From: Candidatus Dormiibacterota bacterium
GTDB lineage: Bacteria; Chloroflexota; Dormibacteria; CF-121
Length of the DNA: 64,000 nt
Assembly (NCBI GenBank): GCA_035279665.1
Contig: DATEHI010000011.1
Location: forward strand, 1,157-65,156
Direction: 5' to 3'
Shown here: positions 1-64,000 of the stretch, piece by piece
Numbering within the stretch: position 1 is the stretch's first letter
How the letters are laid out: every line of letters starts with the position of its first letter
The notes under the pieces: model-generated
What the model was told of the DNA's origin: nothing
Databases searched by the model: none
What the model saw: only the letters and a program-made list of their open reading frames with translations
Made by a program: the position numbers and the translations under genes

Positions 1-285
1 TTCACCCGCGGGTGTTGCGGTCGCGTACACCTCGCCTGCAGTGTCAAACGTGCGTGTGACTTCCACTCCGAAGTCGCACAGTATCGGCGCGCCGGGCTCC
101 TTCGGGTGGTGATAGAGGAAGATGTTGTGGCCCTCGGTCCACAGCCCTGGCTGACCGCGAATGAAGTCCCAGACCTTGCCCACCGCGGGTCCCCATGCTG
201 AGCCAACCTCGCCCTCCGCGACCTCGCGCCGCACTGCCGCCAATTGGCGAGGCTGAACACTCTCGACGTTGACGGGAACGGGCAC
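1..285 (-). CDS. GyrI-like / effector-binding domain protein, partial (C-terminus lies beyond the window start)
   Basis: The minus-strand frame reads ...AWGPAVGKVWDFIRGQPGLWTEGHNIFLYHHPKEPGAPILCDFGVEVTRTF..., which matches the GyrI-like small-molecule-binding fold pattern. The likely start is a GTG at 285, just after an in-frame TAA. The gene is divergent from the methyltransferase at 327. Confidence 0.4.
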   Translation of the reverse strand, partial: MPVPVNVESVQPRQLAAVRREVAEGEVGSAWGPAVGKVWDFIRGQPGLWTEGHNIFLYHHPKEPGAPILCDFGVEVTRTFDTAGEVYATATPAGE

Positions 286-326
286 GTCTCGATCTTAATC
301 AAGCATCCCGGCTGAGATCATGAGTT

Positions 327-941
327 TTGATGAAGCCGCTCTACATCACGAGCGGATTGGCGTCGGGTCTCTATACGATGGTCATCGTCGTCTGGGTCGT
401 CTCCGAGGCGACCGTCCTGGTCCGCACGATCAGGTCGGAAGGCGTCCGAGCGCACCTGGCGAGCAACCGCGGACAAGACCGTCTTTCCGGGCCCGCGCTG
501 ATTGGCTTTCTTCTGCTCGCCGTCTTCGTCGGCTCGACAGCTGCTCGAGGGGTTCCGGCGGCGGCGATAATGGAGGGCCGACCGGTCATCTTCGCCTTCG
601 CTCTTCTACTGGCCATCGCCGGAATCGTGCTCCGCTGGTACGCGATCGTGACACTTGGCCGGTTCTTCTCGATGCGCGTGCAGACCACGTCCGACCAGCA
701 GGTCGTCCAGTCCGGCCCGTACAGGTTGGTCCGGCATCCGAGCTACACAGGTCTGCTGATGACAGTGCTCGGCGTGCTTCTGATGTCGACGAACTGGTTC
801 ACGCTCGCGTGCTACGTGATCGCGCTACCGGGGTTCGGGTACCGGATCTATGTCGAAGAGCACGCTCTGGCGTCCGAGCTTGGGGATCAGTATCGCGACT
901 ACATGCGCCGGTCGAAGCGTCTGGTGCCGTTTCTGATCTAG
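327..941 (+). CDS. isoprenylcysteine carboxyl methyltransferase (ICMT)/phospholipid methyltransferase family membrane protein
   Basis: 204 aa with multiple hydrophobic helices and the ICMT-family motif VRHPSYTGLL...EE near the C-terminus. Confidence 0.7.
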   Translation: MMKPLYITSGLASGLYTMVIVVWVVSEATVLVRTIRSEGVRAHLASNRGQDRLSGPALIGFLLLAVFVGSTAARGVPAAAIMEGRPVIFAFALLLAIAGIVLRWYAIVTLGRFFSMRVQTTSDQQVVQSGPYRLVRHPSYTGLLMTVLGVLLMSTNWFTLACYVIALPGFGYRIYVEEHALASELGDQYRDYMRRSKRLVPFLI

Positions 942-993
942 CTGTGGTTAGTTCCGAGACGTCCGCGTGCGTCTACTGGAGTCCGTGGCGTGA

Positions 994-1040
994 CGCCGAT
1001 TAAGAGTCAGCTGCTCTACCAACTGAGCTATGTAGGCGCC
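994..1040 (-). pseudogene. tRNA-Lys(CUU) 5' fragment: acceptor 5' strand, D-arm and anticodon arm only, no T-arm
   Basis: The reverse complement GGCGCCTACATAGCTCAGTTGGTAGAGCAGCTGACTCTTAATCGGCG folds as a 7-bp acceptor 5' strand, a canonical D-arm and an anticodon stem GCTGA/TCGGC (one G-U) with loop CTCTTAA, giving anticodon CTT. The sequence that follows (TCACGCCACGGACTCCAG...) has no TpsiC arm or acceptor 3' strand. Confidence 0.5.
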
Positions 1041-1084
1041 GCATATTGCATTCGACATCGTCCGCTGCGTGTCGCTGAATGCAC

Positions 1085-1130
1085 GGACGTCCACCGGCGT
1101 TGTTGTCAAGTTGTTGTCAAAACCGGCGGC
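1085..1130. repeat. fragment of the MITE-like repeat family (GACGTCCACCGGCGTTG core followed by a tandem GTTGTTGTCAA x2)
   Basis: It shares the core GACGTCCACCGGCGTTG with the copies at 6160 and 9700. In those copies the tandem 9-mer is GTTGCTACA, so the tandem unit differs here. Confidence 0.45.
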
Positions 1131-1499
1131 GCTGCCGGGCGGTCGCTGAAGGTTGCCGCGCTATCCGTCGCTTCCAGGGCGGCTGAAGGCGAAGAAAAAG
1201 GAGATCGAAGGCATCAGGCCGCAGTGGCAGGATGGGAGATGCCGACGCGAGCGACCTGCGTGGCTTTGCGGTCACGGACCCGGACCTTGCGGCGCCGCGA
1301 GGCGATCGGCGCTTCGAGCGGCTAACTCAGGCTGGTTGAGGCGGAAGCCAGGCACGTGACCATCCCTGGGTCGGACACTGCGAGGCGTCCTGGAGACAGG
1401 AACTACCGTCAATTTGACCATGGGCAGCCTGGATGACTAGCGGCTTGGCGGCCGAGGCCTTGGTTAACGCGGGCGCAACGTCCTGGTTTCTGACGGCCG

Positions 1500-1530
1500 G
1501 TTTGCCAAGACCGCGGTTTGAAGTTCGACT
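1500..1530. repeat. fragment of the MITE-like repeat family (right terminal-inverted-repeat-like piece CCGCGGTTTGAAGTTCGAC)
   Basis: It matches the CAGCGGTTTTGAAGTTCGA end of the elements at 6040, 9585 and 14960. Confidence 0.4.
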
Positions 1531-1575
1531 GATTGGCATCCGTGTTGGACTGTTCGCATCGACGACAATCAGGCT

Positions 1576-2931
1576 ATGGATCGACCAATTCTCTATACGT
1601 GGAACAAGGGCGCCGCGCTTGCCTACCAGATCGTTGGCGACGGATCCGTCGATCTGATCTATCTCAGCGGAGCGGGCTCGAACCTGGAGTGGAATTGGCG
1701 CTATCCAGCCTACGCCGGCTATCTCCACCGGCTCGCCTCGTTTTCGCGGCTGATCCTTACGGATCGTCGAGGTTGGGGCTGCTCGGATCGCTTTCCACCA
1801 GGAAGAGCGCCCGAACTCGATGACCTCGTTGACGACCTGATGGCCGTCCGCGAGGCCGCCGCCGGCAAACCGCCCGCCCTGATGGCGGTCAACGAGTCCG
1901 GATGGGCGGCCATTGCGGCGGCTGCCCTACGGCCCGAGGCATTCTCCCGACTCATTCTCTTCGGATGTTCCCCCGTAGGTTCGCGAAGGGACGACATGCC
2001 GTGGGAAGTGGACCGTGGGCGGCTCGAGTCGTCCTATCGTGCCGTGGAGCGAGTCATCAACATGGCTGACTGGATTCGCGTCTTCGTTCGAGACCAGCAG
2101 CCGTCATTACGCGGCAACGAAGACGCAGCCGCCTGGCTGACTACCCTTTTCCGCCTTACGGCCGGGGCCGGCGCGGCGGCCGCCGAGGTGCGCAGCTGGG
2201 CCGACATCGACCTGCGCCAGCTGCTGCCGGGAATTGCCGTGCCGACCCTTGTGCTCTCTCGTCCGGCGGCCGACTACTGGCCGCCTGCGAGCGCTCGGTA
2301 CCTGGCGGCGCGCATTCCCAATGCGGAACTCGTCGAGTTACCCGGCGAGGACGGTTATCCGTGGGTTGGCGATTGGGAATCGGTGACCGAGCAGGTGCGG
2401 CGCTTCATCGCAGCCGAGGCGCCCGAATCACCTACGGCCCGGGTCCTATCGACGATGCTATTTACCGACATCGTTGAGTCAGCCAGGCATTCGGCTGAGC
2501 TCGGCGACCGCACGTGGCACCGCCTCCTCGATAGCCACAATCAAACGATTCGACGCCTGCTTGCCCAGCACAAGGGACGAGAGATGAACACGACAGGCGA
2601 TGGCTTCTTCGCAAGCTTCGATGTCCCTCAACAGGCTGTTAGCTGCGGGCTGGAGATCGTGAGGGCGGTCCGCATCCTTGGCCTCGAGGTTCGTGTCGGC
2701 ATCCACACCGGGGAATGCGATCTCATCGACGACAAACTGGCCGGCGCGGCTGTCACCATCGGCGCGAGAATCGCGGGAGCGGCGGCCGCCGGTGAGGTGC
2801 TGGTCTCGAACACCGTGAAGAGCCTGGTTACAGGATCGGATATCCCGTTCGTGAACCGGGGAGAGCACAAGCTGAAGGGCTTCGATGAGAGTTGGCCGTT
2901 GTACGAGGCGCTTAGCCGACGGAGTGAATGA
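1576..2931 (+). CDS. alpha/beta-hydrolase domain fused to a class III adenylate/guanylate cyclase catalytic domain
   Basis: The N-terminal ~300 aa look like an alpha/beta hydrolase (LTDRRGWGCSDR). The C-terminal part carries the class III cyclase motifs LFTDIVESARH, GDGFFASF and RVGIHTGE. Confidence 0.8.
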   Translation: MDRPILYTWNKGAALAYQIVGDGSVDLIYLSGAGSNLEWNWRYPAYAGYLHRLASFSRLILTDRRGWGCSDRFPPGRAPELDDLVDDLMAVREAAAGKPPALMAVNESGWAAIAAAALRPEAFSRLILFGCSPVGSRRDDMPWEVDRGRLESSYRAVERVINMADWIRVFVRDQQPSLRGNEDAAAWLTTLFRLTAGAGAAAAEVRSWADIDLRQLLPGIAVPTLVLSRPAADYWPPASARYLAARIPNAELVELPGEDGYPWVGDWESVTEQVRRFIAAEAPESPTARVLSTMLFTDIVESARHSAELGDRTWHRLLDSHNQTIRRLLAQHKGREMNTTGDGFFASFDVPQQAVSCGLEIVRAVRILGLEVRVGIHTGECDLIDDKLAGAAVTIGARIAGAAAAGEVLVSNTVKSLVTGSDIPFVNRGEHKLKGFDESWPLYEALSRRSE

Positions 2932-2989
2932 GCCTTGGTCAGGATGCCCCACCCTCAGAGCATGGAGCCGATGTCTGAGGCGCCTGTCG

Positions 2990-3740
2990 GGTATGCAACT
3001 ACCACTTCCTTTAGCTCACTCGCTCGCCGGCGGGCAGGTCAAGCCTAACGCCCGCTCGACTTCATCGACCTCATCCACGGTTGGACCAAGCTTGATCGTT
3101 TCGAGGTGGCTCCTTTCAAGCCGCCCGCACGGCGGCGCCCTTGGCAAGCGCGATCAACTCGTCCACGGACCACTGGTCATAGGCATGGGTCCCGTATTTC
3201 GCCGCTTTGATCTGGCCGGACGGCGCGATCAGAAAGTCGCCCGGGAGCAGATCGGACTCTCCGAGGTCAACCTGCTCGGTCAGTACAACTCTTGCCCGCA
3301 CGTGCTGGTTTATGCTGCCCGCCACCCTGAGAAGGTTGCGCGCCTCGTCCTCTTCGGAGGATCGGCGCGCGGCTGGACGGCCATGAGCTCGGCCCCGATC
3401 CAGGCGCTCTTGACCCTGATCGAAGTCGACTGGAACCTCTTCGCGGACACCGCGGCGCATCAGTGGCTGGGGTGGTCGGCCGGTGAGGCTGGCCGCGCCA
3501 CAGCCGAGACCTTCCGCGGCGCGGTGCGCTCCGCATGGCGACAAATCGCTCACACCGGCCTCTATCACTGGCGGTCGTCGTTCGTGCGCTTAAGGCCTCC
3601 CAGGCCAGCAACCGGATCCAGCCGAGGTCGGCGCTTTCTTCCTCGTACCAGTAAGGCAGCGCGTCGGCCAACTCCCGTCAGCCCTCCTTCGAGCCCATCA
3701 AGCCAACGAAATGGCGAGCTCGTGCGGCTATCTTAGGCCG
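2990..3740 (+). pseudogene. decayed alpha/beta-hydrolase remnant (only an internal segment is protein-like)
   Basis: ORF 2885..3736 overlaps the cyclase stop. It is protein-like only in VLVYAARHPEKVARLVLFGGSARGWTAMSSAPIQALLTLIEVDWNLFADTAAHQWLGW (an alpha/beta-hydrolase-like HPE+VxxLVL segment). The flanking translation is low-complexity. A minus-strand ORF 3116..3568 overlaps it, and neither is convincing as an intact gene. Confidence 0.3.
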
Positions 3741-3827
3741 TCACCATCAAAGATTACGTGGGTACAGCACTCGGATGTGACCGGCCCGTGGCCGCTTCAC
3801 AGAGTGATAGGTTCCAATTGCTTGAAC

Positions 3828-5144
3828 CTACGGGATGCGCAACTCGAGGCCCCATTTGTCGACGGCGAAGGGACCGATCTCCTTGTTGACCAGGGTCGTC
3901 GCGTCGTACGCCGCGACGCCGCTGGTGTAGTAGGCGTCGGCGATTGCCGCGTCACTCAGCTTCCCGTAGCGGGTCTGTGGGCGTCCGTGGAATCGGTCGT
4001 GGAGCCAGAGCATTGCTCCCGGCCGCTCCATTATTCGGCCCACGAAGAAGCTGCGAGCCTCGTTTCGCGAGATCGTGATCGGGCCTCCGGTACCGGTGTC
4101 GAGAATTAGCGTAAGCGGCACCTTCATGTCGTCGATCGCCTTACCTTGAAAAACCCGCCTCATAGGCTTGGTAACCCCAGAAATGTCGGCCATGTCCAAC
4201 TGGAGCGGCGCCCTAGGCTCGTCGTCATGCACGTAGGCGTGCAAATAGAGCACGCCGCGAAGCCCGCGGTCTCGTTCACCCATACCAGCCTCATGGCTCA
4301 TGTCGGTCATCCCTCTCGGCTCTCCGGCGGCTTGGCCCGGGAGCTTGACGACGCCCGCATCAGCCTGGGCCATCGCTATTGCCCACTGCTGCACCGACGA
4401 CTGAAATTGGAGCTCTTCAGCTTTCGCCTGCTGGGAACGCAGCGCCCCCGCCAGCTCCTGAAGAAGGTCTAAGGCCTTTGCCTTGTCCTTCTTGTAAAGG
4501 TGGTCGAAGTAGTTGCTGTTCTTGCCAAGGAATCTGCTTTGCGCCACGTTAGCCATCTCCGTGATCAGGCTGTACTGCACGTGGTAGAACTCGTCGATGG
4601 CGCTCTCGCCCTTTTCCTCTTCGGATCGCTTGTAGGCCTCGACCCCGGCGTCAAAGCCCGTCTTCATCGACTCTTTTGAGGCCTCTCGAATCAGGTCCTT
4701 TGACAGCTCCGTGAGTGTTTCCTTGAACTGCTTTTCGACGACGCCGGCGACTCCCTCGGCCACCGCGAGACCCAGCCCATCCGTCGTGGCCGCCAATACT
4801 CCGATGGCGCAGATTTTGAGAATTTCGAGTTCGATGTGCTTCTCGCGGTAACTGGCAGCCTTCTGCCATTGATTCAGGCCCGGGAGTTGCTGCATGACCA
4901 GCCAGTTGAACTGGTTCGAGACGATCTGCTTGGCGGATTCAAAGGAGGTCCAGTTCGAGGGGTCCTTACCTTCGTGCTGAATCTGGTCGGCGACAGGATC
5001 GTGCACGACCGTGGGCGGGGCCTTCGCTGGGGCATGGAGCGCTGCCGGGGCCGGCTTTCGTGCCACGAGGGTCCCAACCGCTGCGTTGCCCGCCGTCCGC
5101 TGCAACGCGAGCAAGGACTCAGGGCTCAGGGCCTGGCCGGCCAT
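3828..5144 (-). CDS. toxin/effector-like protein with a DUF4157-type N-terminal LxLQRTAGNAAV motif, a lower-GC central helical region and an unassigned C-terminal domain
   Basis: ATG at 5144 gives MAGQALSPESLLALQRTAGNAAVGTLVARKPAPA..., 438 aa. A GTG about 110 nt upstream would add a K/R/D-rich disordered leader. Codons in the 4450-4900 segment are AT-richer (GAA, AAA, TTA, ATA) than the surrounding high-GC DNA. The C-terminal ~150 aa (GVLYLHAYVHDDEP...LWLHDRFHGRPQTRYGKL...) matches no domain I can name. Confidence 0.55.
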   Translation of the reverse strand: MAGQALSPESLLALQRTAGNAAVGTLVARKPAPAALHAPAKAPPTVVHDPVADQIQHEGKDPSNWTSFESAKQIVSNQFNWLVMQQLPGLNQWQKAASYREKHIELEILKICAIGVLAATTDGLGLAVAEGVAGVVEKQFKETLTELSKDLIREASKESMKTGFDAGVEAYKRSEEEKGESAIDEFYHVQYSLITEMANVAQSRFLGKNSNYFDHLYKKDKAKALDLLQELAGALRSQQAKAEELQFQSSVQQWAIAMAQADAGVVKLPGQAAGEPRGMTDMSHEAGMGERDRGLRGVLYLHAYVHDDEPRAPLQLDMADISGVTKPMRRVFQGKAIDDMKVPLTLILDTGTGGPITISRNEARSFFVGRIMERPGAMLWLHDRFHGRPQTRYGKLSDAAIADAYYTSGVAAYDATTLVNKEIGPFAVDKWGLELRIP

Positions 5145-5962
5145 CGCGGCAACCCACGGAGCATCTGGCCTCCTGGCCGCCAGTGTATCGTCCCGTCGTT
5201 TGGCCTGGTCCCGGGTCTCAGCGCCCGACTTGGCGGCGATCTTCTTCTGGCCGCCCACGGTAACAAGGGAACTCGGTTGCGGCGCTGCCGTCAATCGTCC
5301 AGCACTCAAAAAATGGGGAAGGACCCGTTGCCCGAAAGGGCAATGCTCGGCAACTTCCAGCCCGGCTCGGACGCTACTGCCCGGGTCGGAAGAATAGGCG
5401 CATCTCGGGCGGAAAGTGGGCGAGCACGTCATCGGGAACGTCGAGCTGAAAGTCGACGGACCGCTGGTCGACCAAGCCGTCGAGGGCGACCCGGATGAGT
5501 TCGCGGCACGCTTCTTCCGGCAGGTTGATCTCCTGCAATACGGCTCGGCGCTGTCACAGCACGGTGTCCATCCGAGCTGGCATCCGGCCGGTCGCTTCCC
5601 GGAGCCAGCCGGTTTCCCCAGCGGGATCCAGACCAGCCGCAATCAGCTCGAGCTGCCGCCGCTTGTGCCGCCAAAGCCGGTCGCCGCCTTAGCCATTTGG
5701 ATCGGAGGCGTTCTAACGCTCAGGCCGTCTTGACCAGATCCGAGACACGGTCTTCCCCCGCCTCGAACCGTACCTGTAGCCCGCGTAGCCACTTACGCGA
5801 TCTGTGCCAGGACCCTTTTCCCAGCGACTGGGACTCCTGCGGGTTGGAGCCCACTCTCCGGTCTCCGAGCACCGCTCCCTGCTTATGCCGTCAGTTACGC
5901 CATCAGGGTGCTCGTCCGCCGTGCGGCCCGACTGCGGTCAGTTACTGACGACGGCCGCGGCG

Positions 5963-6195
5963 GTCACTGGCCCAATTCGAAACTGGCGGGGGCGCGACGG
6001 GAACGATCCGTCCGTCGACATCGCCAAGGATGCCGACCAGCGGTTTTGAAGTTCGACCAAGTTTCGTCTTAGTGCGTCCGCGGACGTCCATTCCGTGTTG
6101 CTGCGTATTCGAGCGGGCGAGGTTGTCGTGCTGAATTGGGTTGCTGCGTCCACAGACGTCCACCGGCGTTGCTACATGCGTTACTACATGGTTGC
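5963..6195. repeat. MITE-like repeat family, copy A: right-TIR module (CAATTCGAAACTGGCGGGGGCGCGACGGGAACGATCC...CAGCGGTTTTGAAGTTCGA) followed by the GTGCTGAATTG.GTTGCTGCGTCCACAGACGTCCACCGGCGTTGCTACATGCGTT.CTACA module
   Basis: It is almost identical over ~210 bp to 9511..9740. It lies in the intergenic region between the toxin-like ORF and the ECF sigma gene. Confidence 0.7.
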
Positions 6196-6265
6196 TTTCA
6201 ACAACGCTCGTGACTCCGCGGTTCTCGAGTGGTTTGGCGTCGCATAGGACCTGGGGCGATTCAGG

Positions 6266-7291
6266 TTATCGGCTCGGGATCGATCGCGGGAGCCGAAATG
6301 ATGCGAGGACAGTGTTTTCGAAGCGAGTCATGGCCGAGATCCGGTCCCCGGAGAGGGTGAGGACGAAGAGGCCGATCCCATAGCTGATGCCATTGGGCGC
6401 ACGCAAGTAGGCAGCGAACGCCGGCTGACCGTTGGCACGTGTCGGCACGAGGTCGAATCTGTGCCCCACGCTCAAGATGCTGCCCCAGAACCGCGTGACG
6501 AGGTCCAGGCCTTTGTATTCGAAAGGCATCGGTGGCATCGCGACGTAGACATCGTCAGTCAGGAGTGCCACCAGCGCGTCGAGATTGGCTGACTCCCAAG
6601 CCTGCACGAACTTTGCCACGAGGGCCTGTTCGGAGGGCGAGTAATGCAATGGAGATGTTTCGAGATCGGTGCCGGGCGACCATCGACGCTCCAGGCTGGC
6701 GCGCGCACGCTTGAGGATGCTGTTGACCGATTCGATGGTCGAGTCCAGCATGTCAGCCACCTCTTTCGCATGGAATCCGAGGACATCACGCAGTACGAGC
6801 ACGGCGACCTGGCGAGGCGGGAGGACCTGAAGTGCTATTACGAATGCGAGAGAGACGGATTCCTTCTGCTCGTACCGGGCCTCCGGACCCAGTGGCACAT
6901 TGGCGCCCTCAAGAATGGCGTCGGGATATGGCTCGAGCCAGACGATGTCGCCCAGCCCGGTCGGCTCGGGCGGTTCGAGACTAGGCATATCCCCCTCCTT
7001 TGCCGGGCGGCGGCTGGCTGACCGCCGAGCGTTGAGACACTTGTTGGTGGCAATCCGGTAGAGCCAGGTGCGGATTGAGGCGCGCTCCTCGAAGCCTTCG
7101 AAGCCTTGCCAGGCGGCCAACAGCGCGTCCTGGAGAGCGTCTTCGGCGTCCTGGAGGGATCCGAGCATCCGATAGCAGTGCACCTGCAGCTCCGGGCGGT
7201 ATGGCTCGGTGAGCTCCCGGAACGCATCGCCGTCGCCGGCGCGCACTCGCGATATCAGATCGGCTCCTTCGATCATCGCTCCATCTTGCAA
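6266..7291 (-). CDS. ECF-type RNA polymerase sigma-70 factor with a C-terminal SnoaL/NTF2-like extension (ECF41/SigJ-like)
   Basis: Sigma-70 region 2 (YRPELQVHCYRMLGSLQDAEDALQDALLAAW) and region 4 (VLRDVLGFHAKEVADMLDSTIESVNSILKRAR) are followed by a ~120-aa NTF2-like tail. There is no adjacent anti-sigma gene, as is typical for ECF41. Confidence 0.85.
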   Translation of the reverse strand: MQDGAMIEGADLISRVRAGDGDAFRELTEPYRPELQVHCYRMLGSLQDAEDALQDALLAAWQGFEGFEERASIRTWLYRIATNKCLNARRSASRRPAKEGDMPSLEPPEPTGLGDIVWLEPYPDAILEGANVPLGPEARYEQKESVSLAFVIALQVLPPRQVAVLVLRDVLGFHAKEVADMLDSTIESVNSILKRARASLERRWSPGTDLETSPLHYSPSEQALVAKFVQAWESANLDALVALLTDDVYVAMPPMPFEYKGLDLVTRFWGSILSVGHRFDLVPTRANGQPAFAAYLRAPNGISYGIGLFVLTLSGDRISAMTRFENTVLASFRLPRSIPSR

Positions 7292-7408
7292 TACCTCTTA
7301 TCGACACCGACCGAGGCCTGAACTGGGCGGTCGGCAAGCGCCCAGTTTCTTGAGGCTGCAGTGTCTCTATCGGTGCCTTCGATCAACCTCAACGAAAGGA
7401 GAATTGAC

Positions 7409-8062
7409 ATGACACCGATCGCCGATCAGGTCAATGACGTGAATACCGCCCTCGCCAGCCAGGCGCCCGCGGACGTAGTCGCCGTGTTCGGGTCTGAGCT
7501 GGCCGCGCTCGCCGCCGGCGGAATCCCGGCCGGAGCGGTGTCGGTCGGCGACAAGCTGACGCCCTTCGCGCTGCCCGACGCCACCGGCAAGATCCGGACG
7601 CTTGACGAGCTCACCGCCCAGGGTCCCGCCGTGATCTTCTTCTATCGGGGTGGCTGGTGCCCGTACTGCAATGTGACGCTTCGTAGCTACCAACGCGAGC
7701 TTGTGCCCAACCTCGGCCGATACTCCGCGCGCCTGGTTGCGATCTCGCCGGAGACCCCGGACGCGTCGCTCACCACACAGCAGAAAGCCGAGCTGACCTA
7801 CACGGTGCTCAGCGACGCGGGTGCCGAGCTCGCCTCCTCTATCGGAATCACCTTCGAGCCCGCCGAGAGTCTCGCGGCACAACGCAAGCTCGGCATCGAT
7901 CTCCGCACCACCCGCGCAGACGGCGGCACCGTGCTGCCGATGCCGACCGTCCTGATCGTTGACCGCGACCACGTCGTGCGATTTGTCGACATCCACCCCG
8001 ACTACACCGGCGTCACCGAGGTCAGCGACATCCTCGCCGCCTTCGACACGCTCCAAAGCTGA
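7409..8062 (+). CDS. peroxiredoxin / redoxin (AhpC/TSA family)
   Basis: The RBS aaaggagaa precedes the ATG at 7409. The protein carries FFYRGGWCPYC with a resolving region, consistent with a thiol peroxidase. Confidence 0.75.
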   Translation: MTPIADQVNDVNTALASQAPADVVAVFGSELAALAAGGIPAGAVSVGDKLTPFALPDATGKIRTLDELTAQGPAVIFFYRGGWCPYCNVTLRSYQRELVPNLGRYSARLVAISPETPDASLTTQQKAELTYTVLSDAGAELASSIGITFEPAESLAAQRKLGIDLRTTRADGGTVLPMPTVLIVDRDHVVRFVDIHPDYTGVTEVSDILAAFDTLQS

Positions 8063-8080
8063 CAAAGGAGAACCAAATCA

Positions 8081-8347
8081 ATGCACGCCACCTCAGTTCC
8101 AAACGGCAAAGCCCAAGTGGGCGATGCCTTCCCGACGCTGCAACTCGCCGCGACTTCCGGCCAGCGGGTGACGGACCCGGACCCCGCCGGAGAAGTCGTT
8201 CACCTTCAGCTCCGACGCTTGGCCCGGGTGCCCGATCTGCATCCTTCACTTTCGCTCCATCGGACTGAGCGAATCATGAGCGGCCTGGCCAACGGCACCC
8301 TGTTTCCGGCCCCTGCAGAACATGGGAGCTCGCAAATCGATGGATAA
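8081..8347 (+). pseudogene. short ORF whose first ~35 aa resemble a redoxin N-terminus; possible truncated or frameshifted peroxiredoxin paralog
   Basis: An RBS caaaggagaa precedes the start. MHATSVPNGKAQVGDAFPTLQLAATSGQRVT resembles the vGdkAPdFtL...sGe.v start of AhpC/TSA proteins, but the rest is not protein-like in any single frame. A +1 frame after aa ~40 gives ...FTFSSDAWPGCPIC... Confidence 0.25.
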
Positions 8348-9344
8348 CGACCGGAATTACAACATCGCCATCATCGGTGGTGGCCCCGCGGGGCTGACCG
8401 CCGCCCTCTACGCGGGCCGCGCCCGGGACAAGACCGTCTTACTGGAGCGGGGTGCGCCGGGCGGCCAGCTGCTCAACACCGAAGCCATCGAGGACTATCC
8501 GGGTTTCGATCACATCAGCGGCCCGGAGCTCGCGCAGCGGATGGCCGACCAAGCCGTCAAGTTCGGGGTGGACCTCAAAACCGCCAACGTCACCGCCATT
8601 CGGCGGCATGGCGACAAGCGCCTGATCGAGACCGATGACGGCGAATATCTCGCGGACTACGTCATCCTCACTGCGGGCGGCGAGCCCAAGAAGCTCGGAA
8701 TCCCGGGTGAGAAGGAGTTTCAGGGTCGCGGTGTCTCGCAGTGTGCCGTCTGCGATGGCGCGTTCTTCAAAGAAGAGGAGGTCGCCGTCGTCGGCGGCGG
8801 CGACGCCGCACTCGAAGAGGGCGTCTTTCTCACCCGCTACGCGAAGAAGGTGTACATCATCCACCGGCGCGACCAGTTCCGCGCCCAAGCCATCCTGGTC
8901 GAGGCGGCGCGCAACAACCCGAAGGTCGAGCTGATCACCAACACGGTCGTCACCGAGGTCAAGGGCGACGACGGGCAGGTACAGGAGATCACCCTCAAGG
9001 ACATGAAAACCGGCGAGACCCGGCCGTTGAAAATAACCGGGCTGTTCGTCTTCATCGGCTTTCAACCGAATGTCCAGTTCTTTCATCATCGGGAGCATGT
9101 CGAGCACGATCCACTGGGATTCCTGATCACGGACACGACGATGCAGACCAGCCTTCCGGGGCTGTACGCCGCCGGCGACGTCCGCTCACAGCTGACGCGA
9201 CAGATCACGACTGCGGTTGGCGACGCCACGACGGCGGCGATCGATGCGGTCAAGAAACTGGAGGCGAAGAAGCACGAGCCCACGCCGGTCCCGGTCGACC
9301 TTTACGGGCCACCCGGCCGGATCTGGTCGGCAGCTAACCCGTAG
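8340..9344 (+). CDS. trxB: thioredoxin-disulfide reductase
   Basis: The protein has an IAIIGGGPAGLTAALYAGRA FAD site, a CAVC redox-active disulfide and a GGGDAALEEG NADPH site. An RBS gggag lies upstream of the ATG at 8340. Confidence 0.9.
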   Translation: MDNDRNYNIAIIGGGPAGLTAALYAGRARDKTVLLERGAPGGQLLNTEAIEDYPGFDHISGPELAQRMADQAVKFGVDLKTANVTAIRRHGDKRLIETDDGEYLADYVILTAGGEPKKLGIPGEKEFQGRGVSQCAVCDGAFFKEEEVAVVGGGDAALEEGVFLTRYAKKVYIIHRRDQFRAQAILVEAARNNPKVELITNTVVTEVKGDDGQVQEITLKDMKTGETRPLKITGLFVFIGFQPNVQFFHHREHVEHDPLGFLITDTTMQTSLPGLYAAGDVRSQLTRQITTAVGDATTAAIDAVKKLEAKKHEPTPVPVDLYGPPGRIWSAANP

Positions 9345-9363
9345 GCGACAACCGGGCGCGACA

Positions 9364-9408
9364 GGGACGACCCCCGACATCGACGAGGACGCCGACCTGC
9401 GGTTTTGG
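9364..9408. repeat. degenerate right-TIR-like fragment of the MITE-like family (GACGACCCCCGACATCGACGAGGACGCCGACCTGCGGTTTTGGAA)
   Basis: A diverged copy of the ...CCCCCGACATCGCCAAGGATGCC...GCGGTTTTGAAG module lies directly abutting copy D. Confidence 0.4.
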
Positions 9409-9596
9409 AAACCGTTGGTCGGCGTTGCTACATGCGTTGCTACAGAATGCATGATCCCGGGTAGACAGGTGTTAGCGGTCCTCGGCGAAAACTGACTGTC
9501 CGCAATGCGTGGTTCGAATTGAAAACTTGGCGGGGGCGCGACGGGAACGATCCGTCCCCCGACATCGCCAAGGATGCCGGGCAGCGGTTTTGAAGT
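9402..9596. repeat. MITE-like element copy D (~190 bp) with terminal inverted repeats TTGGAAACCGTTGGTCGGC ... GCCGGGCAGCGGTTTTGAAG
   Basis: The left end TTGGAAACCGTTGGTCGGCGTTGCTACATGCGTTGCTACA is the inverse complement of the right end. The internal part matches copy C at 14781..14969, and the right module is identical to copy C and nearly identical to copy A. Confidence 0.7.
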
Positions 9597-9740
9597 TCGA
9601 GTAACTTTCGTTTCAGTGCGTCCACAGCCGTCCATTCCGTGTTGTTGCGTATTCGAGCGGGAGGGGTCCTCGTGCTGAATTGTGTTGCTGCGTCCACAGA
9701 CGTCCACCGGCGTTGCTACATCCGCTGCTACACGCGTCGA
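9597..9740. repeat. second module of the repeat family (copy B right half: GTGCGTCCACAGCCGTCCATTCCGTGTTGTTGCG...GACGTCCACCGGCGTTGCTACATCCGCTGCTACA)
   Basis: It is near-identical to 6060..6195. Together with 9511..9596 it reproduces the arrangement of copy A. Confidence 0.65.
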
Positions 9741-9930
9741 CCTCAATCCGTGGGTCTGCTCGGGCTCTAACCCTCGCCTCTCGATTCCCTGTCGCTCGCG
9801 AACCTTCGATCTGTTCATCTGCACAGCTTTCAGAACGCCACGCTCCGACCCATACAAGATCCGGCCGCGTCCGCCTTGACAACCCCCTGCTGGCCGGCTA
9901 GTATTCAACTACTTAATTGAGGAGTTGAGG

Positions 9931-10638
9931 ATGGCCCACGAGCTGGTTCGCCCCACGGAAGGCGGTACGACGGTCAAGAGTGCCCTTTTCGATGAGTTCG
10001 CCCGGCTCGGCCAGGCCCTCGGCAACGGCCGACGACTGGAAATCCTGGATGTCCTGGCCAATGGGGAGCGGACGGTCGAGCGGCTGGCTTCCGAGACCGG
10101 TCTTTCTGTTGCCAACGCCAGCCAGCACTTGCAGGTGCTTCGCGCCGCGGGCCTCGTGCGGCGCCGTCGAGACGCGACCCGAATCTTCTATCAACTTAGC
10201 GATCCCGTTGTGTTCGACCTTTGGCGCAACCTCCGTTCGGTGGCGGCGCAGCGCCAAGCCGAAGTGGGTCAGCTTGCTGAGGCGTATCTTGGCGGCCGCG
10301 ATAGCTTAGAGCCAGTTACGCAGGCAGATCTGCTTCGTCGGTTGAAGCGGAAGGAAGACCTCGTCATCCTCGATGTGCGCCCGGCTGACGAATATGTCGC
10401 GGGCCACGTGCCGACCGCGGTCTCCGTCCCACTCGTTGAATTGCGGCGGCGCCTACGTGAGTTGCCCCGGGGGAAGGAAATCGTGGCGTACTGTCGCGGG
10501 CCCTATTGCGCCTTTGCCCACAGAGCAATTCGGGTCTTGCACCAGGCCGGGTTCAAGGCCAGGCGGCTCGAAGAGGGCCTCCCCGAATGGAAGGCGGCGG
10601 GGCTGCCCGTGGTAATCGGTAGCGCAAGGAGGGACTGA
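9931..10638 (+). CDS. ArsR-family HTH transcriptional regulator fused to a rhodanese domain (BigR/SqrR-like persulfide-responsive regulator type)
   Basis: RBS ggag at 9921 and ATG at 9931. The N-terminal winged HTH is LGNGRRLEILDVLANGERTVERLASETGLSVANASQHLQVLR. The C-terminal rhodanese loop is VAYCRGPYCAF. Confidence 0.8.
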   Translation: MAHELVRPTEGGTTVKSALFDEFARLGQALGNGRRLEILDVLANGERTVERLASETGLSVANASQHLQVLRAAGLVRRRRDATRIFYQLSDPVVFDLWRNLRSVAAQRQAEVGQLAEAYLGGRDSLEPVTQADLLRRLKRKEDLVILDVRPADEYVAGHVPTAVSVPLVELRRRLRELPRGKEIVAYCRGPYCAFAHRAIRVLHQAGFKARRLEEGLPEWKAAGLPVVIGSARRD

Positions 10639-10639
10639 C

Positions 10640-11377
10640 ATGGCAACAACGATCGCGCGGCCAGCTATCGACGTTAAATCGCTCGACCCATATGCCTTCC
10701 TGGCCGTACTCGGTAAGCGGGTCATTCATTCAGGCGGCCGCCGGTCCACCGAAGAGCTGTTCGCTCTCGCCAACCTCGATTCCAGTCAGCTGGTGCTGGA
10801 CGTGGGCTGCGGCGTCGGCACCACCACAATCGGCATGGCTCGCCGATTCGGCACGGAGGTCACCGCAGTCGACATCTCCCCCTTGATGCTCGAGGGCGCC
10901 CGCGCCAATGTGCGGCGCGCACCGGATAACTCGTTCGATCGGGTCATCGCGGAAGCGGTGACGATGTTCGTAGACAGGCCACGTGCCGCGGCCGAGGTCA
11001 CGCGCGTTTGCCCATCCGGTGGCATGGTGCTCGCCGCCGAGTTCCTGTGGCGCCAACCACCAAGCGACGAAGCCCGCGAGCTCTTCCTCGGGCAACTGTG
11101 TCCGGGCCTGCAATTCGACAACCTCGACGGATGGCTGCAGATCTACAGCCGAGCCGGCCTCACTGATCTACAAGTCCGTACCGGTCCTTTCGAGCTGATG
11201 ACGGCGCGGGGCTTCATCAATGACGAAGGGCTCGTCAACGCCATCGCCTGCATGGTCCTGGGCCTGTGGAAACCAGAGTGCGTCCGCAAGATGGCGTGGA
11301 TGATGCCGCGGCTTCGCAAAGCGGTTCCCTACCTCGGCTACGTGCTGGTGGCGGGCCGGAAACCGGCGGTTTCATGA
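10640..11377 (+). CDS. class I SAM-dependent methyltransferase
   Basis: The protein has the LDVGCGVGTTTIGMARRFGTEVTAVDISPLMLEGA motif I/post-I. An RBS ggaggg precedes it, and it is translationally coupled to its neighbours. Confidence 0.75.
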   Translation: MATTIARPAIDVKSLDPYAFLAVLGKRVIHSGGRRSTEELFALANLDSSQLVLDVGCGVGTTTIGMARRFGTEVTAVDISPLMLEGARANVRRAPDNSFDRVIAEAVTMFVDRPRAAAEVTRVCPSGGMVLAAEFLWRQPPSDEARELFLGQLCPGLQFDNLDGWLQIYSRAGLTDLQVRTGPFELMTARGFINDEGLVNAIACMVLGLWKPECVRKMAWMMPRLRKAVPYLGYVLVAGRKPAVS

Positions 11378-12753
11378 ACCGGACCACCGCGACCCAGCGA
11401 GTCGAGATTGTCCCCATACTCGACGAGGGTCTGGGAAACCAGTCCTACGTGGTGGCGCTCGGCGATGGCCGCGCCCTCGTGATCGACCCAAGCCGCGACC
11501 CTCTTCCATATTTCGAGATCGCGGATCGCCGGAGTCTGCAGATTGCCTACGCGGCAGAAACGCATCTGCATGCCGATTTCATATCCGGCAGCCGTGAACT
11601 TGCCGCGCGGGGAGCTACCATCCTGGCCCCGGCGGCCGCCGAATTGCAGGCGGCCCATCGAGGCCTCAAGAATGGTGACGAGGTCGACCTCGGTGCCGGA
11701 TTGCGGCTGCGCGCACTGGCCACGCCCGGGCATACCCCCGAGCACCTGTCCTATCTATTGCTTGACGGCGACAATCCACTCGCCCTCTTCAGCGGCGGGG
11801 CCTTGATCCCTGGCGGCGCTGCACGAACCGATCTGATCGAGCCCAGGCAGACCGAGCCATTAGCTCGAGCACTGCATCAGGCGGTCAGGCGGCAACTCGC
11901 CGGACTGCCCGATGCGCTGTCGGTCTATCCCACACATGGCGGAGGCTCCTTCTGTTCCGCCGGCATCGGCGGTGACCGGACGACGACCCTGGGCCGCGAA
12001 CGGCTGATGAATCCGCTCCTGAAAACCGAAAACGAGGACGCGTTCGTCCGCGCGTTCCTCGGCGGGCTCGGCACCTATCCTTCGTACTTCCGCAGGCTTC
12101 GGGCGGTCAATCGTCAAGGGGCCCGCCTCTACGGACCCAGGCTGCCCGAACTCGCCCGCATGTCGGTGGATGCGGTTCGCCATGGGCTCGACACGGCCGC
12201 GACCCTGATCGATACCCGACCATACCCTGAATTCGCGTCCGGCCAGGTCCCCGGCGCCCTATCGATCGCGCTTCGTCCGGCTTTTGCCTCATGGCTGGGC
12301 TGGATCGTCCCGGCGGACCGCACGCTCATCTTCGTGATGGGTCCCGAACAGGACCGCCGCGATCTGGTCAGCCAGTGCCTCAAAGTTGGTTACGAGAAGT
12401 TCCTGGGTGAACTCGACGGCGGCATGGTCGCCTGGCGCGCGGCCGGGTTGCCGGAACGGACCGTGACGCTTCGAGACGTCAGCGACGACCTAGACCCGAC
12501 CGTTCTTGATGTTCGCCAGCAAAACGAGTGGGACGCGGGGCGCCTTCCGGGGGCCCGGCACATCGAATTGGGTTCGATTCGAGACGCGAACGGGTTGATC
12601 CCGTCCGGTCCGCTGACGATCTACTGTCGGCATGGCGACCGAGCCATGACCGCAGCAAGTCTGCTCGAGGCAACCGGACATCGCACTCTGGCCGTGCTAG
12701 CCGGCGGCTTCCAGGCCTGGTCCGTCGCTGGGAGGCCAGTCACGCTGGATTGA
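11374..12753 (+). CDS. MBL-fold persulfide dioxygenase-like hydrolase fused to two rhodanese domains (CstB/Blh-like)
   Basis: The metallo-beta-lactamase fold shows in ETHLHADFISG and LATPGHTPEHLSY. The C-terminal rhodanese has the active-site loop TIYCRHGDRAMTAA. Its start overlaps the methyltransferase stop. Confidence 0.75.
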   Translation: MNRTTATQRVEIVPILDEGLGNQSYVVALGDGRALVIDPSRDPLPYFEIADRRSLQIAYAAETHLHADFISGSRELAARGATILAPAAAELQAAHRGLKNGDEVDLGAGLRLRALATPGHTPEHLSYLLLDGDNPLALFSGGALIPGGAARTDLIEPRQTEPLARALHQAVRRQLAGLPDALSVYPTHGGGSFCSAGIGGDRTTTLGRERLMNPLLKTENEDAFVRAFLGGLGTYPSYFRRLRAVNRQGARLYGPRLPELARMSVDAVRHGLDTAATLIDTRPYPEFASGQVPGALSIALRPAFASWLGWIVPADRTLIFVMGPEQDRRDLVSQCLKVGYEKFLGELDGGMVAWRAAGLPERTVTLRDVSDDLDPTVLDVRQQNEWDAGRLPGARHIELGSIRDANGLIPSGPLTIYCRHGDRAMTAASLLEATGHRTLAVLAGGFQAWSVAGRPVTLD

Positions 12754-14060
12754 TGACCTCCCTGCGCGGAAGCGGCGCCGTGCGCCTCGGCCTCCGAGCG
12801 AACCTGCCGCAGTTCAGCCTGCTCGTCGGGGTCAATGCCCTGGTGGGTGGGATGGTCGGTCAGGAACGAACGATCCTGCCGCTGATGGCGACGAAGGTCT
12901 TCGGTTTGACAGCGGTGACCGCCGCGCTGACCTTCATCGTCGCGTTCGGTCTGACCAAGGCGATCAGTAACTTCTTTGCCGGCACGCTCTCCGATCGCTT
13001 TGGCCGCAAACCGGTCTTGCTTGCAGGCTGGTTGATCGGCCTGCCGGTTCCACTCCTGCTGATCTGGGCGCCCACCTGGGCATTTGTGATTCTGGCCAAT
13101 GTCCTCTTGGGGATAAACCAGGGCCTTACCTGGTCGACGACCGTGAACATGAAGATCGATCTGGTCGGACCCGCCCGGCGTGGTTTGGCGATGGGATTGA
13201 ATGAAGCGGCTGGCTACGGCGCCGTTGCCGTGACCGCCTACCTGACCGGCTTCATCGCGCAACATGCGGGCCTTCGGCCGCAGCCCTTCTTTCTTGGTGC
13301 GGCCTACGCGGGCGCGGGCCTCGGGCTATCTGTCTTGCTTGTACGGGAAACGCGTGGCCATGCCCATCTCGAGGCCGCAACGACCCGGAACGCGCTGGTC
13401 GCGCAGGCCAAAACGCGCGAGGTCTTCGTCCAGACCAGCTTTCGACAGCCTGCACTGTCCGCCATCTGCATCGGGGGGCTGACGAACAATCTGAACGACG
13501 GAATGGCCTGGGGACTCTTCCCGCTGTTCTTTGCCGCACACGGTCTTTCGGTCGCCTCGATCGGCATCCTCGTCGCCTTGTATCCGCTGATCTGGGCGGT
13601 TGGCCAGCTATTCACAGGTGCTCTCTCGGATTGGACGGGACGAAAGGTCCTCGTTGTTGGCGGCCTTGGTCTGCAGGCCTTGTCGCTGGGGCTCATCGCC
13701 GCCGGCCAGTCCTTTGCCATCTGGGCCGTCGGTGCCATCGGTTTGGGTCTCGGGACGGCCATGGTCTATCCCACCCTGCTGGCTGCGGTCGGCGATGTGG
13801 CCCATCCCGAATGGCGCGCATCGGCGGTTGGGATCTACCGGCTCTGGCGCGACGCGGGATTCGTTGTGGGCGCTCTTCTCTCCGGAGCGGTGGCCGACAT
13901 CTTCGGCCTCGGCGCCGCGATCTGGGCTGTGGCGGCGGTCACGGCTGCTGGTGCGGCTGTCGTTACCGCCCGTATGTACGAGACCCACCCACGCTCCGCA
14001 ACGGCAGACGCCGTTCCCAGACGAGCCCGCTCCATCGCCGGGGGACCGACGGCAAAATGA
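12753..14060 (+). CDS. MFS transporter
   Basis: The protein has 12 predicted TM helices with the MFS loop motif GTLSDRFGRKPVLL and its repeat GALSDWTGRKVL. Its ATG overlaps the upstream stop (TGATGA). Confidence 0.8.
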   Translation: MTSLRGSGAVRLGLRANLPQFSLLVGVNALVGGMVGQERTILPLMATKVFGLTAVTAALTFIVAFGLTKAISNFFAGTLSDRFGRKPVLLAGWLIGLPVPLLLIWAPTWAFVILANVLLGINQGLTWSTTVNMKIDLVGPARRGLAMGLNEAAGYGAVAVTAYLTGFIAQHAGLRPQPFFLGAAYAGAGLGLSVLLVRETRGHAHLEAATTRNALVAQAKTREVFVQTSFRQPALSAICIGGLTNNLNDGMAWGLFPLFFAAHGLSVASIGILVALYPLIWAVGQLFTGALSDWTGRKVLVVGGLGLQALSLGLIAAGQSFAIWAVGAIGLGLGTAMVYPTLLAAVGDVAHPEWRASAVGIYRLWRDAGFVVGALLSGAVADIFGLGAAIWAVAAVTAAGAAVVTARMYETHPRSATADAVPRRARSIAGGPTAK

Positions 14061-14692
14061 TCGCTCCCTCCACGATCGAAACCAGCATCCTCCTGCTGGC
14101 TGACATATCCGGCTATACGAGTTTCCTGGAGGCGGTGCAAGAGGCCCATCCTGAGATGACACAACCCGGCGGCAGCGCGGCGCCGGCCTACCAGATCGTC
14201 AGTAGTCTGCTGGAAACCGTGATGACGCACATCGCACCGAGCTTCTCCCTGCTGCAGGTCGAAGGGGATGCGCTGTTCGCACGCGGTCCGGACCGTCAGT
14301 TATCCGGCAATGGCACCGCGCTTGTCACCCTGGTGCGGTCAGCGTACCAGGCATTTCGGCAGCAGCTTGGGCGGGGCATGGATCAGTTCAGGCACAACTG
14401 TCAAGCCTGCATGATCCTGCCCTCGCTCGACCTCAAATTCATTGCTCATCGCGGCATCGCCATCCAACACCGAATTGCTGGCCGCGATGTGTTGGCCGGA
14501 GCAGCCGTCAATGTCGCCCATCGTCTGTTAAAGAACTCCATTTCTGCCCGAACCGGCCTGCGCGCGTATTGCTTTGTGACTGATGCGGCGGCCGAGTCAT
14601 TGGGATTAGCCGCTATCCTCGGCCAACCATACGTCGAGGATTATCCCGATATAGGCCGCATCTCCGGCCTCTTGATCGCGCTTCAGCCTTAA
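14057..14692 (+). CDS. hypothetical protein with a nucleotidyl-cyclase-like N-terminal motif (LLADISGYTSFL)
   Basis: 211 aa. It overlaps the MFS stop and is the last gene of the operon. The motif resembles class III cyclase LF.DI.G.T, but the rest is unassigned. Confidence 0.45.
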   Translation: MIAPSTIETSILLLADISGYTSFLEAVQEAHPEMTQPGGSAAPAYQIVSSLLETVMTHIAPSFSLLQVEGDALFARGPDRQLSGNGTALVTLVRSAYQAFRQQLGRGMDQFRHNCQACMILPSLDLKFIAHRGIAIQHRIAGRDVLAGAAVNVAHRLLKNSISARTGLRAYCFVTDAAAESLGLAAILGQPYVEDYPDIGRISGLLIALQP

Positions 14693-14780
14693 ACCCTCTG
14701 ACAGCACGCCGGTGACCTGGTCCCGCTGAGCTGCGTTATCAGCTACCCGTGATCGGAGCTGAGTTCAACTGCCGTCGATT

Positions 14781-14969
14781 TTGCAAACCGTTGGTCGGCG
14801 TTGCTACATGCGTTGCTACCGAACGCATGTTCCATGGGAGTCAGACGTTAGCGCTCGTTGGCGATAATCGACCGTCTCCGATATCCAATTCGAATCTAAA
14901 ATGGCGGGGGCGCGACGGGAACGATCCGTCCCCCGACATCGCCAAGGATGCCGGGCAGCGGTTTTGAAG
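14781..14969. repeat. MITE-like element copy C (~190 bp) with TIRs TTGCAAACCGTTGGTCGGC ... GCCGGGCAGCGGTTTTGAAG
   Basis: It shares the same ends and internal core (..TTAGCG.TC.T.GGCGA.AA..GAC..) as copy D at 9402..9596. It lies between the sulfide operon and trxA. Confidence 0.7.
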
Positions 14970-15015
14970 ACCGTGGAGCCCACCTGAGCCCATGCACCCC
15001 CGTGCCCGACGAAGG

Positions 15016-15345
15016 TTATAGGACGGCGTCGATCTTCTGTTTGAGGTAAGCCTTGGCTTTGTAGCCCACGATCCGTTCCGCGGGCTTACCGCCGCGGAAC
15101 AGAATCAGGGATGGGATGCTGAGGACGCCAAACTTCGAGGCAGTGACGGGGTTCGCATCCACATCCAGCTCGGCGACCACGACGCGACCCTCGTACTCGG
15201 TGGCGAGCTCTTCCACTAGCGGCTTCAGCATCTTGCAGGGGGCGCACCAGGTCGCCCAGAAATCGAGCAGGACGAGGTGCGGCGAGGCCGCGACGGTGCT
15301 TTCGAAATTCTGATCGGTGACCTGGACGATGTTCTTGGTCGTCAT
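15016..15345 (-). CDS. trxA: thioredoxin
   Basis: 109 aa with the WCAPCK active site. Confidence 0.9.
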   Translation of the reverse strand: MTTKNIVQVTDQNFESTVAASPHLVLLDFWATWCAPCKMLKPLVEELATEYEGRVVVAELDVDANPVTASKFGVLSIPSLILFRGGKPAERIVGYKAKAYLKQKIDAVL

Positions 15346-15683
15346 GCGGCTCCTTCTTCGGTACTGGTTTTCTGATCGGTCTGAGCAGGCGGCGGTGGGG
15401 CTGGTTTTGAGCCGCCGGCATCCGGCGTGGTTTTGGTCTTGGTGTCCGACTCGGTTTTGGTGTCTATCTTGGGCGCGTCCGCCGGGGTGACGCTGCCGTC
15501 GCTGCTCGCGCCTCGCGAATCCGTCTTGTAAAAGCCGCCCCCCTTGAAGATGATGCCCACGGGGTAGAAGACGCGGGTCACCCGCGCGCCGCATTGCGGG
15601 CAGACCGTGAGGGGCGGTTCGGTGATGCGCTGCTGGACCTCGAAGCGGTGACCGTTGGTGCAGCGGTATCCATAGACGGGCAT
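15342..15683 (-). CDS. FmdB-family zinc-ribbon protein with a T/K/D/P-rich C-terminal tail
   Basis: The protein begins MPVYGYRCTNGHRFEVQQRITEPPLTVCPQCGA (CxxGH...CPxCG). It overlaps the trxA start. Confidence 0.7.
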   Translation of the reverse strand: MPVYGYRCTNGHRFEVQQRITEPPLTVCPQCGARVTRVFYPVGIIFKGGGFYKTDSRGASSDGSVTPADAPKIDTKTESDTKTKTTPDAGGSKPAPPPPAQTDQKTSTEEGAA

Positions 15684-15743
15684 TCTCGACTTAACTTATA
15701 CCCGGTTTGCCGCTTCGAGAAAACGCTGAGCCCCTGCCGCCGG

Positions 15744-16094
15744 TCAGTTGATCCAGAGCTTGCTTTTGGGCCGTGGTTCCTCGACCGCCGGATCGGTGAA
15801 GTCTCCGGGCTGCAGCAGGCCGCTCTGCATCATTTCCGCCACCCGGTCGAAAAAGGCCTCGTCGGGGCTGGCGGACTCGATGGCGGCCCCGCCCGGCCCT
15901 TCCGCGAGGAACCGTTGGACGGCGGCGCAGATTAGCTCGCTGCGACTTTGCGGGGAAGCCGCCGTGACCCGGTTGAGCGCATCGACCAGGGGGTCCGGCA
16001 TGTAGATCACGATGCGCTTGGCGCCCACTAGCCCAGCATAGTAGCCAAGGCTCCTGGCGCGGGCAAGCCAAACCGGCTCACGAAAATGAAACAA
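15744..16094 (-). CDS. ribbon-helix-helix (CopG/Arc-like) domain protein
   Basis: An internal start at MPDPLVDALNRVTAASPQSRSELICAAVQRFL gives a typical RHH beta-strand plus two helices. The first 31 aa of the ORF may not be translated. Confidence 0.45.
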   Translation of the reverse strand: MFHFREPVWLARARSLGYYAGLVGAKRIVIYMPDPLVDALNRVTAASPQSRSELICAAVQRFLAEGPGGAAIESASPDEAFFDRVAEMMQSGLLQPGDFTDPAVEEPRPKSKLWIN

Positions 16095-16125
16095 AGCAAC
16101 CGATCAAATGCACCGCCCAGCCGGG

Positions 16126-17421
16126 CTAGACGGGGCCGATCCGGATGTCTGCCGCGAGCGGGTTGAAGACGATTCCGGAGGCAGGCTTGGGGAAAAAGTA
16201 CGTCGATTTCTGGGGCATCACCTGGCCCGCTCGAGCGGCCTCGACCACGTCGGAAACAGCGGGGGGCCGCAGCAGGAAGGCGGCCTGGCCAGCTCCCGTC
16301 TCGACCCGATCGAGGACGGCGCCGACATCCCGCGAATAGCTGAGGTACCGCTCCGCCTCCAGCTCAGCCGGCTGCAGGCCGAGTTCCCGTTGCAGGATTT
16401 CCTTGTGGAGGACGGAAACGTCGAGCCGGGAGGCCGGGTCCTCGGCACCCCCGCGCTCGACGTCCACCGTGACGAAGCGGGTTGGGGTGAGAGCGATGCC
16501 GATCCGGTGGCCTGCGGTGGGCTCTTGCATCGCCGCCAGCAGGGCCGCACGGTTGGGGCGCGGGGTCACTCGATGTCGGCTGGCGAGCCTGCTGACCAGC
16601 GCTGCGTCGAACCGCTCGAAGTCGTGCAACAGCCGATGGGTGGGCAGGATCGTCAGGCCGGGGTCCGCCACATCGACAAGCAGCATCAGCACGAAGTTGA
16701 AGGCGGCATCAGGCGACGCTTCGGGATGGTCCTGCCGCTGCTTGTTTCGAAAGTTCAGGGCGGTCTCATACCGATGATGGCCGTCGGCAATGTAGAGCCG
16801 CGAGGCGCGGAAGACCTCGGCAAGGTCGTGGAACTGCTTCGCGCCGCTTATCGACCAGAGGGTGTGATGATCGCCGTCTTCACCGGTGATCGACAGCCTA
16901 GGCGGCATGGCGATGGCGGGGTCGATGATCGGACCTACCGCCGACGCTGGATCCTCGTGGAGGGCGAAGACCGGACTCAGGTTCGCCACCACTGCGCGCG
17001 TCAGCGACAGCCGGTCCGCCTTGGCGCGCGCGTGCGTTTGCTCGTGAGGCAGCACGCCGGTGCCAAATGGTTCGAGCTCGACGACCCCCAGGAGGCCTCG
17101 CCGGACGCGTTCCTGACCGTTGATCGGGTCGACGAATTGGTGCCTGTAGACATAGAGACCTGGATGCGCTTCCCGGCGCAAGATGCCGTCCGCCAACCAT
17201 TGCTGGAAGAAGCCGGCGGCACGCGTGTACTTGTTGTCATCCGAGGTGTCGGTCGGATGCACCTCGCCCGCGATCAGGCGCACGACGTTGTGCGGATCCT
17301 GCCGGTAGTAGCGCCGCTGGTCCGCCGGGCTGATGACGTCATACGGCGGCGCCACCACCTGGGATAGATCGACCCGCTTCGGGTCGTAGAGAATCCCCTG
17401 GAACGGCCGAACGGTCGCCAC
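16126..17421 (-). CDS. DUF1015 family protein
   Basis: 431 aa with conserved DUF1015 blocks (LYIADGHHRYETAL). It sits in the well-known genomic association with serA and a class V aminotransferase. Confidence 0.8.
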   Translation of the reverse strand: MATVRPFQGILYDPKRVDLSQVVAPPYDVISPADQRRYYRQDPHNVVRLIAGEVHPTDTSDDNKYTRAAGFFQQWLADGILRREAHPGLYVYRHQFVDPINGQERVRRGLLGVVELEPFGTGVLPHEQTHARAKADRLSLTRAVVANLSPVFALHEDPASAVGPIIDPAIAMPPRLSITGEDGDHHTLWSISGAKQFHDLAEVFRASRLYIADGHHRYETALNFRNKQRQDHPEASPDAAFNFVLMLLVDVADPGLTILPTHRLLHDFERFDAALVSRLASRHRVTPRPNRAALLAAMQEPTAGHRIGIALTPTRFVTVDVERGGAEDPASRLDVSVLHKEILQRELGLQPAELEAERYLSYSRDVGAVLDRVETGAGQAAFLLRPPAVSDVVEAARAGQVMPQKSTYFFPKPASGIVFNPLAADIRIGPV

Positions 17422-17426
17422 GAGGC

Positions 17427-19001
17427 TTAGAGGCTGACGGAGAGCACGTCAGCCATCCCGGGGATCCGGCGGATGTCCGCCAGGATCGACTCCGGGACCG
17501 GATCATCGACCGAGAGGATCATCACCGCGTCGCCACGGGGACGATCGCGGCCCACCTGCATGCTGGCGATGTTGATGTTCTTCTGACCCAGGAAGGTGCC
17601 GATGGCACCGACGATGCCCGGCCGATCGGCGTGCCAGCTCATCAAGAAGGTCCCCTGCGGCACCAGGTCGATCCGGAAGTCGTCGAAGGTGACGATATGC
17701 GGCTCGTTCAGCAGCAGGGTGCCGCCGACCCGCGTCGTGCCGTGCTCGCCCATCGCCTGCAGACTGATGAGATTGGCGAATTCACTCGCCCGGGCGCCAC
17801 GCTGTTCGACCACCGTGATGCCGTGCGCGGCCGCGACCGTTCGCGCATTCACGGGGTTGACGCGTTCCGCGCTGAACCGGCTCAGAAAGGCGGTCAGCAG
17901 TGCGGCCGTCAGCACCGAGCAGTCGTAGTTCGCAATCTCGCCGGCGTAGTCGACGTGGATCCGGGAGGCAGGCTGCCGGCCGACCTGCGCGTAGAAGCGA
18001 CCGATGCCCTCGGCAACCGGGATGAACGGCCGCAGGAAGGCCATCGCCTCGGGGAGCGCAACCGGTGCGTTGAGGGAGAAGCGCGGCAGGCCGCCGTCGA
18101 GCACGGCAATCACTTGCTCGGTGATCTCGAGCGCGACGCTGATTTGCGCTTCCTCTGTCGAGGCCCCCAGATGCGGCGTGGTCACCACCTGGGGCATCGC
18201 GAGCAGCGGATTCTCGCCCGGAGGTTCCTGCTCGAAGACGTCGATTGCAGCGCCGGCCACCTGGCCGTCGCGCAGCGCGTCACGCAGGGCCGACTCATCG
18301 ACGATCCCTCCCCGAGCGACGTTGACCAGGCGAAGGCCCGGCTTGGCGAGAGCGAGCGCCCGGGCATCCACCAGGTGATGTGTCTCTCTCGTCAGCGGTA
18401 CATGCAGCGTGACGATGTCCGCTTCTGACATCAGCTGGTCAAAGGACATCAACTTGACGTTGAGCTGCGAGGCACGCTCCTCGGATAGCACCGGATCGGT
18501 CGCGATCACGTGCATGCCGAATGCCTGCGCTCGGTGAGCGACTTCCCGGCCGATGCTTCCCAGTCCCACGACGCCGAGGACTTTGTCGCGAAGTTCAAAG
18601 CCCAGGAAACGCGAGCGTTCCCATCGTCCTGCCTTGACCGCCTGGTCCGCCTGGGGGATGTGGCGCGCCAGGGCCAGCATCATCGCCATCGTGTGCTCGG
18701 TCGCGGCGATCGTGTTTCCCGACGGGGCATTCACGACTAGGACGCCGGCACGGGTGGCGGCGTCGACATCGATGTTGTCGACACCCGCGCCGGCGCGGCC
18801 GATGACCTTGAGGCGGGTGCCGGCTTGAATCACGTGGGCATCGACCCTGGTCTCACTGCGCACGATGAGCGCGTCGTAATCCGGAATCCGGGCGATGAGA
18901 GTTGCCGGGCTCTGCTTGAGCTGTACGTCAACCTCGGCGTGCTCGCGCAGCCGAGCGATCCCCGCCTCGGAGATCGGGTCAACGACCAGGACGCGCGGCA
19001 C
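17427..19001 (-). CDS. serA: D-3-phosphoglycerate dehydrogenase (long form with ASB and ACT domains)
   Basis: 524 aa with the NAD-binding motif GVVGLGSIGREVA, a catalytic R/H/E region and a C-terminal ACT domain. Confidence 0.9.
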   Translation of the reverse strand: MPRVLVVDPISEAGIARLREHAEVDVQLKQSPATLIARIPDYDALIVRSETRVDAHVIQAGTRLKVIGRAGAGVDNIDVDAATRAGVLVVNAPSGNTIAATEHTMAMMLALARHIPQADQAVKAGRWERSRFLGFELRDKVLGVVGLGSIGREVAHRAQAFGMHVIATDPVLSEERASQLNVKLMSFDQLMSEADIVTLHVPLTRETHHLVDARALALAKPGLRLVNVARGGIVDESALRDALRDGQVAGAAIDVFEQEPPGENPLLAMPQVVTTPHLGASTEEAQISVALEITEQVIAVLDGGLPRFSLNAPVALPEAMAFLRPFIPVAEGIGRFYAQVGRQPASRIHVDYAGEIANYDCSVLTAALLTAFLSRFSAERVNPVNARTVAAAHGITVVEQRGARASEFANLISLQAMGEHGTTRVGGTLLLNEPHIVTFDDFRIDLVPQGTFLMSWHADRPGIVGAIGTFLGQKNINIASMQVGRDRPRGDAVMILSVDDPVPESILADIRRIPGMADVLSVSL

Positions 19002-19006
19002 CGAGC

Positions 19007-20179
19007 TCAGGCGACCAGGCTAGGCTCGGAGGACTGCAACGCGCGCCGGGCGGCGCTCAGCGCCGCGCCCCGGGTGACCGTGTGCCCGTGCGTTTCCAGG
19101 CCACGCTCGAGCATTTGGACGGTGGCGACGACGTCCGGCTCGTACACGGCACCAAGGTGGCCGATCCGGAAGATCTTGCCGGACAGCTTGCCCTGCCCTT
19201 CACCGACGACCAGGCCGAGCTCGCGCCAGGTCTTGAACACCGCCTCCGATTTCTCGCCCGTCAATGCCTCGGGGAAATACACGGCCGTGACCGTCGGCGA
19301 CGCGACATCGGGCGAACTCGGCAGCAAGCGCAAGCCGAGCGCGCCCGCGGCAGCGCGGAAGGCCGCCGCCACCCGGAGGTGCCGATGAAAGATCGCCTCG
19401 AGACCTTCCTCGCGCATCATCGCTAACGACTCGCGCAGACCAAAGAGGATGCTGACGGCCGGCGTTGTGAAGGTCATGCCCTTGGACTGCATCTTCTTGG
19501 CCCGGTCCCAATCGAAATAGAATCGCGGCGAGCGAGCGCTGGCCTGCCGCTGCCAGGCCGCCTGGCTGACGCTCAGCATGGTGACGCCCGGCGGGAGCAT
19601 CCATCCTTTCTGCGACGCGGTGATCGCGACATCGACCTTCCACCGATCAACCGGCAACGCGATCGAGCCGATCGAGCTGACGCCGTCTACCACCAGCAGT
19701 CGATTGTGCCGCTTGACCACCTCGGCCAGCGACTGCAGCGGGTTGGTTACGCCCGTCGAGGTCTCGTTGTGGGTGATCAGCACCGTGGCGATGTCAGGCT
19801 CACGGCTGAGCAGGGCGTCGAGATCTTCCGGATCGACGGCCTCGCCCCAGGGCAGCGTCAAGCGGGCGACGTCGGCGCCAAAGGCTTCCGCCAGGTCGGC
19901 AAAGCGATCGCCAAATGCGCCGATCGTGACCGCGAGCACCCGCTCGCCCGGCGAAACCACGTTCGCGACCGCGCTTTCCAATCCGCCCGTCCCGCTGGCG
20001 GGAAAGATCAGGATGTCATTCTCCGTCTGGAAGGCCCAGCGCAGACCGGTTTCGAGTTCGGGAAGGAGGGCCCTGAACTCGGGGCCCCGGTGGTTGATCA
20101 TCGGGGCGGCCATGGCCCGCTGCACGCGCTCGGGAACGGGGGTTGGGCCGGGAATCCGCAGCTGAGAGGGCTGAGTCAT
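19007..20179 (-). CDS. class V aminotransferase (serine-glyoxylate / phosphoserine aminotransferase-like)
   Basis: 390 aa of the PLP-dependent fold with the ITASQKGW lysine motif. It is adjacent to serA. Confidence 0.8.
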   Translation of the reverse strand: MTQPSQLRIPGPTPVPERVQRAMAAPMINHRGPEFRALLPELETGLRWAFQTENDILIFPASGTGGLESAVANVVSPGERVLAVTIGAFGDRFADLAEAFGADVARLTLPWGEAVDPEDLDALLSREPDIATVLITHNETSTGVTNPLQSLAEVVKRHNRLLVVDGVSSIGSIALPVDRWKVDVAITASQKGWMLPPGVTMLSVSQAAWQRQASARSPRFYFDWDRAKKMQSKGMTFTTPAVSILFGLRESLAMMREEGLEAIFHRHLRVAAAFRAAAGALGLRLLPSSPDVASPTVTAVYFPEALTGEKSEAVFKTWRELGLVVGEGQGKLSGKIFRIGHLGAVYEPDVVATVQMLERGLETHGHTVTRGAALSAARRALQSSEPSLVA

Positions 20180-20222
20180 GCGCCCTAGCTTACCGTCCGG
20201 GCCCTCGCCCGACGGTCGATCA

Positions 20223-21152
20223 CTACCGGCGTGAGACCGAGCGCCGCCGTCGGTAACTCCGCCGGCGATAGGCGGGCGGATCCGACAGCCGGGACTGGCG
20301 CCGGATCGCTGCGCGCATCACCAGAAAGAGCAACATCACCGCGCCGATGATCAGCCCCCACCGGGTCGCGGTGGCCGTGCGCGCCGCATCGGCGGACGCG
20401 GTCTGCGCCGCGAGGCGCTGGGCGCTGACGGCCGCCTCCGCGTGCGCGAGCTGCACCTTCGTCTGCTCAATGACTGGATCGGCGGCCAGGATTCCCTGGA
20501 AGATGCCCGCAGCAATCGCATTTCGAAAGTCGTCCTGCAGGAGGAGGCTCCGCTCCCGCGGATTTGTCAGGTAGGCCGGTTCCACCGTGACGGTTGGGAC
20601 ATCGGAACGGACCCAGAGCTCGGGCTTCGCCGCAACGCCGTCATCAGCAACCTGAAAGGGCTTGAGCGCCTGCGCGAGGCCCGCATCAATCGCCTGCGCG
20701 AACGAAAAGCTGTCCGGCTTTGGATAAAAGACGGCGAGACCATTGATCGACGGATCGCCGTCATAGGCGTTGACGTGCAGGCTGACGAACATCTGGGCGC
20801 CCGCCGCGTGCGCGCGGTTCCAGCGCTCCGAGATCTCGACGTACTGATCGCCCGTCCGAGTGAGCACGACCTTCACACGCTCGCGCTGCAATAGGGTGCG
20901 TAGCCGCAGAGCCAGATCGAGGGTCATGTCCTTCTCCATGATGGCCCCAACTACGACGCCAGGATCCCAGAGCTGGGTGGGGTCGCTGGTCGCGCTGCCG
21001 CCATGTCCTGGATCGATCGCGATCACGTAGGGCGAGGGCGCAGTGGAGGGTGCAACGAAGCTAGGCTCCGCAGCCGTTGCCCGAGCCGTTGGCATGGACG
21101 TAAGCAAGACGAGCCCGGTCGCGAGCACGACCGGGAGGCGCGGGAGGCCCAA
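20223..21152 (-). CDS. N-acetylmuramoyl-L-alanine amidase (Amidase_3) with a C-terminal TM anchor
   Basis: A signal peptide is followed by IDPGHGG...LHVNA zinc-ligand motifs. The C-terminus carries a hydrophobic helix and a basic tail. Confidence 0.8.
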   Translation of the reverse strand: MGLPRLPVVLATGLVLLTSMPTARATAAEPSFVAPSTAPSPYVIAIDPGHGGSATSDPTQLWDPGVVVGAIMEKDMTLDLALRLRTLLQRERVKVVLTRTGDQYVEISERWNRAHAAGAQMFVSLHVNAYDGDPSINGLAVFYPKPDSFSFAQAIDAGLAQALKPFQVADDGVAAKPELWVRSDVPTVTVEPAYLTNPRERSLLLQDDFRNAIAAGIFQGILAADPVIEQTKVQLAHAEAAVSAQRLAAQTASADAARTATATRWGLIIGAVMLLFLVMRAAIRRQSRLSDPPAYRRRSYRRRRSVSRR

Positions 21153-21194
21153 CTACATGGCAGTATACGGCGCGAAATTAAGAAGTCTCCGAAA

Positions 21195-21235
21195 CGCGCA
21201 CCGTCAGTCCCTCTGAGGGTGCGCGCCGTTTAGCG
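21195..21235 (-). terminator. hairpin CGCGCACC..(loop)..GGTGCGCG downstream of rpsR
   Basis: An inverted repeat lies immediately 3' of the rpsR stop, followed by a weak T-tract on the minus strand. Confidence 0.35.
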
Positions 21236-21475
21236 CTGGTCGGCGGTGTAGGGAAGCAGCGCGACGTGGCGGGCGCGCTTGAGGGCGACCGCCAGGCGGC
21301 GCTGATGACGCGCGCAGGTTCCGGTCACACGGCGCGGAAGAATCTTGCCCCGCTCGCTGACGAAGCGGCGGAGGCGAGAGACCTCCTTGTAGTCGATCAG
21401 GTGGACCTTCTCCACACAGAAGTTGCAGACCTTCTTGTGCGGCTTTCGGTCGCGCTTATCGGTCGGTGGGGGCAT
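21230..21475 (-). CDS. rpsR: 30S ribosomal protein S18
   Basis: 81 aa, highly conserved S18 sequence. Confidence 0.95.
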
Positions 21476-21496
21476 GGTGTCCTGTCAATCGCTCCT

Positions 21497-21952
21497 TTAG
21501 AACGGGATGTCTTCCGGGTCGACGTCACGCGAGGGTTCATCGTGATGCCCGGGCGCTGCGGCAACCGCGGTCTCGACGGGTTCGGCGGCCGCTGCCTGCG
21601 GCTGCGACTGGCTGCGCGGTTCGAGGAACTGGATTTCGGTCGCATTCACCTCGGTGGTCTTGCGCTTCTGGCCGTCCTGACCTTCCCAGGAGCGGGTCTG
21701 TAGCCGGCCCTCGACGTACACCAGGCTCCCCTTGTGCAGGTACTGGCCGGCAATCTCCGCCAGGTTGCGCTTGCCGATGTTCCAAACCACCACGTTGTGG
21801 TAATCGGTGTACTCCTTCTTCTCACCATCCGTGCTCTGCCCGTAGCGGTTGGTCGCCAGCGAGAAGCTGGTCACCGGCGATCCGCTCGGCGTGTAGCGCA
21901 TTTCCGGATCGCGGGTCAGTCGGCCAATGAGCATCACTTTGTTCAGGTTCAT
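21497..21952 (-). CDS. ssb: single-stranded DNA-binding protein
   Basis: The protein has an OB fold (MNLNKVMLIGRLTRDPEMRYTPSG) and an acidic C-terminal tail ending DIPF. Confidence 0.95.
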   Translation of the reverse strand: MNLNKVMLIGRLTRDPEMRYTPSGSPVTSFSLATNRYGQSTDGEKKEYTDYHNVVVWNIGKRNLAEIAGQYLHKGSLVYVEGRLQTRSWEGQDGQKRKTTEVNATEIQFLEPRSQSQPQAAAAEPVETAVAAAPGHHDEPSRDVDPEDIPF

Positions 21953-22245
21953 GATTTCCCCTCATCTTGTCGAACCAGTAAATGGCGGAAGACGCTGTCG
22001 GAAATTTTCAGGACGCGCTCGACCTCCTGGACTTTCGCCTGGTCGAGGTCGAACTCAGCGACGACGTAATGCCCTTCCCGATTGTCCTTGACGGTGTACG
22101 CGAGCCGCCGCTTACCCCACGGGGTGACTTTCTTGATCTGGCCCCCATTCGTCTGGATCAGCTGGCCGACCTTCTCGATCTCCTGCTGGACAGCCTGATC
22201 GTCAAGGTCAGGCTTGACGATGTACATGAGCTCGTACGCTGACAA
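21949..22245 (-). CDS. rpsF: 30S ribosomal protein S6
   Basis: 98 aa, conserved S6 sequence, overlapping the ssb start. Confidence 0.95.
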   Translation of the reverse strand: MSAYELMYIVKPDLDDQAVQQEIEKVGQLIQTNGGQIKKVTPWGKRRLAYTVKDNREGHYVVAEFDLDQAKVQEVERVLKISDSVFRHLLVRQDEGKS

Positions 22246-22400
22246 ACGCGATCTCCTTTCCTATGGGATTTGCTCCGGCTATGGCCTCGCAGCGGCAGCG
22301 GAGCAGGAAGGCGCTCGTAAGTCTACCAAAGATTGGATCGCCCCAAACGAAAAAAGCGGCCGCCCGAAGGCGACCGCTCGCGGAGGGAAACCGACGCTCG

Positions 22401-22871
22401 TTAGTTCTTGACCTGGCCCGAACGGATCTCGCCGGACCACTTGCCGGTTGGCGCCGGACGGTTCTCGATGAACTCCTTGAATCGCTTCAGGTCGTTCTCG
22501 ACACGACCAGGCGTCGCCTGGATCAGTTTGTCGCCAACCTCGCCAACCGCGCCTGCGGGCGGATCGTAATCGAGCGCGAGCCTGATCTTCGTGTGCCCGT
22601 TCACCGGCTGAAACTCGACCTTGCCGTCGTTCTTGTCACCGGTCACGGCACGCCACGCGATCAGCTGGTTCGGCTTCTGCTCGGTGATCTCAGCCTTCCA
22701 CTTACGCTCGGTGCCTGCGATCTTCGCCTTCCACTCGAGGTGCTTGTCGTCGAGCTGGCGAACCTCCTCGACGTTCTCCATGAACTTGGGGAAGTCTTCG
22801 AACTGGGTCCACTGGGCGTAGACCTGGTCGACAGGCTTGTCGACCTCAATCGATTTCTCCACATGCGCCAT
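22401..22871 (-). CDS. SRPBCC-family (polyketide cyclase/dehydrase-like) protein
   Basis: 156 aa with the typical SRPBCC N-terminus KSIEVDKPVDQVYAQWTQFEDFPKFM. Confidence 0.75.
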   Translation of the reverse strand: MAHVEKSIEVDKPVDQVYAQWTQFEDFPKFMENVEEVRQLDDKHLEWKAKIAGTERKWKAEITEQKPNQLIAWRAVTGDKNDGKVEFQPVNGHTKIRLALDYDPPAGAVGEVGDKLIQATPGRVENDLKRFKEFIENRPAPTGKWSGEIRSGQVKN

Positions 22872-22889
22872 GCTGTTAACCCTCCCTGG

Positions 22890-22945
22890 GTGATTCGTTG
22901 ACGGTTTCTTAGTTTATACCACCCATATCCAATGATAAAACCCCA
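22890..22945 (-). promoter_or_regulatory. candidate promoter and RBS for the SRPBCC gene
   Basis: The reverse complement of the AT-rich stretch reads ...TTATCATTGGATATGGGTGGTATAAACTAAGAAACC...AGGGAGGGTTAACAGCATG, with a TATAAACT -10-like box and a strong RBS. Confidence 0.35.
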
Positions 22946-23004
22946 TCGTTATCACATACGGTTGAGCCTGAGTGGGCGTCCACGCTCGAGCTTGGGGTTG
23001 GACT

Positions 23005-23081
23005 TGGTGGTCGGCGGGGGACTCGAACCCTCGACCTCTTGGATGTGAACCAAGCGCTCTAACCAGCTGAGCTAGCCGACC
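23005..23081 (-). tRNA. tRNA-Val(CAC), CCA encoded
   Basis: The reverse complement is GGTCGGCTAGCTCAGCTGGTTAGAGCGCTTGGTTCACATCCAAGAGGTCGAGGGTTCGAGTCCCCCGCCGACCACCA. It has a 7-bp acceptor stem, a D-arm, an anticodon stem CTTGG/CCAAG with loop TTCACAT, and a T-loop TTCGAGT. Confidence 0.8.
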
Positions 23082-23099
23082 GGTGCGGCAATTGTAAAT

Positions 23100-23519
23100 C
23101 TATCGTCGCACGGCTTTCGCGAGTGCCCGAGTGACGGCCTCGGCGGCCTCCATCGGCAGATACTGGATCGCTTCTTTCACCACCCGGTCGGCCTCCTCGG
23201 GCGGCAACTTGCGGCGCACGACCTCGAGCTGTTGATCGACCAGGTCGGCCATGACCTGTGACATTTCCTGCCGGCGGCGGCGACGGAAGAGCTCCTGCTG
23301 CGCCGGGTAGCCGTTGCCGAAGGTCACGGGGAACCCGAGTCGCTGCAACTCGGCCAGGTCACGGAAGACGGTCCGCGGACTGACCTTGAGGGTCGCCGCC
23401 AGGTCGACCGCGCGGATCCCTGGGCGGGCGGTCGCCATGGAGAGGATGACCAGGAGGCGATGCAAGCGCGCCGCCTTATTCACGTTGCTGACCGTAGCAC
23501 TGCCTCCAAGGGTCTGCAA
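23100..23519 (-). CDS. HTH-domain transcriptional regulator (DeoR/HTH_11-like N-terminus)
   Basis: The segment RLHRLLVILSMATARPGIRAVDLAATLKVSPRTVFRDLAELQRLGFPV is a winged-HTH signature. Confidence 0.55.
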   Translation of the reverse strand: MQTLGGSATVSNVNKAARLHRLLVILSMATARPGIRAVDLAATLKVSPRTVFRDLAELQRLGFPVTFGNGYPAQQELFRRRRRQEMSQVMADLVDQQLEVVRRKLPPEEADRVVKEAIQYLPMEAAEAVTRALAKAVRR

Positions 23520-23654
23520 TTCGGCGACCCAGCCTGCACGGTGGCGGCCAGGGGAACGTTTCTATTCACGATGGAACGGGTAAAAGCTAGGCGCGAGGCA
23601 GTACGCCTGAGCGTGCCCGCCTGAGTTCGATCCAGTGGTAAGGTGAAACATCCC

Positions 23655-23966
23655 ATGGCCAAAGAGACCAAAGACGGAAAGGCGAAAGCCACCAAGGAGC
23701 CTCAGACCGAGGTCCCTTCGGAAGTTGCTGCCGAGAACGGCGCCAGCGGCGCTCCCAAGGCGCGCACCGCGATCGATGACGTGATCGCCGCCATCGAGGC
23801 GGCGCGCGACAAGGTCATGGCCGACGAGGTCAAGGCCCTCACCAAGCTCGGAATCCCCCGGGCGATGGCGTATCAGATGGTCGCTGCCCGTTTCCACCAG
23901 AACGTCGTCACCGACGGCGAAGGCGGCGGGCCCGAGTTCGAAAACAGTCACTGGAACGATCGGTAG
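23655..23966 (+). CDS. hypothetical protein
   Basis: An RBS aaggtga lies upstream. The protein is helical with a lysine-rich N-terminus. An overlapping antisense ORF 23562..24134 is judged less likely. Confidence 0.4.
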   Translation: MAKETKDGKAKATKEPQTEVPSEVAAENGASGAPKARTAIDDVIAAIEAARDKVMADEVKALTKLGIPRAMAYQMVAARFHQNVVTDGEGGGPEFENSHWNDR

Positions 23967-24057
23967 CCCCAAGCAGCCTGCGCTCCTGACGGTCGCCCAG
24001 GCGCGCGACCGGATCCTCGCCCGCATCACCGTCCTCGACGCCCAGGACACCCCCCTG

Positions 24058-25194
24058 ATGGAGGCCCGTGGCCGCGTGCTCGCCGAAGACGTGCGCTCGG
24101 ACCGCGACGTCCCGCCATTCAGGAACTCCGCCATGGACGGCTATGCCGTGCAGGCGCGCGACACGAGCCCCGCATCGGCCGCGGACCCCGTGCGCCTGGA
24201 GGTCCTCGGCGAGATCCGCGCCGGCGTCGCACCCCAGACCTCAGTACGCGCCGCGACCGCCCTGCGGATCATGACCGGCGCAGTGATGCCCAAGGGCGCC
24301 GACGCCGTTGTGCGGGTCGAGGACACTGCGGAACGCGACGGGCGCGTTGACATCCGCGTGGCGGTCGAGCCGGGCAGCAGCGTCCGCGAGGCCGGCAGCG
24401 ATATCCGCCGCGGCGACCGTGTCGCCGAACGGGGCCGAATCGTCACCCCGGGGTTGATCGGCGTGCTGGCATCGACCGGGCGCACCACCGTCCCAACGAT
24501 CCCACGGCCACGCGTCACGGTTCTGACGACCGGCGACGAGTTGCGCGACGCAGGTGAGTCTCTGGGGCCCGGGCAGATCACCAACACCAACCGCTACACC
24601 CTGCGGGCGGCGCTCGAAGAGGCGGGTGCCGAGGTCGTCGATGCCGGGGTGGCGCGCGACGTCCGGGAAGACATCGTCGCCCGGCTCCAGTCGGCGGCCC
24701 GTACCGACCTTATCGTCAGCACAGGTGGCGTGTCGATGGGCGCCTACGACCTGGTCCGCGCCCTCCTCGAAGAGCAAGGGGCTGTCGATTTCTGGCAGGT
24801 TGCGCTGCGGCCCGGGAAGCCCCTAATGGTGGGAACCGTCGAAGGCCGGCCATTGATCGGATTGCCGGGGAACCCGGTTTCATCGCTGGTGGGCGTCGAG
24901 CTGTTCGTGCGTCCGGCCATCCTCAAGATGCAAGGGCGCACCGACCTCGAGCGGCCGCGAATCGCCGCCATCACCGACGTGGCGCTCTTCAACCCACCGC
25001 ACCTTGAACAGTATTTGCGAGGTATCGTGCGGCGCGACGGCGATCGGTTCCGCGTACGGCTGACCGGCGACCAGGGATCGCACGTGCTGCGCTCGATGGC
25101 CGATGCCAATTGCCTGATCGTGGTCCCCCTGGGGACCAGCGAGGTGGCGGCGGGAAACCCCGTCGAGGTCATTCCGCTGGCACCGATCGACTAA
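24058..25194 (+). CDS. moeA: molybdopterin molybdotransferase MoeA
   Basis: The protein has MoeA N, MoCF-biosynthesis and C-terminal domains (GDRVAERGRIVTPGLIGVLAS, LIVSTGGVSMG). The true start is probably upstream, because ...LTVAQARDRILARITVLDAQ continues in frame before the first ATG. Confidence 0.8.
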   Translation: MEARGRVLAEDVRSDRDVPPFRNSAMDGYAVQARDTSPASAADPVRLEVLGEIRAGVAPQTSVRAATALRIMTGAVMPKGADAVVRVEDTAERDGRVDIRVAVEPGSSVREAGSDIRRGDRVAERGRIVTPGLIGVLASTGRTTVPTIPRPRVTVLTTGDELRDAGESLGPGQITNTNRYTLRAALEEAGAEVVDAGVARDVREDIVARLQSAARTDLIVSTGGVSMGAYDLVRALLEEQGAVDFWQVALRPGKPLMVGTVEGRPLIGLPGNPVSSLVGVELFVRPAILKMQGRTDLERPRIAAITDVALFNPPHLEQYLRGIVRRDGDRFRVRLTGDQGSHVLRSMADANCLIVVPLGTSEVAAGNPVEVIPLAPID

Positions 25195-25258
25195 GGCCCC
25201 CACCTAGCGGCGGGAGGGACATAGTTTCGATTTACACTCTCCTTGGAAGGGAGAAGCG

Positions 25259-27352
25259 GTGGCCAGAGTCGACCCGGAGAAGATCCGTAACGTCGCCCTG
25301 CTCGGGCACAGCCATGATGGCAAAACCAGCCTGGCCGAGGCGATGCTCTACGCCGGCGGGGCCGTCGAGCGGCTGGGACGCCCGGACGCGGGCAACACGA
25401 CCTTCGACTTCGAGCCCGAAGAGATCAAAAGGAAGATCTCCATCGGTACCGCGATTGCGCACCTGACCTGGCACGACCACAAGGTCAACTTGCTCGACAC
25501 GCCCGGGTTTCAGGACTTCGCCGGCGATGTCTGCGGCGCGTTGCGCGCGGCCGAAGGTGCCCTGCTGGTGGTCGGGGCGAGCACCGGCGTTGTCGTCGGC
25601 ACCGAGCTGGCCTGGCAGCAAGTACGAGCCCGCGACCTCCCCACCCTGATCGTCGTCAACAAGATGGACAAGGAGAACGCCGACTACTGGAAAGTGGTCG
25701 ATGGATTCAAGGAGTTTTCTCCACGCCCAGTCTCGATCCAGTCACCCATCGGCCACGAGGCCGGGTTCAAGGGTGTTGTCGACCTTCTGACCCGTAAGGC
25801 CTACGAGTTCGACCAGCAGGGGCGCGCCCAGGAGGTCCCCCTGCCGAGCGACCTGGCCGCCGAGGTCGAGTCCCGGCGCTCGCCCCTGGTGGAGGCCGCC
25901 GCGGAGACGGACGACGCGCTGCTGGAGAAATACCTCGAAAGCGGCGAGTTGAGTGATACCGAAGTCACGGCGGCGCTCGCGAAGGGTGTGGCGGCCGGGG
26001 CGATCGTCCCAGTCCTCTGCACCGCCGCGGGCAAATCGGTCGGCATAGGCACCTTGCTCGATGCCATCGTGGCGCTCCTTCCGTCCCCGAGGCAGGCCGC
26101 ACCCGTGGTGGCGGTGAATCCGCGCAACGACCAGGCGGAGACCTTGACCCGCGAGCCGGCGGGGCCTTTGGGCGCCATCGTCTTCAAGACGACCGCCGAC
26201 CCCTTCGTGGGCCGCATCAGCTACGTCAAGGTGGTGTCCGGCGTCCTAACATCGAGCACCCCCCTGCTGAACGCGGCGAAGGACCAACCGGAGCGCGCCG
26301 GCACGATCGGCTATCCGAAAGGCAAGACGCTCGAAACAGCCACCGAGGTGGTGGCCGGCGACATCGCAGGCATCAGCAAGCTGTCGGTTACGTCGACGGG
26401 CGACACGCTCGCCAGCCGCGACCATCCCCTGAGGCTGGCACCGATCGAGTATCCCGAGCAGACCTATAGCGCCGCGGTCACCGCCAAGAACAAGGCCGAC
26501 GAGGAAAAGGTCAACGCCGCGCTGGTCAAGCTCGTCGACGAGGACCCGACGCTTACCCTCGAGCACGAGCCGATCACGAAAGAGTCGATCGTGCACGGAA
26601 TGGGCGACATCCATCTCGATGTCGTGCTCGAGAAAATGAAACGCAAGTACGGCGTGGAGGGCACACTGACGGTGCCGCGGGTGCCGTACCAGGAAACGAT
26701 CACCAGCAGCGCCAAGGCGGAGAAGAAGTACAAGAAACAATCCGGTGGCGCCGGCCTCTACGGCCACTGTGTCATCGACATTGCCCCGGTCCCGCGCGGT
26801 ACCGGGTTCGTCTGGGAAGACAAGATCTTCGGCGGCTCCATCCCGCAGAACTTCCGGCCGTCCGTCGAGAGGGGTGTGCGGGAAACGATGGAGCAAGGGG
26901 TGCTGACCGGCAACCCACTGGTGGACATCAAGGTCCGCCTGCTCGACGGATCAACGCACGCCGTCGACGGGAAGGACATTGCCTTCAAACTGGCCGGCGC
27001 GATGGCGATGCGCCAGGCGGTGATGGATGCCAGGCCGGTGTTGCTCGAGCCGATCATGGACGTTGAGGTGCTGGTTCCCGAGCGCAACATGGGCGACGTG
27101 ATCAGCGACCTCAACGGCAAACGCGGCAAGATCGCCGGGATGGAGCCATCCGGTGATCACATCGAAAAAGTGAAAGCACAGGTCCCCCTCTCGTCGATGT
27201 ACCGGTTCCCGATCGACTTGCGATCGATCACTCAGGGCCGGGGGAAGTACACGATGAAGTTTTCACACTACGAAGAGGTGCCCGCCCACGCGGCGCAGGT
27301 GGTGATCGCCGCATATCAGAAGTCGAAGGGCGGCGAGGAAGAAGAGGAATAG
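25259..27352 (+). CDS. elongation factor G paralog (EF-G2-like translational GTPase)
   Basis: GTG start with an RBS. The G-domain has GHSHDGKTSL, DTPGFQDF and NKMD motifs, followed by EF-G domains II-V. It is 697 aa, and the second translation-factor copy implied is outside this window. Confidence 0.85.
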   Translation: MARVDPEKIRNVALLGHSHDGKTSLAEAMLYAGGAVERLGRPDAGNTTFDFEPEEIKRKISIGTAIAHLTWHDHKVNLLDTPGFQDFAGDVCGALRAAEGALLVVGASTGVVVGTELAWQQVRARDLPTLIVVNKMDKENADYWKVVDGFKEFSPRPVSIQSPIGHEAGFKGVVDLLTRKAYEFDQQGRAQEVPLPSDLAAEVESRRSPLVEAAAETDDALLEKYLESGELSDTEVTAALAKGVAAGAIVPVLCTAAGKSVGIGTLLDAIVALLPSPRQAAPVVAVNPRNDQAETLTREPAGPLGAIVFKTTADPFVGRISYVKVVSGVLTSSTPLLNAAKDQPERAGTIGYPKGKTLETATEVVAGDIAGISKLSVTSTGDTLASRDHPLRLAPIEYPEQTYSAAVTAKNKADEEKVNAALVKLVDEDPTLTLEHEPITKESIVHGMGDIHLDVVLEKMKRKYGVEGTLTVPRVPYQETITSSAKAEKKYKKQSGGAGLYGHCVIDIAPVPRGTGFVWEDKIFGGSIPQNFRPSVERGVRETMEQGVLTGNPLVDIKVRLLDGSTHAVDGKDIAFKLAGAMAMRQAVMDARPVLLEPIMDVEVLVPERNMGDVISDLNGKRGKIAGMEPSGDHIEKVKAQVPLSSMYRFPIDLRSITQGRGKYTMKFSHYEEVPAHAAQVVIAAYQKSKGGEEEEE

Positions 27353-27353
27353 G

Positions 27354-27899
27354 TCAACGACGCATCGGCGCGGCCCAGAGCGGCACACCGGCCCAGGCCA
27401 GCCCGAGTAGCGTTTTCGCGTCCTGCAACTCGCCGCTCTCGCGCAGCACCTGCAGGTCGTGCGAATCGAAGGGATTGATCTTGAACGACTCATCGAGCTC
27501 GGGATGGGACTCCGTCGGTGAAAGGTCTTCGGCGAGAAAGAACGTCATTCGCTCATCGCAGTATCCCGGCATCAGGTAGGCCGTGCCGAGCACCGTCCAA
27601 CGCTCGGCCTTGAAACCGGCTTCCTCCGCAAGCTCCCGTCTCGCCGCCGCCGGGATGTCCTCACCCGGCTTGTCGAGGGTGCCCGCCGGAATCTCCCATA
27701 ACTCGCGGCCGGCTACGTAGCGGAACTGGCGAACCAGAACGATGCGGCCGTCAGCCGCCCGCGGGATGATGCCGACCGAGCCGGGGTGCCGCACGATTTC
27801 CCGGTCGGTCAGCTGGCCGCCAGGCAATCGGACCCGGTCGCGGTAGACCTGGAAGAGCTTGCCGGCATAAACTTCCTGACTTTCGACCCGTTCCTCCAT
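27354..27899 (-). CDS. NUDIX hydrolase, ADP-ribose pyrophosphatase-like
   Basis: The Nudix box is GTLDKPGEDIPAAARRELAEEAGF. The start is taken at MEERVESQEV, and the longer ORF extends to 28106. Confidence 0.8.
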   Translation of the reverse strand: MEERVESQEVYAGKLFQVYRDRVRLPGGQLTDREIVRHPGSVGIIPRAADGRIVLVRQFRYVAGRELWEIPAGTLDKPGEDIPAAARRELAEEAGFKAERWTVLGTAYLMPGYCDERMTFFLAEDLSPTESHPELDESFKINPFDSHDLQVLRESGELQDAKTLLGLAWAGVPLWAAPMRR

Positions 27900-27926
27900 A
27901 CCGGGATTATCATGGCTGCTTAGGTC

Positions 27927-28274
27927 ATGATCGAGCGCACCGTTCTCGAGATCGCCCAGCATCGTTTCTGGTCCTGGCAGCGCCGCCACGCCCCGACACC
28001 GCGCAGCCAACTTCGCGAAACGGATCAGCTGCTCGGTGCCATCGAGGAATGCCGCGTCCAGGAGCTGAAATTGATCCCGACCCACATCTGGCGGCGCATC
28101 GTCCATCTGCTGGGCCAGCTGGACGGCGGCTATACGGAAAGGCTCGGTATCGACCGCTCGCCCGACCGGACCGCGGAAGTGCTGTTCGAGGCCCAGGAGG
28201 CGCTCATGGTGGCTTCACAAAGCCGCTGGCGGGGCCGGCCGGGCAATGTGGTCCCGCTGTTCAGGCGTCCTTAG
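27927..28274 (+). CDS. hypothetical protein
   Basis: 115-aa ORF with no recognisable motif. Confidence 0.3.
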   Translation: MIERTVLEIAQHRFWSWQRRHAPTPRSQLRETDQLLGAIEECRVQELKLIPTHIWRRIVHLLGQLDGGYTERLGIDRSPDRTAEVLFEAQEALMVASQSRWRGRPGNVVPLFRRP

Positions 28275-28326
28275 CGCCTACGAACATATGTTTGCTTTTC
28301 GGGGAAGTTTCTGCTAGCCTGCTCCC

Positions 28327-28788
28327 ATGGGCGAGATGGCAACACTGGTCGAAGGCACCCCCGGAAGCCGCCCGGTAGCCGACGTGACGACCGTCCCGCT
28401 CCTTCGCCGAGTGGTGGAGAGCCTGGCGACGATGCGCCCCGGCCGCTACACGGTGTACCTCGGTCGGCCTGACCCGGCGGCGGTCCGCGCCGAATGGGAC
28501 CAGGAGGTGGCGCTGCTGCGGAGTGCACGGCGCGCGGTCGTGACCACGCCGGACACGACGCCCCTTCCCCAGGAGGCCGACCGTCGCGATCCCGGCTTCG
28601 GCTGGCTGGCCCACATTTGGTTCAGCGCCGTCTTGGGAGACGACACGGCGATGGCCGTGATCTGCCGGCCGGACGCCGCCCATCCCGAGGAAGCATGGCT
28701 GCTCACCGATCCGACCGCGGTGCGCCGGTTCGTCGCCGCCGTCGAGGGTGAGCTAGCTCGACCCGACCCGCAGCTGCTCGCGGTGTAA
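28327..28788 (+). CDS. hypothetical protein
   Basis: 153-aa ORF with a plausible composition and no recognisable domain. Confidence 0.4.
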   Translation: MGEMATLVEGTPGSRPVADVTTVPLLRRVVESLATMRPGRYTVYLGRPDPAAVRAEWDQEVALLRSARRAVVTTPDTTPLPQEADRRDPGFGWLAHIWFSAVLGDDTAMAVICRPDAAHPEEAWLLTDPTAVRRFVAAVEGELARPDPQLLAV

Positions 28789-28811
28789 GACCTCCGTAGA
28801 ATTGGGGCCGC

Positions 28812-29744
28812 GTGACGACCCCCAGCAAGCCCTGGCCCGTGCTCGTCGCCGGCACCATCACCCGCGACGATGTCCGCACGCCAATGGGCGTCAACACGGA
28901 CGGCCTCGGTGGATCAGCCACCTACTTCACGCTGGCAGCGCGCCTGTTTGCTCCGGTGTCGGTCGTCGGGACGGCCGGCCCGGACTTCATGCCCGCCTTC
29001 CAGGCCGCCATGAAAGGCACCGGTGCTGACCTCCGGAGCACGGTGGGCTCCGAGCTCCCCACCTATCGCTGGTTTGCCGAGCACGACTACGAGACCGGTA
29101 CCACGCGCAATGAGCGCTCCGACCAGGGCGCCTACCGCGGGTTCACTCCGGTCCTCACCGCCGACCAGCGCAAGGCCAAGATCGTTTTCCTCGGCAGCAT
29201 GGAGCCGCGTCATCAGATGCGGGTCCTCGAGCAGCTCGAGGATCCGTGGCTGGTCGCGGGCGACACGATGAAGCTCTACATTCGCGAGCAGCCGGGAGGG
29301 CTCGAACCGGTCCTCGAGCGGCTCGATTACCTCTTCCTCAACGCCTCGGAGGCGATGGCGCTGGCGAAGGTCGAAACCATCGAGGAAGCCTCAGAGCAGC
29401 TGCGCCATCGCTTCACCTTGCGCGGGCTCGTCATCAAGGAGGGGCCGAAGGGGGCCACGCTCTACCGTCACGGCGAGGACATTCACCTCCCCGCCCTACC
29501 GGTCGATCCGCCCGTTGACCCGACCGGCGCGGGCGACGCGGTGGCCGCTGGGTTCCTCGGATGCCTCGCCGAGCAGCAGGTGGAGACCGAGGACTCGGTG
29601 CGCCTGGCACTCGCATACGCCATGGTCATGGCGTCCTTCACCATCCAGCATTTCAGCGTGCGCGGCTTGCAACCCATTACCCGTGAGGACGTCGAGGCGC
29701 GGATGGCATCGATGGCGTGGCTTCCCTCGACCAGCAAGCGATGA
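28812..29744 (+). CDS. PfkB-family carbohydrate/nucleoside kinase
   Basis: The ribokinase-like fold has the C-terminal DPTGAGDAVAAGFL anion-hole motif. Confidence 0.8.
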   Translation: MTTPSKPWPVLVAGTITRDDVRTPMGVNTDGLGGSATYFTLAARLFAPVSVVGTAGPDFMPAFQAAMKGTGADLRSTVGSELPTYRWFAEHDYETGTTRNERSDQGAYRGFTPVLTADQRKAKIVFLGSMEPRHQMRVLEQLEDPWLVAGDTMKLYIREQPGGLEPVLERLDYLFLNASEAMALAKVETIEEASEQLRHRFTLRGLVIKEGPKGATLYRHGEDIHLPALPVDPPVDPTGAGDAVAAGFLGCLAEQQVETEDSVRLALAYAMVMASFTIQHFSVRGLQPITREDVEARMASMAWLPSTSKR

Positions 29745-30310
29745 GCTGGCAGGCTGGGGACCTGACCATCGAGGTCCTGCAGGGCGACCTAACGCAGCAG
29801 GATGTCGACGCCATCGTCAATGCAGCCAATAACGACCTGGAGCTTGGTGCCGGCGTTGCCGGCGCCATTGCCCGTGCCGGTGGCCCGACGATCCAGGCTG
29901 AGTGCCGGGCGATCGGCCGCATCGCGGTCGGCGATGCCGCCATCACCGGCGGGGGCAACCTGCAAGCCCGTAACGTCATTCACGCGGCGAGCATGGGGCT
30001 GGGCGGCGGCCGCACCACTGCTGAGAGCTTGCGCACCGCGACGCGGCGCAGCCTGGAGATCGCCAACGCGAGAGGACTGCGATCGGTCGCGTTTCCTGCC
30101 GTCGGCACCGGGGTCGCACACTTCCCCATGGACGAGTGCGCCCGGATCATGCTCGAAGAGGTCGCGGCGCACGGCCAGGGCACGACGTCCGTGACGCAGG
30201 TCCGATTCGTGCTCTTCGGTTCCGAGGCCGAAGCCGTGTTCTGTCGGGAGGCGGATCGTCAACTAAGCGCTGAAAAGACCCGGGAAGAAGATCGAGGCAA
30301 GAAACGCTAG
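29741..30310 (+). CDS. macro-domain protein (O-acetyl-ADP-ribose deacetylase / ADP-ribose binding)
   Basis: The protein has VNAANNDLELGAGVAGAIARAGG and GNLQARNVIHAA macro-domain motifs. Its ATG overlaps the kinase stop. Confidence 0.8.
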   Translation: MSWQAGDLTIEVLQGDLTQQDVDAIVNAANNDLELGAGVAGAIARAGGPTIQAECRAIGRIAVGDAAITGGGNLQARNVIHAASMGLGGGRTTAESLRTATRRSLEIANARGLRSVAFPAVGTGVAHFPMDECARIMLEEVAAHGQGTTSVTQVRFVLFGSEAEAVFCREADRQLSAEKTREEDRGKKR

Positions 30311-31567
30311 CGTTACGAATGACAGAAAGACGAAGACGATCCCACTGAAGACGTTGAACAGTGGCGTATTCGCGTAGCGGCCCATGACGCGCTTGTCGTT
30401 CGCCAGCAACATCAGGATGGGTAAGAGCAACGGCAGCATCAGGCCGTTGACGATGTTCGGAAGGTTCGTGATCAGTGCGAGGGGAGCGCCCGGGAACATC
30501 GCGATCGCGGCCCCCAACACGATCATCGTGGTGTAGATCGTCAAGAAAGCAGGGGCCTCCCTGAATGACTTGTCGATGCCGCGCTCCCAGCCAAACGCCT
30601 CCGTGATGGCGTACGTGGTCGAGAGGGGAAGCACGGACGCCGCCATGAGCGAGGCATTGAGCAGCCCTATTGCGAAGAGTTGCTCCGCGTACTGGCCGGC
30701 CAGTGGCTTGAGTGCCAGGGCGATCTTGGCGAAGGCTGAAGGGTCGGCCGGGTCGACCGGAACGTGGTGGACAAAAACCGTGGCACCCGTCGCCACGATG
30801 ATGAAGAAGGCCACCACATTCAACGCGAGAATCCCGGTGTAGGTATCGATGCGTTCGAATCGAAGTTGGTTCGGATGGAGGCCCTTATCGGCCACATTCG
30901 ACTGCTGAAAGAAGGCCATCCAGGGCGTGATCGTTGTGCCGACGATCGTGATGAAGATCAAGAGGTAGGGTGCCGTGAAGTGAAACGTCGGCACGACGGT
31001 GTGGTGGATCACTTCATTCCATTTCGGATGAGCCAGGAAAGCCGACACGATGTATGAGACGAAGACGAGGCTGAGAATCAGCAACAGTCGTTCGACCAGA
31101 CGAAACGAGCCGCGTAGGACGAGGAACCATACGAACACCGCGGCCAGCGGGATCGCGATGTAGCGGGCGACGTCACCGAACAGGAGTTGCGAGGCGCCGG
31201 CGATGCCAGCGAACTCGGCCACGGTCGTGGCGGCGTTGGCGATGAAGAGCAGCAGCATGACCCAGACCGTCGGCGCCACCCCGAACCGTTCGCGAATCAT
31301 GTCGGAGAGTCCCTTGCCGGTGACCGTTCCCATCCGAGCGACCATTTCCTGGATGGCGACGAGGCAAATCGCGGTGACGATCAGCAGCCACAACAGGTCA
31401 TAGCCAAACTGCGACCCGGCGAGCGCATATCCCGTGACTCCTGTGGCGTCGTTGTCGACCGTACCGGTGATGATTCCCGGCCCCGCCACCGAAAGCAGCA
31501 TGAGGAGCCGAACCCGCCGGCTCCGCAGTGCTCCGAGCGACCGCTGCAGCGCCTTAGGCTGCGCCAA
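30263..31567 (-). CDS. mntH: NRAMP-family divalent metal (Mn2+/Fe2+) transporter
   Basis: The protein has 11-12 TM helices and the NRAMP motifs GPGIITGTVDNDATG and MGTVTGKGLSD. Confidence 0.85.
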   Translation of the reverse strand: MAQPKALQRSLGALRSRRVRLLMLLSVAGPGIITGTVDNDATGVTGYALAGSQFGYDLLWLLIVTAICLVAIQEMVARMGTVTGKGLSDMIRERFGVAPTVWVMLLLFIANAATTVAEFAGIAGASQLLFGDVARYIAIPLAAVFVWFLVLRGSFRLVERLLLILSLVFVSYIVSAFLAHPKWNEVIHHTVVPTFHFTAPYLLIFITIVGTTITPWMAFFQQSNVADKGLHPNQLRFERIDTYTGILALNVVAFFIIVATGATVFVHHVPVDPADPSAFAKIALALKPLAGQYAEQLFAIGLLNASLMAASVLPLSTTYAITEAFGWERGIDKSFREAPAFLTIYTTMIVLGAAIAMFPGAPLALITNLPNIVNGLMLPLLLPILMLLANDKRVMGRYANTPLFNVFSGIVFVFLSFVTLAFLASIFFPGLFSA

Positions 31568-31573
31568 GGTCCT

Positions 31574-32827
31574 CTAGAAGATCCGTCGGCGGCGTCCGCC
31601 GGCCCGCGCCGGCATGACCCGCTCCATGACGTCATCGACCGTCACGATGCCGTGGATCCGGTTGTGTTCGTCGACCACTGGCACCGCCAGGAGGTTGTAC
31701 TTCGAGGTCACCTCGGCGACCTCGCGTGGCCCGGCGTCGAGGCGAACGGAAATTACATTCTTGATCATGAAGTCGCGGATCTTGGTCTCGGGCTTGGCCA
31801 CGATCAGATCGCGCAGGGAGAGGACGCCGAGCAGGTGCTCCTCCTCGTCGACGACGTATACGTAGTACACGCTCTCGGCGTCCGGCTCGAGCTCGCGCAA
31901 GCGCTCGATCGCCTCGGCGGCGGTCAGTGTATGGAGCACAGCGACGTACTCGGTGGTCATCAGGCCACCGGCCGTGTCCTCACGATAAGCGAGCAGCTCC
32001 TCAACGTCGCCCGCCTCGTCTTCTTCCATTTTCTGCAGCAACTGTTGAGCCCGCTCGCGCGGCATATCGGCGAGCAGGTCCGCCACCTCGTCGGGGGCCA
32101 TCGCCTCGAGGATGTCCGAGGCACGCTCGACGTCCAGACGCTCCAGGATTGAGGCTTGCATCTGCGGCTCGTCGATCTCCTCCAGGGTATCGGCGGCCTT
32201 CTCATCATCGAGGGCGGCGAAGACTGCGTTGCGATCGTCTGGGCTGAGCTCGTTGACGATATCCGCGATGTCAGCAGGGTGCAGCTTGGCGAGCTTGGTG
32301 TGGGCGATCCGAAGCTTTACCGAGCTAATGTCGGTCTTGACCGGGTCGACCGCCTCCCAGGAGATCAGCTTTTGTGGCCAATCCAGGCCAATAGCGGCGG
32401 TAATTCGGCGCCCCAGCCCCTCGAGCCCGACGCGTCGCGCCAGACCGCGGCTGCCGATATCGACACCGATGACGAGCATCGACCCTTCGACCTGGGAGAG
32501 CTGGAGGTCATTCACCCGCACCACCCGGCGACCGTCCATGTCGACAATCTGCTTATCGAGGATCTGCCGCGCAAGCCAGAGCTCGGTATCGGCGCGGTTG
32601 TGGGGCTGCAAGCTGGCGGCATCCACCTTCAGGCTGAGCTCTTTGTTGTCCCAGCTGCGAACCACCGACCAATCGAGTGAGCGAACCTTTCGGCTCTTCT
32701 TCAGGATCACGCCGGTGACCTTGGGAAAGGGCTCGGTCATCACGACGACGAGGTCTCGGACCCGCCCGACGCGATGCTGTCGAACGTCGACAACCTCAGC
32801 GTTGAGGAAATCGCTGAGGAAGATCAA
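31574..32827 (-). CDS. mgtE: magnesium transporter MgtE
   Basis: The protein has an MgtE N-domain, tandem CBS domains and a C-terminal 5-TM pore region. Confidence 0.85.
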   Translation of the reverse strand: MIFLSDFLNAEVVDVRQHRVGRVRDLVVVMTEPFPKVTGVILKKSRKVRSLDWSVVRSWDNKELSLKVDAASLQPHNRADTELWLARQILDKQIVDMDGRRVVRVNDLQLSQVEGSMLVIGVDIGSRGLARRVGLEGLGRRITAAIGLDWPQKLISWEAVDPVKTDISSVKLRIAHTKLAKLHPADIADIVNELSPDDRNAVFAALDDEKAADTLEEIDEPQMQASILERLDVERASDILEAMAPDEVADLLADMPRERAQQLLQKMEEDEAGDVEELLAYREDTAGGLMTTEYVAVLHTLTAAEAIERLRELEPDAESVYYVYVVDEEEHLLGVLSLRDLIVAKPETKIRDFMIKNVISVRLDAGPREVAEVTSKYNLLAVPVVDEHNRIHGIVTVDDVMERVMPARAGGRRRRIF

Positions 32828-32830
32828 ACG

Positions 32831-34071
<1,241 letters not shown>

Positions 34072-34078
<7 letters not shown>

Positions 34079-35076
34079 TCTCGCGGCCTTTCCACACCGG
34101 GGCCGCTCATTTCTCGCGGCCTTTCCACACCGGGGCCGCTGAGTTCGGCGATCCCTCCACCACCCCAGCGCAGACAGGCGGCAGCCCAGGTCGGGCCACT
34201 GCCGCAGGCGAGCAGGAGCGCCGCCATGCCGTTTTGCAGCTGGCCTGCTTGGACCGCGTCGTGCAGCGCGGTTAACGGCGCGGCTGCCCGCAACGATCCA
34301 TAGCGCCTTGGGTCGAGCAGCATGCGGCTCGATGAGACCCCGGCTTGCTTACTCCAGGCCTGCATGATCTCGGGCGCCGACTGCTCGCCGATCACCAGGT
34401 CGATCTCCGACATAGCCACGTTCGCCTTCTGCAGGCATTCGGCCGCCGCCTCCGTCAGCCCACGCAGCAGGGTGTGATCGTGGGCGTCGCCACTCACGTC
34501 GGTCCGTGCTTCGCCACCGGCCATCGTCGACAGGACCCCGCCGTTATCGCCCGCCTGAGTCAGCACCGCGGCCGCAGCCCCGCGAGTATGAACTCTCCCG
34601 CCCTGTCCGGGCAGGTCGACCAGTTGGTTATCCGACTCTGCCCCGATCAGCAAGACGCCCCGGGCGCCGGCGGCCGTGTAACGGATCCCGACATTGAGCG
34701 CCGCCAGCATGCTCGTCTCCGCCGCGTACAGGTCAAAGCTCCCGACCATCGGGAGTTTCAGCTCCGTCTGCACCAGGCAGGCGGTGGTGGGCCAGAGCAC
34801 ATCCGGTGTACTGGTGCCGACGATGATCATCTCGATGTCGGACGAGTTGACGCCGGCGGCCCGCAACGCGGCGCGCGCGGCGCCCGCCGCCAGCGATGGC
34901 GTGCTCAGGCCCTGGTCGGCCTTGACGCGATAGGCGACGCCCGTCAGATCCGTGCCGGTGACGCGCCGCGCCAGCGGGGCATCGGCCGGAGGGCGATAGA
35001 TACCCAGGCCGGCGATCGCCCCAAGGGCTAATCCGCGGCGTGCCTGGGCAACCGACGGCATCGAGGCGGAAGTCAC
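34072..35076 (-). CDS. FabH (KAS III)-like protein lacking the Cys-His-Asn catalytic triad, with a duplicated 11-aa C-terminal tail
   Basis: The fold aligns with FabH, but AACAGF is replaced by AAETSM, VPHQAN by VIGEQS and GNTSAAS by GSLRAAA. The C-terminus ...ELSGPGVERPREM/SGPGVERPREW comes from a 33-bp DNA tandem duplication. Confidence 0.65.
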
Positions 35077-35271
35077 GCCTCATTTTAAGTCCGGCTTTTG
35101 CGCATGGTTACGTTTGGCACTATTCGAGCCCGTAACCAAGCGCCGCCTTCGGGGATACATCTCCTGCGGGCCATCCCAGGTCTTCGCACTCCCGGTCGCG
35201 GTTCGCTATTGTATAGACCGAATTTGGGCACGTGCCCGTGCCCGCAACTCCAATACCTGCAGGAGGGAAGG

Positions 35272-35517
35272 ATGGCTGAGGCGAATTTCGACAAGTTCCG
35301 CGGCATCATCGCAGAGCAGCTTGGCGTCGACGTCGAGAAGGTGACCCCGGAAGCGTCCTTCACCGATGACCTGTCGGCCGACTCCCTGGACCTGGTCGAG
35401 CTGATCATGGCCTTCGAGGAGGAATACGGCATGGAGATCTCCGACGAGGACGCCCAGAAGCTTCGCACCGTCGGCGAGGCCTGGAATTACGTCAAGGGGA
35501 AGGTGTCCGTCGCCTGA
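35272..35517 (+). CDS. acpP: acyl carrier protein
   Basis: An RBS aggaggg precedes it. The protein has the DSL phosphopantetheine-attachment motif ([11 protein letters not shown]). Confidence 0.9.
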
Positions 35518-35558
35518 CGAAATACCTCCCGACCGCCGTCCCGTATGGTGCCGGCCCG

Positions 35559-36503
35559 GTGGCCTTCGTTTTCCCGGGGCAGGGTTCGCAATACGTGGGG
35601 ATGGGCAAGGCCCTCTTCGACGTTTCCGAGACCGCGCGCGATGTCTTCCGTCGGGCGGACGAGATCCTTGGCTTCGGGCTGACCCGCATGTGCTTCGAGG
35701 GACCCGAGCAGGACCTCAACGACACCATCAACGCTCAGCCCGCGATCCTCACCGTGAGCATCGCCTGTCTCAATGTGCTACGCGAGCGGTGGCAGGCCCT
35801 GGGTCAGGTAGTCGCCCCACAGTACGTCGCCGGCCATAGCCTGGGCGAGTTCACCGCCCTGGTCGCGGCGGACGTCATCGATTTCGACAGTGCGCTGCTG
35901 CTGGTGCGTGAGCGCGGCCGGTTGATGAAAGAGAACGGCACCGAGCGGCCGGGCGGGATGCTCGCCGTCCTGGGACTCGATCGAGATGTGATCGAAGCTG
36001 TCGTCGCCGAGGCGGGCGCCCTCGGGATCATCACCGTCGCCAACGCCAACTCCCCCGGGCAGATCGTGCTCTCCGGCGAGAGCTCAGCGCTGGATCGCGC
36101 CACCGAACTCGCCCGCGCTCGGGGCGCCACGCGAGTGGTAAGACTGCCGATCAGCATCGCATCGCACTCACCGCTGATGGCCCGGGCCGCCGCCCAGTTT
36201 GGCGAGATCGTCGCCCGGCTGCCGCTCCGTCAGCCGCGGATTCCAGTCGTGGCCAATATCACCGGACAGATCCTGACCAGCGCCGACGACATCCGCAAGG
36301 AGCTTGCCGACCATATCTTGAAGCCGGTCCAGTGGACGGCGTCGGTCGTGGAGATGGTCGCCCGCGGCAGCGCGGAATTCCTCGAGATCGGGCCCGGCCA
36401 GGTGCTCTCCGGGTTGATCCGGCGCATCAGCCAGGACTCCCATGTCGTCACCCTGAACGACCGCGAGGTCGCGCGGGTCCTCACCCCCTCGCCATCGGGA
36501 TGA
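35559..36503 (+). CDS. fabD: malonyl-CoA:ACP transacylase
   Basis: The protein has the AFVFPGQGSQ and GHSLGE motifs. Confidence 0.9.
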   Translation: MAFVFPGQGSQYVGMGKALFDVSETARDVFRRADEILGFGLTRMCFEGPEQDLNDTINAQPAILTVSIACLNVLRERWQALGQVVAPQYVAGHSLGEFTALVAADVIDFDSALLLVRERGRLMKENGTERPGGMLAVLGLDRDVIEAVVAEAGALGIITVANANSPGQIVLSGESSALDRATELARARGATRVVRLPISIASHSPLMARAAAQFGEIVARLPLRQPRIPVVANITGQILTSADDIRKELADHILKPVQWTASVVEMVARGSAEFLEIGPGQVLSGLIRRISQDSHVVTLNDREVARVLTPSPSG

Positions 36504-37735
36504 AACGCGTCGTGGTGACCGGGGTGGGGGCTGTGACGCCCGTCGGTCTCGATGCGCCCAGTACCTGGGCCGCGTTGCTGGAAGGCCAGTCCGGCGTGGG
36601 GAAGATCACCCTCTTCGACGCGAGCGAGTTCCCGGTGCAGATCGCGGGTGAGGTGAAGGGCTTCGACGCGACCGGCCGGATCGAGCCCAAGGAGCTGCGG
36701 CGCATGGACCGCTATGCCCAGCTTGGACTGGTCGCCGCGCAGGAGGCCTTCGCCGACGCCGGGATGACGAAGAACGGCCTGCTCGACGACGTGGGGGTGA
36801 TCTTCGGCAGTGCCGCGGGAGGGCTTGGCGTCTTCCTCGAACAGCAGCGCATCCTCCAGGAACGCGGGCTCAAAAGGGTCAGCCCCACCTTCATTCAGAA
36901 CATGCTGACCGACACGGCTTCCGGGCATATCGCGATCGCGCTTGGCCTGCGTGGCCCGAACATGGCGGTGGTTTCAGCCTGCGCCACCGGTAGCGGCGCC
37001 GTAGGAGAAGCGTTCGAGACCATCCGCCGCGGCGACGCCGACGCGATCATGACGGGGGGCGCCGAAGCGGTCCTCGTTCCCGTCGTGTACGCGGGGTTCT
37101 GCGCGATGCGGGCCCTGGCCCAGCACGAGGATCCCACCCAGGCATCCCGCCCGTTCGACAAGGAACGCAACGGCTTTGTGATCTCGGAGGGTGCGGGGGC
37201 CCTACTACTCGAGGAGCTGGAACACGCCCGCCGGCGCGGCGCGCGCATCTACGCGGAGGTGATCGGCTACGGCTCCAGCAACGATGCCTTCGACATGGCG
37301 GCACCCGCAGAAGGCGAAGGCGCCGTGCTGACCATGCAACGGGCGTTGCGCAAGGCCGAGATCGAGCCCGAGCGGGTCGACTACATCAATGCGCACGGCA
37401 CAGGGACGCCAATGAACGACAAGTTCGAGACCGACGCCATCCATCGCGTCTTCCGGAAGCACGCCGACAAGCTCGCGGTCAGCAGCACCAAGTCCATGAC
37501 CGGCCATATGATGGGCGCCTCGGGCGCAGTCGAGGCGGTGGTGCTGGCGCTGACCATCCGCGACCAGGTGATCGCGCCGACGATCAACCTGCAGACGCCT
37601 GATCCCGAGTGTGACCTCGACTACGTTCCTATGCACGCACGCCGGGCCGATGTCGGCGTTGCGCTGTCGAACTCCTTCGGGCTTGGGGGTCACAACGCGA
37701 GCGTGATCTTCTCGCGCTACGCCTCGCGAAGCTGA
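36500..37735 (+). CDS. fabF: beta-ketoacyl-ACP synthase II
   Basis: The protein is KAS II with the Cys-His-His triad (VSACATGSGAVG, HGTGTPMND, GHMMGASG). Its ATG overlaps the fabD stop. Confidence 0.9.
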   Translation: MKRVVVTGVGAVTPVGLDAPSTWAALLEGQSGVGKITLFDASEFPVQIAGEVKGFDATGRIEPKELRRMDRYAQLGLVAAQEAFADAGMTKNGLLDDVGVIFGSAAGGLGVFLEQQRILQERGLKRVSPTFIQNMLTDTASGHIAIALGLRGPNMAVVSACATGSGAVGEAFETIRRGDADAIMTGGAEAVLVPVVYAGFCAMRALAQHEDPTQASRPFDKERNGFVISEGAGALLLEELEHARRRGARIYAEVIGYGSSNDAFDMAAPAEGEGAVLTMQRALRKAEIEPERVDYINAHGTGTPMNDKFETDAIHRVFRKHADKLAVSSTKSMTGHMMGASGAVEAVVLALTIRDQVIAPTINLQTPDPECDLDYVPMHARRADVGVALSNSFGLGGHNASVIFSRYASRS

Positions 37736-37850
37736 CCCGGCCACATTTTCGCGATTTTTTTGAATACAAATCGAATTCGGGCGTTGTGCTATCATCAGGC
37801 CGATTTTGGGGGCGCCTCGGGGCGTTCAGTAGCCAGCAAAGGAGAGTGTT

Positions 37851-37997
37851 ATGGCCGTTACCGGATATTGCCTGAAGTGCAAGAAGAAGGTCGACATCAA
37901 GGACCCGGTCCACATCACGATGAAGAACGGGAAGCCCGCTACCACGGGAACCTGCCCGACCTGCGGCACGAAGATCTACAAGATCGGCAAAGCATAA
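37851..37997 (+). CDS. small zinc-ribbon protein (DUF5679-like), 48 aa
   Basis: MAVTGYCLKCKKKVDIKDPVHITMKNGKPATTGTCPTCGTKIYKIGKA has CxxC...CxxC. A strong RBS aaaggagag lies upstream and an intrinsic terminator downstream. It is absent from the ORF track because it is under 60 aa. Confidence 0.5.
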   Translation: MAVTGYCLKCKKKVDIKDPVHITMKNGKPATTGTCPTCGTKIYKIGKA

Positions 37998-38018
37998 CCC
38001 AGCGTTAAACGAATTGAA

Positions 38019-38048
38019 CAGCCGGTGATGCGCCGGCTTTTTTCTTTT
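38019..38048 (+). terminator. rho-independent terminator AGCCGGTGATGCGCCGGCTTTTTTCTTTT
   Basis: A 6-bp GC stem with a 7-nt loop is followed by a T-run directly after the small zinc-ribbon ORF. Confidence 0.6.
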
Positions 38049-38475
38049 AGGGCGCTGAGCGGCTGGCCGTCTCCTTGTTGGCCAGCTCCGACTCGATCAG
38101 GTCCAGGAGAACCTCGGTCGCGCTGAGGGCCACATCGACGCCGAGCGTTTTGAAGATCCGGACGTTCGCGGGGTTGTTTACACGGGCGACCGTCTTCGGG
38201 ACGTTGAACTTCCGCTTCGCCAGCTGGCAGGTCACGAGGTTGTCCTCATCGTCGCCGGTCACGGCGACCACGACGTCGGCCCGTTCCATGCCGGTCGTGG
38301 CGAGGAACGACATCTCGTCACCGTCGCCGACCATCACGATCTCACCCAGGGTCGAATTCAGCACCTCGGCCCGGCGGGGGTCCTTCTCGATCAGCGTGAC
38401 CTCGTAGCCGCGCTCGAGCAGGTGCTTGCTCAGGTAGTAGCCGACCTTGCCGCCGCCGACCACGATTACGTACAC
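38047..38475 (-). CDS. TrkA-N (RCK N-terminal) NAD-binding domain protein, K+ transport regulatory subunit-like
   Basis: The protein has a GGGKVG Rossmann motif and is 142 aa. Confidence 0.8.
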   Translation of the reverse strand: MYVIVVGGGKVGYYLSKHLLERGYEVTLIEKDPRRAEVLNSTLGEIVMVGDGDEMSFLATTGMERADVVVAVTGDDEDNLVTCQLAKRKFNVPKTVARVNNPANVRIFKTLGVDVALSATEVLLDLIESELANKETASRSAP

Positions 38476-38482
38476 AGCTGAC

Positions 38483-38881
38483 TCACCCCTTCAGCATCGC
38501 ATGGATCTGCCTTGCCCCTGACAGTGTGGGGCAGACCGTGTTCAAACCGAGCTCGCGGTAGACGTCCTCCCGTATCGGGTCGTAGATACGGGTAATCACG
38601 CGGGGCACCTTGAAGATCTCGCGGGCGATTTGGGCAGCCATGATGTTGCGGTTGTCGCCGTTGGTCAGCGAGGCAAACCCGTCTGCCGACTCGATTCCCG
38701 CCTGGCGGAGGACATCTTCGTCGATCCCGTTGCCAAGCACCATCTCGCCCGCGAAATCGCTGCCGAGCCGGTCGAACGCGTGCCGGTTGCTGTCGATCAC
38801 GGTGACCTGGTGGCCGGCCTTGGAGAGGGCGAGGGCCGCCATGGCGCCCACCCGGCCGCAGCCAACGATGATGAGCTTCAT
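38483..38881 (-). CDS. TrkA-N (RCK N-terminal) domain protein
   Basis: The protein has a GCGRVG Rossmann motif and is 132 aa, in tandem with the previous gene. Confidence 0.8.
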   Translation of the reverse strand: MKLIIVGCGRVGAMAALALSKAGHQVTVIDSNRHAFDRLGSDFAGEMVLGNGIDEDVLRQAGIESADGFASLTNGDNRNIMAAQIAREIFKVPRVITRIYDPIREDVYRELGLNTVCPTLSGARQIHAMLKG

Positions 38882-38903
38882 GAAGGAAGACCCATTCTAG
38901 GTC

Positions 38904-39614
38904 CTAGTGGCCGAGCGCCAGCCGAGCAGCCTCTACCGCCGGCAGCCCGGCGCGCAGGATCTTGGCCTGGGTGGTCCCGACGTCGTAGGGCACCCGCTCA
39001 AAGAGGACGGCGGGCCTGCTGAGGTCAACGACCGCGAAGGCTGCGTCCGGGTTGCCATCGCGCGGCTGCCCGACGCTGCCAGGGTTGACGAGCGCCGAGG
39101 GCGGTAGCTCGATCCAGTCTGCCCCCTCGGGAACCTGCTCGCCGCTTTCCGTGAAGATCCGCGGCAGGTGGGTGTGCCCGAAGAAGCAATACCGTTCCCC
39201 GAGGCGGACGAGGATCTCCAGCGCCTGCAGCTCGTCGAGGATGTATTCCCAGATGTAGGGTTTGCGGGGGCTGCCGTGGACGACCCGATGGCGCCCGATC
39301 CGACCGTACAAGGGCAGTTCGCCCAAGAAGTCGAGGCTGTCGGTGGTCAGGACGTCGCGCGTCCAACGGGCGGCGGCGGCCGCGTGCGGGTTGAACTGCT
39401 CCAGCAAGCTGGGATCCAGCATGGCCTGGTCGTGATTGCCACGAACGGCACGGGCCTCCACCGACTGCAGGCGCTGGATGACCTCGTTTGGCTCCGGGCC
39501 GTAGCCGACGATGTCACCCAACACGATGATCCGATCGACGTCGGGCAGCGCCCCGAGGACGGCGTCCAGGGCCTCGAGATTGCTATGGATATCGGACAGC
39601 AGGGCCAGCTTCAC
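38904..39614 (-). CDS. metallophosphoesterase (calcineurin-like phosphoesterase superfamily)
   Basis: The protein has LSDIHSN, GDIVGYGPEP, GNHD and GHTH motifs. Confidence 0.8.
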   Translation of the reverse strand: MKLALLSDIHSNLEALDAVLGALPDVDRIIVLGDIVGYGPEPNEVIQRLQSVEARAVRGNHDQAMLDPSLLEQFNPHAAAAARWTRDVLTTDSLDFLGELPLYGRIGRHRVVHGSPRKPYIWEYILDELQALEILVRLGERYCFFGHTHLPRIFTESGEQVPEGADWIELPPSALVNPGSVGQPRDGNPDAAFAVVDLSRPAVLFERVPYDVGTTQAKILRAGLPAVEAARLALGH

Positions 39615-39626
39615 GACGGCGGTCGC

Positions 39627-40700
39627 TTAAGCGTAGATGCGTTCGTGAGCGTAGATGAAGAGAATGCGCAGAGTGGCGGCGACCGGCACCGCAACGAAGA
39701 GCCCGAGGATCCCTCCCAGGTAACCCCCCACCACGAACGCGATGATAATCAGCATCGGGCTCAGGTGAACGGCGTCGCCGAACACCTTCGGGGAAATGAA
39801 GTTGTAGACGACGTTGGAGATGACGAAGTAGAGGACCAGTACGACGACGACCTTGCCCGAGGAATGCGTGACGAACGCGGCGACGGCCACCGCGGGGAGG
39901 GCGCCGAGAAATGGCCCTATGAACGGGATGAAGGCCGTCACGCCGGCGACGATCCCGAGCGCCAGTGAATAGGGAATGCCAACGATCCAGAGGGCAATCC
40001 CGGTCACGACGCCGATCAGGGCGCAGATGATCAACTGGCCCCGCATGTAGGCGCCAAGCATGCGGTAGATGTCGGCGGCGACCTCATGAGCGTCGGTGCG
40101 ATAACCCTGGGGCACGAGGTCTCGGAAGAACCGCCGGATGGCGTGGGCGTCCTTCACCAGGAAGAACGCCACGAGCAGCACCAGGACCGTCTGGAAGATC
40201 CAGTTGAGCAGCATGAAGATGTTTTCCACGACCGAGGAGAAATGGCCGGCAAGTAACGCCGGCAGGTTGCGGACGGCATCGTTGTACGACTGCCGCAGGT
40301 CAATGGGGACGCCCAGGATGGAAACGACGTGGTCCTTGGCGGCGAGGTCTTGGAAGTAGCTGGCGATCGCCGGGCCCTGCGCGACGAGCGAGGTGAACTC
40401 CTGGCTGACAATGGGGACAAGGAAAAAAACGGCGCCCGCCAGGACGGCGGCGATGATGCCATAGAGCGCAACGACGGCCACGAGCCGGGGCACGCGCCGG
40501 CGCTCGGCCGCGTTTACCACCGGGTTGAGCAGCATCGCGAGGATTCCGGCGAGGACAAAGGGTCCCAGGATGCCGCGGATGGCGAAGGCAAGGATCAGGG
40601 TTAGGGCGCCCAGGACACCCAGGAAGATCAGGGCGCGGAAGTCTCGGCTCCGCCACAGCTCATCAACCCGGCGTCGCTGGATCATCGCGGCATTATCCAC
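39627..40700 (-). CDS. AI-2E family transporter (PerM/UPF0118)
   Basis: 357 aa with 8 TM helices in the AI-2E layout. Confidence 0.8.
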   Translation of the reverse strand: MDNAAMIQRRRVDELWRSRDFRALIFLGVLGALTLILAFAIRGILGPFVLAGILAMLLNPVVNAAERRRVPRLVAVVALYGIIAAVLAGAVFFLVPIVSQEFTSLVAQGPAIASYFQDLAAKDHVVSILGVPIDLRQSYNDAVRNLPALLAGHFSSVVENIFMLLNWIFQTVLVLLVAFFLVKDAHAIRRFFRDLVPQGYRTDAHEVAADIYRMLGAYMRGQLIICALIGVVTGIALWIVGIPYSLALGIVAGVTAFIPFIGPFLGALPAVAVAAFVTHSSGKVVVVLVLYFVISNVVYNFISPKVFGDAVHLSPMLIIIAFVVGGYLGGILGLFVAVPVAATLRILFIYAHERIYA

Positions 40701-40751
40701 TCTTCAAACGAGGAATTCGAGCCCCGGCATGCGCCAATCGAGGCGCGTGGG

Positions 40752-41339
40752 CTACTGAGACGGGTTCGAGCCATACACCGGCTGGAGCTCAGCTGCGCGC
40801 TGGCTGCAGCGGATGATGAGCCAGGCGACACCGGCCGCCATCAGGAGGTCGCCAATACTGACTAACGACGAGTGGCCGCCGATGCTGGGGATGGTCAGGA
40901 TGTCGCCCATGAACCAAAGGCCCTGCGGGTGGTCGAGGGCGATGTGCAGGGGGTCGAGGCCGCCTTTGAGAAGGGCCAGGATGGGTGAGCTCGGGTCGGC
41001 GTCGCGGGGCAATAGGACCGGCATGCGGCCGCCGAAGGCAACGATCACGATCAGATTGAGTGTCAAGCCGACCCCGAAAAGCAGTGCGCCGGGGATCCGC
41101 CGGTTGAACCAGACAACCCCCAGGAGCAGGAGGGCTCCGATTATGTTCAGCGGCCTGGCAACGGTGACAGCCATCTCTGTGTGAGCGGTCCCGAGCAGCG
41201 CGACGACGACCTTGACCACAAACGCCGCCAGGAGCAACTCGATATGCCGGATGCGGACCTGGCTGAGCCGCCGCACGTCTCCGCCAATCAGGACGGCAAT
41301 GGCCAGCGCGGCAGCAATGACCGCGAAGAACAGGAACAC
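40752..41339 (-). CDS. hypothetical polytopic membrane protein
   Basis: 195 aa with 5-6 TM helices. It lies immediately downstream of the HD-GYP fusion gene. Confidence 0.5.
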   Translation of the reverse strand: MFLFFAVIAAALAIAVLIGGDVRRLSQVRIRHIELLLAAFVVKVVVALLGTAHTEMAVTVARPLNIIGALLLLGVVWFNRRIPGALLFGVGLTLNLIVIVAFGGRMPVLLPRDADPSSPILALLKGGLDPLHIALDHPQGLWFMGDILTIPSIGGHSSLVSIGDLLMAAGVAWLIIRCSQRAAELQPVYGSNPSQ

Positions 41340-41342
41340 TTC

Positions 41343-43898
41343 CTACCCGGAGGCGGCCGCCTTTAGCGGTTCAGAAACTGGCACCTTGCGCAGAGACGCG
41401 TTTCTCAGATCAGGGAAGGCGAAGCCGACCACTGCCGCACACACGAGAAGGAATCCTGCCGCAACAAACACCAGCGGCGCTCCGAGTCGATCGGTAAGTG
41501 GGCCCGACAGCCCCATCCCCGCAAGTAGACCCAGTTGGACTAAAAGGAAACGGATGGACATCACTCGGCCCCGCACCCGATCAGGAGCCTCGGCTTGGGT
41601 AACGGAAATCAATGAGACGTAGTAAATCGTGTTTGCCACTCCGCTGAGAAACAAGAAGACGGCAGCCGTCGGAACGCTTCGGGAAAATCCAGTAAGGGCA
41701 GCGGCGAGCCCGGTACCGCCAACGCCGGCAAGGATCAGGACTCCAGCAGGCCATCGGTTCATGACTCCCGGTGCGGTAAGGGCGCCGACGATGGCGCCGG
41801 CCCCAATGGCGGCTTCGAGCGCTCCATATCCGAAGGCGCCACCGCCCAGAGGCCCAAACGCCATCACCACGAGGATTGGGACTGTCAGACTACCGAAGAT
41901 TACGGCGAAAAACGTCAGTCCCATCGTCGATCGCAACGTTCGGTTGGTCAAGACGAAACGACTCCCTTCCTTGATGTCGTCCAACAACCGGACCGTACGG
42001 GCCTGAATACGACTCCGGTCCGCAACCCCGAGCAGAGTGAGTGCTGACACGATGAAGGTGGCTGCGTCCACGATGAAGAGTGGCTGCCACGAGGCGACGG
42101 CTGCGATAAGCCCGGCCAGGGAATACCCCAACAACTCCATCGTCTTCTCGGACGACGAAATGAGGCTGTTGGCCTTGACGAGGAACTCGGCCGGCACCAG
42201 GTTCGGCAGAATTGCTTGCTTGGCCGGGTTAAATAGTGTGCTCGCTGTCGCGACCAGGAAGACCACGATAAACACCGCTGGTAACCAGGTCAGGGCCAAG
42301 AAGGGGATCGTAATGGTCAGGACGGCCCGCGTGATATCGGTCAGGATCATGACCCGCTGCCGATTGAAGCGATCGACAAGTGCGCCCGCGATCAACCCAA
42401 AGAATACGGTCGGTGCGGCTTTCGCGATAAGGCCGAGTGCCACCATGGAAGGCGAGTGGGTAACCAGGTAGAGCATGATGGCCAGGCCAGTCGTATTCAT
42501 CATGTCGCCGAAGTAGGAAATGGCCTGCCCGATCCACAGTAGACGAAAGGGTCTGATAGCGAGGACTTCTCGGAAGCGAATTGATCGTGCGGCTGGAGCG
42601 ACAGGCCCCTCCAGGTGGACACCCCACCGCTCAGCGACGATCCTTTCGAGCGCGGCGATTACTTTCGGGTCGTACCACGTCCCTGCGAGGCTGTGGAGTT
42701 CGCGTATCGCTTCCTCGGGGGTCTTGACCGTTGGTCGAAAGACCCGCGCCTGGGTGATGGTATCGAAGGCGTCGCACGCGTTAACGATTCGAGAGCCAAT
42801 CGGTATCTCTTCGGCCCTGATACCGTCGGGATACCCTGCCCCGTCCCACCTCTCGTGGTGATGACGCAGTATCTCCGAGACTTCTCTTTGCTCGGGGTGC
42901 TCCGCGAGAATCTGGGCGCCCTCAACGGGATGGGTCTTGATGATCTCGTACTCTTCGGGGGTCAACTTTCCAGGCTTGAGCAGGATCGAATCGGGAATGG
43001 CGATCTTCCCGAGGTCATGGAGAATGCCACCGACCCTGATCGTGTTGGATGCCTCGTCAGACATACCCAGCAGGCGTGCCACCGATTCGCTAAGTTCGCC
43101 GACACGTTGGGAGTGACCAAATGTCTGGCCGTCGCGCTTGTCAACGACGCGGCTCTGCATGATGTACGAGTCGCGCAACCAAGTATCAAGTTGGCGCTGT
43201 TTCTGGATACTGGCTCGGTAGATGAGAAGCGGTGCGTATAGCAAGAAGACCACGAGCCGGTCGGTAAACCGCGGGCCCGCGACCAGGTGAGCCACGAGCA
43301 CACCCGTTAGCGGAAGCGCCAGGTAGGTAAGTGCATTGCCGGAGAGCGCCCCCTTGATTGTTGCGATCAATCCAGTTCCCCGCACCAGGCTGATCGAGGT
43401 GGCCATCAATGTCGTGTTCAGGGCGATTGTCATCACGGCTGCCAGGAACAAGAGAAATGGCGTTGTAGTTGGGCTGTGTTGGAGGCCATCCGAAACCAGG
43501 AGACTAGGGATGCCATACGAGAGAATCCACATCCCGCGGTTGAAGGCAAATCGGTTCCACGGAATCTGCTTTCCCGGAACCCGGAGGTCGATGGTGCCGA
43601 GGGCAGCCGCGGTCATCACCGCCCAGGGAGGCAGTGGCAAGGCGACGGCGCCGAAGAGCGGCGCCAGGGTGACCGACAGCGAGCCTCCGCCGCGGGTCTC
43701 AATCGGGGCGAGACCGGACAGAAACGTCAGCACGAGCAGGACCAACAGCTCCTGATAGGTGCTATCGGTAAGCAGGTCGGCGCCGCTCCGCCACGGTGCG
43801 GCTTGCACCAAGGTCCAGATCCAGAGCGCCAAGCCACCGACCGCTATGGCCCAGATGTAACGAGGGGCGAGCCAGCTACGGCGCATCCAAGAGCCCAC
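41343..43898 (-). CDS. three-part fusion: N-terminal 7-TM sensor region, HD-GYP phosphodiesterase domain and C-terminal complete MFS transporter domain
   Basis: 851-aa uninterrupted ORF. Residues 1-230 are polytopic. Residues 250-420 carry HD (GGILHDLGK) and HHERWDGAGYP motifs. From residue ~445 there is a canonical MFS start, RPFRLLWIGQAISYFGDMMNTTGLAIML, with 12 TM helices. No in-frame ATG/GTG/TTG occurs at the domain junction. Confidence 0.75.
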   Translation of the reverse strand: MGSWMRRSWLAPRYIWAIAVGGLALWIWTLVQAAPWRSGADLLTDSTYQELLVLLVLTFLSGLAPIETRGGGSLSVTLAPLFGAVALPLPPWAVMTAAALGTIDLRVPGKQIPWNRFAFNRGMWILSYGIPSLLVSDGLQHSPTTTPFLLFLAAVMTIALNTTLMATSISLVRGTGLIATIKGALSGNALTYLALPLTGVLVAHLVAGPRFTDRLVVFLLYAPLLIYRASIQKQRQLDTWLRDSYIMQSRVVDKRDGQTFGHSQRVGELSESVARLLGMSDEASNTIRVGGILHDLGKIAIPDSILLKPGKLTPEEYEIIKTHPVEGAQILAEHPEQREVSEILRHHHERWDGAGYPDGIRAEEIPIGSRIVNACDAFDTITQARVFRPTVKTPEEAIRELHSLAGTWYDPKVIAALERIVAERWGVHLEGPVAPAARSIRFREVLAIRPFRLLWIGQAISYFGDMMNTTGLAIMLYLVTHSPSMVALGLIAKAAPTVFFGLIAGALVDRFNRQRVMILTDITRAVLTITIPFLALTWLPAVFIVVFLVATASTLFNPAKQAILPNLVPAEFLVKANSLISSSEKTMELLGYSLAGLIAAVASWQPLFIVDAATFIVSALTLLGVADRSRIQARTVRLLDDIKEGSRFVLTNRTLRSTMGLTFFAVIFGSLTVPILVVMAFGPLGGGAFGYGALEAAIGAGAIVGALTAPGVMNRWPAGVLILAGVGGTGLAAALTGFSRSVPTAAVFLFLSGVANTIYYVSLISVTQAEAPDRVRGRVMSIRFLLVQLGLLAGMGLSGPLTDRLGAPLVFVAAGFLLVCAAVVGFAFPDLRNASLRKVPVSEPLKAAASG

Positions 43899-43940
43899 AG
43901 TATCCTATGGGATAACTTCTGTACCCACCGTTTCTGGCCG

Positions 43941-43972
43941 CAAAAAAAGCCCGGGCTCTTGCCCGGGCTTCT
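43941..43972 (-). terminator. rho-independent terminator (AGCCCGGGC-AAGA-GCCCGGGCTTTTTTTG on the minus strand)
   Basis: A perfect 9-bp GC stem is followed by a T7 run on the minus strand, downstream of the RR/HK/small-peptide transcription unit. Confidence 0.6.
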
Positions 43973-43985
43973 TTATATCAGCGAG

Positions 43986-44057
43986 CTACCAACCCCAGCC
44001 GGCGCCGCCGGCCACGATGGCACCAAGCAGGCCGACGACAACGACAATCAACTTCTT
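43986..44057 (-). CDS. 23-aa hydrophobic micro-protein (MKKLIVVVVGLLGAIVAGGAGWGW)
   Basis: An RBS-like GGGGGTGG lies 6 nt upstream of the ATG. It is a single TM helix between the two-component operon and a strong terminator. Confidence 0.3.
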   Translation of the reverse strand, partial: KKLIVVVVGLLGAIVAGGAGWGW

Positions 44058-44202
44058 CATCGCGACCACCCCCACGTATAAGATTCCTCGAAAGCCGCGC
44101 AGAGGACTCCCTTGGTATTCACCAAGGTAGCGCCCTCGGACCGCCGCGTAAATCTGTCCACAGGTCGCCAGACCGACCTGTTGATAGCGAACTAATGTTC
44201 GG

Positions 44203-44847
44203 CTAGATGTCCAGTTGGACCGCTTGTGCTGCCGCCTCGGCGCGGGTTCGCACCTGGAGCTTGCGGTAGATGTTCCGGAGATGCGACTTGATCGTCCCCT
44301 CACCCAGGCCCAGGCGATTGGCGATCGCCTTGTTGCTCATCCCCACAACCACCATCCGGAGGATCTGGGTCTCGCGCTCGGTGAGCGGTTCCGCCAGGGG
44401 CCGGCGCGATCTCTTTAGGGTTGAGCCCAGCCGCACGATGACCCGGCGGGTCAGCTGGTCATCGAGCTGGAAGTGGCCGGCGTGGGCTTCCTGGATGCTG
44501 CGGGCCAGGCTCGCCGGGTCGACATCCTTCAACACATAGCCGGACGCCCCTGCGGCGACCATCTCGACAATGTCCTCTTCCGCCTCGGAGATCGTCAGGG
44601 CCAGCACCACCCGGTCGGGGTTCTCCTCCTTGATGGCGCGGGTGGCGGCGATTCCGCCCATTTCCGGCATGTTGAGGTCCATGAGGATCACGTCCGGCTT
44701 CAGCCGCCGGGATCGCTCGACCGCCTGCCGTCCGGTCATCGCTTCGCCCACGATGTCGATCTCGGGGAAGTCGCGCAGCATGCCCTGGACACCAGCCCGG
44801 AAAATGGGCCGATCGTCGGCGATCAGGACGCGGACCCGATCGTTCAC
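44203..44847 (-). CDS. NarL/FixJ-family response regulator (REC + LuxR HTH)
   Basis: The receiver domain shows DDRPIFR...DLNMP. The C-terminal LuxR HTH is LTERETQILRMVVVGMSNKAIANRL. Confidence 0.9.
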   Translation of the reverse strand: MNDRVRVLIADDRPIFRAGVQGMLRDFPEIDIVGEAMTGRQAVERSRRLKPDVILMDLNMPEMGGIAATRAIKEENPDRVVLALTISEAEEDIVEMVAAGASGYVLKDVDPASLARSIQEAHAGHFQLDDQLTRRVIVRLGSTLKRSRRPLAEPLTERETQILRMVVVGMSNKAIANRLGLGEGTIKSHLRNIYRKLQVRTRAEAAAQAVQLDI

Positions 44848-46496
44848 TCGGCCCGGTCCGCAGGGCCGATGAGCGTCACGACGGTGCCTTCCAACGATTG
44901 GCTCACGATTTCGAGCGTTCCCCCCATCAGCTCGGCCCGCTCGCGCATCCCCACCAGTCCGTAGGAGCCGACTTTCCGGGGGTCTTCGGCCACCCGGCGC
45001 ACGTCAAAGCCGCGGCCGTCGTCGCGGACTGTCATCACCCAGGGAGCCGATGACAGATCGAGGACGACCCAGAGGTTGCGCGCTCGCGAGTGCTTGCGGA
45101 CGTTCGAGAGGCTCTCACGGAGCACCTGGAAGATGACCTCCTTCTGCTCCGCGGCGATGGTGTTCTCCTCGCCGCGAATGTTGACGTTGGTTTCGACCAG
45201 GTTCACCCGCCCGAACTGGTCGACCAGCTTCAACAGCGAGGCCAGCAACCCCTCGGAACGGATGGTTTTAGGCCGCAGCGACTGCAGGATGTTGCGCGCA
45301 CCGCCCAGGATCTCCTCCGACATTGAGCGCAGCTGCGGCAGCAACTGGCTCGCATCGTCAGGATCGCGCTCCCGGCGTTGTTCGTAATACTTGAAGAGCG
45401 CGACTACCGCCGCCAGGTCGGAGGCGAGCCCGTCGTGGATCTCGCGGGCCAGGTTCAGCCGCTCCTGCAGGACGGCGACCTCCGCGACTTTGCTGGCCAG
45501 GCTGTGTGCCCGCAGCGCGGCCACCGCCTCTACCGCCAGGTCCTCCAGCCGGACGGCATCGCGCCGGTCCAGCCGCCATGGAGTGCGCCGCAGAAGGGCC
45601 AGCACCCCGATCGGCCGCTCGAGTGGAGGCGATAGGGCAATCGCGGCGAACCCCCGGTAGCCGGCGTCCACCCACGCGGACTCGTCCGGGGTCAGTTCCT
45701 CGTTTGCGAGGTCCTCGACGGTGAAGACCTCGTTATGCTCGAGGGCTTTCCGGAGGAGACCACTGCTGATGGATGCGACGCCCTCGGGTGCCGCCAGCGA
45801 CTCCGTCGGGACGCCGGCGCGAAGGACGAAGCGCCGCTGCTCGCCTAGCGTGTACACCTGACTGGCGTCCACCTGGAGCAGATCGAGAGCTTGCTGGGCC
45901 GCCGCCAGCAGGATGGTCTGAAGGTAGCCGGCCATCTGCTCGGGTACCAGACGCGCAGCCGGGACCTCGGCCGAGGCGGGCGCCGGTTGGGTCGGCGGCC
46001 CAGGTGCCGCGGTGTCGGCTGGTTCAGTCGCCACCTCGGGAGGTGGCGGCGCGGTGATGGCTGGGGCTGGTTCCGGCGAAGGCTCGGGAGGCGCGGGTGT
46101 GACGGCGACCGGTTCAGTGGCTGCCTCGGGAGCCGACGGTGTAACAGCGACCGGCTCCACTGGAGCCTCGGGAACAGTTGGCTCGGGGCGGATGGCAGGC
46201 TGGGTCCGCTCCATCGAGCGGGCGAAGAGCTCGAAGAAGTGGTCGAGCACCGCGCGCTCGTCCGGACTCAGCTCGCCGTTCACGCCGGCGATCATCTCGG
46301 CAGCACTAGCGCGGGGCTCGTGCCACGCCGCGCCGGACTCGGCCGTACCGCGGCGGAGCCGGCGGATCAGCTCACGAAGCCGCTCGGCAGCCGCCGCCCG
46401 CTCTTCATCGCTCGGCTCGCGGGCGCGGACATGCGCCAGCTGCTCCGCAATTTCCGGGAAGTTGACCTCGAGGTAGTGAACAAGGACGTCGTGCAT
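44844..46496 (-). CDS. sensor histidine kinase (GAF-like + HisKA_3 + HATPase_c) with a proline-rich tandem-repeat linker
   Basis: The H-box is REIHDGLASDLAAV, followed by an ATPase G-box. The N-terminus carries EPVAVTPSAPEAATEPVAVTPAPPEPSPEP repeats. It overlaps the RR start. Confidence 0.85.
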   Translation of the reverse strand: MHDVLVHYLEVNFPEIAEQLAHVRAREPSDEERAAAAERLRELIRRLRRGTAESGAAWHEPRASAAEMIAGVNGELSPDERAVLDHFFELFARSMERTQPAIRPEPTVPEAPVEPVAVTPSAPEAATEPVAVTPAPPEPSPEPAPAITAPPPPEVATEPADTAAPGPPTQPAPASAEVPAARLVPEQMAGYLQTILLAAAQQALDLLQVDASQVYTLGEQRRFVLRAGVPTESLAAPEGVASISSGLLRKALEHNEVFTVEDLANEELTPDESAWVDAGYRGFAAIALSPPLERPIGVLALLRRTPWRLDRRDAVRLEDLAVEAVAALRAHSLASKVAEVAVLQERLNLAREIHDGLASDLAAVVALFKYYEQRRERDPDDASQLLPQLRSMSEEILGGARNILQSLRPKTIRSEGLLASLLKLVDQFGRVNLVETNVNIRGEENTIAAEQKEVIFQVLRESLSNVRKHSRARNLWVVLDLSSAPWVMTVRDDGRGFDVRRVAEDPRKVGSYGLVGMRERAELMGGTLEIVSQSLEGTVVTLIGPADRAE

Positions 46497-46659
46497 TGTC
46501 TTTTGAGTAGGGACTTCAAACTATCGAAGTCGGGAAAGAAAGTTTTGTCAAGGGCAGTTCGGCGGATGTCCGTTAAGACGATAACCGTGTACAAAGATGT
46601 TACGGGAGCCAAAGCTATAATGGCTAAGTCGCGGCTTTCCCCAGGACTTGTGATCTTTA

Positions 46660-48153
46660 TTGACTGCTGAAACCGCCAGCATCCGGCTTTCCTACATCAT
46701 CAACCACGATGTGACGAAGGCCGCGATGCAGAACTTCTCGGCCCGGACGGGCATATCCCTGGCTGCCGACTCCACAGACGGCTACCAGATCCCGCCCGGG
46801 CTACCGCAGAACGATTTCTGCCTGATCATGCAGAACTTTGGACGCTGCGAAATGGTGCCCAACGCCTCGGCGCCGCTTCACGGTGATGAGCCCCAGCTGC
46901 GCTATGACGGCGCACAGATCGGGCACTTGATCGTCCCCATCTGCGACGGCCGCCACCTGCTCGGGCGGTTGGTCAGCGAGCCATTCGCCGTTACGAAGCC
47001 GGAGTTCGCGACGGTCTACGAGCTGGCGCGCGCGCTCCCGGTGCATCCGGACAATCTGATGCGCGCGGTGCAGTCAGTACCCGTCGTTTCCCAGCCGCAA
47101 ATCATGGAAGCGGCCAACCTCGTTCACACGCTGGTGCAGCACGTAGTCGCCCAGAATTACAAACACCAGGACGAGCTCACGGTGCTGCGCGCCTTCGACA
47201 GCATCATGACCAATCTCAGTTACGAAGTCCTGAGCGACATGATCCTCAACCTGGGGACCCGGCTGCTCCGCGGCCAGGCATCCCTTCTGTTCCTCGCCGG
47301 TGAGCAAGGACAGCGCGAAGAAGCCTATACGGGGCCGGAACCCAATGGCACCGGCGACCTTCGCCGGCTGCTGGTCGAAATGTCGGACTTCGTCCTGCAG
47401 TCGAAGCGGCCGCTGTCCGTCCCGGACGCCTCGCAAAGCCCCTGGACGCAACACCTGCTGGGCCGCCATGACGTACAGGGCTCGATCACGATCACGCCGC
47501 TTCTCCAGCAGGATCGCCTTCGCGGCACGCTCGGCATTTATGCGACCGACGCCAGCCGCGACCCGGAGTCGGACCTCCACCTACTTTCGATGCTCGCGGC
47601 GCAGGCCGTCAACAGCCTGGTCATGCTCGAGCGGTTGGTCGCCAGTGAGGAGCAGGCGCTCACGGACAGCCTCACCGGCCTCTACAACTACCGCTTCTTC
47701 CAGGAGAGCCTGCAGCGCGAGCTGAGCCGGGCCTCGCGCAGCAAGGCCCCCCTATCCCTGATCGTGCTCGACCTGGACAATTTCAAGGTCATCAACGACA
47801 ACTACGGCCATCCCGTGGGCGACCGCGTGCTTCGTCACCTCGCCGATCTGATCCAGCGCCACAGCCGCAAGGCGAACGTCGTCGTCCGCTACGGCGGCGA
47901 CGAATTCTGCATCATCGTCCCGGAGGGCGACCTCGATACGGCGCGGGGGGTCGCCGAGCGCGTGCTCACCGAAATCCGCAACAGCCCTTACGGCGACGAG
48001 GCCCATGGCGTGCCACCCGTGACCCTCACGGTCAGCGCCGGCGTCACCGCCTACCGCCCCGAGGAGGACAACGCTTTTTCCTTCTTCAAGCGGGCCGACG
48101 AGAACCTGCTCACCGCCAAGCGCACCGGTAAGGACCGCGTCGTCGCCGAATAA
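46660..48153 (+). CDS. diguanylate cyclase (N-terminal sensor + GAF-like + GGDEF)
   Basis: The C-terminal domain has the GGDEF motifs DNFKVINDNYGHPVGD and RYGGDEF. Confidence 0.85.
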   Translation: MTAETASIRLSYIINHDVTKAAMQNFSARTGISLAADSTDGYQIPPGLPQNDFCLIMQNFGRCEMVPNASAPLHGDEPQLRYDGAQIGHLIVPICDGRHLLGRLVSEPFAVTKPEFATVYELARALPVHPDNLMRAVQSVPVVSQPQIMEAANLVHTLVQHVVAQNYKHQDELTVLRAFDSIMTNLSYEVLSDMILNLGTRLLRGQASLLFLAGEQGQREEAYTGPEPNGTGDLRRLLVEMSDFVLQSKRPLSVPDASQSPWTQHLLGRHDVQGSITITPLLQQDRLRGTLGIYATDASRDPESDLHLLSMLAAQAVNSLVMLERLVASEEQALTDSLTGLYNYRFFQESLQRELSRASRSKAPLSLIVLDLDNFKVINDNYGHPVGDRVLRHLADLIQRHSRKANVVVRYGGDEFCIIVPEGDLDTARGVAERVLTEIRNSPYGDEAHGVPPVTLTVSAGVTAYRPEEDNAFSFFKRADENLLTAKRTGKDRVVAE

Positions 48154-48154
48154 G

Positions 48155-48430
48155 TCAGCGGCGCCGGTAAGGCCGCCCCATCGCTCGGCGAAGCAGCCAC
48201 GGGATGGTGGCCGCCACGAGCGGCTGACCCAGGAACGAGGACAGCGTTTCTAGCTTGGGGAACAACTCTGAGGCCGTGTGCTCCAGGGCAAAGCCGTGCT
48301 CGTTGAGCCGGGTCGTCAATCGTTCTAACTCGGTCGCTTCCTCCAGGGCGTAGGCGGAAAGCTCGGCGGCGCGCCGTGATGTCCGGCGATAGGCGCGCCA
48401 CACGGAAACGATCGCGTAGATGAGCAACAC
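48155..48430 (-). CDS. small hypothetical protein (N-terminal TM helix + coiled coil)
   Basis: 91-aa ORF with a GTG start 40 nt after the gyrA stop. The assignment is uncertain. Confidence 0.3.
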   Translation of the reverse strand: MLLIYAIVSVWRAYRRTSRRAAELSAYALEEATELERLTTRLNEHGFALEHTASELFPKLETLSSFLGQPLVAATIPWLLRRAMGRPYRRR

Positions 48431-48471
48431 CAGGCCGATGGCGGCCAGGGCGATGGCGATCGCAGCGAGCG

Positions 48472-50922
48472 TTACTCTTCGGCCTCCTCCGTGCCGCCCA
48501 CGCCGGCAATGGTGGCGACGGTATCGCCTTCATCGAGCCGCATGATGATGACGCCCTGGGTCTGTCGTCCGGCCACGCGGATGTTCTCAATCGGCGTGCG
48601 GATCACCTGGCCGCCTTCGGAGATGACGATCAGCTGTTCCTCCTCGGGGTTGACGACCACGCGCATCCCGACCAGGGGACCGGTGCGATCCGTGACGGCC
48701 ATCGTATAGACGCCCTGCCCGCCGCGGGAATGCGCCGGGTACTCGGCCAGCGGCGTGAGCTTGCCGTAACCCCTGGCCGAGACGACCAGCAGGTGGGCGT
48801 CTTTGCGTACGATGTCGAAGCCGGCTACCAGCGCGTCTTTGCGCAAAGTGATGCCGCGCACCCCGGTGGTGTCGCGGCCCATCGGGCGAACCTGCTTCTC
48901 GCTGAAGCGCACGGCTTTGCCGTCGGTGGTGGCGATGATGAGCTCATCCCCGCCCGAGCTGAGCTTGACCCAGTTCAACTCATCACCTTCGGTCAGGTTG
49001 ATGGCGATCAGGCCATTGCGCCGCACCTGGCTGTAGAGCCGCGCCGGCGTCTTCTTGATGGTGCCTTGCTTGGTCACCATCACGAGGTACCGGTCTTCCG
49101 CCCAGTCGGTGATGCCGATCACGGCGGTGATCTTGTCCTTGGGGTCGATGTCGATGAGGTTTGCCGCCGGCAATCCCTTGGCCTGCCGGTTGACATCGGG
49201 GATCTCATGAACTCGAAGGCGGAAGACCGACCCGTGGTTCGTGAAGAAGAGCATGTCGGAGTGCGTGGAGGCAATCGCCAGGTGCTCCACGAAGTCGGAC
49301 TCGACGCGGGCCGCCCCGAGGATCCCTTTGCCGCCGCGACGTTGCGGCCGGTAGGTCGTTGCCGGTACGCGCTTGACGTAGCCGCGGTGGGTAAGCGTGA
49401 CGACCACGTCTTCCTTGGGAACCAGGTCTTCTTCGTTGAGCTCAACCGAGCCCTGGAAGTCGAGCGTGGTCCGGCGAGGATCGCCGTACTTCTTCTTGAG
49501 CTCGGCCAGATCGTCCTTGATCAGCATCATGATTTTCGCTTCGTGCTGAAGGAGGTCTTCGAGGTAGGCGATTCGCTTGATGACCTCCTCGTACTCTTCC
49601 ATGACTTTGTTGCGCTCGAGGCGGGTCAGGCGGCCGAGCCGCATGTCGATGATGGCCTTCGATTGCCGCTCGGAGAGCTTGAAGCGCTCCTGCAGACGTT
49701 CCTGCGCGGTCTTCTCGTCCTGCGACTCGCGGATCGTCTTGATCACAGCATCGAGGTTATCGAGGGCGATCTTGAGGCCTTCGAGGAGGTGGGCCCGGTC
49801 TCGCGCACGCTCGAGCTCGTAGCGGGTCCGGCGTGTGATCACGTCACGGCGATGGTCGACGTGATGCTGGAGCAGGGCCTTGAGGTTGAGCACGAGCGGC
49901 CGGCCGTCTACCAGCGCCAGCGAAATCACCCCGAAGGTGGTCTGCAGCGCGGTGTGCTTATAGAGGTTGTTGAGGACGGTGAGCGCGCGAGCATCCTTCT
50001 TCAGCTCGATGACGATCCGCATGCCCTGACGGTCGGATTCGTCGTTGAGATCCGCGATACCTTCCAGCTTCCGCTCGCCGACGAGCTCCGCGATGCGCGC
50101 GACCAGGGTGGCCTTGTTGACCATGTAGGGGATCTCGGTGATGATGATCCGCTCGCGACCGTTCTTGGCCTCTTCGAAGGTGTGGCGCGCCCGCACGATC
50201 AGGCGACCGTGGCCGGTGCCGTAGGCGGCAGCGATCCCTTCACGACCGATGATGATCCCGCCGGTCGGAAAGTCCGGTCCCTTGACCAGCTTCATCAGGT
50301 CCTCGGTGGTCGCATCTGGATGCTCGATGAGATAGATCTCCGCGTCGCAGACCTCACCGAGGTTGTGCGGCGGAATGTTAGTCGTCATGCCGACCGCGAT
50401 GCCCGATGAGCCGTTGAGCATCAGGTTCGGCAAGCGGGCGGGCAGCACGAGCGGCTCCTGCCGTGTCGCGGAATAGTTGTCGCCGAAGTCGACGGTGTCC
50501 TTCTCGAGGTCGACCAGCAACTCAGCGGCGATCGGGGCGAGCCGGGCTTCGGTGTAGCGATAGGCGGCTGCCGAGTCGCCATCGATCGAGCCGAAGTTCC
50601 CCTGGCCGTCGACCAGCGGGTAGCGCAGCGAGAAGTCCTGCGCCATTCGCACCAGGCTGTCGTAGACGGACATGTCGCCATGGGGGTGGTAGTGCTTGAG
50701 GACTTCGCCGATGATGGCAGCGCACTTCTGATAGCGGGCGCCGGGGGTCATGCCTTGCTCCTGCATCGCGTAAAGGATCCGGCGATGCACGGGCTTGAGC
50801 CCGTCGCGCGCGTCCGGCAGCGCCCGGCTGACGATGACGCTCATCGCGTAGTCCATGTAGCTCGAGCGCATCTCGTTCTCGAGCTGCAGCGGCAAGACCG
50901 TACCGATATTTAGTGGTTCCAT
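48472..50922 (-). CDS. gyrA: DNA gyrase subunit A
   Basis: The active-site region is AAMRYTE-like (ARYTEARL), and the QRDR region contains [17 protein letters not shown]. The C-terminus has a beta-pinwheel. Confidence 0.95.
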
Positions 50923-50950
50923 TTAGACCTCTCGGCGCAGAAGTGGGTGC

Positions 50951-52237
50951 TTAATTATCGTCAAAGCGCTTGAGGACGATACAAGCATTCTGGCCGCCGA
51001 AGCCGAACGAGTTCGACATCGCGACCTCGATCTCATGGCGGCGCGGCTCATTGGGTACGTAGTCCAGGTCGCAGTCTGGATCCGGGTGTTCGAGGTTGAT
51101 GGTGGGGTGCACCATGCCATGGTTGATGCTGAGGATCGAGGCGATCGCCTCGACGGCACCAGCAGCCCCGAGTAGGTGGCCGATCATCGACTTCGTGCTC
51201 GAGATCGGAATCCGGCGGGCCCGGTCTCCCATTACCCGCTTGATCGCGGCGGTCTCGGACTTGTCATTGAGTTGCGTCGAGGTGCCATGGGCGTTGATGT
51301 AGTCGACATCCTCGGGGCCGATGTGCGCATCCTCGAGCGCCTTCGCCATGGCCCGCGCGGGACCGTCCCCGTCTTCTTCGGGCATCACGATGTGAAAGGC
51401 ATCGTCGGTGACGGCAAAGCCGATGATCTCGCCGTAAATCTCGGCGTTGCGGCCCTCGGCGTGTTCCAGCGTCTCCAGGACCAGCATGCCGGCCCCCTCA
51501 CCGGGGACGAAGCCGTCACGATGCGCGTCGAATGGGCGGCTCGCCTTGGTGGGGTCCTCCGAATAGGTCGACAGGACTTTCATCGCCGCGAACGACGCGA
51601 GCCCGAAGCGGCACAGGTTCGCCTCCGCACCGCCCGCGAGCATCACCTCCGCGTCTCCGCGCTGCAGCACCCGATAGGCGTTGCCCAGGGCCTGGGTTGA
51701 CGCGGCACAGGCGGTGGTGTCGGTGTTGTTGGGACCCTCGAGCCCGAACTGGATCGCGATCTGGCAGGAGGCCATGTTCGGGATCACACGGGGCACGAAG
51801 AAGGGTGAAATCCGGTCCGGGCCGCGCTCCCCGCGGAGCGCGAAGGCCTCGATCTCTTCCGAGATCTCCTTGAAGCCGCCGATGCCGGTGCCCACCTCGC
51901 AGCCGATGCGAGTCCGGTCCTCCTTCGCCAGCTCGAGACCGGACTGATCGATGGCCATTTTGGCGGCAGCCACCCCGACCTGGCTGAAGCGGGCCATCCG
52001 CTTGGCTTCCTTGAAGTCCATGTACTTTCGCGGATCGAAGTTCTTGAGCTCCGCCACCGTCTTGACCGGCAGGTCGGAGACGTCGAAGGTGGTCGCGATC
52101 CCCAGTCCGGACCGTCCCTCGATCAGGCTGTCCCAGAACTCGGTCAGGTTGTTGCCGTTTGGTGCAAGAACTCCCATGCCGGTCACGACCACACGATGCT
52201 CCGGACGCGCCCCATTCCGGAACCCATTCCCCGCCAT
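50951..52237 (-). CDS. beta-ketoacyl-ACP synthase II paralog
   Basis: The protein is KAS I/II with its triad intact (TTACAASTQALG, HGTSTQLND, GHLLGAAG). It is the third KAS II copy in the window. Confidence 0.85.
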   Translation of the reverse strand: MAGNGFRNGARPEHRVVVTGMGVLAPNGNNLTEFWDSLIEGRSGLGIATTFDVSDLPVKTVAELKNFDPRKYMDFKEAKRMARFSQVGVAAAKMAIDQSGLELAKEDRTRIGCEVGTGIGGFKEISEEIEAFALRGERGPDRISPFFVPRVIPNMASCQIAIQFGLEGPNNTDTTACAASTQALGNAYRVLQRGDAEVMLAGGAEANLCRFGLASFAAMKVLSTYSEDPTKASRPFDAHRDGFVPGEGAGMLVLETLEHAEGRNAEIYGEIIGFAVTDDAFHIVMPEEDGDGPARAMAKALEDAHIGPEDVDYINAHGTSTQLNDKSETAAIKRVMGDRARRIPISSTKSMIGHLLGAAGAVEAIASILSINHGMVHPTINLEHPDPDCDLDYVPNEPRRHEIEVAMSNSFGFGGQNACIVLKRFDDN

Positions 52238-52241
52238 GGAA

Positions 52242-53279
52242 TCATGTTACGAGAGGGGCACTATTCGGCGCGGATTGTTGCGCCCCGACGATCGACGGTA
52301 CCGCCGCGGCGATGGTCGGAACCACCTGGCGGTCGACAGCGTCGCGCGCCACCCGGACCGCATTGTAGGTGGCGCGGGCATCTGAGCGGCCGTGCGCGAT
52401 CACCGCCACCCCGTTGACGCCCAGGAGAAGAGCCCCGCCGAACTCGCGCCAATCGGCGCGCCGCCGGACGGCTCGCAGCTTGGGGCGAATCAGCAGCCCA
52501 CCGAGGGTCGCGACCGGGTCGCCCTTCACCGCGTCCCGCATGCTCTGGAAGACGAAGTCCGCGGCACCCTCAGCGGTCTTGATCAGGATGTTGCCGCTGA
52601 AGCCGTCGGTGACCACGACATCGGCCTTGCCTTTGAATATGTCCTTGCCTTCGATGTTGCCAATGAAATTGATCCCTTGTAGCGCGCGGAGCAGTGGTTG
52701 CGTCGCCTGTACCAACTGGTTGCCCTTGCCGGCCTCCTCGCCGTTGCTGAGCAACGCCACCCGTGGGGTCTTGAGACCCATCAGCTTCTCCGCGTAGATG
52801 CTCCCCATCAGCGCGTACTGGACGAGGTGCTCTGGCTTGGCATCGGTGTTGGCGCCGACGTCCAGCAGAAAGCAGTTCTGTCCCGTCGCGGTCGGAATGA
52901 TGGAGCCTATCGCCGGGCGATCGATGCCGCGAATCCGGTGAAGTCCGAAGAGCGCGGCGGCCATCACCGCACCGCTGTTGCCTGCACTGACGAAGCCGCC
53001 GGCACGTCCGTCCTCGACCATCGTGCAGGCCCGGACAATCGACGAGTTCTTCTTAGTTCGGACCGCTTGCGCTGGATGCTCGTCCATGGCGATCACCTCG
53101 GGGGCATCCTCGATCTGCGCCCACTTCCCGGCGCCGGCTGCGGCGAGGGCGGCATCAACCTTCTCCTTGACGCCGACGAAGATCACCTCGACCCCGAGCT
53201 CGCGGTGCGCCTGCACGCCGCCGGCTACCACCTGGTCGGGAGCGAAATCACCACCCATCGCATCGAGCGCGATTTTCAT
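52242..53279 (-). CDS. plsX: phosphate acyltransferase PlsX
   Basis: The protein starts MKIALDAMGGDFAP and is conserved throughout as PlsX. Confidence 0.9.
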   Translation of the reverse strand: MKIALDAMGGDFAPDQVVAGGVQAHRELGVEVIFVGVKEKVDAALAAAGAGKWAQIEDAPEVIAMDEHPAQAVRTKKNSSIVRACTMVEDGRAGGFVSAGNSGAVMAAALFGLHRIRGIDRPAIGSIIPTATGQNCFLLDVGANTDAKPEHLVQYALMGSIYAEKLMGLKTPRVALLSNGEEAGKGNQLVQATQPLLRALQGINFIGNIEGKDIFKGKADVVVTDGFSGNILIKTAEGAADFVFQSMRDAVKGDPVATLGGLLIRPKLRAVRRRADWREFGGALLLGVNGVAVIAHGRSDARATYNAVRVARDAVDRQVVPTIAAAVPSIVGAQQSAPNSAPLVT

Positions 53280-53299
53280 CGTGGACCCGGGCGGGAGCG

Positions 53300-56875
<3,576 letters not shown>

Positions 56876-56979
56876 TCAAATTATACCCAATGTGGGCGCC
56901 AAAATTGACGCTTGTGGGCGCCTAAAGTCGAGCCACAGGGCGGTGGGTTGGGGCCGGTGCCGTGCAGGGCTGCCGCCGG

Positions 56980-58455
56980 TCAGGAGGCGACCACCGGAGC
57001 GGGCTTTTCGACCGGCGGCCGCCAGCGCAAATCGAGCTGGCGCGCGGCACGGACTTCGTCGAGGCGCCCCACCGGGGCATTATGCGGCGCGGTCTTGACG
57101 ATCTCGGGATCCTTCGCAATCTCCACAACGATCTGCTCGACCGCGGCGACGAACTCGTCGAGCGTGGCCTTGGACTCGGTTTCCGTCGGCTCGATCATCA
57201 GCGCCTCTGGAACAATCAGCGGAAAGTAGACCGTCGGCGGGTGGAAGCCGAGATCGATCAGCCGCTTGGCGATGTCTTTCGCCGATACGCCCTGCGCCTT
57301 CGCCTTCTTCGCCGTCAGCACGAACTCGTGCAACGACGGCCCGCCGAATGCATCGTCGAATGAGCGGCGCAGGGAATGCCGCAGGTAACTGGCGTTGAGC
57401 ACGGCGTTCTGCGCGACCTCATTGATGGTGTTGCCGTAGGTGCGGATGAAGGCATAGGCGCGAAGCAGCATGCCGAAGTTGCCATAGAAGGACCGGACCT
57501 TTCCAATCGACTGTGGCCGCTCGTATTCGAAGCGGAAGCCCTCATCGGTCCGCTCCACGGTCGGGATGGGGAGGAAAGGCACGAGATGGGACTTCACGCC
57601 AACCGGCCCGGCGCCCGGGCCGCCGCCGCCATGCGGGGTGGAGAAGGTCTTGTGCAGGTTGAGGTGGACCACGTCGAAGCCCATGTCGCCCGGCCGGGCG
57701 ATGCCGACGAGCGCGTTGAGATTGGCTCCGTCGTAGTAGAGCTGCACGCCATGCTCGTGCGAGAGACGGGCGATCTCCAGGATGTCCTTCTCGAAGAGCC
57801 CGACGGTGTTCGGATTCGTCAGCATCACGGCCGAGGTCCGCGTCGAGATCTTGCTCCTGAAATCCTCCAGGTCGACCAGGCCGTCGGCGCCCGACTTGAC
57901 GGTCACCGTCTTCAGGCGTGAGAGGGTGGCGCTCGCCGGGTTGGTGCCATGGGCGCTGTCCGGAACCAGGACCTCATCGCGCGTTTCGCCGCGGCTGAGA
58001 TGGTACGCCTGGATCATGCGCAGTCCGGTCCACTCGCCATGGGCGCCGGCCGCCGGCTGCAGGCTCATGCGGTCCATCGCGGTCAGCGCCAGGAGGGCAC
58101 GCTCCAGCTCCCACATCAGCCGAAGAGCGCCCTGGGCGCGCGCCGGTGGGTGATAGGGGTGGAGATCGGCAAAGTCGTCGAGGCGAGCGAGGGCCTCGTT
58201 GACGGCGGGGTTGTACTTCATCGTGCAGGATCCCAGGGGATAGAGACCCTGGTGCAGGTTGAAGTTGAGACGGCCGAGGCGGCCGAAATGCCGGGCAACT
58301 TCCGGCTCGCTGAGCGAGGCGATCGGGAGTGGCGACTGACGCCGCAGCGCGGACGGCACCAGTTCATCGATCGGTCGCGTCTTGACACCGGCAGCGGGCA
58401 GTCGCGGGCTCGGACGGTCTGGGCGCCCCAGCTCGAAGAGAAGCGGCTCGCTCAC
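56980..58455 (-). CDS. gcvPB: glycine dehydrogenase (decarboxylating) subunit 2
   Basis: The PLP-dependent fold has the conserved NLHKTFSTPHGGGGPG lysine region. Its GTG start overlaps the gcvPA TGA (GTGA). Confidence 0.9.
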   Translation of the reverse strand: MSEPLLFELGRPDRPSPRLPAAGVKTRPIDELVPSALRRQSPLPIASLSEPEVARHFGRLGRLNFNLHQGLYPLGSCTMKYNPAVNEALARLDDFADLHPYHPPARAQGALRLMWELERALLALTAMDRMSLQPAAGAHGEWTGLRMIQAYHLSRGETRDEVLVPDSAHGTNPASATLSRLKTVTVKSGADGLVDLEDFRSKISTRTSAVMLTNPNTVGLFEKDILEIARLSHEHGVQLYYDGANLNALVGIARPGDMGFDVVHLNLHKTFSTPHGGGGPGAGPVGVKSHLVPFLPIPTVERTDEGFRFEYERPQSIGKVRSFYGNFGMLLRAYAFIRTYGNTINEVAQNAVLNASYLRHSLRRSFDDAFGGPSLHEFVLTAKKAKAQGVSAKDIAKRLIDLGFHPPTVYFPLIVPEALMIEPTETESKATLDEFVAAVEQIVVEIAKDPEIVKTAPHNAPVGRLDEVRAARQLDLRWRPPVEKPAPVVAS

Positions 58456-59783
58456 GCTAGCGCCTCGAGAAACCGATCGATCGCGCGCGGATGGTTGAGC
58501 TCGGTGACCGAGATTAGCAGCGCATCCGATAGCTCGGGGAAGAAGCGCCCGAGCGGCAAGCCCGGCAGGACACCACGCTCGAGCATGAAGGCCTGCGTCT
58601 GCTCGGCCGGATACGGAGTGCGCACCACGAACTCCCACAGAAATGGGCCATCGAAGGCCAGCCGGTACCCCTTTCGCTCCACCAGGTGCGCCGCCAGGTG
58701 ATGGGCGCGTTGCGCGCTGAGCTCGGCGAGCTGCCTGAGGCCATCCCCTCCCATGTGGGCGAGGTAGACGGTGGCGGCAATGGCCATCAGCGCGTGATTG
58801 GTTGTGATGTTGGAGGTCGCGTGCTCGCGCCGGATATGTTGCTCGCGGGCCTGGAGCGTCAGCACGTACCCGCGGCGGCCCTCCCCATCGACCGTCGCGC
58901 CGACCAGCCGCCCGGGCATTCGGCGCATCAGCGCTTCCGTGCAGGCGATGAACCCGACGTAGGGTCCGCCGAACGACAGCGGGATCCCCAGCGGTTGTCC
59001 GTCGCCCACCGCCAGATCGGCGCCGTAGTCGGCTGGCGAGGCAAGAATCCCGAGCGAGATCGGATCGACGCAGGCGATCAACAGTGCGCCCGATCGGTGC
59101 GCCGCTTCGCTGATGGGTTGTGGGTCTTCCAGCACACCGTAGAAGTTCGGTTGCTGCAGGATGACCGCGGCCGTCGTGCCGGTGACGGCCTGTTCCAGCT
59201 TGGCCAGGTCGATCCGTCCGTCGGCCCCGGCTGAGACCCGGAGGATCTCATACTGCTGCGCCTCCGAGTAGGTCTTGAGGACCTGCGCGTACTCGGGGTG
59301 GAGCGCCCCCGCGACGACGACATTGTGCCGGTTCGTATGCGCCACCGCCATTCCGGTCGCTTCGGCCAGGGCGGTGGCGCCGTCGTAGAGCGAGGCGTTG
59401 GACACATCCAGGCCGGTAAGGAGACTGATCATGCTCTGAAATTCGTAGGTGGCCTGCAGCGTGCCCTGGCTGGCCTCGGCCTGGTAGGGAGTGTAGGTCG
59501 TATAGAAGTCGGGCCGCGAGATGACCTGGTTGACGATCGCGGGACTGAAGCGACGCGAGGCCCCCGCACCAAGAAAGCTGTGTGATGGGGCGATTCGGGC
59601 ATTCAGGCGACCGAGCTCGCGAATGTACTGCACAAGCTCCACTTCGGAGAGGGGGTCGGGGAGCTCGACGTGAGCAAGGCGCAGGGCTTCGGGCAGGTGC
59701 TTGAACAAGCCGTCGACGCTGTCCAGTTCGAGCGCTTTCAGCATTTCGGCGCGCTCGGCTGCTGCGTTCGGAAGGTACGTCAC
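58452..59783 (-). CDS. gcvPA: glycine dehydrogenase (decarboxylating) subunit 1
   Basis: 443 aa, conserved P-protein N-terminal half. Confidence 0.9.
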   Translation of the reverse strand: MTYLPNAAAERAEMLKALELDSVDGLFKHLPEALRLAHVELPDPLSEVELVQYIRELGRLNARIAPSHSFLGAGASRRFSPAIVNQVISRPDFYTTYTPYQAEASQGTLQATYEFQSMISLLTGLDVSNASLYDGATALAEATGMAVAHTNRHNVVVAGALHPEYAQVLKTYSEAQQYEILRVSAGADGRIDLAKLEQAVTGTTAAVILQQPNFYGVLEDPQPISEAAHRSGALLIACVDPISLGILASPADYGADLAVGDGQPLGIPLSFGGPYVGFIACTEALMRRMPGRLVGATVDGEGRRGYVLTLQAREQHIRREHATSNITTNHALMAIAATVYLAHMGGDGLRQLAELSAQRAHHLAAHLVERKGYRLAFDGPFLWEFVVRTPYPAEQTQAFMLERGVLPGLPLGRFFPELSDALLISVTELNHPRAIDRFLEALA

Positions 59784-59793
59784 CGGTAGGTCA

Positions 59794-60177
59794 CTAGTGC
59801 GATCGGCCTTGCACGAACGCGTCGTAGGCCTTCTCGTCCAGCAGCTTGGGATTGTCCTTCACGGAGCGGAGCTTGATGATCCAGCCGTTGCCGTATGGGT
59901 CCTGGTTGACGTACTCGGGGTGATCCTTCAGTTCCTGGTTGATCTCAGACACCTCGCCCCCAACCGGGCTGTACAGATCGGAGGCCGCCTTCACCGATTC
60001 GATCACGCCGAGCCGGGCGCCGGCATCGAGCTGCTGGCCAACTGCCGGCAGCTCGAGATAGATGACATCGCCGAGCTGCGACTGGGCATATTCGCTGATG
60101 CCCACCGTCGCGGTGTCGCCATCTTTCTTGGCCCACTCGTGGGTTTCGGCGAATCGCATGCCGCTCAGATCTGCCAT
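59794..60177 (-). CDS. gcvH: glycine cleavage system H protein
   Basis: The lipoyl-lysine motif is GVIESVKAASDLYSP. The ATG at 60177 lies within a longer ORF. Confidence 0.9.
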   Translation of the reverse strand: MADLSGMRFAETHEWAKKDGDTATVGISEYAQSQLGDVIYLELPAVGQQLDAGARLGVIESVKAASDLYSPVGGEVSEINQELKDHPEYVNQDPYGNGWIIKLRSVKDNPKLLDEKAYDAFVQGRSH

Positions 60178-60193
60178 CGCAACTCCCTTTCCG

Positions 60194-61285
60194 TCATTTC
60201 GGATGAGGCCGCTTGTAGAAAGGCATTGGGACAACCTCGGCCGGGGCGTCCATGCCACGCACCTCCACGCCAAGACGGGTTCCCGGCTCGGCCAGCGCGG
60301 GCGGCACGTACGCCATCCCGATGTTGTAGCCAAGGGTGAAGGAGACGTTTCCCGACGTCACGGTGCCGACCTGCTGGCCATCGCTAACCACGCGGTAGCC
60401 GTGACGGGGGATGCTGCGATCCAGCATCTTGAAACCCACCAGCCGCCGAGAGAGTCCCTGCTCGCGGGCCTGCAGGATGGCGTCACGCCCCACGAAATCC
60501 TTGTCGAGGTTGAGGGTCCAATCCAGCCCTGCCTCGAGCGGATTGGTGGCGGTATCCATGTCGTTGCCGTAGAGGCGCATGCCCGCTTCCAGTCGCAGCG
60601 TGTCGCGCGCGCCAAGGCCCGCCGGCCGAATGCCATCGGACTTGCCCTCATCGAGCAGCGCGTGCCAGAGCCGCTCGGCATCGGCATTCCGGCAAAACAG
60701 CTCGAAGCCATCCTCGCCGGTATAGCCGGTCCGCGAAATCAGGCACGGCACGTCCGCGACGGTCCCCTCGACGAAGGCATAGTACTTGACACTGCCCAGG
60801 TCGGCTTTCGTCAGCCGCTGCACCAGGCCAACGGCTCGTGGGCCTTGTACGCCGATGAGCGCCCATTCCCGCCCGACATTGAGGACGGTCGGTGATTGGT
60901 CGCCCTGCGACCGGATCCACTCAAAGTCGCCATCCTGGTTGCCGGCGTTGACCACCAGCAAATCGCTGCCGTCAGTCATCGAGTAGACCAGGACATCGTC
61001 GATGATGCCGCCCTTCTCGTTACAAAGAAGGGCGTACTGGATTCGCCCGGCTTTGAGTCGGGTCAGGTCGCGAGTAACGACGCGCTGGGCGAGGCTCGCA
61101 TCGGTGATGCGTAGCTCTCCCATGTGCGAGAGATCGAAGAGGCCGACGGCCTCTCGCACGGCGCGGTGCTCCTCGCGGATGCTGCTGTATTGGAGCGGCA
61201 TCACCCAGCCGCCGAAGTTCGTCATCTGGGCGCCGAGGCGGACGTGTTCCTCGTAGAGCGATGTCCGCGCGGCCGTCACGACCAA
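60194..61285 (-). CDS. gcvT: glycine cleavage system aminomethyltransferase T protein
   Basis: 363 aa, conserved GcvT fold ([22 protein letters not shown]). Confidence 0.9.
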
Positions 61286-61288
61286 ACG

Positions 61289-61888
61289 TTACGCCTCAGG
61301 GTCTGGCTCGTCGGGGTCGTCGAGGACGTCGAGGTAATCGAGCAGCTCCTGGTCGTGGACAACCTGCGCGCCACGAAGCATCTCGAGAATGACGTTGACG
61401 CGGGCCTCCTCCCACTGCAGGAGCCTGGCCAGCTCTGCCGGCGTTGCCTGCCGTGCGAGTCGCTCCGAAAGGAGGCGCTGTGCCGATTCCAGCAGGCGGC
61501 AGGCGATGACGAACGCCTCGTCGTTGCGCTGGGCCTCTTCCGTTTGGGCGAGCACGTCATCCATCGTGGCGCCGATGGCATGAACCAGGCGGGCGTGGAA
61601 GCCGCCATCGCCGGGTTTGTAGTGCTCAACGGCCGAGATCAAGCCGACGGTTCCCTCCTGGAACAGGTCGCCAAAGGGGACGCCACGCTCCTTGCGGGCC
61701 TGGGCGGCTTCGACCACGAGGTGGAGGTTGTGCTCGATCAGCGTCCGGTTCGCTGCGTCGCGCTCCGCCCCCAGCGTGGCAAGGAGCCGTTGCTCCTCGG
61801 CGTTTGATAGGGATGGATACTGCGCGACTTGCTCGCGGATCTCGTCCTCCTCATCTTTCGGAGACTGCTGCTCCATGCGTTGGGCCAC
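61289..61888 (-). CDS. sigma-70-like protein with regions 1.2/2/3 only (no region 4 HTH)
   Basis: [41 protein letters not shown] resembles region 2.1-2.2. A region-3-like segment [27 protein letters not shown] follows. The 199-aa protein ends in an acidic tail, and its stop is 3 nt from the gcvT start. Confidence 0.55.
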
Positions 61889-61938
61889 GCTCCCATTCTA
61901 CGAACGACGGGCCTGCCAACCGGGGCTATGATCAGGTC

Positions 61939-63330
61939 GTGAAGAGGGCCACCCGGCTCTTTCTCGCGGCCGCCCTCCTGGCGGCATTCTTGCCCGCGGT
62001 CCAGGCCCGCGCCGCTGAGCCGCATGTCCTGGTGGCAACCCTCAACGGAGTCATCAACCCGATTACCGACAGCTATATCTCTAAGGCCGTCGACCGCGCC
62101 GTGTCCACCCAGGCAAACGCCCTGATCATTCAGATGGACACCCCCGGCGGGTTGGACACCTCGATGAGGGGCATCATCAAGAAGATCCTAGGGGCGCCGC
62201 TGCCGGTGATCATCTTCGTCGCGCCTTCGGGCGCCCGGGCCGCCTCCGCAGGTCTCTACATCACGGAGTCGGCCGACATCGCCGTGATGGCGCCTGGGAC
62301 GAACATCGGCTCGGCGCACCCGGTGAGTCTCAGCGGGTCCAATCCCGCCGCCAACCCGACGGCGAGCCCCGGTGCCGGCGGCGCGACCTCGACAGCGCCC
62401 GACATCGAATCGCAGAAGATCGAAAACGACGCCGCGGCCTACATTCATGCGCTGGCCACGCTCCACCACCGCAACGCAGACTGGGCGGAGAAGGCCGTCC
62501 GGCAGAGCATCAACGCGCCGGCGGATGACGCGGTGAAACTGGGTGTGGTCGATTTCGAGAGCCGCGACCTCGACACGCTGCTGCAGGACCTCGACGGTCG
62601 CCAGGTCGCAAAGGGTGGCCGGACGTACACGCTACAGACCGCGCGGGCCGGCATCGAGCGATATGACATGAGCGGGTTCGAGCAATTTCTGCAGGCCGTC
62701 GCCGACCCGAACCTCGTGTATCTCCTCTTCCTGCTCGCCATCATCGGCATCGGGTTCTGGGTCACGCATCCAGGGTTGTTCCTGCCCGGCGTAATCGGCG
62801 TGATCGCCGGCGTGCTCGCCGCCCTGTCGCTATTCGATCTGCCGATCAACATCGCCGGCGTCATCCTCATCCTGATCGCCGTCGTGCTCTTCATCATCGA
62901 TCTCAAGGCGGTCACCCACGGAGTGCTGACCACGGGCGGCATCGTCGCCATGACCCTTGGAGGCCTATTGTTAGTCGACACCAGCTTCCTCGCCGAGGGC
63001 GTCAACATCCCCCTGCTCATCATCACCGTCCTCGTCATCGCGGCGATCTTCCTCTTCATCCTGCGCAAGTTGATCGACGCCAGGCGCCGTCCTTACGAGG
63101 CGGGTAAGGAGTCGATGATCGGCACGCTGGGCACCGTGCGAGAACCGCTGAACCCCAGCGGGATGGTGTTCGTCAATGGCGCGCTGTGGCAGGCCACCTC
63201 AACCAGCGGGCCGCTCGATGCCGGGACGCAGGTACGCATCATCGGCGTCGACGGACTTCGTCTCCGGGTCGAGGCCCTCCACCAACAGCAAGCTGGGCGG
63301 TCCGAAGGGCCGCAGGCCGCGCCGTCATGA
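61939..63330 (+). CDS. NfeD-family membrane-bound serine protease (ClpP-like fold + C-terminal OB domain)
   Basis: GTG start with a signal peptide. A ClpP-like domain (LIIQMDTPGG) and several TM helices are followed by an NfeD C-terminal OB domain. Confidence 0.8.
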   Translation: MKRATRLFLAAALLAAFLPAVQARAAEPHVLVATLNGVINPITDSYISKAVDRAVSTQANALIIQMDTPGGLDTSMRGIIKKILGAPLPVIIFVAPSGARAASAGLYITESADIAVMAPGTNIGSAHPVSLSGSNPAANPTASPGAGGATSTAPDIESQKIENDAAAYIHALATLHHRNADWAEKAVRQSINAPADDAVKLGVVDFESRDLDTLLQDLDGRQVAKGGRTYTLQTARAGIERYDMSGFEQFLQAVADPNLVYLLFLLAIIGIGFWVTHPGLFLPGVIGVIAGVLAALSLFDLPINIAGVILILIAVVLFIIDLKAVTHGVLTTGGIVAMTLGGLLLVDTSFLAEGVNIPLLIITVLVIAAIFLFILRKLIDARRRPYEAGKESMIGTLGTVREPLNPSGMVFVNGALWQATSTSGPLDAGTQVRIIGVDGLRLRVEALHQQQAGRSEGPQAAPS

Positions 63331-63413
63331 CACGCGCGCTTCTCCACGCTGGAGCGCGCTGATGACCCGTAAGATGAAAACCGTCGGCCTAGTGCATTAG
63401 CGAGGAGGGACCC

Positions 63414-64000
63414 GTGGGCGTATTCGCACTGATTGTCCTTGGCATCATTGTTCTCGTTGTCCTGATCGGCCTGAGCTCGGCGATCCGGATCATCAATGAG
63501 TACGAGCGGGGCGTGCTCTTTCGGCTCGGCCGTCTGTTGCCGCTGAAGGGCCCGGGGCTGCGACTGATCATCCCGTTCGGCATCGACCGCCTGGTGAAGA
63601 TCGACTTGCGCACGGTGACCCTCGAGGTGCCGCCGCAAGAGGTGATCACCCACGACAACGTCACCATCAAGGTCAACGCCGTCATCTACTTCCTGGTCGT
63701 CGACCCCAGCCATGCCGTGACCAAAGTCGCCAACTTTATCAACGCTACTTCACAGATAGCGCAAACCACACTACGGAGCGTGCTCGGCCAGTCGTCGCTC
63801 GATGAGCTGCTCGCCAACCGCGAGAAGATCAACGCCAAGCTCCAGCAGATCATCGACGAGCAAACCGAGCCCTGGGGCATCAAGGTCTCGACGGTCGAGA
63901 TCAAGGACGTCGAGCTCCCGCAGACGATGCAGCGCGCCATGGCCAAGCAGGCCGAGGCCGAACGAGAGAAGCGAGCCAAGATCATCCATGCCGAGGGTGA
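63414..64000 (+). CDS. SPFH/band-7 (stomatin/prohibitin-like) protein, partial (runs off the window end)
   Basis: An RBS gaggagg precedes the GTG. The protein has an N-terminal TM helix followed by an SPFH domain ([16 protein letters not shown]...). It forms the classic NfeD-stomatin operon pair. Confidence 0.8.

Follow-up and report, generated by a model that had tools for sequence, protein, structure and literature searches.

The minus-strand gene at 3828..5258 of the window (by which we mean the whole 64,000-nucleotide stretch of DNA that was analysed) is intact, conserved and under long-term purifying selection, and we give a probability of roughly 55% to the reading that it encodes an orphan cargo or effector of the contractile injection system (CIS) type, made of a disordered basic N-terminus, a leader, a Pro/Ala linker and a new body of ~380 amino acids. 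This body is previously undescribed, with no known sequence or structural relative, and the leader and the body family are linked statistically and genomically to eCIS_core and CIS clusters. Loading into a CIS, the presence of such a machine elsewhere in the genome, toxicity and a membrane target are further parts of this reading that we infer.

The ORF list and the sequence place on the minus strand a long ORF with its stop codon at 3828-3830, confirming the ORF of the initial annotation, whose upper end at 5260 fits a GTG at 5258. Judging from conservation, this GTG is most likely the start codon, as it is kept together with the N-terminal extension in all three orthologues, L001 and L002 included, giving a complete coding sequence of 476 codons at 3828..5258 (-). 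The product of 438 aa given previously corresponds to an in-frame alternative ATG at 5144 and has to be replaced by one of 476 aa, while the NCBI call (P0001, 355 aa) has a more internal start and so lacks the leader. Whole-gene dN/dS was 0.17-0.23 at a dS of about 0.9-1.0 in the orthologue comparison; with a ratio of about 0.2 the gene is therefore functional and under purifying selection, and a reading as pseudogene was rejected on these values. Scans for promoters and terminators near the gene gave no informative result.

Architecture of the predicted protein

Residues 1-47 (5118..5258, minus strand) form a hydrophilic, fast-evolving extension, a candidate for the disordered portion of a loading sequence, with a mean Kyte-Doolittle hydropathy of -0.85, a net charge of +3 and 72% disorder-promoting residues. 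The frame is open throughout, the pattern Q[KR][KR][IL]A...RD.AKR is conserved in the three orthologues, and omega reaches 0.4-0.8. By its composition, the N-terminus of the window protein has no Sec- or Tat-like hydrophobic segment.

The leader motif follows at residues 48-69 (SLLALQRTAGNAAVGTLVARKP, 5052..5117, minus strand), with the core LQRxxGNxAV. It is invariant in the three orthologues, with an omega of 0.03-0.05 despite saturated synonymous sites, and takes a relaxed form in most of the distant family members. The characteristic motif reported earlier, LLALQRTAGNAAV, is indeed present, encoded at 5077-5105, and its DNA pattern is found a single time in the window, against 0 of 100 shuffles. 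Next comes a linker that its sequence marks as Pro/Ala-rich (PAPAALHAPAKAPPTVVHDPVADQI, residues 70-93, 4980..5051, minus strand), at whose position relatives carry eCIS_core or PG_binding_1 inserts.

We also looked for the domain that the leader had been taken to announce. With hmmscan, the 604-aa ORF had no Pfam-A family at E <= 10, so that PF13699 (gathering score 22 bits) is not matched by the product, and HExxH, searched for by regex, is missing from the window protein, as had been noted for the part after the leader. Filing the protein under DUF4157 was rejected on these two results. What holds of the DUF4157 assignment is that the leader marks proteins linked to DUF4157 or CIS, as 5 of 29 relatives and 19 of 107 leader-bearing ORFs indicate, while the protein itself is devoid of PF13699.

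The body could be modelled only with family depth: AlphaFold2 with the three orthologues alone gave a pLDDT of 32.8, while an alignment of 19 sequences led to a confident model (pLDDT 82, pTM 0.83), which is a compact bundle followed by a globular domain and not an extended coil. The helical-bundle domain comprises model helices 13-208 (4356..4943, minus strand) and includes a conserved hydrophobic Gly/Ala-rich helix, HIELEILKICAIGVLAATTDGLGLAVAEGV, model helix 51-80 (4740..4829, minus strand), identified from hydropathy across the family. In 16 of 19 family members the 19-residue Kyte-Doolittle mean reaches >=1.6 at this same place in the alignment, and the sole sequence hint over this region is a sub-threshold SseC match in relatives. 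Conservation and the model delimit a C-terminal alpha/beta domain at model residues 210-383 (3831..4352, minus strand), with a pLDDT of about 85-95 over most of its length and near-invariant positions in the family alignment at GTDxS, G242, G268, P288 and N306-E307; the last pair is the NE of SRNEA, encoded at 4059-4064.

None of the single-sequence searches of Pfam, NCBIfam, PADLOC and PDB sequences matched any part of the protein, the family profile found nothing below E 0.3 among PDB sequences, and the body model had no significant structural neighbour in PDB and BFVD, viral ones included. Neither in sequence nor in structure was the protein significantly similar to alpha-helical pore formers and translocators (ClyA-Nhe-Hbl, the colicin pore domain, SseC/EspD). 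The conserved Asn-Glu pair led us to consider an ADP-ribosyltransferase-like or other enzyme activity for the C-terminal domain, for which no supporting similarity was found. The initial annotation had set apart the C-terminal ~150 aa as an unassigned domain; unassigned it is, but the conserved unit is the whole body of ~380 aa.

Relatives of the protein and distribution of the leader

A word-index search of 5.8e9 clusters retrieved only the gene itself and two close relatives, and an exhaustive search of 1.84e9 clusters 29 representatives, all distant, so the family is rare. Repeating the word-index search with the family profile added one further member only, and with the leader profile three short ORFs.

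PF13699 eCIS_core lies between leader and body in five of the 29 relatives (best E 3.6e-34) and PG_binding_1 in three; the regex scan found HExxH in P0004, P0011, P0019, P0026 and P0029. Two of the five eCIS_core-bearing relatives are inside CIS gene clusters. One is P0004, the closest distant relative (E 1.7e-30), which in locus L006 sits between an AAA ATPase and Pvc16_N, together with two sheath genes, tube genes, VgrG, PAAR and gp25; the other is P0011, which in L013 adjoins CIS_tube and Phage_base_V genes. Both are amid CIS core genes and not at the 3' end, the usual place of effector genes, and this counts against the cargo reading. Most family members are orphans in unrelated contexts.

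The same isolation was found in the window, as had been stated before. The 12 CIS proteins of L006 had no tblastn match in the 64-kb window, and when 52 of its ORFs were compared with PHROGs, the 25 matched families listed, out of 72, included none for sheath, tube or baseplate. Downstream of the gene there is no small conserved immunity gene and no candidate from a known family, in line with the earlier remark, but only a weak alpha/beta-hydrolase remnant and unsupported ORFs. In the library searched, no paper pairs Dormibacterota with contractile injection systems, and a literature search for the motif string returned nothing relevant. The lack of CIS genes in the window, of a conserved immunity-like neighbour and of such a paper weighs against the cargo reading.

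We surveyed 120 genomic loci with LQRxAGNxAV in GTDB reference genomes and scored domains in 107 leader-bearing ORFs. The leader is common in Actinomycetota, and its median distance from the upstream stop is 67 codons. Its commonest partner domain is eCIS_core (19/107), which starts a median of 38 residues past the motif, and peptidoglycan-binding domains come next (PG_binding_1 in 5, PG_binding_3 in 3). [quoted passage not shown] The leader-bearing ORFs thus show a conserved N-terminal module with variable C-terminal domains, a trait of polymorphic toxins. That the leader is modular is also apparent in L134, where an unrelated PG-binding protein starts with the identical leader core QRTAGNAAVGT.

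CIS structural genes (sheath, tube or cap) lie within 8 kb (<=8 kb) of 18 of the 120 leader loci (15%), and CIS genes are found at this distance from 9 of the 100 leader-only ORFs. Most leader genes are orphans, as 91 of the 120 loci (76%) have neither DUF4157 nor CIS genes <=8 kb away, which means that the leader could serve another route. These counts make the orphan effector proposed in the initial annotation a reasonable description of the gene; toxicity, proposed together with it, is without support in this analysis.

Rival readings of the gene

The gene might instead be a recently acquired foreign one, on a decaying tRNA-linked island and with no current role in the host. Several elements of the island described earlier were recovered: a tRNA-Lys fragment at 970-1037 (-), 2.8 kb away, which scores 22.9 bits (below the gathering score of 29) and aligns to the 5' half and upstream flank of the intact tRNA-Lys(CTT) in L134; two 205-nt repeats, 90% identical, at 5984-6188 and 9528-9732, with partial copies; and a 34-nt repeat core that brackets the segment on both sides (1069-1102 and 6138-6171). 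A candidate gene remnant, likely of an alpha/beta-hydrolase, adjoins the gene at 2885-3736 with a sub-threshold Abhydrolase_1 match, the orthologues lie in three unrelated neighbourhoods with different downstream genes (response regulator, Peptidase_M50), and the GC content of the gene is the fourth lowest of 44 reference genes. Composition, however, argues against recent arrival. The window has a GC content of 64.2%, and not the ~68% formerly ascribed to the host; the region 4452-4898, said to use AT-richer codons, is GC-poor (56.2%, lowest 0.2% of 450-nt windows), but its GC2 is 32% while its GC3 is 76% compared to a gene mean of 81% (sd 4), so the dip is an effect of amino-acid composition at codon position 2. 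For the target gene, GC3 (77.4% compared to 81.0%, sd 4.0, z = -0.9) and the CAI-like index (z = -1.1) match those of neighbouring genes and are within the host range, and the horizontal transfer deduced from codon usage was accordingly rejected. There is no integrase or transposase among the ORFs of the first 12 kb, and the dN/dS values, accumulated over a dS of about 1, indicate long-term selection. A decayed island therefore keeps weak support, with one candidate remnant on one side and a target gene under purifying selection on the other, and the reading as a foreign gene with no host role appears very improbable.

The positions of the relatives within CIS clusters raise another explanation, that the family is an accessory or structural factor of the machine (membrane-anchoring, assembly, firing-control or tape-measure-related), its orphans being paralogues that act in trans. 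P0011 immediately precedes tube-initiator-like and spike genes, where tape-measure genes are located, and P0004 is flanked by the AAA ATPase and the Pvc16 cap genes; long helices make up most of the body, which has one hydrophobic segment, an immunity gene is missing, and Streptomyces Tme and Sle1 are precedents for tape-measure-like proteins linked to DUF4157. Nevertheless, L006 holds a separate 424-aa candidate at the tape-measure position, where P0004 does not fit, the AlphaFold model is compact, and the tape-measure matches in BFVD were not significant (E 0.4-1.2). Considering moreover that bona fide toxin domains carry this leader too and that most family members are orphans in unrelated contexts, we hold an accessory role to be unlikely. 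The high proportion of orphan loci is what speaks for the leader being a CIS-independent trafficking or anchoring module of polymorphic envelope-active proteins, which would leave the cell by another route, such as lysis or an unrecognised secretion pathway; peptidoglycan-binding domains as second most common partner and a window with no detected CIS genes agree with this. It has to be set against eCIS_core being by far the most frequent partner, at a short distance past the motif, against the 9% of leader-only loci near CIS genes, a share judged, without a control sample, to be far above that of random windows, and against the lack of a Sec- or Tat-like hydrophobic N-terminus; we consider this module quite unlikely.

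Proposed mechanism, known systems and implications

On the preferred reading, as an orphan cargo, leader and disordered stretch would direct the protein to CIS particles whose genes lie elsewhere in the genome, possibly by way of an AAA+ loader, the spike complex or a small DUF4157 adaptor. The body would be the payload, with a hydrophobic Gly/Ala helix in its helical bundle and a near-invariant Asn-Glu pair in the alpha/beta domain behind it. It may act on a bacterial cell envelope, with perturbation of the membrane as the most plausible effect; the envelope is suggested as target by the peptidoglycan-binding domains that precede the body in some relatives, and the effector module is possibly envelope- or membrane-targeting.

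A similar marker-motif logic is found in MIX-motif T6SS effectors, in which a short conserved N-terminal motif precedes diverse C-terminal toxins and many of which are orphans far from secretion genes, although both machine and motif differ.

A close comparison within CIS is with the AlgoCIS cargos Cgo1 and Cgo2, whose loading needs the N-terminal domain (NTD) but not DUF4157 (bioRxiv 10.64898/2026.05.27.728243), and this makes a leader-only cargo plausible. Both have a hydrophilic, disorder-prone N-terminus before a variable C-terminal payload, and relatives of the window protein share the NTD-DUF4157-body layout; in contrast, the window protein is without DUF4157, has no CIS alongside, and its body is unrelated to any described CTD. 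Loading sequences of extracellular CIS (eCIS) are described as hydrophilic, slightly basic and disordered (PMC11297309; bioRxiv 10.64898/2026.05.27.728243), yet they are not conserved between systems (bioRxiv 10.64898/2026.05.27.728243), which counts against the leader as loading signal. In the eCIS_core 'PVC-metallopeptidase' proteins and eCIS-associated toxins (Geller 2021, PMC8213781; Danov 2024, PMC11297309), the leader often precedes PF13699, and the tie of the leader to CIS clusters and toxin C-termini is found again, as is a matching N-terminal biochemical profile. The window protein differs from the eCIS_core proteins in having neither PF13699 nor HExxH and in lying outside the operon neighbourhood used by published classifiers.

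Streptomyces offers a tape-measure-related CIS effector fused to DUF4157, the 2247-aa Tme (PMC11126660), and the pair Sle1/Sle2, in which Sle2 is a small DUF4157 adaptor binding the spike complex (PMC13277306); these actinobacterial CIS also act within the producer's own population (PMC11126660, PMC13277306). The window protein resembles Tme and Sle1/Sle2 as a helix-rich, CIS-linked protein with a hydrophobic segment, but it has no detectable tape-measure homology, no nuclease or other known C-terminal domain, and compared to Tme it is much shorter, with a compact model instead of an extended coil.

A broader proposal, which we offer tentatively as possible, is that LQRxxGNxAV may be a portable recruitment tag for a large CIS clade, mainly of Actinomycetota and Chloroflexota-like lineages, whose scattered cargo would be loaded in trans with DUF4157 optional, and that the window protein may represent a founding membrane-permeabilising effector fold in Dormibacteraeota. 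A CIS in this lineage, should there be one, would be the first sign of such a machine in Dormibacteraeota, a phylum without a described CIS. The body, rare, confidently modelled and without known relative, is a candidate for a new effector activity. At present, no conserved sequence signal is said to mark eCIS cargo for loading, and effectors are predicted from their proximity to the operon; a leader present on both DUF4157-bearing and DUF4157-less proteins would give a genome-wide sequence handle for orphan cargo, and a possible loading tag for engineered injection systems.

The target gene and its leader

A long minus-strand ORF with its stop end at 3828 carries, as the initial annotation had claimed, a DUF4157-associated leader (N-terminal motif LQRxxGNxAV). 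The frame upstream of ATG 5144 is open in all three orthologous loci, which also keep a GTG at the same place (window 5258) and, after it, the shared stretch Q[KR][KR][IL]A...RD.AKR; for this reason we took the gene as 3828-5258(-), with a probable GTG start and 476 aa, instead of the 438-aa product first proposed, which a start at ATG 5144 could still give. The protein matches NCBI VJT14_00590 ('Candidatus Dormibacteraeota bacterium' MAG) across all 355 aa of that entry, a call from which the N-terminus is missing. At 5164-5172(-) we also observed an AGGAGG with an out-of-frame ATG (5164) 4 nt downstream, opening a 12-codon ORF that overlaps ATG 5144, inside the proposed N-terminal coding extension; this may be coincidence or may bear on start-site choice.

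There are two close relatives, P0002 (Logan, locus L001; 75% identity) and P0003 (JGI, loci L002-L005; 72%). Across the three orthologues, whole-gene omega (dN/dS) is 0.17-0.23 at dS ~0.9-1.0, which shows purifying selection, and the gene is intact; on these grounds we reject a pseudogene. The leader SLLALQRTAGNAAVGTLVARKP (5052-5117, minus strand) is identical in all three, invariant despite saturated synonymous sites, with an omega of 0.03-0.05. At DNA level, the LQRxAGNxAV pattern has a single occurrence in the window against none in 100 shuffles, and the LQRxxGNxAV motif is undescribed among the papers found by a literature search of incomplete coverage.

The link to DUF4157 (now eCIS_core in Pfam) holds only in part. 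The leader's family and context are tied to eCIS_core and contractile injection systems (CIS), but the window protein matched zero Pfam families at E <= 10, gave no meaningful match in NCBIfam, PADLOC or PDB sequences, and, as initially noted, lacks HExxH. The Pfam result and the missing HExxH rule out a DUF4157 identity, and the protein itself is, judged from its sequence, not a member.

The body family and its injection-system relatives

We searched 1.84 billion cluster representatives exhaustively with phmmer (cut-off E <= 1e-3) and obtained 29 relatives, all sharing a ~380-aa C-terminal body and most bearing a relaxed leader 20-90 residues from the N-terminus. Between leader and body, five contain eCIS_core (best E 3.6e-34) and three contain PG_binding_1 in the same position. 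Among the distant relatives, P0004 (E 1.7e-30; locus L006) is the closest; it has an AAA ATPase gene (3' end) on one side and, on the other, Pvc16_N, with which a series of CIS genes begins (2 sheath, 2 tube, CIS_tube/LysM, VgrG, PAAR and gp25), while P0011 adjoins CIS_tube-like and Phage_base_V genes (L013). The leader-only relatives examined (P0002, P0003, P0006, P0007, P0008 and P0031) lie in unrelated contexts outside CIS clusters. CIS effectors are usually encoded at the 3' end of the cluster; we observed the DUF4157+body genes amid core CIS genes instead, between AAA ATPase and Pvc16 cap in L006 (498-2462) and directly before a tube-initiator-like gene in L013 (664-2406).

AlphaFold2 reached a pLDDT of 32.8 on three sequences, and 82 (pTM 0.83) on a 19-sequence body alignment, where it predicts a helical bundle (body residues 13-208) and an alpha/beta domain (210-383). 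Foldseek with this model found nothing significant in PDB (best E 0.86) or BFVD (best E 0.23), and a profile search of PDB sequences with the body family found nothing. In 16 of 19 members the alignment keeps a hydrophobic Gly/Ala-rich segment (window 4740-4829; Kyte-Doolittle 19-residue mean >=1.6) in one and the same place; for its region the sole sequence hint comes from relatives that match SseC below threshold. Near-invariant positions in the alignment, in body numbering, are F131, Q135, Q191, W199, G242, G268, P288 and N306-E307.

Composition and neighbourhood

Horizontal acquisition had been proposed from AT-richer codons in a host of ~68% GC. Window GC is 64.2%, and the target gene, at 61.3% (z = -1.5 vs 44 window genes), has a GC3 of 77.4% vs 81.0% (sd 4.0; z = -0.9) and a CAI-like index (z = -1.1) close to that of neighbouring non-housekeeping genes; on these last two scores we reject transfer by codon usage. 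The GC dip at 4452-4898 is real (56.2%), but it combines a GC2 of 32% with a GC3 of 76% and thus reflects Lys/Glu/Gln-rich helices. The orthologues occupy three neighbourhoods that are unrelated and have the target gene alone in common with the window; its position is therefore not conserved.

The notion of a decayed island is weakly supported by its remnants and repeats, but the target gene is intact and no integrase or transposase was seen among ORFs of the first 12 kb; by eye, the window ORFs are a usual set of housekeeping and regulatory genes. The tRNA-Lys(CTT) 5'-half remnant (970-1037(-)) is genuine and keeps ~100 bp of upstream flank with tandem TTGACAACAAC (within 970-1140). It aligns to an intact tRNA-Lys in the metagenomic locus L134 (region 2900-3110), the 3' half being unconserved in the window. 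In both places a leader-bearing gene lies upstream of and co-oriented with the tRNA-Lys (2.8 kb away in the window, adjacent in L134), an arrangement suggestive of a variable slot, linked to tRNA-Lys, for genes of this type. A probable alpha/beta-hydrolase remnant (2885-3736, plus strand; Abhydrolase_1 E 9.7e-4, below threshold) follows a gene at 1576-2931(+) that fuses an alpha/beta-hydrolase-like domain to a class III adenylate/guanylate cyclase; a cyclase gene also adjoins the relative P0006 in L008, possibly by coincidence. Two 205-nt intergenic direct repeats (5984-6188 and 9528-9732; 90% identity) have partial copies at 9368-9444 and 1069-1102. Their 3' core GACGTCCACCGGCGTTG recurs in the tRNA-Lys upstream flank, the 25-nt repeat core has no more than two occurrences across the 64 kb, and Rfam gave no match; a promoter-bearing repeat, a MITE and a pseudo-tRNA leader are candidates.

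In line with the initial annotation, no CIS structural genes were detected in the 64-kb window (tblastn with L006 CIS proteins; PHROGs, among matches listed), nor is there a conserved immunity gene near the target gene or its orthologues in the neighbourhoods examined. Elsewhere, a gyrB-like gene (53300-56866(-), 1188 aa) carries, by eye in the translation, an apparent intein-like insertion, a long insert resembling a homing endonuclease and set between conserved blocks of GyrB, and a PHROG match somewhere in the window to ribonucleotide reductase large subunit could reflect an intein. A tRNA-Sec (anticodon TCA; 14902-15001(-)), on which ARAGORN and Rfam agree (58.1 bits), implies probable selenoprotein synthesis in this Dormibacteraeota genome.

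The leader across genomes and a proposed role

A family-independent scan for DNA encoding [LF]QRxAGNxAV, in one genome per GTDB species, gave at least 120 leader loci, mostly in Actinomycetota and Chloroflexota-like MAGs. Among those listed, the motif lies in long ORFs (median 67 codons past the upstream stop), and eCIS_core is the commonest domain (19 of 107 leader ORF segments), followed by PG_binding_1 (5), PG_binding_3 (3), Ntox16 (2) and DUF922 (2); Scabin-like, PARP, Peptidase_M91, Het-C and Amidase_6 domains also appear. Sheath, tube or cap genes (tblastn, L006 CIS proteins) fall inside the 8-kb locus in 18 of the 120 listed, including 9 of the 100 whose leader ORF lacks DUF4157. We would judge these rates far above the background expected of random genomic windows; as the DUF4157 HMM and tblastn screen was conservative and the loci were not motif-centred, they are lower bounds. 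A metagenome scan for the exact core QRTAGNAAVGT added one locus, L134, where the leader stands at the head of a 699-aa protein that is otherwise unrelated and has two PG_binding_1 repeats. In L090, from a Candidatus Limnocylindrales MAG, a leader-only ORF without DUF4157 (from ~6170, motif 6587-6615, truncated by the locus boundary at 8000 and 611 codons or more in length) adjoins Pvc16, sheath and tube genes (CIS matches at 980-4134). This Chloroflexota-lineage locus shows that putative leader-only cargo can be encoded with a CIS in relatives of the Dormibacteraeota.

AlgoCIS cargos have an NTD-DUF4157-CTD layout, in which the disordered NTD is needed for tube loading and DUF4157 is dispensable (bioRxiv 10.64898/2026.05.27.728243). 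In Streptomyces, proteins with DUF4157 attach to components of the spike complex and are able to serve as trans-acting adaptors (PMC11126660, PMC13277306), and a machine-learning study characterises the signal regions of eCIS as disordered, hydrophilic and slightly basic (PMC11297309). The first 47 residues of the window protein resemble these regions (mean hydropathy -0.85, net charge +3, 72% disorder-promoting), and we therefore propose that this stretch and the leader would bring the protein to a CIS whose genes lie elsewhere, with the body as putative payload. Its target may be the bacterial envelope or membrane, considering the PG-binding inserts ahead of the body in some relatives and the conserved hydrophobic helix; this is the weakest step of the proposal.

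The initial observation was largely right. Its interpretation as a CIS-linked, effector-like orphan was correct in spirit, but domain membership and codon-based transfer were wrong. The window protein is a candidate CIS cargo, leader-only and DUF4157-less, with a novel body. Orphan location is the rule, not the exception, for the leader genes listed (91 of 120). Three independent lines, namely the family, the gene context and the family-independent scan, tie the leader to DUF4157 and injection systems, and the leader is therefore an N-terminal module of a polymorphic set of proteins associated with CIS.

Follow-up and report, generated by a model that had tools for sequence, protein, structure and literature searches.

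Of the c-di-GMP phosphodiesterases, the HD-GYP class is the less well understood, and the partners catalogued for it are sensory or signalling domains. In the UhpC/UhpB system, an MFS-type glucose-6-phosphate sensor signals to a histidine kinase. Among the closest described systems are the MASE9–HD-GYP one-component phosphodiesterases, such as TM1467 of T. maritima and HdgA of S. venezuelae (Galperin & Chou, bioRxiv 10.1101/2021.11.05.467447). Like these, the protein described here has an N-terminal MASE9 domain with a hairpin of short helices and a full HD-GYP domain immediately after it, and stand-alone MASE9–HD-GYP relatives align to its residues ~17-430. The known architectures stop at HD-GYP or go on to GAF-GGDEF, whereas this one goes on to a transporter; unlike theirs, its MASE9 domain is divergent and by itself falls below Pfam's cut-off.

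Covalent joining of a transporter-fold module to a signalling enzyme is known from Sd-Amt1, an Amt-HAMP-GGDEF protein in which the transporter fold serves as input to a c-di-GMP enzyme, and from Ks-Amt5, an Amt–histidine kinase ammonium receptor (PMC11152129). Both carry an N-terminal Amt fold, connected through HAMP or a rigid helix to a cyclase or kinase; in the fusion, by contrast, a C-terminal MFS fold that keeps its transport motifs follows a phosphodiesterase across a flexible, low-pLDDT linker. UhpC would be a further parallel if the fused MFS senses, as an MFS protein acting as sensor for a signalling enzyme, but it is separately encoded, acts non-covalently and belongs to another MFS family (organophosphate:Pi antiporter). 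An MFS–enzyme fusion already exists in the LplT-Aas type, and our protein matches the MFS part of the NCBIfam models for the bifunctional acyl-ACP-phospholipid acyltransferase; here, however, the enzyme is a second-messenger phosphodiesterase and lies N-terminal to the MFS. The first-pass annotation of this locus regarded the HD-GYP–MFS architecture as undescribed, and this holds within the searchable literature: the Galperin & Chou census of HD-GYP domains lists no transporter fusion, the words MFS, transporter, permease and facilitator do not occur in it, and searches for HD-GYP with MFS or major facilitator, and for MFS-GGDEF fusions, found nothing relevant. Some members already carry the automatic (JGI) label 'HD-GYP domain-containing protein/MFS family permease'.

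Architecture of the fusion protein

The window (the whole 64,000-nt stretch of DNA analysed) contains the fusion gene with the following parts:

41343..43898 (-), whole ORF, MASE9–HD-GYP–MFS, 851 aa with GTG as given
43179..43886 (-), divergent MASE9 sensor module, aa 5-240 (sub-threshold Pfam match, hhalign, AF2)
43071..43253 (-), predicted signalling helix (AF2 helix 212-272, 847-aa numbering)
42660..43157 (-), HD-GYP domain, aa 248-413 (Pfam, PDB profile matches, alignment)
42561..42623 (-), linker of ~20 residues from HD-GYP to MFS TM1 (alignment, AF2)
41412..42560 (-), complete 12-TM MFS module of MFS_3/DHA3 type, aa 447-829 (Pfam, NCBIfam, alignment, AF2)

The ORF reads through from GTG without an internal stop, so the claim of one unbroken frame linking HD-GYP to MFS stands, and the motifs that had been quoted for the two domains are all present in its translation (ILHDLGK, RHHHERWDGAGYPDG and RPFRLLWIGQAISYFGD). 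Because orthologs begin at MRRSWLA, the true start is likely the ATG at 43886, which would give a protein of 847 aa. Profile matches from Pfam and NCBIfam agree with the earlier description of HD-GYP and a complete 12-TM MFS in a single protein. The three-part plan was likewise correct; what did not hold is the '7-TM sensor' at its N-terminus, which is a divergent MASE9 domain modelled by AF2 with six long TM helices and, between full-length TM helices, a re-entrant hairpin of two short ones (74-82 and 87-97). The gene encodes a genuine inner-membrane signalling protein of three modules, a membrane sensor, an HD-GYP domain and a complete transporter.

The MASE9 profile (PF20972) scores 16.6 bits against a gathering threshold of 24.3 (E 0.008) and is thus below cut-off. 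Profile–profile comparison by hhalign nevertheless aligned the N-terminal domain of the fusion with the corresponding domain in five stand-alone relatives at 99.3% probability (E 2e-20, 215 columns). All five match Pfam MASE9 at E<=0.01, three of them (P0203, P0214 and P0234, 29.8-35.6 bits) above Pfam's cut-off and the other two more weakly. [quoted passage not shown] A D-x-R-x-P-G motif in its cytoplasmic loop is invariant, there are hints of an ECF S-component-like ligand-binding fold, and in the AF2 model the last TM helix (TM6) runs unbroken into HD-GYP as one helix of ~60 residues.

The catalytic domain matches Pfam HD_5 at aa 248-413 (E 7e-43, model positions 3-170 of 170) and HD at aa 259-380 (E 3e-23), as well as PDB entries 5z7c (E 4e-37) and 4mcw (E 5e-30). 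Its catalytic set is complete (H262, H294-D295, K298, H323, H346-H348, G355-Y356-P357, D376 and D379 in 851-aa numbering), with HHERWDGAGYP and HDLGK both present. The metal ligands (H258, H290-D291, H319, H342-344 and D372, here in 847-aa numbering) are invariant in 60/60 sequences and align to those of PmGH and also V-cGAP3; G351-Y352-P353 and the c-di-GMP-binding lysine K294 are invariant too. Over ~170 aligned residues the domain thus resembles PmGH (4MCW), V-cGAP3 (5Z7C) and PA4781 (4R8Z), with all His/Asp ligands and HHExxDGxGYP, although those proteins are soluble and carry GAF, REC or tandem domains. The third-metal Glu of PmGH (E185), which defines the trinuclear HD-GYP subgroup and not the HD-GYP family, is replaced by Q in clade 1 fusions and by Y in clade 2, and the domain would therefore be of the binuclear type. 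We predict a catalytically competent, binuclear-type phosphodiesterase. A degenerate HD-GYP serving as a mere receptor was rejected, since every ligand is invariant.

In the transporter module, MFS_3 (aa 447-829, E 2e-36, 126 bits, cut-off 27), MFS_1 (aa 454-790, E 7e-35, 121 bits, cut-off 33.4, covering model positions 1-342 of 347) and TIGR00900 (DHA3 H+ antiporter, aa 451-806, E 1e-60) all match, as do the NCBIfam models for EntS, Tet(V) and Mef. As in the MFS_3/DHA3 exporters EntS, Mef(A), Tet(V) and Tap, the MFS_3 and TIGR00900 profiles span the whole 12-TM module; scores stay far below equivalog level for EntS, Mef, Tet(V) and Tap (EntS 92 vs 324 bits, TIGR00900 206 vs 320 bits). Motif A of the TM2-TM3 loop (G-x3-D-R/K-x-G-R-R/K in the superfamily, G-x3-D-R-x2-R in the fusions) reads GALVDRFNRQR, with G501, D505 and R509 invariant, and stand-alone MFS_3 relatives share most residues that are invariant in the fusion family, among them the membrane-embedded D461, D607, E691 and R779. 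The AF2 model of this region (pLDDT mostly 75-94) has a 12-TM fold with target-normalised Foldseek TM-scores of 0.75-0.85 to MdfA, VMAT2, SotB and NorA. The module is complete and apparently transport-competent. A degenerate MFS kept as a mere anchor is unlikely, given the retained motif A and family-wide residues, a dN/dS of 0.03-0.07 and a MASE9 domain that already anchors the protein.

Purifying selection on all three modules is strong, with dN/dS of 0.07-0.09 for MASE9 and 0.03 for HD-GYP beside the MFS values. The in-frame, Arg-rich linker is modelled with low confidence (pLDDT below 50). Its length is constant to within +/-2 residues; its sequence is poorly conserved in clade 1 (dN/dS 0.13-0.98) and conserved in clade 2. 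With a pTM of 0.50 the AF2 model is unreliable for contacts between domains, and the inter-domain contacts it contains were therefore set aside.

Distribution, origin and gene neighbourhood of the fusion

The same in-frame fusion occurs in ~270 protein clusters among the matches listed, from independent metagenomes assembled by JGI, ENA, NCBI and Logan, and these full-length proteins fall into three or more deep clades that share only ~30% identity. HD-GYP and MFS share one polypeptide in all 120 relatives among the matches listed for the window protein (63-98% identity), in all 120 matches listed for a 32%-identical ortholog, and in ~33 members of the third clade. The fusion is also present at nine loci in reference MAG genomes. 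Both modules are covered at eight of them, while L005 begins at a contig end and shows only the junction and the MFS part. Taxonomically informative names are all Dormibacterota; the single exception is a short contig labelled 'Acidobacteria bacterium'.

For an uncultured, high-GC organism there is a prior concern that neighbouring genes were merged by a frameshift, a missed stop codon or a chimeric assembly; no other ground for suspecting this was found here. The first-pass annotation had named two ways in which the fusion could fail, a hidden frameshift or stop at the junction and orthologs encoded as separate genes. The junction is in frame in 60/60 sequences aligned across two clades, with purifying selection on either side, and all relatives among the matches listed are fused; none of the fused lineages sampled was seen to revert to two genes. 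With hundreds of clusters from four assembly sources and the MAG loci in agreement, we consider the probability of an artefact negligible and regard it as ruled out. These comparisons indicate that the fusion is real, ancient and conserved across Dormibacterota.

The locus around the gene contains the following elements:

46660..48153 (+), PocR-GAF-GGDEF diguanylate cyclase, divergent, GGDEF motif intact, syntenic in clade 1
44844..46496 (-), GAF–HisKA_3–HATPase histidine kinase (domain profiles)
44203..44847 (-), REC-LuxR (GerE) response regulator (domain profiles, synteny)
43986..44060 (-), conserved small ORF for a 24-aa hydrophobic peptide, MKKLIVVVVGLLGAIVAGGAGWGW
43939..43970 (-), intrinsic terminator (conserved GC-rich hairpin and T7 run), separating the small ORF from the fusion gene
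40752..41339 (-), gene for a DUF5317 membrane protein, 3 nt past the fusion stop
39627..40700 (-), gene for an AI-2E family transporter, in synteny across clades 1 and 2
38904..39614 (-), gene for a Metallophos_2 phosphoesterase, in synteny across the same two clades; adjacent in L081

The GGDEF cyclase and LuxR-family two-component system reported nearby are both there, and the order cyclase, GAF-kinase/LuxR regulator pair, fusion, DUF5317, AI-2E permease and metallophosphoesterase is conserved. The cyclase is canonical, with IND and GGDEF motifs. The most likely substrate of the HD-GYP domain is the c-di-GMP that this syntenic enzyme would make; the alternative would be 3'3'-cGAMP, and the best PDB match of the domain is a cGAMP phosphodiesterase. 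For a riboswitch or other known RNA element upstream, an Rfam search of 38500-48500 gave sub-threshold matches only, all on the terminator hairpin, and a sigma-70 promoter scan found 1 site against 1.4 expected.

Across several phyla, DUF5317 accompanies MASE9-type HD-GYP genes as a conserved partner, and in Bacillota, Actinomycetota and Thermus stand-alone MASE9–HD-GYP genes have DUF5317 immediately downstream. We infer that the fusion gene descends from this widespread stand-alone form, often accompanied by DUF5317, which captured an MFS gene in frame. One metagenomic protein on a single contig, P0471, has the order DUF5317-MFS-MASE9-GGDEF-HD-GYP. Its membrane parts are N-terminal, the usual input position. 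Its value as independent Rosetta-stone evidence is weakened by its closest relatives (50-66% identity), which are MASE9-GGDEF-HD-GYP only and have neither DUF5317 nor MFS within 3 kb upstream.

Possible coupling of c-di-GMP turnover and transport

Our preferred reading, to which we give a probability of about 0.4, is that the protein may be a MASE9-controlled c-di-GMP phosphodiesterase with a captured exporter-type MFS as a second, transceptor-like input. The intramembrane MASE9 sensor would pass its signal through the long TM6 helix to HD-GYP, while the substrate- or proton-motive-force-dependent conformation of the MFS at its cytoplasmic face, directly under the tethered HD-GYP, would tune c-di-GMP hydrolysis, such that the local c-di-GMP level would reflect export activity as well as the MASE9 signal. 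The continuous TM6-to-HD-GYP helix of the AF2 model, the intact catalytic ligands and MFS motifs and the purifying selection on all modules are consistent with this. So are Sd-Amt1, as a precedent for a transporter fold feeding a c-di-GMP enzyme (PMC11152129), and P0471, where the same modules occur with the membrane parts N-terminal, albeit on a single contig and with nearest relatives devoid of DUF5317-MFS. The C-terminal position of the MFS, however, reverses both the usual input-to-output order and that of Sd-Amt1, and the poorly conserved, low-pLDDT linker of clade 1 is more in keeping with a passive tether than with a rigid transmission element. Known sensor-only transporters such as Ks-Amt5 and Sd-Amt1 also tend to lose transport, whereas the transport residues are kept here.

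The same order would suit the converse arrangement, in which HD-GYP is the sensor and the MFS the output, c-di-GMP binding or turnover shifting the docking of HD-GYP on the cytoplasmic face of the MFS and switching export on or off. Fully conserved transport machinery and closest families that are exporters (EntS, Mef, Tet(V) and TIGR00900) argue in its favour, and the Galperin & Chou census describes some HD-GYP proteins as acting through protein-protein interactions. The invariant catalytic residues, on the other hand, speak against HD-GYP as a degenerate receptor, the flexible linker is under weak constraint in clade 1, and no earlier case was found in which a c-di-GMP enzyme gates a secondary transporter in cis; we consider such gating less probable than the preferred reading, but a serious rival to it. 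The imagined cargo would be siderophore-, signal- or drug-like, as with the EntS/Mef relatives. Somewhat less probable still, though also a serious rival, is a fusion without allostery, serving a shared pathway through 1:1 expression and co-localisation, with a local c-di-GMP sink beside the exporter. Every module resembles a stand-alone family working by itself, and the clade 1 linker evolves almost neutrally (dN/dS up to ~1) with low pLDDT; yet linker length is constant across clades 30% identical, its sequence is conserved in clade 2, no sampled fused lineage has split again, and anchoring is not the reason for fusion because MASE9 already provides it. It is highly improbable that the MFS exports the cyclic dinucleotide or pGpG/GMP, one protein both degrading and expelling the messenger. 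The idea is purely an analogy with the MFS multidrug transporters MdrM/MdrT, which are implicated in Listeria c-di-AMP secretion (PMC3933815). The module is exporter-type, but its sequence gives no pointer to nucleotide substrates, and there would seem little point in expelling a messenger that the neighbouring domain breaks down.

Beyond the preferred transceptor-like reading, we tentatively consider, as a possibility on the doubtful side, a cis-coupled machine in which HD-GYP, through c-di-GMP occupancy or turnover, directly gates an MFS exporter of the proton-coupled kind, or in which hydrolysis is gated by the transport cycle, together with DUF5317 and an S-component-like MASE9 ligand pocket. 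If true, this would be the first case of allosteric wiring, within a single polypeptide, between a cyclic-dinucleotide enzyme and a secondary transporter, and a signature of Dormibacterota physiology throughout the phylum. A transporter behind the catalytic domain, in a fusion kept for the phylum's whole history, points to a direct physical link of c-di-GMP turnover with solute export or sensing, and would add an MFS case to the few known transporter–signalling hybrids (Amt-GGDEF, Amt-kinase and SLC5-kinase).

Literature searches for Dormibacterota c-di-GMP and for DUF5317 found nothing relevant. DUF5317, a function-less family, is now tied to MASE9-type HD-GYP genes, and this link and the hint of an S-component-like MASE9 fold offer concrete experimental handles. 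Dormibacterota are uncultured, abundant soil bacteria, and the conserved signalling island is one of few testable clues to the regulation of their lifestyle. The island adjoins gyrA.

A sensor, a phosphodiesterase and a transporter in one reading frame

The single frame in which the first-pass annotation had seen a membrane sensor, an HD-GYP domain and an MFS transporter joined is indeed uninterrupted, and the motifs cited for it are found in its translation.

41343..43898, minus strand: fusion ORF, 851 aa, free of internal stops
43179..43886, minus strand: MASE9-like domain (model mdb8580db1018), from profile comparison and AF2

Because orthologs and independent gene callers begin the protein at MRRSWLA, the true start is probably the ATG at 43886, for a protein of 847 aa. 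Pfam matches (851-aa numbering) comprise HD_5, of the HD-GYP type, at aa 248-413 (E 7e-43), MFS_3 at aa 447-829 (E 2e-36) and MFS_1 at aa 454-790 (E 7e-35, model positions 1-342 of 347). The NCBIfam model TIGR00900 (DHA3 H+ antiporter) matches at E 1e-60 and the EntS, Tet(V), Mef and Tap models more weakly, all scoring far short of their equivalog cut-offs.

The N-terminal module had been described as a 7-TM sensor; a membrane sensor module it remains, of MASE9-like type, but the helix count does not hold, as AF2 models it with six long helices and two short ones (residues 74-82 and 87-97, 847-aa numbering, as are the motif A residues below). These short helices fit the intramembrane hairpin of MASE9 (Galperin & Chou, bioRxiv 10.1101/2021.11.05.467447). 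The AF2 models have pLDDT ~80, with pTM 0.80 for the isolated N-terminal domain. In isolation the module falls below the Pfam MASE9 cut-off (16.6 vs 24.3 bits); several stand-alone relatives (~410-460 aa, aligning to window residues ~17-430) pass that model at 29.8-35.6 bits, and profile-profile comparison of the module with the stand-alone relatives gave 99.3% probability (E 2e-20, 215 columns). The last N-terminal helix is modelled as continuing unbroken for ~60 residues into HD-GYP, and an unbroken helix from sensor to enzyme is the usual geometry of signal transmission. The top PDB matches of the MASE9-like model are the ECF-transporter S-components FolT, BioY, ThiT and CbiM (Foldseek probability 0.9-1.0, target-normalised TM-score 0.5-0.6, best E only 0.02), and two MASE9 relatives have weak Pfam matches to S-component families; MASE9 may have the same ligand-binding fold as S-components, which we regard as a lead rather than a finding.

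The HD-GYP domain aligns with V-cGAP3, PmGH and PA4781, and its H, HD, K, H, HHH, GYP and D..D residues are unchanged in 60/60 sequences. Since Q or Y occupies the place of PmGH's third-metal Glu, the metal site is probably binuclear. The predicted substrate is c-di-GMP rather than cGAMP, as the neighbouring GGDEF cyclase is canonical.

The MFS module models as a 12-TM fold (TM-score 0.75-0.85 to MdfA, VMAT2, SotB and NorA) and retains motif A (G501, D505, R509). Stand-alone MFS_3 relatives share the majority of its invariant residues, the membrane-embedded D461, D607, E691 and R779 among them. MFS proteins normally begin on the cytoplasmic side, and the linker joining HD-GYP to MFS is Arg-rich; the topology would thus be self-consistent, with linker and HD-GYP cytoplasmic and the MFS module entered from the cytoplasm.

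Conservation and genomic setting

Searching ~5.8 billion protein clusters with the window protein returned at least 120 relatives at 63-98% identity; all those listed carry HD_5, HD, MFS_3 and MFS_1, and most of the 120 listed are 818-851 aa long. A distant (clade-2) ortholog, from locus L008, returned at least 120 further clusters, fused in all of those listed. A third clade comprises P0154 and ~33 clusters labelled only 'bacterium' at NCBI, and exhaustive HMMER searching of representatives at 50% identity yielded ~17 fused proteins with mutual identities of 25-50%. Scanning one genome per GTDB species placed the fusion at nine loci, exclusively in MAGs labelled Candidatus Dormiibacterota, Ca. 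Dormibacter or 'Chloroflexi bacterium CF_xx'; identity to the window protein is 59-80% in five and 32-34% over residues 51-810 in four, and one locus (L005), truncated by a contig end, holds the junction and MFS part only. Among the named members is a 'Candidatus Dormibacteria bacterium', with a contig of 2.47 Mb. The only phylum-level name beyond Dormibacterota and 'Chloroflexi' is 'Acidobacteria bacterium', which NCBI gives to a single clade-2 cluster from a contig of 4.7 kb.

That the two halves were joined erroneously in the sequence can be virtually dismissed, given the same fusion in hundreds of listed clusters and at nine GTDB-species loci. The junction, where a hidden frameshift or stop had been a concern, is in frame throughout a 60-sequence alignment spanning two clades, with linker length differing by at most 2 residues. 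Against an artefact, too, are the low dN/dS values (Nei-Gojobori, window vs its 98% and 90% relatives) of all three modules: 0.07-0.09 in the N-terminal module, 0.03 in HD-GYP and 0.03-0.07 in MFS. The linker gave 0.13-0.36 in these comparisons, approaching 1 in more distant pairs.

The HD-GYP census of Galperin & Chou lists REC, GAF, PAS, GGDEF(-EAL), DUF3391, DUF3369, periplasmic sensors and MASE9-12 as partners; the words MFS, transporter, permease and facilitator are absent from it, and a full-text literature search found no description of an HD-GYP-MFS fusion, in keeping with the initial impression that the architecture was undescribed. Some members nevertheless carry the JGI auto-label 'HD-GYP domain-containing protein (c-di-GMP phosphodiesterase class II)/MFS family permease', so that the novelty lies in recognising and interpreting an architecture whose sequences databases already contain. 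The closest family is MASE9-HD-GYP (TM1467, HdgA), to whose lineage the window protein belongs, plus an added transporter. The fusion is made of known domains, comes from an uncultured organism and has a speculative coupling mechanism, but its architecture is clean, phylum-wide and unexpected, and gives testable hypotheses.

46660..48153, plus strand: PocR-GAF-GGDEF cyclase, intact GGDEF with canonical IND guanine-contact motif
48155..48430, minus strand: 91-aa ORF between gyrA and the GGDEF gene
40752..41339, minus strand: DUF5317 (PF17248), 3 nt past the fusion stop
39627..40700, minus strand: AI-2E family permease, syntenic
38904..39614, minus strand: Metallophos_2 phosphoesterase, syntenic

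Gene order in the window and clade-1 loci is gyrA, the 91-aa ORF, a divergently oriented PocR-GAF-GGDEF gene, a GAF-HisKA_3 kinase with a REC-LuxR regulator, the fusion, DUF5317, the permease and the phosphoesterase; the GGDEF and LuxR-family two-component genes noted initially are among these. Clade-2 loci keep regulator, permease and phosphoesterase and lack DUF5317. In L081, a locus of a further clade, the fusion lies amid gyrB-plsX-gyrA, a kinase/regulator pair and the phosphoesterase (GyrA 59% identical). These shared surroundings show the fusion to be orthologous and old within the lineage.

Iterated HMM searches placed DUF5317 directly downstream of MASE9-type HD-GYP genes in Bacillota (L010, L011, L013, L039), Actinomycetota (L035, L076) and Thermus (L046), which suggests a two-gene module across phyla, Dormibacterota clade 1 included; we found no literature on DUF5317. 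With this adjacency in three other groups, the ancestral unit was probably MASE9-HD-GYP followed by DUF5317, between which the MFS module is inserted in Dormibacterota.

The phosphoesterase and permease are syntenic with the fusion between clades only ~32% identical, and the former could, speculatively, cleave a nucleotide product such as pGpG. In the cyclase the RxxD inhibitory site has degenerated (RKAN), and product feedback inhibition is therefore probably absent. The 91-aa ORF, which matches no Pfam family, is also called as a gene of that length in L084 and L085. Two Acidobacteriota MAGs (L036 4231..4869, L077 6033..7169) have an MFS_3-like gene that resembles the window's MFS module at 28-31% identity and is oriented divergently, upstream of an HD-GYP gene with a GGDEF gene after it. 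The arrangement could be a weak unfused echo of the association, or chance.

Possible roles of the tethered transporter

An intact phosphodiesterase thus sits between two conserved membrane modules. We suspect, at a probability of about 0.4, that MASE9 controls HD-GYP via the continuous long helix and that the tethered MFS is a second, transceptor-like input, whose conformational state would mirror substrate load or proton-motive force and would modulate hydrolysis of c-di-GMP from the neighbouring cyclase. By analogy, Sd-Amt1 (Amt-HAMP-GGDEF) illustrates that transporter folds serve signalling enzymes as inputs (PMC11152129), and in the HD-GYP census the partner domains of c-di-GMP enzymes are overwhelmingly inputs. 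The second-input reading also draws on P0471, a single metagenomic protein (1177 aa, L086 6001..9534) that has the same modules in a different arrangement, DUF5317 - MFS - MASE9-like - GGDEF - HD-GYP, with the membrane parts N-terminal; as its closest relatives (L087-L096) are MASE9-GGDEF-HD-GYP only, it could have arisen as a rare, independent fusion or else be chimeric.

Counting against a second input are the position of the MFS C-terminal to the enzyme, the flexible, weakly constrained clade-1 linker and the retention of transport residues. The protein might instead be a c-di-GMP-gated exporter, which we consider rather unlikely, or the MFS a passive tether for co-localisation, a slightly more doubtful proposal. 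Export of a nucleotide by the MFS, for which the analogy is MdrM/MdrT, linked to c-di-AMP (PMC3933815), seems highly improbable.

The regulator-fusion intergenic region

43986..44060, minus strand: small ORF for a hydrophobic peptide of 24 aa, MKKLIVVVVGLLGAIVAGGAGWGW, located between the LuxR regulator and fusion genes
43939..43970, minus strand: intrinsic terminator (GC hairpin and T7 run), conserved, with compensatory stem changes across loci
~44095..44112, minus strand: conserved palindrome CCTTGGTGAATACCAAGG, upstream of the small ORF

The peptide, conserved at the peptide level at six loci (a JGI gene call at this site is 29 aa), may act as a small membrane-protein regulator or serve as a leader peptide. 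The terminator lies ~15 nt past the small ORF and ~50 nt ahead of the fusion ATG. Next comes a conserved TTATCCC-ATAGGATAC element, perhaps a -10 box whose leader would be very short; a conserved TAGGAT-like element is located ~15 nt before the fusion ATG. The palindrome might bind a regulator or fold as an RNA hairpin.
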